Part shown: piece by piece, positions 1-33,508 of the stretch | How the letters are laid out: every line of letters begins with the position of its first letter | How positions within the stretch are numbered: position 1 is the first letter of the stretch | IMG/VR virus record: IMGVR_UViG_3300010048_000029 | Span: 1-33,508 of that record | Direction: 5' to 3' (one strand) | DNA: 33,508 nucleotides | Origin: a virus | Taxonomy: Duplodnaviria; Caudoviricetes | Notes under the pieces: model-generated | What the model was told of the DNA's origin: nothing | The model's input: only the letters and a program-made list of their open reading frames with translations | The model's database searches: none | Translations under genes and position numbers: made by a program

Positions 1-37
1 AGTACCGCTAGAAAATGCCCAGCTTTTGTGAGGAAAA

Positions 38-463
38 ATGCCTTCCTCGTCGTATGACTGCGTCAAAAAATCAGACGTGGACAAGCTGGGAAAAGTCGCT
101 GCCCAATACAAGAGAATGTCCAACCAGCGCACGGTCAGGAGTGCGGCCAAGCAGGCTGGCGGTACGCTCCGCGACAGCATGGCGGGCTTGATCAACGGTG
201 ACCCCAGCTTGAAGGGTCATCGGAATGTGGCCGACGCCCTTCACGTCTTTCAGGACGAGAAGAACGTCCATGTCGGCCTGCCGGCGGATCACCCGCTGAT
301 GTCCCAGGCTCAGGACATGCATCAGAGCTTCCAGGTCAGCGATGTGGCGATGGATCTGGCCCAACAGAGCGGTGAGGTGGAGGAGAAGTTCCTCCAGCAT
401 CTCCAGGACGAGTCCCGTGCCTGGTACCAGAAGTTCCTGGGCATGAGGGGGGCGCTCGGATGA
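38..463 (+). CDS. Hypothetical phage protein, possibly neck/tail completion
   Basis: 141 aa ORF with GAGG upstream; ATGA overlap with the next gene; sits immediately before the tail terminator and sheath. Confidence 0.6.
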   Translation: MPSSSYDCVKKSDVDKLGKVAAQYKRMSNQRTVRSAAKQAGGTLRDSMAGLINGDPSLKGHRNVADALHVFQDEKNVHVGLPADHPLMSQAQDMHQSFQVSDVAMDLAQQSGEVEEKFLQHLQDESRAWYQKFLGMRGALG

Positions 464-1188
464 CCATGATCAACCCGCTCAACGACGTAGTACCCAATCC
501 TCCCTTCCTGGGCCTCTACACCGAAGAGGACATGGGCCTCAAGAACCTTCTCCAGGGTCTTTATGTCAGCGACCTCAATGCTCCCCAGGAGACCCGCGCG
601 GTGCCGGTGTGGTTCCACAACCCGGCACGTGAGGAGCGCAGGATCACCTACCCCAACATCGTGATCAACTTCACGGGGGAGCGGGTGGCCCACGAGCGTG
701 AACACCGGGGCTGGACGCCGATCAAGTATAGGTACCTCCAAAACATCGCCTTTGACCAAGAGCCGTACCCTTCGATCAACTACCCCCTGCCGATGGACTT
801 CGACTACACGGTCACGGCGTCGGCCCGGATCAACCAGCACATCTCCCAGATCTCAGGCCACCTGGCGATGAGCAAGCTGCATCCGCGGTTCGCCCAGATG
901 GAATGCCCAGGCGGCACGGTGCGCCGCATCACCGTCATGGGTGTCTCCCGGACCAACTCGATGGAAATCGAGAAGCGGATCTTCCGCCAGATTTACCAGC
1001 TACGCATCCCGACTGAGATCGAGGACATCGTCACCCTGCTCCCCACCAGGGTACGCCAGGTGATCATCAACCTCCTGGAGAAGAACACCGGGGACCACCT
1101 GTGGGGTCCACGCAACATCGCCGCCATTACCCCTGCCAGCTACCTCAGTTCCGAGATACCCGGCCAGTACCAACCAGTGGAGGAATAG
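460..1188 (+). CDS. Tail terminator / sheath stabiliser-like protein (Pvc16/DUF4255, T4 gp15-like)
   Basis: Directly upstream of the sheath; motifs VPVWFHNP...YPNIVI...PLPMDFDYTVTASAR are typical of this class. Confidence 0.6.
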   Translation: MTMINPLNDVVPNPPFLGLYTEEDMGLKNLLQGLYVSDLNAPQETRAVPVWFHNPAREERRITYPNIVINFTGERVAHEREHRGWTPIKYRYLQNIAFDQEPYPSINYPLPMDFDYTVTASARINQHISQISGHLAMSKLHPRFAQMECPGGTVRRITVMGVSRTNSMEIEKRIFRQIYQLRIPTEIEDIVTLLPTRVRQVIINLLEKNTGDHLWGPRNIAAITPASYLSSEIPGQYQPVEE

Positions 1189-1191
1189 CCA

Positions 1192-2970
1192 ATGCCCACC
1201 TTGACCAGGCCAGGGGTGTACGTCAGTACGTCGTCCTTCCCCACGTATGTCAGTTCCTCGCCGGGTACGGCGTCGGCCTGCTTTGTCGGACCCTGCCCTC
1301 GCGGCCCCGTGGTGCCGACGCGGTGCAATAGCTGGCGTGAGTTCACCAACCAGTACGGAGGGTTTGAGACCGCCTACCCGCCCAGCTTGCTGCACCTGGC
1401 GGTGTACACCTTCTTCTCTGCCGGCGGCTCCAGCGCCATGATCATCCGGGCCTACCGGCTCGACGCCTCAGGCCCCACTCTGTCCACCACGACGTTCAAT
1501 GATCAGGCCACCACGTCGATACCGACCCTTCAGATCAACGCTGACAACGTCGGAGCCTGGGGCAACAACCTCTGGGTCAACATCGTCCCTGGCACGATCA
1601 AGGATGCTCTTGGCAATATCATCAGCTTCACCATCCAGGTGATGTACAAGGGCAGCGCCCCCGCCAATGTGGTGGAGACCTGGCCGGATCTGTCCATGGT
1701 GGCTGGGTCCACCAACATGGGCGTGAACAACTACGCCATCAACCTCATCAACAACCCCTACACCGGGTCGAACTACATCAACCTGATCGACAAGACAGCC
1801 ACGAGCGCCAACCCACGCAGTGTTACTGACGGCGTGACCACGAGCAGTTCGCCCAACTTCACGTCAGCCACTGGGGCCTTCACCCAGTCGGACAAGGGTG
1901 GCACGCTCTCGGGTCCGGGCATCCCCACCGGCACCTTGATCAGTACGGTGACCAGCGCCACGGCTGTGACCATGTCCAACAACGCCACGGCATCAGGGAC
2001 GGCTCTGCATGTGACCATCTCGCCGCCGGCCTTCATTGACAACCCGGTGACCAACCTGGGTCCGGTGAACCTGGCTGGCGGTGGTGACGGCTCGGCTCTC
2101 ACCTTCCAGGATCAGTTGACGGCGCTCCAACTTCTGGATCAGTACCCGGACCAGCCCTTCGTGATCAACATGCCAGGGCTAACGGCTGGCTCGGATATCA
2201 CGGGCGTGGTGGGCTACGCCCAGCAGCGCGGTGACAGCTTCGTGGTCATCGACTGTCCGCCGGCCATGAGTCCCAGTGCCATGGTGACTTTCGTCCAGGG
2301 CCTGTCAGCCAGCCCGCAGTGTGCCATCTACTACCCCCAGGTGCAGATCTCCGACCCATACTCGTCTGTGCCTGGTGTGACCAGGATGGTGGGGCCAGGC
2401 GGCTTCGTCGCTGGCATGTATATCGCCACCGATGCCAACAGGGGGGTGCAGAAAGCGCCCGCTGGTCTGGGGGCCACGTTGCTCGGGGCCTATGGCTTGG
2501 AGCGCACTCTCACCAACGCGGACCAGGGCAGCCTGACCCAGGCCAACGTGAACTGCCTCATCTCGGTGCCGGGGTCCGGGGTGGTGATCTGGGGAGCGCG
2601 GACGCTGTCGCCTTACCTCGTCACCCGGTACGTGCCCGTCGAGCGCACGCTGCTCTATCTCCAGACCGAGTTGACGGCCATGACCAAGTTCGCGGTCTTT
2701 GAACCGAACGACTGGGTGCTGTGGAACTCCATCACCATGATCCTCAGCCAGTTCTTGACGTCCTTCTGGCAGAGCGGTGGCCTCCAGGGCACGAGCGCCG
2801 CGGAGGCGTACTACGTCACCTGTGACGAGACCATCAACACACCGCAGACCATCCAGCAGGGCATCGTCAACGTCGAGGTGGGTGTGGCTCTCCAGTACCC
2901 CGCCGAGTTCGTTGTCATCCAGATCGGTCAGTGGGCCGGCGGGCAGAGCGTCAGCGTCACGACCGTTTAG
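1192..2970 (+). CDS. Contractile tail sheath protein
   Basis: N-terminal RPGVYV and FVGPCPRGP; C-terminal RGVQKAPAG, VIWGARTL, RYVPVER, AVFEPND, GVALQYPAEFVVIQI; GGAGG RBS. Confidence 0.95.
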   Translation: MPTLTRPGVYVSTSSFPTYVSSSPGTASACFVGPCPRGPVVPTRCNSWREFTNQYGGFETAYPPSLLHLAVYTFFSAGGSSAMIIRAYRLDASGPTLSTTTFNDQATTSIPTLQINADNVGAWGNNLWVNIVPGTIKDALGNIISFTIQVMYKGSAPANVVETWPDLSMVAGSTNMGVNNYAINLINNPYTGSNYINLIDKTATSANPRSVTDGVTTSSSPNFTSATGAFTQSDKGGTLSGPGIPTGTLISTVTSATAVTMSNNATASGTALHVTISPPAFIDNPVTNLGPVNLAGGGDGSALTFQDQLTALQLLDQYPDQPFVINMPGLTAGSDITGVVGYAQQRGDSFVVIDCPPAMSPSAMVTFVQGLSASPQCAIYYPQVQISDPYSSVPGVTRMVGPGGFVAGMYIATDANRGVQKAPAGLGATLLGAYGLERTLTNADQGSLTQANVNCLISVPGSGVVIWGARTLSPYLVTRYVPVERTLLYLQTELTAMTKFAVFEPNDWVLWNSITMILSQFLTSFWQSGGLQGTSAAEAYYVTCDETINTPQTIQQGIVNVEVGVALQYPAEFVVIQIGQWAGGQSVSVTTV

Positions 2971-2978
2971 GAGGAACC

Positions 2979-3602
2979 ATGACCACACGTCCACTGAACT
3001 CCGACCCGCTGCGGAACTTCCGCTTCTTGGTCACCATCACCTCGCCCAACTCCACGGCTGTTCCTACGACTATCGGTCGCATGGGATTCATGGCTGTGTC
3101 GGGCCTATCAGTCAACAATGAGGTCATCCCTTACCGCGAAGGTGGGAACAACACAACTACGAGGAAGATGCCCGGACAATCGGACTTTGGTCCGTTAACT
3201 CTCACAAGAGGGTTCATGGCTACTCCTCTTAATGGTGGTAAAGGCGGCACCGACGAGATCTATCGCTGGTTTGAAATGATCTTCACGGTGACCGGCGGTG
3301 GTGGTAGCGGGACCGGTGCGCCAGGCATGAACTTCCGCTCCAGCCTTACGATTGACGTCCTCCAGCACCCCATCACCAAGACCGGGTACGCTGCTGGTGT
3401 CGACAATCCCCCGGCTATCAAGGCTCGCTTTGCGGTCGCTAACGCATGGCCCATGGGCTATAGCTTCAGTGATCTGGAAGCCGGTGGCAACGCAGTATTT
3501 ATCGAAAACCTGACGCTGGCACACGAGGGTTTTGCTGTACTAGCCGGCTCTATGGAACCGACTAACTTCATCGGTCCAGCCCAGATGCCTCCTGGTTGGT
3601 GA
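2979..3602 (+). CDS. Tail tube protein (T4 gp19-like)
   Basis: DPLRNFRFLV, GFMAVSGL, IPYREGG, KMPGQSDFGPLTLTRG, NAWP, ENLTLAHEG; start reset to ATG 2979 after AGGAGG. Confidence 0.93.
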   Translation: MTTRPLNSDPLRNFRFLVTITSPNSTAVPTTIGRMGFMAVSGLSVNNEVIPYREGGNNTTTRKMPGQSDFGPLTLTRGFMATPLNGGKGGTDEIYRWFEMIFTVTGGGGSGTGAPGMNFRSSLTIDVLQHPITKTGYAAGVDNPPAIKARFAVANAWPMGYSFSDLEAGGNAVFIENLTLAHEGFAVLAGSMEPTNFIGPAQMPPGW

Positions 3603-3603
3603 T

Positions 3604-4437
3604 ATGACTAGCACGCCCGATCCATTGACTGAGTTCACGGCCACCGTCATCGATGACCCGGACAAGATCAACGCCATAGCGAAGAGCGTCACCAAGGCCC
3701 CGGTGCCGATGATGCCCTCACTGCCCGCTGACACGGTGACCTTGCCAGGTGGCTTCCTGGATCAGGACGGCAGGCTGCATACAGAGGCTCGCATCCGGGA
3801 GATCAACGGCTCCGACGAGGAGGCCATGGCGCGGGAGCTACGTAGCCCCACTGTGAACGTCCCCAAGGTGGTCGACCTCATCCTCAAACGGTGTGTGCTG
3901 GGCATCGGTGACCTGGAGTCGACACCCAGGCTGCTGGGCCAGATGCTGATCGGGGACCGGGCTGCGCTCATGTTGGCGATCCGCGTCCTGACCTTCGGTA
4001 ACGACTGGGAGGTGCCTGACTTCCCCTGTCGTGAGTGCGGCAAGACCTTTGGCTGCATCGTGGAGTTGGACTCCTCCATCGAGATCAAGAAGATGGAGAA
4101 CCCGATGGTGCAGGACATCGAGGTGACCCTCCGTAACGGCCACCTGGCGCTGGTTCACATGATCACCGGGGAAGTGCAGCTTGAGATGGTGGGCGACGGT
4201 AACAGGACCGGCCCGGAAGAGGCGACCATCGCTATCGACCGCTCCATACGCTCGCTCGACGGTAACCCTGTCATGGGCCACATCGCCCAGAAGATGAGCA
4301 TGGCTGATCGGCGCAAGATCATTGAGGCCATGGCTGATGGGCAACCCGGCCCCCGTATGGAGGAGGTGATGGTCACATGCACCGAGTGCGGGCGGGAGGC
4401 CGGCTACCAGATCTCTCTGGTGGATCTCTTTCGTTAA
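3604..4437 (+). CDS. Tail assembly chaperone / baseplate-hub assembly protein with two CxxC motifs
   Basis: Lies between tube and tape measure; VTLPGG, IREINGSDEE, GDRAALMLAIRVLTFG, CRECG and CTECG. Confidence 0.8.
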   Translation: MTSTPDPLTEFTATVIDDPDKINAIAKSVTKAPVPMMPSLPADTVTLPGGFLDQDGRLHTEARIREINGSDEEAMARELRSPTVNVPKVVDLILKRCVLGIGDLESTPRLLGQMLIGDRAALMLAIRVLTFGNDWEVPDFPCRECGKTFGCIVELDSSIEIKKMENPMVQDIEVTLRNGHLALVHMITGEVQLEMVGDGNRTGPEEATIAIDRSIRSLDGNPVMGHIAQKMSMADRRKIIEAMADGQPGPRMEEVMVTCTECGREAGYQISLVDLFR

Positions 4438-4576
4438 CGACCTCACCTCTTTCGACCTTCTATATCTCCAGTACCGGAGGATCGCTGAGAAGTTCCCCGG
4501 CTGGAGCCTGTCCGAGATCAAGGCCATGAGCTACCCGGAGCGTCAGCACTGGATAGCGGTCGTCCTGGAGAAATAA
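4430..4576 (+). CDS. Start-less C-terminal extension of the tail chaperone (G-T type), probably reached by +1 frameshift
   Basis: The +1 frame reads FVNDLTSFDLLYLQYRRIAEKFPGWSLSEIKAMSYPERQHWIAVVLEK*. The GWS-SEI--M---ER--W pattern is typical of second chaperone ORFs. There is no ATG/GTG/TTG between the in-frame stop at 4367 and ATG 4526. Confidence 0.7.
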   Translation, partial: FVNDLTSFDLLYLQYRRIAEKFPGWSLSEIKAMSYPERQHWIAVVLEK

Positions 4577-7504
4577 GTGGCTGATGGCTATGGCGTAGGG
4601 CTGTTTGACAGTAGTGGCCCGGAGAAGTTCGCCGCGTCCATCGGCAAGATCACCTCTGCCCTGTCCGGGGTCCAGAGTGCCTTCGGTTCCTTCGGTTCAT
4701 CGGCCAGTAAGAGCATCAGCAGCCTCTCTCAGCTTGTTGACAGTCTGACCAAGAGCCTGTCGGGTCTCCAGAAGCAAGTACAGCAAGTTCAGGGCGCGAT
4801 GGGCGGCATGGGCGGTGGAGGCGGCGGTGGTGGAGGTGGCGGTGCAACCGCAGGAGGTGGTAGCGGTGGGACGGGTGCCGCCGGTTCGGGTAGAGGGCTG
4901 TGGCTGTCTCCTGGTGCGCGTGGTGATGCAGGACCGCCGACTGGGGGTGCCCAGGGAAATCAGTCGATGCCTACGGGTGGCGCGGGCGAGATAAACGCCC
5001 AGCTTAAAGATCAGTGGGGCAGGCTGCCTGAAGGCACTGGCCTCGATGCGGCCTGGAAGGCGACGGCCAAGATGACCACGTCTGGCAATGGTGGTCAGAC
5101 TGGTGGCGGTGGTGGCCTGGGTGGCGCAGCCTCCATGGTCTCAGGTGCTATCGGCTCAGCCGCCAACGTCCTCTCCTCTTCAGCCGCCCAGAACCTGATC
5201 GCCAACGCAGTCCAGGGTCAGTTCATCGGGGCCTCGCTCGGGCCGTCCTTCGGGAGGCAGACGTTGGGCAGTCAGACGGGCGCGTACGTCATCCCCAAGG
5301 GTGTCTTCGCCCAGAGCGCCGGGGACTACGCCCAGGCCAACATGTACATGGCGAACTACATGGGTGCTGACCCCTTCGGTGGTCAGAGTGTGGCGGGTCA
5401 GAACGCTGCCGCCTTCAACCGTGGTGCCCAGCAACTCATGACCATGATGCCTTCTATGACCAGGCAGCAGGCCATGGTCACGCAGAATCAGATGCAGCAG
5501 CCGGGGACGCTAAACGCCGGCCTGATGTTCGGCATGAACTTCAGACCTGGCGGCAAGGCCATGGATGTCACGTCCCAGTACAGCATGATCTATCAGAAGA
5601 TGTTCGCTGGCTTCCCTGGTGGCGCGCCAAGCGGCGATCAGTTTGAGTCGTACATGTCACCCGGTGGCCCAGGAGAGAACAACCTGGCGGCTCTAGGCAT
5701 CACACCAGGGAGCGACGCCTACTCCGGGTTCATGCAGTATGCCCGCGCCCGGATCGGGATGAAGTCCCAGGGCAAGGACATCACCAAGGTGGATCTCGGT
5801 ACGAAGGCGGGAGCCAAGGCGGCTGGCTTCGGTAGTACCGCGGCCTACGCCCAGCTTGGTGCCCAGTCAGCGAAGTCACGCATGGAGTCGGTGGCTGAGC
5901 CTGGTATAGCCGGCGCGGCCAAGAACCTGAACGATGCCGCAGCCGCTCTGTTGAAGGCGGCGACGCCGTTGTCTGCCCTGGGTGGTGGCCTCATCGGCAA
6001 GATCTTCGGTGGCAGTCACGGTCTCCTGGGTGGCATCACCAACATGATCCCTGGAGCCAGCATGGGGACCAGCATGCTGGGTCACCTCCCCGGTGTGGGC
6101 GGGATCATCAAGAGCATCTTCCAGCAGGGTGGTGAGGTACCAGGAAACGGCCCCCAGTTGGCCGTCGTCCATGGCGGCGAGTTCGTCCTCACCAAAGAGG
6201 ACGTCGACAAGATGAAGGGGAGGAAGGGCGGTCATGGTGGCGGGGCCGGCACTCTTGGCAGTGTCAAGGGTCGTCTGGCCGGTGGCGATAGTCAGGGCAA
6301 GGACTCCGCTCTCGACATGCTGGCGAGCAAGCCCAGCGATATCGCCACCACCTCTCTGGGCATGCTGCTCAGCCCGCCTCCAGCCGGATCTCCTCTGGCG
6401 ACACTGACCAAGGGCGGCGGGATAGGTGCCGGCAAAACAGCGGCCTCGGCTCAGGGCGGTGGTAAGGGCAACGGTGGTCTTGGCGGCATGACCCGGCAAC
6501 AAGCCATGGCGTTCGCGAGTTCCTTGGGTGGTGCCGGTAATACTCAAACTATCCAGCAGCTTTTAGCCGCTGGTATTGCAGTGCCGTCACAGGGCGGTGG
6601 TGGTGGAGCGACAACGAACGCGGGCACGGCATCGAACGCCAAGGGAGGCGGGGCCTGGAACTACAAGTCGGCTGGCATCGGGCCGAACGACCTGTCTGGC
6701 ATGTTCCTGGGAACGGGTGGCGGGGCAGCCAGTCAGACCTCTGATGGGTCTGGCAGTGGTGCGGGTGGCTCGGGTGGAACCGGGTCCGGTAAGCCCACCA
6801 ACTTGACCGGTAGTGGAAATGCTCAGCAGGCATACAACTTCTTCCTGGGTAAGGGCCTGAAGGACTTCATGGCAGCCGGCATCCTGGGCAACCTGGCCCA
6901 GGAGTCGGGCATCAACCCTGGCTCGGCCCAGGCTGGCGGTCCTGGCCGCGGCATCGCTCAGTGGTCAGTGGGTGGTCGGTGGGACACCCTGGTGGCCTGG
7001 GCCAAGGCACAGAACCGTGACCCCAACAGCCTGGCGACTCAGTTGGACTTCATGTGGTCACAGGAGTTGAACGGCACTGAGGCTGGTTCCCTGGCGGCGT
7101 TGAAGGGCACCAGCAATGTCACTGATGCCACCACGGTCTTTGAGCAGCAGTACGAGCGGGCTGGGATCCCGGCCATGTCCAACCGGATCAAGTTCGCCCA
7201 GAACATCCTGTCCTCCAAGGGAGCCGGTTATGCGCGAGGCACTCAGCTTGTAGCTCGCACTCAGCTTGCCATGCTCCACCGTGGTGAGGCCGTGGTGCCA
7301 GCGGCTGACAACTACTCAACATCCCCCTACAACAAGGGCGGGGCGCAGGGCAACACTCCCATCGTGTCGATGAACTTCAAGCCGGGGGCCATTGTCCTCC
7401 AGGTACCGGCCAACGCCAGCCAGCAGGACATGGACGCCATCGCCAAGCAGTTCGTGGCTGCGATCTCTAAGCCTCAGAACCTGATGGCTGTGAGGAGTTC
7501 GTAA
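4577..7504 (+). CDS. Tape measure protein with C-terminal phage tail lysozyme domain
   Basis: 975 aa, Gly/Ala/Ser-rich, follows the chaperone; AAGILGNLAQESG...GRGIAQWS...TQLDF...FEQQYERAG (Phage_lysozyme2-like, about 6820-7200); two GGxV...LAxxHxGExV motifs. Confidence 0.88.
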   Translation: MADGYGVGLFDSSGPEKFAASIGKITSALSGVQSAFGSFGSSASKSISSLSQLVDSLTKSLSGLQKQVQQVQGAMGGMGGGGGGGGGGGATAGGGSGGTGAAGSGRGLWLSPGARGDAGPPTGGAQGNQSMPTGGAGEINAQLKDQWGRLPEGTGLDAAWKATAKMTTSGNGGQTGGGGGLGGAASMVSGAIGSAANVLSSSAAQNLIANAVQGQFIGASLGPSFGRQTLGSQTGAYVIPKGVFAQSAGDYAQANMYMANYMGADPFGGQSVAGQNAAAFNRGAQQLMTMMPSMTRQQAMVTQNQMQQPGTLNAGLMFGMNFRPGGKAMDVTSQYSMIYQKMFAGFPGGAPSGDQFESYMSPGGPGENNLAALGITPGSDAYSGFMQYARARIGMKSQGKDITKVDLGTKAGAKAAGFGSTAAYAQLGAQSAKSRMESVAEPGIAGAAKNLNDAAAALLKAATPLSALGGGLIGKIFGGSHGLLGGITNMIPGASMGTSMLGHLPGVGGIIKSIFQQGGEVPGNGPQLAVVHGGEFVLTKEDVDKMKGRKGGHGGGAGTLGSVKGRLAGGDSQGKDSALDMLASKPSDIATTSLGMLLSPPPAGSPLATLTKGGGIGAGKTAASAQGGGKGNGGLGGMTRQQAMAFASSLGGAGNTQTIQQLLAAGIAVPSQGGGGGATTNAGTASNAKGGGAWNYKSAGIGPNDLSGMFLGTGGGAASQTSDGSGSGAGGSGGTGSGKPTNLTGSGNAQQAYNFFLGKGLKDFMAAGILGNLAQESGINPGSAQAGGPGRGIAQWSVGGRWDTLVAWAKAQNRDPNSLATQLDFMWSQELNGTEAGSLAALKGTSNVTDATTVFEQQYERAGIPAMSNRIKFAQNILSSKGAGYARGTQLVARTQLAMLHRGEAVVPAADNYSTSPYNKGGAQGNTPIVSMNFKPGAIVLQVPANASQQDMDAIAKQFVAAISKPQNLMAVRSS

Positions 7505-8880
7505 TGCCCGCCAATCCAAAGCCACCGCCGGCTCCGGTCAACACCCAGATAGGTCAGCAGGCATACGCCGTAGCGAAGACTGTCATCGGTGTTCCCTACG
7601 CCTGGGGTGGCAACATGCCCCCACCGCAGGGACCGGGCCTCGACTGCTCGGGCCTTATGGTCTACGCCTACAACACCGGTCCTGGTGCGCCTGGTGTGGC
7701 TCTGGGTGGGCGTATCGTGGGCCAGTTCTGGAACAACAACACCACCCTGACGCGGGTGGTCGACTGCACGGGAGCAGACAAGGGCATCTCCCAGACTGAC
7801 CTGGAGAAAAGGCTCCTCGTCGGTGACCTGTTGATCTTCGGTCCTCCTGGCTTGAGTGCCAGCAGTACCGCTGGTCACGTTGTCATGTACGCCGGCAATG
7901 GCGAGACCATCGAGGAGCCGTACACCGGGAAGAACTGCTTCCAGGGACCGATGTACGCCCCTGGAGGTGCCAGCCCTTCCGATCCCTTCCTGGGGGCGAT
8001 GCGTCCCAACCAGGAGGGCACTGGTGGCAGTGGCGATACCGGTGGTGCTAGCGGTGGCTCGGGGTCAGGGTCAGGGTCAGGCAGCAGTCAAAGCACCACG
8101 GGAGCGACCTGGAAGCAGGAGGCTGCGGCGCAGCAGTCGATCATCTCCTCCCTCAAAGACCCACGAGATAATCTGCCCTTCTCCAAGTACTTTCAGCAGA
8201 TGGTGTTGCAGCCAGGCAACAACCTCGTCCGGGGTGGTATCGCGGACCTGACCACCAAGCAGTTCCGCCTCTACTTCATGATGAACCCGCAACAGATCTC
8301 GATGGGGTCCAACATCGACACCACCAACCTGACCTCACCGCTGCAACAAGACCCCACCAACATGCAGTACGGCGGCTACTGGGTGACCAATCAGACTGTC
8401 AGCTTCACCATCTACTTCAATCGTATGTACGAGGTGGCCTACGGTGGGGTCAAGGGGCCATCCGACATCGGATGCCGCTGGGACATCCGCGCTCTGGAGC
8501 GACTGGTGGGGATCTTTGATGCCGTGGTTGATAATGGCAACGCGGTTGGTGTGGGCAACTACGGAGCCGGTGGCTACCCGCCCATGACCTACCCGCTCCA
8601 GATCGTCTTCGGTGGTGCGAACTCGTACCAGTTCCAGGGCACCATCGCTTCCCTCGATTACACCTACACCCTCTTTAACTACAACATGGTTCCCATCGAG
8701 GCGTATGCCGACATCTCGGTCATGCGGATCTACCAGCCCAGCATGTCCAGCCCGGACCTTGTCAACAGCATCCCCCTGACCGCCAAGACTGGAGGGCAGT
8801 ACTTGTCCTCTGTCCGGGCCACCAAGTCCACATCTTCCGCGACCCAACAGTTCAACCTCAAGAAGGGAGCCGGGACATGA
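7504..8880 (+). CDS. NlpC/P60 peptidase fused to a tube-initiator (CIS tube/Afp7-like) domain
   Basis: IGVPYAWGG, GLDCSGL, GHVVMYAGNG at the N-terminus; Gly/Ser linker; C-terminal FMMNPQQI...SFTIYFNR...GTIASLDYTYTLFNYNMVP. Confidence 0.8.
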   Translation: MPANPKPPPAPVNTQIGQQAYAVAKTVIGVPYAWGGNMPPPQGPGLDCSGLMVYAYNTGPGAPGVALGGRIVGQFWNNNTTLTRVVDCTGADKGISQTDLEKRLLVGDLLIFGPPGLSASSTAGHVVMYAGNGETIEEPYTGKNCFQGPMYAPGGASPSDPFLGAMRPNQEGTGGSGDTGGASGGSGSGSGSGSSQSTTGATWKQEAAAQQSIISSLKDPRDNLPFSKYFQQMVLQPGNNLVRGGIADLTTKQFRLYFMMNPQQISMGSNIDTTNLTSPLQQDPTNMQYGGYWVTNQTVSFTIYFNRMYEVAYGGVKGPSDIGCRWDIRALERLVGIFDAVVDNGNAVGVGNYGAGGYPPMTYPLQIVFGGANSYQFQGTIASLDYTYTLFNYNMVPIEAYADISVMRIYQPSMSSPDLVNSIPLTAKTGGQYLSSVRATKSTSSATQQFNLKKGAGT

Positions 8881-9152
8881 TCGTCCAAGGCTCCCGGTAC
8901 ATGGGCCAGCCCGTTATCACCGTGCCCATCGATGCTGCCGGCGATACTGCCGTGGCGGTGTTCGGCCCGGTGCCCACCGGGCCTTCGCTGTTTGCTTACT
9001 ACACCGTGGTGGATGGTGACCGCTTCGACCTGATCTCATACAAGGTCTACGGCATGGCTGACTATTGGTGGAAAATCGCCAATGCCAACCCGGAGATCTT
9101 ATACCCCGACTTTCTCATAACCGGTGCGATCATCAGGATCCCGACGTCATGA
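8877..9152 (+). CDS. LysM / tail protein X-like baseplate protein
   Basis: GSRY...YTVVDGDRFDLISYKVYG...WWKIANANPE...GAIIRIP. Confidence 0.88.
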   Translation: MIVQGSRYMGQPVITVPIDAAGDTAVAVFGPVPTGPSLFAYYTVVDGDRFDLISYKVYGMADYWWKIANANPEILYPDFLITGAIIRIPTS

Positions 9153-10339
9153 CCGTCCAGGCGTGTGCCTACATCACCTTCGATCCTGGTGGGATCAAGG
9201 CCAAGAAGACCGTCAACACGGTCAAGGTCATGATGACTGAGGGCATGCACGACACCGCCGTCATCACGGTGAGGGGCACAGCGACCGAAGCCCCGGAGCT
9301 ACAGCCAGGCACCCCGGTCTCCATGCAGTACGGCTGGAATCCCACCGACACCGACTGGTTCTTCGGCTATATCGACCACGTCGAGGCCCACTACGACAAG
9401 TCCCTCCCGGACCAGTCCACCTTTGAGGACGTGGTCTGCCTGGGGGCTAGCTACTCGATGAAAGACCCCTACACCGGAGCCTGGCAGGGGGTCCAGGCGT
9501 CGAGCCTGGTGCAGTTGATCGCCAGCACGTACTACCTGTCCTCACTGGTTGAGAACGACGACTACATCTGGCCGCAGCTATCGAACCCCGGTGCTTCCGC
9601 CTGGTCGTTCCTGGCGCAGCTTGCCGCGAGGAATGGCTACAGCCTGGCCTGTAATCAGACCCTGCTGCGCTTCATCTCGACTGACGTCGCGGTGCGCTGC
9701 TACGGCCCCAGCATGCCGATGTTCAAGACTCGTAAGACCGCCACCAATGTGGCTGAGCAAGGGGTGTCATCCTTCCAGGCAACGACGGGGGAGTCTTTCT
9801 TCACACCGGGCGCTACCAGTGCCGTTCGTACCATCGGCGGTCTCGATCTCAATACAGGTCAGATCATCGGTGCGGTGAACGACGGTGAGGATATGACCAT
9901 CCTGGGTCAGACATCGGTCTACCCATTCTTCAACCAGCAGATCTCCGACACGGTGGTCCCCAGTCAGGGCAGCGCTCGCCAGTTCCTGGCCGGCATGGCC
10001 CAGCACAACCGGTTCAACTACCAGGCCAACGCCACGCTCACCGGTATGACCACGGTGAAGCAGGGCACGCCCATCCTCCTCAATGGGATCGACGCCAACA
10101 ACGATGGCGTGTGGTGGGTCCAGGACGTGACTCACAAGATCTCGACGGTGGGCTACTCCATGGATGTGGGCCTAGGCCGTGATTCCAAGGGCGACAGTGG
10201 CATGCGCCCGGTGCAGACGACGGCTGTGGCCTTCTCGCCCCGAAATCCTCTGACCTACGCCATCACCAACGCACCTCCTACCCGACTCGTGAACAACCGC
10301 TGGCGCGCCCAGTTCTCGTCCAATGTCAACGTCAGTTAG
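9149..10339 (+). CDS. Baseplate hub protein (gpD/gp27/VgrG N-terminal-like)
   Basis: [50 protein letters not shown]; start set at ATG 9149 (ATGA overlap). Confidence 0.85.
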
Positions 10340-12131
10340 CCCCACTCCCACCACCGCGCCGGGTGTCTACCCGGCCAAGGTCTACGCCACCAACGATCCG
10401 CTCCATAAGAGCCGGATCCAGATGTACATCCCCCAGATCTATGGGTCGCAGCCGGTCAGGATCTGGGCACCTCCTATCTCCCAGGCAGCCAGCATTCCCG
10501 TAGTCGGCTCTGTGGTCTGGTGCCTGTTTCAGGGTGGCGATCCCACGTACCCCACATACCTGCCTCAGCAGTCCGGTGGGGGTGGCACAGCCGGTCCACC
10601 GGGTCCAACTGGCCCCGCCGGTCAGCCAGGCTCACAGGGACCAGCAGGCCCCTCAGGGGCGACTGGAGCGACAGGAAATGTAGGCCCTGTCGGTCCTACT
10701 GGGCCGGCTGGTGGACCCACTGGTCCCACAGGGCCGACTGGCGCGCAGGGTATCCAGGGCATCCAGGGCAACACGGGATCAGTCGGTCCCACCGGTCCTG
10801 CCGGTCCTCTAGGACCGACCGGCCCCATTGGTCCCACCGGTCCCTTGGGTGGCCCCACTGGACCCACCGGGCCGGCAGGCCCTCCCGGTAGCACTTACAG
10901 CCAGACCATTAACGCTCCCACCATGGCTGGCTCGCCCTATCTGATCACCCACAATCTCAACAACACCGTGCCCATCGTGCAGTTGTGGGACGCGGTCAAC
11001 GGTCAGATGCTCCAGGCCGAGATCACGGTGGTCAACACCAATCAGATCTCGATCACCTTCCGCGTCACCCCACCCAACAGCGTGACCGTGGTGGTGGCGA
11101 ACGGTACCACCGGAGGCCCCGGTCCCACTGGTCCGACCGGACCCACGGGTGCTGCTGGCGTGGCGGGAGTAACAGGACCGACCGGTCCCACTGGATTGCA
11201 GGGCGCGCAGGGCATACCTGGAGTCGCCGGCCCCACTGGGCCTACGGGAGCCACTGGACCCGCCGGTCCCAACGGACCTACCGGTCCAGCTTCGACGGTG
11301 CCTGGCCCTACGGGAGCGACGGGGCCTACAGGACCGACCGGCCCTCTCGGTGGTCCCACAGGACCGACTGGGGTCACAGGACCGACAGGCCCAACAGGCC
11401 CGACTGGTGTGGGCCAGGGAACGACAGGCCCTACTGGCCCCACCGGTCCCACGGGCGCGACCGGGGCTGCCTCGACGGTGACAGGTCCGACCGGCCCGAC
11501 TGGTCCCACAGGTGCCGGTGTCACTGGAGCCACTGGCTCGACTGGTCCCACCGGGCCTACCTCCACCGTCCCTGGTCCCACCGGTCCTGCTGGTCCCACT
11601 GGTGTCGGCGCGACAGGACCGACCGGAGCTACTGGCGCAGCCTCTACCATCCCTGGCCCTGTGGGTCCGACCGGCCCTCCTGGTATCGCTTACCACGCGA
11701 CGATCACCAGCCCGACAGCAGCAGGCTCCCCGTATGCCATCGCTCACAGCTTGAACTCGCTTTACCCCCTGGTGCAGTGCTGGGATGCCGTGAACGGCCA
11801 GTTGATCGCTGCTGAGGTCACGGTCGTTGACGCCAACACCGTGAGCGTGACCTTCCGGGTCACTCCTCCCAACAGTGTCAACGTGGTGATCGGTGCCGGC
11901 GTGGGACAGGCGGGAGGCACTGGCGGGACGCAGACCCTGGGTTACACCTACAGCCAGGCCAGCGCGGCCACCACCTGGACGATCTCTCATCCGCTCAGCT
12001 TCTATCCCAATGTGACCGTGGTCGACTCCACTGGGAATGAGATCTTCCCCGGCAACTTGCAATACCCCAGTAGTTCCACAGTGCAACTGACCTTCTCGGC
12101 TGCCGTAGGCGGCTACGCGTATCTGAGTTAG
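10323..12131 (+). CDS. Baseplate spike (gp5/gpV OB-fold) fused to collagen-like repeats and three small beta domains
   Basis: [21 protein letters not shown]...[20 protein letters not shown]-fold followed by long Gly-X-Y tracts. Confidence 0.85.
10590..11690 (+). repeat. Collagen-like (Gly-Pro-Thr)n coding repeats in two tracts
   Basis: Degenerate 9-nt repeats ggNccNacN; interrupted by a roughly 70 aa domain at about 10890-11100. Confidence 0.9.
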
Positions 12132-12140
12132 GAGCAAGCC

Positions 12141-13544
12141 ATGCCTGTCTATTACGGTGCCGTCGACCTCAGCCAGAATGAGCTTCGCAACGCCAAGATC
12201 CAAAACCTGGGCAGCGCCCCAGCTTCTCCGACTACAGGCCAGCTTTACTACAACTCCACTCAGAACGTCCTGTATTGGTGGAACGGCACCGTCTGGATCT
12301 CGGCGGCGGGCGCGACCATGTCTGGCACTGTCACCACGCTGGCTATCGGTGGTGCTGCCGCTGCTGGTGTAGCGACCCAGGCCAGTGCCGGCGATCACGC
12401 ACATGGCATGCCCGCCTTCGGTGGCACGGTGGTGGCCGAGACCAGCTACGGCTTAGCCAGCACAGTAGGTAGCGCTGCCACCCTGCCGCACTCAGACCAT
12501 ACTCATGGCTCCCCGGCTTTGACCACTAACAACCCGGTCAACCAGGCCATCGGTGATGTCCAGGCGGTAGGTGTTTCGGCCTTCCCATCTCGTGATGACC
12601 ACCGGCATGGCATGCCTGGGTTCGCCGCCCCTGTTGCTCAGACCTCGTACGGCCTGGCGACTGCCACCGGTAGCGCCGTGACGGTTCCTCACTCTGATCA
12701 TGCCCATGGCACCCCGGCTTTGCCATCGGTGAACACCCTGGCTGCCACCACCGGGGCGCTCAACATGGCGTCGTTCCAGATCAACAACCTGGCTGACCCC
12801 ACCAACCCCCAGGACGCCGCCACCAAGAACTACGTCGACAGCGCCATTGCTGGCCTCTCCTGGAAGTCCCCGGCGCGAGCTACCACCACGGCCAACATCA
12901 CCCTGTCTGCCACCCAGACGGTTGATGGTGTGGCCCTGGTTGCTGGTGACCGCATCCTGGTCAAGAACCAAACCACACAGACCCAGAACGGTGTCTATGT
13001 GGTGGCGGCAGGGGCCTGGGCCAGGTCTACGGACTGCACCACGGGCGCGCAGATCCTCAACATGGCGATTTACATCGAGGAGGGTACTTCCCAGTCGGAC
13101 ACGGGCTGGGTCTTGACCAACAACGCCCCGATCACGGTTGGCTCCACCAACCTGACCTACGTCCAGTTCACTGGGGCTGGCACCTACACCGCGGGCAACG
13201 GCCTCACACTGACGGGCAACGTCTTCGCCGTTGGTGCCGGCACCGGCATCCTCTCGACGGCAGGCCAGGTGGCCGTCGATACCACGGTCATCGCCACCCA
13301 GGCATTCGTCAACACCGCTGTCACGGGCATGGTCAAGAAGTACGCCGCGACTCTAAACGGCTCAGCCTCACCGGAGACCATTACCCACAACCTCAATACC
13401 CAGGATGTCCATGTCATGGTTCACAACAGTGCTAGCCCTTACCAGTTCGTTCAGGTGGACTGGACGGCACCTACTGTCAATACCGTGCAGATCACGTACA
13501 ACCCGGCCCTGGGCGCGGGCTGGCGAGTGACGGTGCAAGGCTGA
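12141..13544 (+). CDS. Tail fibre protein
   Basis: GQLYYNS..LYWWNGTVW; four DHxHG motifs; INNLADPTNPQDAATKNYVD; GDRILVKNQT..QNGVYVV; C-terminal ITHNLNT domain. Confidence 0.85.
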   Translation: MPVYYGAVDLSQNELRNAKIQNLGSAPASPTTGQLYYNSTQNVLYWWNGTVWISAAGATMSGTVTTLAIGGAAAAGVATQASAGDHAHGMPAFGGTVVAETSYGLASTVGSAATLPHSDHTHGSPALTTNNPVNQAIGDVQAVGVSAFPSRDDHRHGMPGFAAPVAQTSYGLATATGSAVTVPHSDHAHGTPALPSVNTLAATTGALNMASFQINNLADPTNPQDAATKNYVDSAIAGLSWKSPARATTTANITLSATQTVDGVALVAGDRILVKNQTTQTQNGVYVVAAGAWARSTDCTTGAQILNMAIYIEEGTSQSDTGWVLTNNAPITVGSTNLTYVQFTGAGTYTAGNGLTLTGNVFAVGAGTGILSTAGQVAVDTTVIATQAFVNTAVTGMVKKYAATLNGSASPETITHNLNTQDVHVMVHNSASPYQFVQVDWTAPTVNTVQITYNPALGAGWRVTVQG

Positions 13545-15166
13545 TGCCCCGCTCCTACGGCATCACCAACATCGCTCCCTACGCGACTGCCCCTGCTGTC
13601 GGTCCTGCCGGTGACTGCTACTACAACACGGCCAGCAAGATCGCCTACCTCTCTGATGGGACAACCTGGAACGCCTGGCAGGGTGCCACGGGTGGTGGAG
13701 GTGGCGCTCCCTATGCTCCGGTGACCGGGACGCCGCCCAACGCAAGCTCGCCCACTATCTCGCCCCCCGAAGGCTTGTTGTGGATCGACCCCACCACCAA
13801 TCCCTCGTGGAACCCCTACCTGATCCCTGGCCCTACTGGTCCCACCGGGCCTACGGGAGCGTCGGTAACCGCCGGCCAGGTGAGCATGCGTGTGTCTCGC
13901 ACTGCGGCCTGGACTATGACCGGTACTCCCACCACTCTGCCCTTCGATAACGTCATCGTAGACACGAACTCAGGTTGGAATGCCGGCACTTCGCAATACA
14001 GGTGCCCTGTGGCTGGGTTCTATCAGGTCACGGTCAACATATTGGTGCAGACCAACACTCTCAACATGACTGTTGGTACATCCTGTCAAAAAAATGGGAC
14101 GGTAACAGCCCAGAACTACTCGCCCTATTATCCGGCGGCTGCTGCTGGTAACCAGTTCCTGTTGTCACAGACAGTGGACACCGTTCAATGCGCTGTTGGT
14201 GACACTATTAACGCCCAGGGTTGGTGTACCCCAGCCGGACAGAATGTCTACGGAGGTGTCGCCAACACCTACATGACCATCGATCTCCTGGCGGGGACCG
14301 GCCCCATCGGCCCTACAGGAGCGACCGGTGCTGCCAGTCCGCTGTACAACATCGGCTACTACCAGACCATCCCGGCTCCCACGGTGGCTTCGTCGCCCTA
14401 CACGGTGCAGCACAACCTCGCCACCACCTGGGTGCAAGTGCAGCTATGGGACGCGGTGACCCTCAACTTGGTCTCGGCTCAGGTTCACATCCTCGACGCC
14501 AACCGGATCCAGATCAGTGTCTCGATCAACATGCCCAACTCGGTCAACGTGGTCGTGCTTGCCACCCCAGCCGCAGCCCAGCCCATCAATCCCGGTGACT
14601 ACGCCACCAAGACGTACGTAGACGCCAGGACACCTAATCTGCCGGCACCCATCACCAGCGGTAGTGGTGTGCAGAGCTTCACGGATGTGTTGGGTCAGGT
14701 CTGGGTGGCAGCCAATGGTGTGAACAGTGGCAACTGGCGGTTAGCCAGGGACGTGCTGTTTTCCCGAATCTTCGCTGCTGCCAACATCGCTCTGACATCA
14801 GGAGCTTTATATCAGTTCGACAGTGTGTCTTCAGACACCTACGGCATGGCGACCACTGGTGCTACAGCCAGGATCACCATTCCCGTAGCTGGCGTTTACA
14901 ACGTCACCGCAATGGTGTCCACCAACACGGCTTTGGTGAGTGCCACTCAGTACGGTCTGACCCTTGATGTCAACGGTTCTGGTCTCTATTACGGCGTGAT
15001 CGCGCCCGCTGGTGGTACAGCCCTCTCATCGTGGGTAGCCGCCTACACGGGAAAGTTCAACGCTGGCGACTACCTACAGGTTTACTGGATAGGTGGCTCC
15101 TTGGCCCAGTCGCAAGGCAATGCAGCGCATAATGGTCTACAAGTCATGTACATGGGGACGGGCTGA
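13544..15166 (+). CDS. Tail fibre / receptor-binding protein with two C1q-like domains
   Basis: LPFDNV..DT.SGWN...YRCPVAGFYQV and FDSVSSDTYG...ITIPVAGVYNV...NAGDYLQV (C1q/TNF-like); short collagen segments; HNL domain. Confidence 0.8.
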   Translation: MPRSYGITNIAPYATAPAVGPAGDCYYNTASKIAYLSDGTTWNAWQGATGGGGGAPYAPVTGTPPNASSPTISPPEGLLWIDPTTNPSWNPYLIPGPTGPTGPTGASVTAGQVSMRVSRTAAWTMTGTPTTLPFDNVIVDTNSGWNAGTSQYRCPVAGFYQVTVNILVQTNTLNMTVGTSCQKNGTVTAQNYSPYYPAAAAGNQFLLSQTVDTVQCAVGDTINAQGWCTPAGQNVYGGVANTYMTIDLLAGTGPIGPTGATGAASPLYNIGYYQTIPAPTVASSPYTVQHNLATTWVQVQLWDAVTLNLVSAQVHILDANRIQISVSINMPNSVNVVVLATPAAAQPINPGDYATKTYVDARTPNLPAPITSGSGVQSFTDVLGQVWVAANGVNSGNWRLARDVLFSRIFAAANIALTSGALYQFDSVSSDTYGMATTGATARITIPVAGVYNVTAMVSTNTALVSATQYGLTLDVNGSGLYYGVIAPAGGTALSSWVAAYTGKFNAGDYLQVYWIGGSLAQSQGNAAHNGLQVMYMGTG

Positions 15167-15585
15167 TGAGTATACAAAACTACGCGCAGAATCAGCCGCC
15201 CGTAAGTATGGGCACCCTGTCTGACTCTAGGGGCAGCCTGGCTGCTAATACCAGTAACGCCATGAATGTCATGGGCACCATTGGTCCCTTCCCCTACGCC
15301 ACCACGGTGTACCTCCTGATGACTGGCAACTACGGTTTCGGTGCTGCCGCCAGCAGCCTCATCCACAATGTTGTACGGACTGATACCAGTGGCAACGTGG
15401 TCTCTAGTGGCACCATGCAGACTGCCGCTGGTGTCAGCTACAACTACTGTCGCCAGGGGTCGGTCAGCCTGCCAGCCAACACACCACTCCCCCTGTCTGG
15501 GCAGGCCACTACTGGGGCGAGCAACTGTTACGTCACCCTGGCGTTGCTCTGGTTCTCTATTCCCCAGTTCTCAGGAGGATACTGA
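15166..15585 (+). CDS. Small beta-rich fibre-associated protein
   Basis: 139 aa, TGATG-coupled on both sides within the fibre cluster; rich in Ser/Thr/Gly/Asn. Confidence 0.6.
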   Translation: MSIQNYAQNQPPVSMGTLSDSRGSLAANTSNAMNVMGTIGPFPYATTVYLLMTGNYGFGAAASSLIHNVVRTDTSGNVVSSGTMQTAAGVSYNYCRQGSVSLPANTPLPLSGQATTGASNCYVTLALLWFSIPQFSGGY

Positions 15586-16418
15586 TGCCGGTCATCAGGT
15601 ACTGGGACGTAGCGCAGGCCAAGTACATCGATCTGCCTGGGCTGCCGGGGGCGGCAGGAGGGCCAGCCTACGCGGACGTGCAGAACACACCGCCTACCGC
15701 GACTTCCCCATCCATCACCCCACCCAACGGACTCCTCTGGGTAGACACCAGCGTCACGGCGACGCAGTTTCAGGGTCCACCAGGCGTGGTGGATCAGGGC
15801 ATCAACAATGCCTCCGACTTGAACACGGTGCAGACGGCGGGGAACTACGGGTTCAACAACACCCCGGCCAACTCCCCACCTATTCCGGCAGGAGCTTTTG
15901 TCCTGGAGACACAGGTGGTTGGAGCGGGTGCCTACATTCAGCAGCGGGCCACCCTTCTCAGCAACCCAGCCTTCATTGCCACCCGTGTCTACAGTGGTGG
16001 AGCCTGGGGAGCCTGGCACTCACCGGCAGCCGGGTTGATTGGCCGTCAAACAGGCCCAGCGTCAGCGGGTACGCCCAGCACTCTCTTGACGGCCACCTTC
16101 TCGACAGTGATCAACCGGCAGTATTTGGTTGCTGCTGCAATGGTGGGTGGTGGTACGGGCGCTTCACCAGCCGGAGCTATTCGTTGGGCTGTAAGCATCA
16201 ATGGATCCGCCACAGGTATGGGTGTGGGTGTCTTCCTGTGGTACGACAATGCCGGCACTCCGACGCCCGTAAGCACTGCTCGTAACATGGCTGGGGCATT
16301 TGGGTTCCAAGCCACAGGCACGTCGACCTCTGTCGTCTTCTCTAACCCAGGCACAGCAAACGCTGGCTCTGTCGCAATCAACAGTGCCATAGTCGAGCTT
16401 TACGATGAGGGAATCTGA
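15585..16418 (+). CDS. Tail fibre protein with pyocin-knob-like domain
   Basis: DLNTVQTAGNY...NSPP...LET....YIQQRAT......TRVYSGGAWGAW; AGGAGG RBS. Confidence 0.78.
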   Translation: MPVIRYWDVAQAKYIDLPGLPGAAGGPAYADVQNTPPTATSPSITPPNGLLWVDTSVTATQFQGPPGVVDQGINNASDLNTVQTAGNYGFNNTPANSPPIPAGAFVLETQVVGAGAYIQQRATLLSNPAFIATRVYSGGAWGAWHSPAAGLIGRQTGPASAGTPSTLLTATFSTVINRQYLVAAAMVGGGTGASPAGAIRWAVSINGSATGMGVGVFLWYDNAGTPTPVSTARNMAGAFGFQATGTSTSVVFSNPGTANAGSVAINSAIVELYDEGI

Positions 16419-17335
16419 TGCCGGCACTTAAATACTGGGACGTGGCGTCGAGCAGCTACATCCTGCTGACGCCTGGCGCGACCACCTTCCCCTTCACCTA
16501 CTACCAGACACTGCCGGCTCCCACCACGGCTGCCCCCTTCCAGATCAACCACAACCTCAACACCATGGTGCCCCTGGTACAGGTGTATGACGCGGTCACC
16601 GGGCAGATGGTGCAGGTTCAGATCACGGTGGTCAACGCCAACTCCATCCAGGTCAGCGTGGGCACCAACATGCCCAACAACGTCAACGTGATCGTGCATG
16701 GCTCGGCCCAGGCTCCGGTACCAGTGGCCCCGGCCAATCTCGCCACCATGCAGTACGTCCAGTCAGTGACTCCGACATTGCCTGCACCGCTCACTTCAGG
16801 CTCCGGTACTCAGAGCTTCACCGACTCCCTGGGCGATGTATGGGTTGCAGCCAATGGTGTGTACAGCGGTGCCTGGAAGCGGGCCAGGGATGCGCTACAT
16901 GCTCGCTGGTACCGCAGTGCCGCGTGGCAGGTTACCGGTAGTATCGGCTCGCCCTTCTGTGACACCAGGCAGTTCGACGCTTACAGTATGTATGGCGGTT
17001 CTTCTACTGGTCTCTACACTGTGCCGGTTGCCGGTCTCTACCTCATCTATGCCGGCTATACCATCGCTGCTCCCGCCGCCACGGGCTACTTCACCAACCA
17101 GATGATCCGTTATGGTGGCCCCGCCCTCACGGGTGGAACGCGAATCGTTCAGACTCAGGTTGGCGTGGCGACGACCGGCACTGGCACCTACATTTACTCT
17201 CAGGTCACTTGGCCGTGCAACGCTGGCGACCAGTTTTGGCAGGAGGCGTATAGCACCTCAGCCGGTTTGCCTTACACCGGTTCGACGGGCGGTAACTTGA
17301 CCTATTTCTGCATCGACTACCTGGGGACGGGCTGA
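16418..17335 (+). CDS. Receptor-binding/fibre protein with HNL domain and C-terminal C1q-like domain
   Basis: INHNLNTMVPLVQVYDAVTG; YTVPVAGLYLI...CNAGDQ; paralogous to the C-terminal half of 13544..15166. Confidence 0.78.
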   Translation: MPALKYWDVASSSYILLTPGATTFPFTYYQTLPAPTTAAPFQINHNLNTMVPLVQVYDAVTGQMVQVQITVVNANSIQVSVGTNMPNNVNVIVHGSAQAPVPVAPANLATMQYVQSVTPTLPAPLTSGSGTQSFTDSLGDVWVAANGVYSGAWKRARDALHARWYRSAAWQVTGSIGSPFCDTRQFDAYSMYGGSSTGLYTVPVAGLYLIYAGYTIAAPAATGYFTNQMIRYGGPALTGGTRIVQTQVGVATTGTGTYIYSQVTWPCNAGDQFWQEAYSTSAGLPYTGSTGGNLTYFCIDYLGTG

Positions 17336-17910
17336 TGACCCAGATCAACTACACCGACTTCGTACCCACACCCCCGCCAGTTACGTCGGGGACCACCATT
17401 CAGACTTTCCAGGATCCCACCGGGGATATGTGGGTAGCCAAGAACGGGGTGGCTAATGGTCAGTGGTTCAGGGCCAGGGACGTATTAAAGTGCTACGCCT
17501 GGCCCACCGCCAACACCACCATAACCCCGGCTAACACCTTCGTAGTGGTTAGCTTGCCCAACCCCGGTGCCTTGAATGACCCGTTCGGTATGGTTGCCAA
17601 CAATCAGATCACCTTACCGTTCAGTGGTGCCTGGTGGCGGGTCAATGCTCTTCTCTGTTCTCCTGTCAGCACTACCGGGGCCAGGATGCTCGCCAGTGTC
17701 TTCAGGAACGGTGGTGAGTCGTTCCGTATTGGCGACATCTGGTTTCTGGCTAATCAGACCGTCGCTCTTGCCGGTGGTGCTGTCGTAAGATGGAACGCCG
17801 GTGACTACCTTGAGCTACGGGTGAACTGTTCCATAGCCACGGCTCAGTATTACTCTAACTACACCTACACGTTCCTTTCAGTCGCCTTCGATGGCATGGC
17901 CGCGGTCTAG
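17335..17910 (+). CDS. Short receptor-binding protein with C1q-like domain
   Basis: Shares the TSG..QTF.D..G..WVA.NGV..G.W..ARD.L module with two upstream genes; WNAGDYLELRV. Confidence 0.72.
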   Translation: MTQINYTDFVPTPPPVTSGTTIQTFQDPTGDMWVAKNGVANGQWFRARDVLKCYAWPTANTTITPANTFVVVSLPNPGALNDPFGMVANNQITLPFSGAWWRVNALLCSPVSTTGARMLASVFRNGGESFRIGDIWFLANQTVALAGGAVVRWNAGDYLELRVNCSIATAQYYSNYTYTFLSVAFDGMAAV

Positions 17911-17922
17911 GATCGGGTCGTG
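17908..17922 (+). promoter_or_regulatory. Putative leaderless promoter TAGGAT-N6-GTG
   Basis: TANNNT hexamer (overlapping the upstream TAG stop) exactly 6 nt before the start codon at 17920. Confidence 0.45.
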
Positions 17923-18261
17923 ATCACCAGCCCACGCCCGGTGCAGCTACAAAATAGCGGAGACATCTACGCGGAGACCGGGCCGACTTATTCCAGCCAG
18001 GAGCTACTGATCACGGCTGCCCTGCGAACGGCCATGATTCCTGGTGACGAGATCGTGGCGACGGTGCGCCCACCCATCCCCACTCTGGCCGAACCCTTCC
18101 CTCCCCGGTACGGCTACGAGGACTACGAGGACCGCCAGGCGACCATAGGTGAGGTGCTGGACATGCCCAACAGCTACCCCAACCAGCGCTGGGATCTTAG
18201 TGGAGGCGTCGCCGGCTGGCAGGGCGCGGCGCGTAACGTAGGGGTTGAGGAGGTGTGGTAG
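17920..18261 (+). CDS. Hypothetical phage protein
   Basis: 113 aa, high-GC3 codon usage, abuts the next gene. Confidence 0.65.
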   Translation: MITSPRPVQLQNSGDIYAETGPTYSSQELLITAALRTAMIPGDEIVATVRPPIPTLAEPFPPRYGYEDYEDRQATIGEVLDMPNSYPNQRWDLSGGVAGWQGAARNVGVEEVW

Positions 18262-18732
18262 GTGGCTCGTGGTGTGCCTGAGGGCATCGGTCCAATCGGA
18301 GACCTGGCTCCCTATGCCCGCCCCATGCACGGTCGCATCGTCGGCCTGGTCCCCGCCCTGCGTGTCCTGGGTGGCCTCGCCGGTCCCCTGGCTCAGACCC
18401 GTGTCAATGCCAGGCAGCGGGCCAAGGACTACAACGACGCCGAGACCACCACGATGGCCGGTCAGTCGGGTGGCAGGCCGGTCAGGACATCCCCCCAAGG
18501 CCCATCAGCCGAAGCGGAAGAGGCGGAATACGCTCGGGCCAAGCAGGCTGGCCGGGAAAATCGGGCCGCTTACACGCGCAACATGGGCACACCCAGGCGT
18601 CCACCTCGACATGCGTGGGGTGGGGAGGCTGAGGCTGAGACTCCCTTCGGTGAGGAGTACCAGCCGAAGCACATGAAGAAGCCACCCCGCAAGACCATGG
18701 ACACGTCTGACATGCGAGATTGGACACCCTGA
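18262..18732 (+). CDS. Hypothetical low-complexity basic protein
   Basis: GAGGAGG RBS; TGATG coupling to the next gene. Confidence 0.6.
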   Translation: MARGVPEGIGPIGDLAPYARPMHGRIVGLVPALRVLGGLAGPLAQTRVNARQRAKDYNDAETTTMAGQSGGRPVRTSPQGPSAEAEEAEYARAKQAGRENRAAYTRNMGTPRRPPRHAWGGEAEAETPFGEEYQPKHMKKPPRKTMDTSDMRDWTP

Positions 18733-18974
18733 TGGCTGAGAACAGAGACCGCAGCATGAACGCCGAACTCATCGACGGGATGGTCGATGGCACCTACAAG
18801 CGGGTCATCCAGAACCGCTCCCTCTACCCTGACCCTGACCGCCGGCTGGAGCGGGCCGACAAGCTGATGCTGAACCACGGGACGAACGGCTTTGGCATCG
18901 CGGAGGCCGCGGCGAAGCGCACCCCGGACGGTCGCTTCACCCACGACGTGGGGTTCCAGCCCCAGCCCACCTGA
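18732..18974 (+). CDS. Hypothetical phage protein (MAENRDRSMN...)
   Basis: Start reset to ATG 18732 (TGATG overlap); also coupled to the downstream gene. Confidence 0.65.
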   Translation: MAENRDRSMNAELIDGMVDGTYKRVIQNRSLYPDPDRRLERADKLMLNHGTNGFGIAEAAAKRTPDGRFTHDVGFQPQPT

Positions 18975-19546
18975 TGCCCCGCTTGTTGGTATGCCGGGAG
19001 TGTCGGACCATCGAGGAACTCCCGCTCTACAGTGGCCCACCCCAGCTTGAAGCCCAGGATCCCATCCTGGACAACCTCGTGCGCCGGCACGTCCAGCGCC
19101 ACGGTGACATGAAGCCCGACGCCGCCGCTCTCCTGGTGGCCTCAGAGGATCCCTGCCACTGCGATGAGAAGACCTTGGTGGATGCCAGGACGGGCACGAA
19201 GATGAGAAACCCCCTTCGGATCCACGGCACCCACACCTTCTGGGAGGGCCACCGTGACGACGTCCTCAAGGGCCTCCAGGAGCGCTGGACAGGCTTCCAC
19301 CCAGAGTTCTATGCCACCAAGGACACCTACCGGGAAGACGCCATGCGGTGCTTCAATCTGCACCGGAGGCCCAAGGGCACCGACTGCATCGACTGGCGGG
19401 ACGACGGGCGCAAGCTGACGAACAGGGACTGGCCCGCCGACAAGGCGGTCTACCTCTGCGACTTCTGCCCCGTTGCCAGCCAGGTGACCACGGCCATCCG
19501 CCATGCCGCCGGCATGTACAAGCGAGCGCCAGGCGAAGTTGACTGA
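18974..19546 (+). CDS. Cys-rich, probably Zn-binding phage protein
   Basis: LLVCRECRTIEELP, CHC, MRCF..H.RP..DC.DW, YLCDFCPV. Confidence 0.75.
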   Translation: MPRLLVCRECRTIEELPLYSGPPQLEAQDPILDNLVRRHVQRHGDMKPDAAALLVASEDPCHCDEKTLVDARTGTKMRNPLRIHGTHTFWEGHRDDVLKGLQERWTGFHPEFYATKDTYREDAMRCFNLHRRPKGTDCIDWRDDGRKLTNRDWPADKAVYLCDFCPVASQVTTAIRHAAGMYKRAPGEVD

Positions 19547-19826
19547 CCTGAACGGCTCGCAGCCGCCACCCCAGGAGGTCATGACCCTGTTTCTGGTCGT
19601 GGTCGACCTCGATGGCTCCTCCAGGGCGGTCCTGAACACCGAAGAGAGGTTCGTGGCCCAGCGACCGGCCACCCCCAAGGACGTCTACCCTGCCGTCGCC
19701 AACGTGTTGGCAGATTTCCAGGGCCTCAAGACGGCAGAGGCCATGGTCAGTTTCCAGATGCAGATGGCCCGGTCAGCCCAGGAGGCCAGCCAGGCGGCTG
19801 CCATGCGACAGGAGGACGGTCAATGA
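19539..19826 (+). CDS. Hypothetical phage protein
   Basis: Start is either TTG 19539 or ATG 19581 (after GGAGG); ATGA coupling to the next gene. Confidence 0.6.
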   Translation: MTDLNGSQPPPQEVMTLFLVVVDLDGSSRAVLNTEERFVAQRPATPKDVYPAVANVLADFQGLKTAEAMVSFQMQMARSAQEASQAAAMRQEDGQ

Positions 19827-20692
19827 GCAGTAGCTACGCCAGCATCGCGGCCCTGGCCCAGGACGAGCAGTTCCAGGAGCGGATCAAGGTCTCTGTTCTC
19901 ATCGAGTGCCAGGCCGAACTCGATGACCTGGCGAACCCGTCCCTGTCGAACCTGGCCTATGACACTCTGCGGGGCGCAGAGCATGTCTACAACGCCTTCA
20001 TCCGCATGGTGGCCCAGACCCCGGAGGTCGCAGACGCGGCTGGCGATCCCCCGGATCAAAGCCTGGTAAGTGACGACCTGATCAAGACCACCATCGATGA
20101 CACCTACCCCGTCGTCGCCAGCATGTACTACAACGTGGACGGCTCACCCTGGAGTGGGGCCTGGATTCCTGGCCTGGGCGAGGGGCCATCGGTCGACAAG
20201 GTTGAGCCTGATAGTGGTGAGGCCGGCATCACGGTCACTGTCACCGGTATCGGTCTGTCCACCACCACCGCGGTCAATATCGGCGCGGACCTGACCGATC
20301 TCTTGGTGGTGAGCGACACAGAGGTCACTGGCACTCTGACTCCGGTAGTGGCCGGCTCATATCCCGTCCAGGTGACACTGGAAGACGGGACCGTGGTCAT
20401 CGGCCCAGAGTTCCAGGTGACTCTGCCACCGATACCACCACTTCCTACGGTCTTCAGCTTCACTCCTACTTCGGGACCAGCCACCGTTGCTACTGGCATC
20501 ACTGTCTCGGGCGTGAGCCTGACCGAGACCACCAATGTCGTCGTCGGGGATCCCTGCCTCAACGTGGCGGTGGTGGATGACGCCACGGTCACAGCTACGG
20601 TGGTTGACAGCTTGGCGCAGGGCAGCTACGACGTGGTGCTGACGGTGGCTGGCGAGGACTTCCAGGCGGCTGACCAGTACACGGTCACCTAG
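19823..20692 (+). CDS. Protein with an N-terminal helical domain and two IPT/TIG Ig-like domains
   Basis: PSVDKVEPDSGEAGITVTVTGIGL and PTVFSFTPTSGPA..ATGITVSGVSL repeats; very acidic; GGAGG RBS. Confidence 0.8.
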   Translation: MSSSYASIAALAQDEQFQERIKVSVLIECQAELDDLANPSLSNLAYDTLRGAEHVYNAFIRMVAQTPEVADAAGDPPDQSLVSDDLIKTTIDDTYPVVASMYYNVDGSPWSGAWIPGLGEGPSVDKVEPDSGEAGITVTVTGIGLSTTTAVNIGADLTDLLVVSDTEVTGTLTPVVAGSYPVQVTLEDGTVVIGPEFQVTLPPIPPLPTVFSFTPTSGPATVATGITVSGVSLTETTNVVVGDPCLNVAVVDDATVTATVVDSLAQGSYDVVLTVAGEDFQAADQYTVT

Positions 20693-20733
20693 CCAGACTG
20701 TCTACAGAGCCGCCTGAGAGACCACAGGACCGC

Positions 20734-20934
20734 CTAGGACGGTGTCTGGGTAGTCCAGCCCTCGGCGTACTGGTAGGCGTCCTGGAGGGGCACAGAGGGG
20801 CTGTGATCGTGGCCGCACATCCAGTCTCCTGACCACCGGTCCTGGTAGCAGGGTGCGGGACTATCGGCCACCATGAATCTGCGCCCGGAAGGTCGTAGTT
20901 CCTGGGAGGTAATGACGCCCTTCTGGGTCGTCAT
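20734..20934 (-). CDS. Small hypothetical protein
   Basis: 66 aa, ATGA-coupled to the upstream gene, GGAGG upstream. Confidence 0.5.
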   Translation of the reverse strand: MTTQKGVITSQELRPSGRRFMVADSPAPCYQDRWSGDWMCGHDHSPSVPLQDAYQYAEGWTTQTPS

Positions 20935-21149
20935 AGGGGCCGCTCCTCCACCACCACGACCTCCCGTCGCCGGTCAGGGAGGATGGCTCCGATGTACCAG
21001 CAGAACACGAAGAAGAACCCCAGGATGAACCACAGGATGTGACGCTTCCGCAGGCAGATCAGCGCGCAGAAGATCCCGAAGCCCCAGATGAGGAACACCA
21101 GGAGGTAGGTGCTGATGGCGAACCCAGAGTCCCAGACGCTGGCGAGCAT
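20931..21149 (-). CDS. Small membrane protein with two hydrophobic segments
   Basis: MLASVWD...LLVFLIWGFGIFCALICLRKRHILWFILGFFFVFCWYIGAILP; start reset to 21149 (TGATG overlap). Confidence 0.72.
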   Translation of the reverse strand: MLASVWDSGFAISTYLLVFLIWGFGIFCALICLRKRHILWFILGFFFVFCWYIGAILPDRRREVVVVEERPL

Positions 21150-21736
21150 CAGGTATAGGTGAAGCTGGCTGCCTTGTAGGCGTTGCCGTTGGGACCGGAC
21201 ACCGACACGCCCATGATGCCTGGGCAGTCCCCAGCCGGGGCCACACAGGTGATCGAGGTGGCGCTCACTACCACCACGCTGGAGGCAGCCCGCCCGCCCA
21301 CGGTCACGGTGGCCCCCGCAGCGAAGCCGGTGCCGGTCAGGGTGAGGGCGGTGCCTCCCCTGGTGGGGCCGGTAGCTGGGGCCACGGTGGTCAGCGTGGA
21401 GGTGGAGGCCGGGAGGAGGGCAGCCACCGCGGCCAACTGGTTGTTGGTCAGGGTCTGCTCGGCCTGCCATCTCTTGACCGGTGCCATGGTGGTGCCGGGG
21501 CCGGTGTTGTTGACGGCGCTGTTGGTGGAGCAGTCAGTCCGGTTGGCGTTGGCCGGCGGGGAGGTGTCCGGGGCGTCCGGGAAGGGTACCGGGCTGATGA
21601 TGGCCCCGGTGGGCTGGCTGGTGGTGCCACTGATGGAGTGGCTGTAGCCGCTGCCATCCTGGGGAGCGGTGTTCTGATAGCGGGCGACAGGAGGGATGGG
21701 CATCTCCTGGGGATAGAAGTGGGTGACGAAGCTCAT
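21149..21736 (-). CDS. IPT/TIG domain protein with N-terminal YPQEMP motif variant
   Basis: APATGPTRGGTALTLTGTGF...VTVGG...VVVSATSITCVAPAG...FTY. Confidence 0.85.
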   Translation of the reverse strand: MSFVTHFYPQEMPIPPVARYQNTAPQDGSGYSHSISGTTSQPTGAIISPVPFPDAPDTSPPANANRTDCSTNSAVNNTGPGTTMAPVKRWQAEQTLTNNQLAAVAALLPASTSTLTTVAPATGPTRGGTALTLTGTGFAAGATVTVGGRAASSVVVVSATSITCVAPAGDCPGIMGVSVSGPNGNAYKAASFTYT

Positions 21737-22071
21737 GGCGTGGCCGTCACCACCGTGATGTCCCGGTTAAGGGCGTCGGCGCGACCCTGGAGCCTGGCCT
21801 GCTCGACGGCCAGCGCAGCCTGCGCGCAAGCCTGCCGGCTCGGGGCCGGTCCAGTGGTCACGACGTCGGTGAACGAGGGTGTCACCCCACCAGGAGCCAT
21901 GGGTGACTGGCACCATGTCGTCCCGGCTGGGTCCACGGTGGACACCAGGAACGGGTTGCCGGGGCTGTTAGGAGTGCCGCTCCCGGCCACGGTATAAAAG
22001 GCAGCAGCGGCCTGATTGGAGGGCAGTTCCAGGGGGTTGATCTGGTACGGACCCTGATAGGGGGCAGCCAT
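21733..22071 (-). CDS. PxELPxN-family protein without an IPT domain
   Basis: YQINPLELPSNQAAAAFY; AGGAGG RBS. Confidence 0.7.
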   Translation of the reverse strand: MAAPYQGPYQINPLELPSNQAAAAFYTVAGSGTPNSPGNPFLVSTVDPAGTTWCQSPMAPGGVTPSFTDVVTTGPAPSRQACAQAALAVEQARLQGRADALNRDITVVTATP

Positions 22072-22078
22072 GATCCTC

Positions 22079-22534
22079 CTAGGTATAGGTGTAGGTGGGG
22101 CCGTTGAGGGTGGACATGTCAGAGAAGGAGATCTTCACTGTCTGAGCGCCCGCAGCCACGCTGGTTGGTGTCTTGGCCGTGACGCTGGTGGCGCTCACCA
22201 CAGTGACCTGAGCGCAGTCCTTGCCGACGTTGACCTTCTTCACGGTGGTCAGGTTGGTGCCGGTGATGGTGATCGAGGTGGCAGAGCCATGAGCGCCGCT
22301 GGTCGGAGCTACACCGGAAGCGGTAGCTCCTCCCCCTGTCCCCTGGCCTGACTGTCGAGGGTCGTTGGCGGGTAGAGCAGCGTTCCCCGCGTTGGTGCGG
22401 ACGGTCACGTTCGGGGCCGGGAGGTTGGCCCAAGCGTCCAGGCTGACCTGATCGGGGTTGGTGTTGGTGAATGTCTGCGCCGCCACCTGATTGACCGGAA
22501 GCTCCAGAGGGTGGACGAGGTACTGCGGGTTCAC
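22079..22534 (-). CDS. PxELPxN-family IPT/TIG domain protein
   Basis: LVHPLELPVNQVAA...DPR, then VAPTSG....TSITITGTNL...VVSATSVTAKTP...YTY; GAGGAGG RBS. Confidence 0.82.
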   Translation of the reverse strand: MNPQYLVHPLELPVNQVAAQTFTNTNPDQVSLDAWANLPAPNVTVRTNAGNAALPANDPRQSGQGTGGGATASGVAPTSGAHGSATSITITGTNLTTVKKVNVGKDCAQVTVVSATSVTAKTPTSVAAGAQTVKISFSDMSTLNGPTYTYT

Positions 22535-22536
22535 AG

Positions 22537-23064
22537 CTAATCCTCCTCTGGGATTACAGCCTGGGTGAAGGTGAAGTCAGGCCCGGTGACCTGGGTGACC
22601 CCGTCTGCCAGGGTGATGACCACCGGGAAGGTGCCGGCAGCCTGGTTCCCCGGTGTGTCGGTGTTGACCTGGATGTCGGAGATGATCAGGGTGTTGTGGC
22701 AGGACTTCCCGATGGTGGGGTTGCCATGAGTGAGGCCCATGTTCTGACCGGTGATGATGACGCTGGTGACGTGGTTCTCTACCGCTGAAGTCGGCTCGAT
22801 GGCCTCGATGACCAAGTCAGTAGTGGGCGGTTCGCCACCCCCTCCGTTGCCACCGTCCCCGCCTCCCCCGCCGCTTCCCAGGCGGGGATCAGGGGTGACC
22901 TCTGGGATCCTCCCGCTCACGTAGTCCTGGTGTGCCTGGATGGTGGCGGTGGCCTGATCCTGGCGCGCCTGGGACATGTGTGCGTCGGGGTCGACTATGC
23001 CTGGGTACGCCGCCGCTGCCTGCTTGTTGGTGGGCAGCATCAGGGGGTGGAGGACATAGGTCAT
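22537..23064 (-). CDS. PxELPxN-family IPT/TIG domain protein
   Basis: VLHPLMLPTNKQAAAAY...QATATIQAHQD...DPRLG, Gly linker, IEPTS....VIITGQNM...FTF. Confidence 0.8.
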   Translation of the reverse strand: MTYVLHPLMLPTNKQAAAAYPGIVDPDAHMSQARQDQATATIQAHQDYVSGRIPEVTPDPRLGSGGGGGDGGNGGGGEPPTTDLVIEAIEPTSAVENHVTSVIITGQNMGLTHGNPTIGKSCHNTLIISDIQVNTDTPGNQAAGTFPVVITLADGVTQVTGPDFTFTQAVIPEED

Positions 23065-23637
23065 CTAGACCTTGGCTTCTTCCTTCTCAGCCGCCACCTG
23101 GGCGTCCTCCTCAGCCGCCTTGGCCTTCTCTTCCTCCCTGGCGGCTGCTTCTTCTGCCTGCTTCGCGGCCTGCTCAGCGAAGGTGCTGCCAGAGAGCCGG
23201 GGATCGTCGCTCACCTGGGACACGGCCTCCTGGACACCGTCCTGGTGTTCCTGGATGGCCGCAGTGGCCTGGGCTATGCGCTCGTCGGAAATGGGGGCGT
23301 TCTCGTCTACCGTCACCTGGGTGGAGATGGCGGCAGCCGCGGCGGTGTTGGCCGGCAACTCCCAGGGGCTGAAGACCTGCTTGTAGGGGTCCACCACCTC
23401 TGTTGCTGTGGTCCCTGTCTCTGTGATCTCGACAGCAGGCTCCTCAGGAGCCGCGTCTTCAGCCGCTGCTTGCTCTTCAGCCATGTCGGGTTCGCCCTCC
23501 GATTCCAGGATGAGATTGATGATGGTGGAGTTGTGGGCCGTGGGGGCGTACTCCAGCCCCATCCCATCGGCCAGGGCTTTCAGATCGTCCCTGCTCAGGG
23601 CCTCTAGCTCTTCTTGGGTATGGGTAGCTCCGGGCAT
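23065..23637 (-). CDS. PxELPxN-family acidic protein with N-terminal HeH/Rho-N-like motif
   Basis: ELEALSRDDLKALADGMGL......IINLILE; FSPWELPANTAAAAA...QATAAIQEHQD...DPRLS; start ATG 23637 or 23643. Confidence 0.75.
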   Translation of the reverse strand: MPGATHTQEELEALSRDDLKALADGMGLEYAPTAHNSTIINLILESEGEPDMAEEQAAAEDAAPEEPAVEITETGTTATEVVDPYKQVFSPWELPANTAAAAAISTQVTVDENAPISDERIAQATAAIQEHQDGVQEAVSQVSDDPRLSGSTFAEQAAKQAEEAAAREEEKAKAAEEDAQVAAEKEEAKV

Positions 23638-23683
23638 GCTCATAGTCTTACCCACCGCACCTGGCGCGCCTTGACCACCCAGC

Positions 23684-23698
23684 TAGGCTTCGGCTATG
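23684..23698 (+). promoter_or_regulatory. Putative leaderless promoter TAGGCT-N6-ATG
   Basis: cTAGGCTtcggctATG; same hexamer and spacing as at 33027. Confidence 0.55.
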
Positions 23699-23929
23699 GC
23701 ATTCCTTGAGGCCCTGGCACCACTACTGGAGGGCGGCGGCGCTGAGGCTGGTGCTGGCGCAGAGGGTGCCGGCGGCATGGGTGGCTTGAAGGACTTCAAC
23801 GACAGCCCGGTGTCCCAGATCGGGGGCCAGGTGGGTGGCAAGCTGGTTCACGCGGCCATGGGAGCTATCGGTACCCATGGCGGGGACCAGGAAAAAGCCA
23901 ACATCGGACCCGTGGGCGAGATCACCTGA
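23696..23929 (+). CDS. Small Gly-rich hypothetical protein
   Basis: 77 aa, leaderless start, followed by a hairpin. Confidence 0.65.
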   Translation: MAFLEALAPLLEGGGAEAGAGAEGAGGMGGLKDFNDSPVSQIGGQVGGKLVHAAMGAIGTHGGDQEKANIGPVGEIT

Positions 23930-23953
23930 CTTTTCCACAACCCGGACAGCGAA

Positions 23954-23973
23954 GAGGCCCCCGAAGGGGCCTC
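23954..23973. terminator. Stem-loop between convergent genes (likely terminator)
   Basis: GAGGCCCC-CGAA-GGGGCCTC, a perfect 8-bp stem; cUUCGg tetraloop on the minus strand. Confidence 0.65.
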
Positions 23974-24068
23974 ATTCACTATGGCTACATGGCTACCACA
24001 CCATGACCGCAACGAACCGTCCGAAAGGATGGATGGATTCCCGTTGGCGACTCCAGACTACCAAAAAA

Positions 24069-24479
24069 TCACGACGCCTGTTGTCGCACCAGCCGGCGAG
24101 CCGGCACGGTGACCTCCTCACCATCGCGCTTGCGCCTGACATGCTCCCCAACCACAGTCACCCACTGCGCTTTCTGCTCCTCCATGAACTCCTGGAGGCC
24201 CCGGCGAGCGAGGGTCTGCTGGACGTACTGGTAGGGCCAGTTGTTGAGATCTCGTGAGATCTCCATGATCCCCATGCCACCCAGGAACATCTCCACGATG
24301 ACCTCATCGCGGATCTGATTCTCGTCCCACTTCGCCATGGGAGTGTCGGAGCAGTCCTCGCTACACCAAAAGACGAACCGTCCTATGCGGCGACGCCAGC
24401 CCATGAACGCCCCGCAGCAGCGGCAGCGCATCTCCTGTAGCTCTTCACCATCCTGTGAGGTGCGGGTCTCTTCAGCCAT
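24069..24479 (-). CDS. Zn-finger plus putative HTH protein
   Basis: CRCCG...WCSEDC, then RDEVIVEMFLGGMGIMEISRDL...YVQQTLARRG. Confidence 0.65.
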   Translation of the reverse strand: MAEETRTSQDGEELQEMRCRCCGAFMGWRRRIGRFVFWCSEDCSDTPMAKWDENQIRDEVIVEMFLGGMGIMEISRDLNNWPYQYVQQTLARRGLQEFMEEQKAQWVTVVGEHVRRKRDGEEVTVPARRLVRQQAS

Positions 24480-24712
24480 TAGCTGGCCTTCCTGAGGGCG
24501 GCGATGACCTCGTCAAGGTAGCTGGCAGGGAACACTGCCCCGGACATGTTCTGTCCATTGGGGAGCAGGTTGATGCCCACCCTGATGTAGTCATCGGAGG
24601 TGCCGGTGGGGATCCGGGTGACCCGGACCTCCCTGTTGTCGCCCAGCTTGACGCGGCTCACGATCTTCGGGGGCCTGATCGTCCTGACTGGGGTTTTCTT
24701 AGCGTCTGACAT
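24479..24712 (-). CDS. Possible PC4-like ssDNA-binding / transcription cofactor protein
   Basis: EVRVTR......DYIRV.......G....GAVFPASYLDEVIAAL resembles the PC4 beta-beta-helix pattern. Confidence 0.5.
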   Translation of the reverse strand: MSDAKKTPVRTIRPPKIVSRVKLGDNREVRVTRIPTGTSDDYIRVGINLLPNGQNMSGAVFPASYLDEVIAALRKAS

Positions 24713-25730
24713 TGAATACTCGATCTTTCTCTATGAGGGGTAAGTGGTCGTCGCCTTTGATGTAGCTGTGGACGGTTGTCTCACGGTAGTTGCCGTGCTT
24801 GTCGATCCAGCGGCGCTTGTGTTCCCGGACCCGGAAGCGATGCGAGTACATGGCCGGGGCCGGGACATGGTCTGGATCAGTGTGCTGGGGTGGCCGGTCG
24901 ATGGGGCGTAGCTCCACCACGACCACCTCTTTCAGCGGGCTGTGCGCTCGCTGAAGCCTCTTCATCATGGGCCGGTCAGCCGGCATGCGGAAGGGGATCT
25001 GCTCCTGCACGAACTCCCAGAGGGAGAGCATGAAGGCGTTGAAGCGATTGATCTGGAAGGCATAGCTGGAGCGATGCTGGTCGTAGGCTTCCTCTGTCCC
25101 AGGTAGCTGGCCGGCATCGCCATGGAACTCAGCCATCTCCTGGGTGGAGTTGAAGTCATCCTCAGTCAGGTTCTGCACCTTGGTGCCCCAGACCCACTGG
25201 GTGATGTGGAGCAGGGGGAGGTTGCCCTGGAGTCGGACAGCCTCGTTCTTACCCACCTCACTGTCGCCCCACTGGCGCTGGTTCACTTCGTCCAGTTCGT
25301 CGTGGGCGTCGGAGAACTCGGAGATGACCACGGCGTCCCGCTCCTGGGACCACAAGATGGCCTTGACTGAAGTCACCTTGCCCCTGGCGTCGAGGACATG
25401 GATGGGCCGCTCCAGGTAGACGAACCCCTTCTCGCAGGGGAGATCCTGGGGCAAGACCACCTCATGCTCGTGGGCCTCGTACACGTCGGTGAAGTCCCAC
25501 AAGCGAGAGATGATCTCCCGGCGCACGTAGAAGGTCTCGGCGCTGTCGAGCCGACTGGTCAGGTACTTGTCGACCTCCCAGGGTTGCCCGTTGGTCCGCA
25601 TGGATGAGTACTTGTCGACCATGCCCTGGAAGGTGCTGACGAACCCACCGCGGTACTGGCTGCGCTCCCACCAGCGGATCAGGTTGACCTGTTCCTCCAG
25701 GACATCGATGGGTCGGTAGACGGTCGCCAT
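24699..25730 (-). CDS. Hypothetical phage protein with basic C-terminal RVREHKR...YIKG motif
   Basis: Start reset to ATG 25730 (TGATG overlap); 343 aa; the C-terminal motif recalls a widespread uncharacterised phage family. Confidence 0.7.
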   Translation of the reverse strand: MATVYRPIDVLEEQVNLIRWWERSQYRGGFVSTFQGMVDKYSSMRTNGQPWEVDKYLTSRLDSAETFYVRREIISRLWDFTDVYEAHEHEVVLPQDLPCEKGFVYLERPIHVLDARGKVTSVKAILWSQERDAVVISEFSDAHDELDEVNQRQWGDSEVGKNEAVRLQGNLPLLHITQWVWGTKVQNLTEDDFNSTQEMAEFHGDAGQLPGTEEAYDQHRSSYAFQINRFNAFMLSLWEFVQEQIPFRMPADRPMMKRLQRAHSPLKEVVVVELRPIDRPPQHTDPDHVPAPAMYSHRFRVREHKRRWIDKHGNYRETTVHSYIKGDDHLPLIEKDRVFNVRR

Positions 25731-26197
25731 CAGGGCCACACTCCCTTGGGGATGGCCTCGATGACCTGGAGCCGGCGGCGGTCGTAGGGCACCCACTGAG
25801 GCTTGCCGGTGCGCTCGATCTCCTGCCAGATCCGGTAGTAGCGGTCGTACTGCCGGCGGAAATGGGAGCGCTTGATCAGGTACCAGGCAGCCAGGAAAGG
25901 ACCGATCAGAATGCAGAAGACCGCCACCCCACCCGATAGCACGGGGCCGATGGCACTGTTCACCAGGAAGCTGGGGTACCACTCGTGCCAGCGCACCTGG
26001 GCCTCCAGCATCAGGCCCTGGCAGCCCCAGGGATCTATGAATCGGCCCAGCTTCTGCTTGCCATTGACCAGGCGGTAGGAGGGAGGCGGCGGCTCCATGT
26101 CGCCGCGCATGTCCAGCCAGTAGTCCTGGGAAGCGTATTGGTACTCAGCGTAGGCGGCTTGGGCCTCCGCTGGTGTCTGTGGTAGTTGCATTGCCAT
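25730..26197 (-). CDS. Membrane-associated hypothetical protein
   Basis: Hydrophobic segment AIGPVLSGGVAVFCILIGPFLAAWYLI; start reset to ATG 26197. Confidence 0.68.
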   Translation of the reverse strand: MAMQLPQTPAEAQAAYAEYQYASQDYWLDMRGDMEPPPPSYRLVNGKQKLGRFIDPWGCQGLMLEAQVRWHEWYPSFLVNSAIGPVLSGGVAVFCILIGPFLAAWYLIKRSHFRRQYDRYYRIWQEIERTGKPQWVPYDRRRLQVIEAIPKGVWP

Positions 26198-26212
26198 GTG
26201 TCTAGGGTACCA
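26195..26212 (-). promoter_or_regulatory. Putative leaderless extended -10 promoter TGg-TACCCT-N6-ATG
   Basis: Minus strand reads tggTACCCTagacacATG. Confidence 0.55.
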
Positions 26213-26239
26213 CACTCTGACAGGTGAGCGTGAGCATTT

Positions 26240-27304
26240 CTATGCAGCATCCTCACCGTTCAGGAAGGATGTGACCTCAGTCCAGCGGTCGGACGCTTCC
26301 TTCAGCACCGACTTCTCTTCATCCTCCTTGGCCTCAGCCGCCTGCCACTTGACCGGGTCGCGGAAGGACTCCACTGCCGCCTGGATCAGCGCGGCCAGGG
26401 TGGCCGGGTCCAGGGCGTCTAGCTCCCAGGAGTCGGTGGTGTTGAATCGTCGGATGTAGTCAGGGGTCCGGGCGTCCTTCGGTTTGGCAAAGTTAGGGGG
26501 TGGGTTGTACTGCTGCACCTGGGGCATGTTCAGGGCGATGCGGCTGACAATCAGCGGTGGCACGGCGCGGATGTCGTCAGCGGGGATCATCAGGTGGTCG
26601 TTGATGTGCTGCCAGACCTCTGCCTCGTACATCTCCCACTCGTCGGGGTCATCCTCGTCAATCCACTCCAGGTCATCCTCGCCCGCATGCTCCCGGTACC
26701 AGTCCTTGCCGATGAACAACTCCAGGCGGTCTCGGATGTCCCTGGTCATGTCGATACCGGAGGGGTCATGGTCGCCCAGGTGTAGTACCACCACCCGCTG
26801 GCCGGCGTTCAGGTACTCACGCAGCCGCTGGGCTGCGCCCCAGATCTCTGACTGGCTGGTGTAACCGCGGCAGGAGAAGTAGTCCACGTCGAGGCCGGGG
26901 CAGACTGAGTCCAGAACACCCACTAGGGCGTCCTTCTCGATCCAGACCTCGATCCGCACGGGCTGGTCTGCCCACTTCTCGATGCGGTACTGGCGCGACA
27001 CCGCCTCCACGATCTCGGCGGGGCTGTTCCAATGGGGCAGGCTCCGCAGGTTGCGGGTGCGGTCCACGATGTAGTCCCAGTCCATGTAGCCAGCCAGCCT
27101 GGCATCGCTGACGATCCGACCCAGGCGGTCGTAGCTCTCCTGGTTGTTGGGGATCAGGCCACGGGCCACGAACTGGTAGTACAACTGGCGCAAGGTCAGG
27201 TCGAATCCCTGGGCCTGGTACTGGGCACAGATGGCGTTGGCTTCCCGGATGACTTGCAGTGACTCACCTCGGAACTTCTTCTTGACGTAGGTGATGCGGC
27301 TCAT
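26240..27304 (-). CDS. Topoisomerase VI-A/Spo11-like winged-helix plus TOPRIM domain protein
   Basis: LTLRQLYYQFV, EVWIEKDAL, SCRGYTS, LHLGDHDPSGIDM, WELDAL; start reset to ATG 27304 (ATGA overlap). Confidence 0.82.
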   Translation of the reverse strand: MSRITYVKKKFRGESLQVIREANAICAQYQAQGFDLTLRQLYYQFVARGLIPNNQESYDRLGRIVSDARLAGYMDWDYIVDRTRNLRSLPHWNSPAEIVEAVSRQYRIEKWADQPVRIEVWIEKDALVGVLDSVCPGLDVDYFSCRGYTSQSEIWGAAQRLREYLNAGQRVVVLHLGDHDPSGIDMTRDIRDRLELFIGKDWYREHAGEDDLEWIDEDDPDEWEMYEAEVWQHINDHLMIPADDIRAVPPLIVSRIALNMPQVQQYNPPPNFAKPKDARTPDYIRRFNTTDSWELDALDPATLAALIQAAVESFRDPVKWQAAEAKEDEEKSVLKEASDRWTEVTSFLNGEDAA

Positions 27305-27570
27305 CGGGCCGGCTCTCCATCTATGGTCACGGTCACGAGGATGGTGACCTTCTGAGGTGGGTGGTCGTACTTGTCCATGGAGCGGATCATGCGGCTGCCG
27401 ATCCACGCCTTGACGTTGAGGAAGAGACCGTCCATAGCCTCCGCACTTAAGGTTCGGTCAGGACCGTCGCGCTTGACGGCCTCTGGCATGCGCTCAGCCT
27501 CAAAGGCCATGAGCGGGCCGTCCATCAGGCACAGTTGGTCTAGCTCGTAGTTCATGTTGGGCTGGGTCAT
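27301..27570 (-). CDS. Hypothetical protein
   Basis: 89 aa, coupled on both sides. Confidence 0.65.
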   Translation of the reverse strand: MTQPNMNYELDQLCLMDGPLMAFEAERMPEAVKRDGPDRTLSAEAMDGLFLNVKAWIGSRMIRSMDKYDHPPQKVTILVTVTIDGEPAR

Positions 27571-27905
27571 CGCTTCACCTTCGGGACCACGGCGGCGAAG
27601 GCTTGACGGATGTGAGCCGGGAACTGCTTGGTCACCTCTGCGAAGCTGTCGCCCTTCCAGAAGCCACCCACGAGTTGTCCCAGGAGGGTGTCCAGATCGT
27701 GGTACTCCTCGTCTTCGTAGTAGCCAGCGTTGATGGAAGCGGACCAGTGGTCGCGGGTGGATTGGACGCCACCCGTGCGGTCGACATCCTCCTGGGTGCG
27801 AGGTGCCCAGACCTGATAGCTGTAGATGACCTCGCGCCCGTGTTCCTTCCTGATGCTGTCGAAAGACCAGCCTGGGTAGTGGTACTTCATCGGTTCGATC
27901 TTCAC
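27567..27905 (-). CDS. Hypothetical protein
   Basis: Start reset to GTG 27905 (GTGA overlap, GAGGTG upstream). Confidence 0.62.
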   Translation of the reverse strand: MKIEPMKYHYPGWSFDSIRKEHGREVIYSYQVWAPRTQEDVDRTGGVQSTRDHWSASINAGYYEDEEYHDLDTLLGQLVGGFWKGDSFAEVTKQFPAHIRQAFAAVVPKVKR

Positions 27906-28120
27906 GACTTCACCTCGTTCTGTGAGCCAGGGATGAAGCGACGTCCCTTGCCGGCCATGCGGACACCGAACTGGTAGCCGCAGCGCAGGCCGCAGAAGAG
28001 GTTGTCGTGGTAGTCGGCGTCGATCTCGGTGCGCTCCTGGTCTCGTAGATCCTGGCCGCACCATACGCATGTGTCGGGCTGGTTGGAGGCCCCGAAGGGC
28101 CTCCACTCTGGCTTCCTCAT
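27902..28120 (-). CDS. Small Zn-finger protein
   Basis: CVWCG...FCGLRCG. Confidence 0.68.
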   Translation of the reverse strand: MRKPEWRPFGASNQPDTCVWCGQDLRDQERTEIDADYHDNLFCGLRCGYQFGVRMAGKGRRFIPGSQNEVKS

Positions 28121-28281
28121 TTGCCCGCCGCCTGACGAGCCGCGCGCAGGATGTCGGGGTTCAGTCCTTCGATCTTCTCCGCATCCAAAAAGACTTGGCG
28201 AGCGGCCTGTTCCCAGGTCATGTCTGTAGTCCGCAAGTAGTTGTGGATGGCAGCCTCGACGTAGTCTTCGGGGCTGTTCAC
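28117..28281 (-). CDS. Small hypothetical protein (54 aa, not in the ORF track)
   Basis: GTG start, MNSPEDYVEAAIHNYLRTTDMTWEQAARQVFLDAEKIEGLNPDILRAARQAAGK*; 4-nt overlaps at both ends. Confidence 0.65.
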   Translation of the reverse strand: MNSPEDYVEAAIHNYLRTTDMTWEQAARQVFLDAEKIEGLNPDILRAARQAAGK

Positions 28282-28523
28282 AGCTTCACGCCCCGGCTGG
28301 CGACGATCTCGACCTTGGCTGTCCGGTCAGCCCCCTCAGCCCACGTCCACTCGACGGTGCCGTCCACGCGGGACACGGTCACGTCGGTAGCGCCCTGGGG
28401 GAGGAGCTTGACGAGGTAGCGGGTAAGGTTGCCGCCGGCCTTCTTCATGTTGGCCTTGGCCTCTTCGACCGTGGCACCGATCCCCCAGTAGTGGGGGCAG
28501 AGGGCGACGTAGATTCTTTCCAT
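28278..28523 (-). CDS. Hypothetical protein, first gene of the leftward early operon
   Basis: AAGGAG RBS; lies downstream of the TATAAT promoter. Confidence 0.75.
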   Translation of the reverse strand: MERIYVALCPHYWGIGATVEEAKANMKKAGGNLTRYLVKLLPQGATDVTVSRVDGTVEWTWAEGADRTAKVEIVASRGVKL

Positions 28524-28564
28524 GTGGTTCTCCTTGTTGTGGTAGCGGTGTAACCGATGACACC

Positions 28565-28596
28565 ATTATACAGGAGTGAGCAGGTCCATGTGTCAA
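28565..28596 (-). promoter_or_regulatory. Leftward sigma70-type promoter TTGACA-N20-TATAAT
   Basis: Both consensus hexamers are perfect on the minus strand (28591-28596 and 28565-28570); spacer is 20 nt. Confidence 0.7.
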
Positions 28597-28602
28597 GTTT
28601 CC

Positions 28603-28618
28603 TGTGACATGTGTCACA
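28603..28618. promoter_or_regulatory. CRP/GlxR-type operator TGTGA-N6-TCACA
   Basis: TGTGAcatgtgTCACA, a perfect match centred between divergent promoters. Confidence 0.7.
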
Positions 28619-28651
28619 CCATTCCGGCCCACATGGCACCGCTCGCTCCTG

Positions 28652-28666
28652 TATACTAGAGACATG
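28652..28666 (+). promoter_or_regulatory. Rightward leaderless promoter TATACT-N6-ATG
   Basis: ctgTATACTagagacATG. Confidence 0.7.
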
Positions 28667-29224
28667 GCAACTACCACCAACACAGACAAGCTCCGCATCA
28701 TCGTGGATGTTCGTCCCTCCAAGTTCAGTGACCAGGGCCGGCTGGAAGCAGTCGCCCTCTTCGTCCTCGTCAATGAGGAAGGCAAGATCCGCAACTGCTC
28801 ATGGGGCTACGGCTCCTCGCTCGGTGACGATTACGCGGACCTCCGCATCGAGGGCTGGGTCGCCCGTGACTTCGACAAGAAGGACGACTTCTACTGGGGA
28901 CTCGGCTACCACAATGCGCTGGAGTACCGGGAGGTCTTCACTGTTGACGAGCGGCGGGCCGCGAGCATGGCTAAGACTCTGCGCCGTGTCAACAACAGGC
29001 TCGACGCTCTCAACAACAAGCGTGGCTACCCCCAGGACTACGCTCAGTTCCTCGCTTATGTGGCAGAGGCCCTGGGCATCAAGGGCCAGGCGGTTTTCGC
29101 CCGCCGTGTCGAGAACTCTGGCCGCGGTTGGAGCTACGACGACAGTGAGTACCGGTGGATGGACATCAATGCCCTCCGCTGTTACTTCCAAGGCAAGCTA
29201 CGGGATTGGAGGGGAGATGACTGA
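28664..29224 (+). CDS. Hypothetical early protein
   Basis: Start reset to leaderless ATG 28664 (MATTTNTDK...); strong GC3 bias. Confidence 0.75.
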   Translation: MATTTNTDKLRIIVDVRPSKFSDQGRLEAVALFVLVNEEGKIRNCSWGYGSSLGDDYADLRIEGWVARDFDKKDDFYWGLGYHNALEYREVFTVDERRAASMAKTLRRVNNRLDALNNKRGYPQDYAQFLAYVAEALGIKGQAVFARRVENSGRGWSYDDSEYRWMDINALRCYFQGKLRDWRGDD

Positions 29225-29612
29225 GTTCTCCTGGACTGCTCATGCGAACAAGATGAGCCTCACTGCTGAGGTTCATCCCTGGTACCTGGAGATCGTCAAG
29301 ACCGGGCCTGGTTGGTTCTGGGAGGTGGCCCTCGACAGGGATATCGGCCCCCACAACGTGGCGCGGACAGTCGTCGCCCAGGGTGACGCCACCTCTCTGG
29401 ACGAGGCCCAGGAGCAGTGCCTCCAGGTGGTGGCTGCCCAGGAGCAGGAGTGGGATGCGAGGGAGACCCCGTCCGACTGGCGTCGCGAGGCTCGCCTGGC
29501 CCAGGAGGCCAGGGACCAACAGCGTCAGCACGACCACACCTGGGTCTGGAATGGCAGTAACTACCAGTGCCAGTGCGGAGCCACCTCCGACAACAACGTG
29601 GAGGTCAAGTGA
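29217..29612 (+). CDS. Hypothetical protein with C-terminal HxH...CxC metal motif
   Basis: Start reset to ATG 29217 after GGAGG; HDHTW...YQCQCG. Confidence 0.68.
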   Translation: MTEFSWTAHANKMSLTAEVHPWYLEIVKTGPGWFWEVALDRDIGPHNVARTVVAQGDATSLDEAQEQCLQVVAAQEQEWDARETPSDWRREARLAQEARDQQRQHDHTWVWNGSNYQCQCGATSDNNVEVK

Positions 29613-29923
29613 GTACCTACGAGGAGCAGTTCCCCAAGCACCTTGGCCCTCCCCCCATCCCCAATGGGGGGTCGGTCAAGCTGCACGATGCCACCAAACC
29701 CACCTACCTACTCAAGATCGACTCGGGAGCCTTCATGGCGATGTGGGAACACATGGAGGCTGAGGCCAAGCATCGCTTCCCCACGCATGAGACCTATGCG
29801 TTCGCTCGCGCTTACCTGCGGGCCGTCCAGGCCATGCGGGACTGCTACTGGGCCAACAACGGGCCTGCTCCTGAACCACCCAAGCCACCGACGCGCAAGC
29901 TGGTGCGTAGGGCACGCAAGTGA
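29609..29923 (+). CDS. Hypothetical protein
   Basis: Start reset to GTG 29609 (GGAGG RBS, GTGA overlap). Confidence 0.68.
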   Translation: MSTYEEQFPKHLGPPPIPNGGSVKLHDATKPTYLLKIDSGAFMAMWEHMEAEAKHRFPTHETYAFARAYLRAVQAMRDCYWANNGPAPEPPKPPTRKLVRRARK

Positions 29924-30207
29924 GCCAGTACTACGACACCGAGTCAGAGGACGAGGACCGACCGGTCCTCCTCCAGGAGTACCGCGGTCTCAAGCCAGGA
30001 GACCGTGTCGTCTATCAGAACCCGTCCTGGCTCCAGCCTGACGGCACCTACAAGACCGCCGGCATGGATCCTCCCCTGGTGATCACCGAGTTGGTTTCCC
30101 TGGGTGCTGACTTCGTCACTGCCATCATCAACGAGGGCGAGTGGGAGGTCAACGCAGACAACCTGGCCCTGGAAAAATCTGAGGGAGCAGAGAGGCCCGA
30201 AGAGTAG
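29920..30207 (+). CDS. Hypothetical acidic protein, possibly SH3/KOW-like barrel
   Basis: LKPGDRVVY...VITEL......AII.....EVNADNL. Confidence 0.62.
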   Translation: MSQYYDTESEDEDRPVLLQEYRGLKPGDRVVYQNPSWLQPDGTYKTAGMDPPLVITELVSLGADFVTAIINEGEWEVNADNLALEKSEGAERPEE

Positions 30208-30413
30208 TACCTTTTCTCTTGGACGGTGTGGAACATAGGTGCAGCCCCGTAACCTAGGCACGCGGGACAGCAGGGCCACATCAAGCCGGTAGGGGATAGG
30301 CCGGCAACATGGGTAGAACCAGGGCATGTCGCATCTGCAAGCGTGGGTCAGGATGCCCCGCTCGGTGGTGGCCCGGTACGTCATGCACCTCATCGAGCGG
30401 TTCTTGACCCGAT

Positions 30414-30671
30414 CTAGTCGGGGATGACATTCTCCAGCATGCCCAGGCTCGCCTCCAGGTGGAGGCGTGCTTCGCGTAGCTGGTCAAGCTGGTACTCGCG
30501 GTCGCTGCCGGCCTGGCGGTAGCGGGTGAGGGCCTGGCCGCAGGTCATGAGGGCCAGGTCGACCTCCGACACGATCTCGCCCTCTCGCATCGAGGCTGAC
30601 CGGTCCCTGGCCTTCTTCCAGATGCCGGCGTCGCGCCGGTCCCGTCGCCAGAGCTTAAGAGCCGACGCCAC
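30414..30671 (-). CDS. Hypothetical helical protein
   Basis: 85 aa, overlaps the end of the upstream gene. Confidence 0.6.
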   Translation of the reverse strand: MASALKLWRRDRRDAGIWKKARDRSASMREGEIVSEVDLALMTCGQALTRYRQAGSDREYQLDQLREARLHLEASLGMLENVIPD

Positions 30672-31455
30672 TCTTGCCCACCCTCACCAGCACCCTCCTA
30701 GTCGGCGGTTTCGGTAGCTCGGTGATGGTGGCAAGCTGCGGCTTCTTCCGCGCCTTGGCGCGCTCCCTGGCTCGCAGACGCTTGGCTCGCTCTCGCTCCA
30801 CGAGCCTCTGCTTGGCCTTGTCAGCCCTCCTGGCCTCCGGTGACCCAGGAGGCAGGCCGTCCTTCCTAGGACGCCCACGAGGCCGCTCAGGAGGGGTACG
30901 AACGGTCCCAGGCGGCGGTATGGAAAACGCTGTCTTGGTGAAGGCGTGCCGCGGACCGAACTTCGTCCTAGACCCTGGCGTGTTGAAGTCCAGCGTCGCC
31001 TTGGTCTCTCCTGGTGCCGGTAGGACGTACTGAGCGTTCACCCCTCGCTGCACCACGATCTTGAAGGTGCTGTCGCCGGCCAGGGCCAGAGCGTCCTCGA
31101 CGTGGACCGGTAGGCCGTTCGTCGGCCCCATGTTGAAGATCGAGTTGGCCCATACCTCGACATCGGCCTGGGTCTTGATCTCCTTGTTCAGGACGCTCTT
31201 GACCCGGATCCCCAGTCGCTCTAGCTCGGGCAGCGTCTGATCGAACGCCTCCAGTAGCTCCACGGCGTTGCGGCGCAGCTTGTCGACCTTGGCCGGCTCA
31301 GCCATGGTCTCCATCCCCGGCCAGATGGTGGCCGTGTTCTTGAACCAAGTCCAGGAGTCACCGTCGAAGACAGGGATGTAGCCCATGCGCCCCAGCTTGA
31401 TCACACCGTTGAAGCCGGTGATTTTCTGCCAAGCCTCAGTTCCGTTCAACTCCAC
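30655..31455 (-). CDS. Hypothetical protein with AT-hook and basic C-terminal tail
   Basis: RPRGRPRK AT-hook followed by an Arg/Lys-rich helix; start probably GTG 31455 or TTG 31449. Confidence 0.7.
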   Translation of the reverse strand: MELNGTEAWQKITGFNGVIKLGRMGYIPVFDGDSWTWFKNTATIWPGMETMAEPAKVDKLRRNAVELLEAFDQTLPELERLGIRVKSVLNKEIKTQADVEVWANSIFNMGPTNGLPVHVEDALALAGDSTFKIVVQRGVNAQYVLPAPGETKATLDFNTPGSRTKFGPRHAFTKTAFSIPPPGTVRTPPERPRGRPRKDGLPPGSPEARRADKAKQRLVERERAKRLRARERAKARKKPQLATITELPKPPTRRVLVRVGKSGVGS

Positions 31456-31807
31456 TCTCCAGGTTGTGCGCCCTAGCCACGGTCTGGGCCAAGTCCTTCT
31501 CCAGGGGCGAGTCACTCAGAATACGCGGAGCCTTGCCTCGGAACCAGACGCCCAGCGCGAAAGCGCGAGGTTTTTTGCGAACCATGATACCGAGACCTCG
31601 CCTCCAGGGCGGGAGGATCTCGCGGGTCACGCTGACTGAGACCGGCCACTGGTGCGGGTTGGCCTCCCCGTGCCAGCGATACAGCACCCACCAGGAAGAG
31701 GTGTTGTCAGGAACTGAGGAAGCGTCGGGCAGGCTGGGTAGTACCCAGTTGTTTTCGTCCTCTGGATCCTCGTATGCTGGGGGGTCCGGGTGGATATTTG
31801 TTGTCAT
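31436..31807 (-). CDS. Hypothetical phage protein
   Basis: 123 aa, EILPPWRRGLG...FALGVW; GAGG upstream; start uncertain because it overlaps the upstream small ORF. Confidence 0.62.
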   Translation of the reverse strand: MTTNIHPDPPAYEDPEDENNWVLPSLPDASSVPDNTSSWWVLYRWHGEANPHQWPVSVSVTREILPPWRRGLGIMVRKKPRAFALGVWFRGKAPRILSDSPLEKDLAQTVARAHNLESGVERN

Positions 31808-31895
31808 TTTCCTCTAGGGCTGCATCGATCTCAGCCAGTATTTGGTCAATCCGAGATGGCAGCTTTGACGGCTCTTTTTTCGTCTTCTCGCCCAT
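31707..31895 (-). CDS. Pup-like peptide lacking the C-terminal GGQ/GGE
   Basis: SKLPSRIDQILAEIDAALEEN versus M. tuberculosis Pup EKLTEETDDLLDEIDDVLEEN (recalled sequence); ATG 2 nt after the KTSC gene stop. Confidence 0.55.
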   Translation of the reverse strand: MGEKTKKEPSKLPSRIDQILAEIDAALEENDNKYPPGPPSIRGSRGRKQLGTTQPARRFLSS

Positions 31896-31897
31896 GG

Positions 31898-32380
31898 CTA
31901 CTCAATGCTCCCCCAGCCTCCGCGCCCATACGGGTACGCATTCAACACGGCGTTGATATAGCGCCCAGGACTCTCTACTCGCTTGAAGCGGTTCCAGATC
32001 CTGGGCGGTACATTGTTGTAATGCCAGGGCGTCCCGTCCCGGAAGATGACCTCCAGGGTCTGCTGTCGGCGGGAATATCTGGCCTGTAGCGTTCTGGGTC
32101 TTGGTGGGTTAATGGTGCGTGTGGGCCAGTAGTAGTCCCAGGCCGGATCCGGCGAGGGGCCGAACGGGCCTTGAGTGCCGTGTGGCTCCTCATCGGAGAC
32201 CAGGGGGAAGTCACTGGGTCGCACGTACTGCGGGTGCAGCCTGAGCGTGGAGTTGCGGGCGCGCTCCTCCCGCGCCTGGGAGTAGCTCTCGTAGCCGCGC
32301 TCCTTCTCCCGCTCGTTGCGGACGGCGAAGACTGTGATGCCCCTTCGGCGCGCCTCAGCCCGAAGGGACTCGCGGGGCAT
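31898..32380 (-). CDS. KTSC domain protein
   Basis: ARYSRRQQTLEVIFRDGTPWHYNNVPPRIWNRFKRVESPGRYINAVLNAYPY. Confidence 0.85.
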   Translation of the reverse strand: MPRESLRAEARRRGITVFAVRNEREKERGYESYSQAREERARNSTLRLHPQYVRPSDFPLVSDEEPHGTQGPFGPSPDPAWDYYWPTRTINPPRPRTLQARYSRRQQTLEVIFRDGTPWHYNNVPPRIWNRFKRVESPGRYINAVLNAYPYGRGGWGSIE

Positions 32381-32384
32381 AGCC

Positions 32385-32678
32385 CTATGGAGAGGTCAAG
32401 CCGGGGATCGCTGGCCTCATGACGGGGGTGTGCGCCCCGGCGCTGTTGGTAACCAACTCCTGCTGGTCGACCCAGCCACCGAACGGATCCACGGCGTTGA
32501 CCTTGGTGGGGGTGTTGGGGTACGTCGGGATCGAGGTGCCTCCGTTGATGAGGTCGGTGATCGGCCCCACGCCAGGGAACACGGTGTTGGTCACATACGG
32601 GGTACCCGGCGGGTTCGGCAGAGTCGGCAAGGAACCGCCGCCCTGTGATGTCCAGGCCCTCCAGTCAGCTACTCCCAT
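32385..32678 (-). CDS. Pro/Gly/Thr-rich hypothetical protein
   Basis: 97 aa, AAGGAAGG upstream, overlaps the upstream gene. Confidence 0.6.
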   Translation of the reverse strand: MGVADWRAWTSQGGGSLPTLPNPPGTPYVTNTVFPGVGPITDLINGGTSIPTYPNTPTKVNAVDPFGGWVDQQELVTNSAGAHTPVMRPAIPGLTSP

Positions 32679-32983
32679 TGGTCGCTTCCTTCCTTGACTC
32701 TCTTGACGGGCGTCCCTTTGAGTTGGGCCAGCCTGTTCCGCACGAGGTATAGCTCCTTGAGAACCTCATCGATGAGGTCGATCTGCCGGCCCCGGTCCTC
32801 TTCTCGCCGGATCTCGCCCACGTCGACCAAGACCTGATCGAGGCGATGCTCCCAGGAGCGGATGGGCACCCTGGGCTTGGTGGCCGGCGTCTGGTGGTTC
32901 AGGTTGAAATGCGCCAGGACGTCAGCCTCGACGGTGGTGTTGCAGAGGTAACACCAGCCACCGAGTACCTGGGTGTCGGACAC
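32669..32983 (-). CDS. C2H2-like Zn-finger plus helical protein
   Basis: WCYLC......LAHFNLNH; start reset to GTG 32983, which is preceded by TACGCT-N7. Confidence 0.62.
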   Translation of the reverse strand: MSDTQVLGGWCYLCNTTVEADVLAHFNLNHQTPATKPRVPIRSWEHRLDQVLVDVGEIRREEDRGRQIDLIDEVLKELYLVRNRLAQLKGTPVKRVKEGSDQWE

Positions 32984-33026
32984 GCTTACCAGCGTAGGTG
33001 GCCGGGGTGGTGCGACCTGGGGCACC

Positions 33027-33041
33027 TAGGCTTGGGGCATG
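33027..33041 (+). promoter_or_regulatory. Putative leaderless promoter TAGGCT-N6-ATG
   Basis: cTAGGCTtggggcATG. Confidence 0.55.
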
Positions 33042-33308
33042 TCGATCCCCTTCTCGACGCAGCAGTTTGAGAAAAAACCCAACCGGAAAATGCCAGCCAC
33101 GACTGTCCGTTTAGACAAGATCGACGCCACCCAGTTGAAGCTCGATCACAAGAAGGTCATGAGCATCGCGGAGCGGGGGGCTGATGACGGCACCGACCCC
33201 CTGGTGGCGAAGCTGAATGGCCGCTACAAGGTCTTGGACGGCCACCACCGGGTAGGCGGGGCCATCGAGCGGGGTGACACCAAGATCCGGGTCAGGCAGG
33301 TCAAGTGA
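33039..33308 (+). CDS. Stand-alone ParB/Srx N-terminal-like domain protein
   Basis: IDATQ...PLVAKLNGRYKVLDGHHRVGGAIERGDTKIRV. Confidence 0.8.
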   Translation: MSIPFSTQQFEKKPNRKMPATTVRLDKIDATQLKLDHKKVMSIAERGADDGTDPLVAKLNGRYKVLDGHHRVGGAIERGDTKIRVRQVK

Positions 33309-33508
33309 AGGCACAGAACACGGGAGCAAAACGAGGACAGCCCGCCCGCAATCCTGTGCCTTCCCTTGGCCGTTCGCCCAGGGCCACCAACATCTCCAAC
33401 TTCTACGACGGTCACATGAGCGGTCGTGACCCCGGTCAGTGGCCCAGCTTGCTGCGGCGCTCCTGGGAGCTTCGCTACGGCCAGCGGCCCCAGCCCTACC
33501 CCTTCGGC
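33305..33508 (+). CDS. Partial hypothetical protein running off the window end
   Basis: GTG 33305 (GTGA overlap), frame open for 68 codons to the end. Confidence 0.5.
   Translation, partial: MKAQNTGAKRGQPARNPVPSLGRSPRATNISNFYDGHMSGRDPGQWPSLLRRSWELRYGQRPQPYPFG

Follow-up and report, generated by a model that had tools for sequence, protein, structure and literature searches.

A Small Phage Protein with a Probable Copy of the ATPase-Docking Helix of Pup

A 62-aa protein encoded by a contractile-tailed phage contains a short acidic segment that resembles the part of Pup that binds the proteasomal ATPase Mpa/ARC, and both working ends of Pup appear to be missing from it. The segment was most likely acquired, by homology, from the pup gene of a host. 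The reading considered the probable one on balance is that these phages captured the docking helix of host Pup and use it on the Mpa/ARC-proteasome, either as a plug or as an adaptor that works without ligation; its basic tail is encoded across the beginning of the next gene. In its stricter form, in which the protein, being neither ligatable nor threadable, would act as a dead-end competitor for host Mpa/ARC coiled coils, the proposal is given roughly even chances.

The window, that is, the whole stretch of 33,508 nucleotides analysed (33.5 kb, the entire record), is assigned to a contractile-tailed phage because it carries genes for tail sheath, tail tube, tape measure, and baseplate. The completeness of the record is estimated at 29%, and near-complete relatives measure 114-118 kb. 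The region of interest is organized as follows.

31898..32380, minus strand: KTSC-domain gene directly upstream of the 62-aa gene (PF13619, E 1.7e-12)
31707..31895, minus strand: 62-aa gene with a short leader, a Pup-like helix, and a basic tail, in 21/21 complete distinct loci (alignments A4 and A6)
31866..31895, minus strand: residues 1-10, equal to Pup 21-30 by offset (spacing to the D37 equivalent), with no counterpart of Pup 1-20, the pore threader
31806..31865, minus strand: residues 11-30, acidic and amphipathic, matching Pup 31-50 (the Mpa/ARC-binding helix) and presumed helical from that match
31710..31805, minus strand: residues 31-62, a tail rich in Arg, Gly, and Pro where Pup has 51-64, overlapping the next gene and lacking GG(E/Q)
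31436..31807, minus strand: 123-aa gene that overlaps in the +1 frame, with an acidic N-terminus followed by a beta-rich domain and with its own start codon (74 clusters)
30655..31515, minus strand: DUF6424-matching gene downstream in the same gene run, with mechanical ORF limits (PF19988, E 2.3e-12)

The small ORF, which an earlier note had described from the letters alone, runs from 31895 to 31707 on the minus strand and comprises 62 codons, as had been claimed. Since the stop codon of the KTSC gene sits 2 nt before its ATG, the two genes are likely to be translationally coupled. Neighbour-based searches returned 53 loci; after an unrelated weak match (L043) was dropped, these came down to 22 distinct region sequences, and as one of them (L034) is cut by its contig end, 21 complete distinct loci remained, the record's own included, and selection and codon statistics were computed on the 18 distinct loci found first. 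The earlier note had suggested looking for homologs beside KTSC genes in related phages, and they were indeed found there: the ORF occupies the same position in all 21 complete loci, and a KTSC-type motif lies upstream of it in 16/18. Codons of the helix (Pup-equivalent positions 37-50) show a pN of 0.26 and a pS of 0.80 across the 18 loci, and the two other frames of this region are interrupted by stops in 16/18 and 17/18 of them. Judged by this distribution and codon pattern, the 62-aa ORF is a real gene whose helix is under purifying selection. Ten members of the family have already been called as proteins in public assemblies. In addition, three other sequencing runs yielded contigs that cross the overlap junction and for which no indel is listed from 31736 to 31895; the overlap is therefore not the product of faulty assembly. 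The earlier note cautioned that the codons are AT-rich; GC is 49% in codons 1-30 compared with about 60-65% in most 1-kb bins of the record.

The N-terminus of the protein is not conserved across the family, in which the usual motif is of the Lys-Lys-Cys type. The proposed echo of the first residues of Pup at this end is not supported, as the unconserved N-terminus aligns with Pup residue 21 and not with residue 1. In 21/26 members, the record's own protein being among those without it, a Cys stands directly ahead of the Pup-like segment; such a residue could serve dimer formation or redox control. A search of the ESM Atlas with the 62-aa protein gave no usable match.

With regard to the helix itself, residues 11-30 share 11 of 20 positions, without gaps, with M. 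tuberculosis Pup 31-50, a count that was repeated against the letters of 3m91_B and agrees with the figure first given by eye. Taken alone, the record's protein reaches 17.9 bits (E 0.0059) against the Pfam Pup model PF05639, whose cut-off is 27 bits, and 14.8 bits against NCBIfam TIGR03687, whose cut-off is 41.45. The best Pfam Pup score seen in the family is 23.8 bits, and no member seen exceeds a curated cut-off. Scoring with the Pfam model, which had been proposed earlier as a check, gave matches below the cut-off in 14/18 members and in 5/7 more distant ones. TIGR03687 matches 13/26 members. Apart from the 62-aa ORF, nothing in the 33.5-kb record matches Pup.

Profiles built only from the phage sequences lead back to Pup. 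When a first-half profile of 18 phage sequences was searched against 177,635 PDB sequences, the top six matches were Pup chains (E 4.6e-6 to 0.021), the next, unrelated match followed at E 0.59, and eight sequences were returned in all at E up to 10. Against five bacterial genomes, picked because they hold pup, the same profile gave one match each, located by its coordinates within pup in 5/5. Among 1.84 billion representative proteins, 15 matches were obtained, comprising ten small family members, one Pup-repeat protein, and four long repetitive proteins, with no ordinary single-copy Pup at E 0.001; among 8,000 longer candidates, the sole match was a Pup. In an ungapped PSSM built from 24 phage helices, the true Pup segment scores 27.8 bits, a value reached by none of 100,000 full shuffles and, where the hydrophobic pattern is preserved, by 37 of 100,000; one unrelated repeat scores 21.9 bits.

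Position by position, Pup residues D37, L40, I43, D44, L47, E49, and N50 are kept at 79-100% in the phage family, compared with 60% for E42, 27% for D41, and 36% for E48. The bacterial comparison set consisted of the 66 of 80 loci that could be parsed (14 were dropped), which gave 40 distinct helices chosen by motifs that fix several columns; for this reason, the agreement in per-position conservation between phage and bacterial helices (Spearman 0.73) is partly circular. Identity of family members to the nearest of the 40 bacterial helices ranges from 8 to 13 of 20. The net charge of helix positions 37-50 is -4.4 in the phage copies versus -7.0 in bacterial Pup, and this lower acidity, together with the loss of D41 and E48, may mean weaker binding. 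Overall, the likeness to Pup appears to exceed chance, as the record contains a single Pup match and the family profile is specific for Pup; it is weak for the single protein and specific for the family profile.

An improbable alternative is convergence, in which a short acidic amphipathic helix of the IDEAL type would have arisen independently and would bind another partner, such as the +1 protein, the KTSC protein, or a part of the virion. For the record's own protein, the IDEAL model (PF08858) does score better than Pup, with 18.3 bits and E 0.0019 versus E 0.0059, although it stays under its cut-off of 22, as does the best score seen in the family (21.4 bits). Its match places residues 15-31 on profile positions 10-26 of 37, or about half of the model. 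The occurrence of unrelated repeats within 6 bits of Pup in the PSSM and the binding of the gene to a fixed three-gene run also fit convergence. However, Pup is the more frequent match in the family (IDEAL matches 9/18 members), and the seven more distant members include none matched by IDEAL. The scarcity of pattern-kept shuffles that attain the Pup score, the exclusive recovery of pup from the five bacterial genomes, and the position-wise conservation that follows Pup's, with the circularity stated above, point in the same direction. An origin of the helix in a host pup gene is preferred.

The earlier note had stated that the conjugation tail is absent, and this is confirmed: the Pfam match stops at profile position 57/69 and the NCBIfam match at 20/33, and a C-terminal GG(E/Q), or any end in E or Q, occurs in 0/26 family members. 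All 66 parsed bacterial Pups carry GG(E/Q), but the parser demanded it. Ligation by PafA uses the last glutamate of Pup, according to PMC3511204. Toward the N-terminus, 25/26 members have 15-27 residues ahead of the D37 equivalent (16 in the record's protein), compared with 33-56 in 62 bacterial Pups; the remaining member, with 36, probably reflects an over-long start call, and all starts are predicted. The 62-aa protein begins at about Pup residue 21, and the N-terminal segment of about 20 residues by which Pup threads into the pore thus seems, on these predicted starts, to be absent as well, an observation that is new here. As described in PMC8755798, Pup 21-51 lies along the Mpa coiled coil as an antiparallel helix, residue 22 is located about at the pore entrance, and the N-terminal part (residues 1 to about 21) threads the pore. 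With both ends absent, this anatomy predicts docking without ligation and without pulling-in, and the missing threader provides a second argument for a decoy.

The genomic setting also differs from that of pup. Instead of a dop/pup/prcBA/pafA-type locus, the neighbours are the KTSC gene, the gene for the uncharacterised +1 protein, and the DUF6424-matching gene. No full-length Pup was found in viral contigs in a narrow search with patterns from P0014. This P0014, a protein of 188 aa, contains three Pup repeats (162.7 bits against Pfam Pup, in three stretches), a hydrophobic, signal-peptide-like start, and Lys-Arg pairs between the repeats, and it looks like a processed repeat protein built of Pup C-terminal halves; it is a single member on a 2.2-kb contig and may be an oddity of assembly or gene calling.

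In the mechanism proposed, the 62-aa protein would dock at the site of Pup on the Mpa/ARC coiled coil and, being neither ligatable nor within reach of the pore loops, would not be pulled off. Its basic tail would be directed away from the pore, toward the place usually taken by the substrate. Unfolding and degradation of pupylated proteins would be slowed, by which phage proteins might be spared or host DNA-repair proteins such as RecA kept at a high level. RecA and other repair proteins of the PafBC regulon are cleared by pupylation after DNA damage, as stated in PMC8223512; the sparing of RecA as a benefit to the phage is offered as a suggestion only. Relative G001 has genes of its own for RecA and DNA polymerase. 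The Pup residues perturbed by Mpa in in-cell NMR include L39, E42, I43, D44, D45, L47, E49, and A51, and also 52-64 (PMC3769308). Among these, E42 (60%), I43, D44, L47, and E49 are kept in the phage family; Pup 52-64 has no counterpart there, and the affinity may therefore be below that of Pup.

A pure decoy does not account for the Cys ahead of the helix in 21/26 members, nor for the tail, which is kept open. The tail lies over a second gene, whose ATG is situated in the +1 frame inside GAA AAT GAC, as previously noted. The +1 gene is real, with relatives that form 74 clusters; an ATG, GTG, or TTG stands 14-21 codons ahead of its first Trp in 18/18 loci. Its ribosome-binding sites are weak-looking. 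The protein has a conserved acidic N-terminus and a beta-rich model (pLDDT 78), for which a structural search gave a best Z of 4.1 and no clear fold; no sequence match was found in the PDB, and a search of the ESM Atlas with it gave one viral cluster (0.75). A third coding frame over the overlap was considered and rejected, as frames -1 and antisense are stopped at varying places.

Within the overlap, the frame of the 62-aa gene has a pN/pS of 1.85, compared with 0.52 for the +1 frame, and 71 of 119 Arg codons in the tail are CGA, for which reasons the tail residues appear mostly to shadow the acidic codons of the +1 gene. The 3' half of the small ORF does overlap the next ORF, as the earlier note cautioned, but it is not mere run-through. 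Changes synonymous in the +1 frame that would stop the tail were observed once versus 24.5 expected, compared with 45 versus 44.6 in a control outside the overlap, although the relatedness of the sequences overstates the strength of this avoidance. The tail also ends at the same TCC TGA in 20/21 loci, being 6 residues shorter in L036, and carries a net charge of +3 to +8. On these two grounds, avoided stops and a shared end, selection probably acts on the tail or on its being translated; the reason may be a role as adaptor, a role in coupling, or a minor frameshift where the tail stops.

The adaptor role, taken as a full alternative to blocking, is unlikely. The helix would dock on Mpa/ARC, and the basic tail would hold a target, an acidic or nucleic-acid-bound protein, for delivery without pupylation. 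The open reading frame, common end, and positive charge of the tail suit this idea, as does its placement, since under the antiparallel binding described in PMC8755798 it would occupy the position of the substrate on Pup. However, the residues of the tail follow the +1 gene in both pN/pS and the CGA excess, its length is not constant (L036), and a target delivered by a protein with no threader would need a loose end of its own.

That PafA or Dop is the main target, with the segment filling the Pup groove and blocking ligation or depupylation, is quite unlikely. Both enzymes bind Pup as two short helices (PMC8223512), the phage profile matches the 28-residue Pup chains of 7oxy and 7oy3 (E 0.021), and the best-kept residues fall within Pup 37-50; nevertheless, 26/26 members lack Pup 51-64, which supplies the second helix and the tail entering the active site, and the phage helix extends N-terminally over Pup 31-36, which fits the long Mpa helix. 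The least probable reading is the frameshifted, Pup-tagged fusion entertained in the earlier note, in which a +1 shift at GAA AAT GAC or at the TCC TGA C stop would join the helix to the downstream protein as a self-tagged substrate or docked effector: a linear Pup-FabD fusion is degraded by Mpa-20S (PMC9599533), the stop context is kept in 20/21 loci, the +1 gene has weak-looking ribosome-binding sites, and the indel-free junction contigs exclude an assembly artefact, but the +1 gene has its own start codon in 18/18 loci, GAA AAT GA is not conserved across loci, fusion to a Pup-like helix occurs in 0/74 relatives of the +1 protein, a shift at the end of the helix would not hold the tail open, against which the selected tail counts, and a fusion without a threader would be a poor substrate.

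Two conserved DNA blocks were also observed in this region, at a fixed distance of 21-22 nt from each other.

31700..31714, minus strand: 15-nt block around the stop of the small gene (TCC TGA C), invariant in 18/18 loci; the stop is used in 20/21
31736..31747, no strand assigned: near-palindromic block of 11-12 nt within the overlap, with the rare codons GTA CTA in 18/18 loci; absent in L070

The near-palindrome forms a short hairpin in 5/7 RNAs folded. Its interpretation as a genome-wide regulator site was rejected, because GTAGTACC occurs only 2-3 times as often as expected under a Markov model and at no fixed distance from starts; the proposal is undercut further by the fact that Tyr-Tyr codons can yield GTAGTACC and by the absence of the block in L070.

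As for the host, an actinobacterium is likely, on evidence drawn from the relatives: two WhiB genes per genome are present in 3/3 relatives, and the terminase of relative G001 shares 50% identity with its counterparts in Streptomyces phages BRock, Alone3, LuckySocke, GiJojo, and pSt2308. Of 14 control genomes, Corynebacterium alone was matched by the WhiB family. The genome contigs searched contained no prophage relative of the +1 gene, and hence prophages indicate no host. In addition to Actinomycetota, pup genes were observed in genomes labelled Myxococcota, Rokubacteria, Methylomirabilota, Nitrospirae, and Spirochaetales (L074-L153), so the host phylum cannot be fixed by Pup alone. PafA/Dop (PF03136) was found in 0/3 relatives and a proteasome subunit (PF00227) in 0/5, from which it follows that any partner would be the host's own. 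A tblastn search with P0001 and P0010, a weak test at 62 aa, detected no cultured carrier of the gene in 50,697 phage records.

Several other genes of these phages were recorded in passing. In relative G001, these are genes for an anti-restriction protein of the ArdC type that contains a zincin domain, for a RecA, and for a protein with SAP and IPT/TIG domains (L050:13108-14103, L052:14373-15710, L049:5208-5885). In the window, the ORF at 26240-27406 on the minus strand (388 aa) matches PHROG 6247, annotated as 'DNA topoisomerase', at E 1.9e-103. The ORF at 33039-33308 on the plus strand (89 aa) is conserved in L001, shows weak matches to PF23719 and PF20188, and contains a DGHHR motif that we take to be reminiscent of ParB-type nucleases.

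That a phage gene family conserves precisely the part of Pup that docks on the ATPase, and lacks both working ends, is an indirect sign that pupylation and the proteasome take part in the conflict between phage and host. No phage Pup mimic was found in the titles and abstract openings of literature on phages, pupylation, and the proteasome, with most subscription literature outside this scope. If the proposal is true, the 62-aa protein would be the first known case of a phage product directed at the Pup-proteasome system, and pupylation would act in phage infection, either as a defence or as a resource. Eukaryotic viruses interfere with ubiquitin, and tag mimicry by a phage would be a parallel to this if binding is true; the protein would then also offer a natural, genetically encoded inhibitor for studies of the Pup-proteasome system. 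The question is testable with a peptide of 30-60 residues in Streptomyces or M. smegmatis.

Compared to known systems, the closest is Pup itself (PF05639, TIGR03687; PDB 3M91/3M9D with the Mpa coiled coil), with which the phage protein shares residues 31-50 as a small acidic amphipathic segment. It differs from Pup in the absence of 51-64 and of GG(E/Q), in a start near Pup 21, in its basic tail, in the non-retention of D41 and E48, in scores under both curated cut-offs, and in being phage-borne, outside the dop-pup-prcBA locus. Since it falls short of Pup in score, C-terminus, threader, and locus alike, it is not a member of the Pup family. The likeness to IDEAL (PF08858) is confined to residues 15-31 (E 0.0019) in 9/18 members, and differs in lying below 22 bits, covering roughly half of a 37-position model, and extending to 0/7 distant members. 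Among phages, Streptomyces phage BRock and its kin (Borockvirus) are similar in the KTSC gene (55% over 56 aa), the terminase (50%, G001), and a genome of 112-116 kb; they differ in that BRock has no match to the profile of the 62-aa gene, and the gene that follows KTSC in BRock (gp159) does not align significantly with the +1 protein by hhalign. Since BRock has a KTSC gene with no such match, the small gene is not required by all related phages. In function, a parallel may be drawn with T4 PinA and T7 gp4.5, which act on Lon, and lambda RexB, which acts on ClpP, described in PMC10286901 as phage inhibitors of host AAA+ proteases, a class defined by function and not by sequence. The 62-aa protein would resemble them as a small phage protein that blunts ATP-dependent host proteolysis, and would differ from them in its target, the Pup-proteasome system, and in its presumed action through a copied degradation tag.
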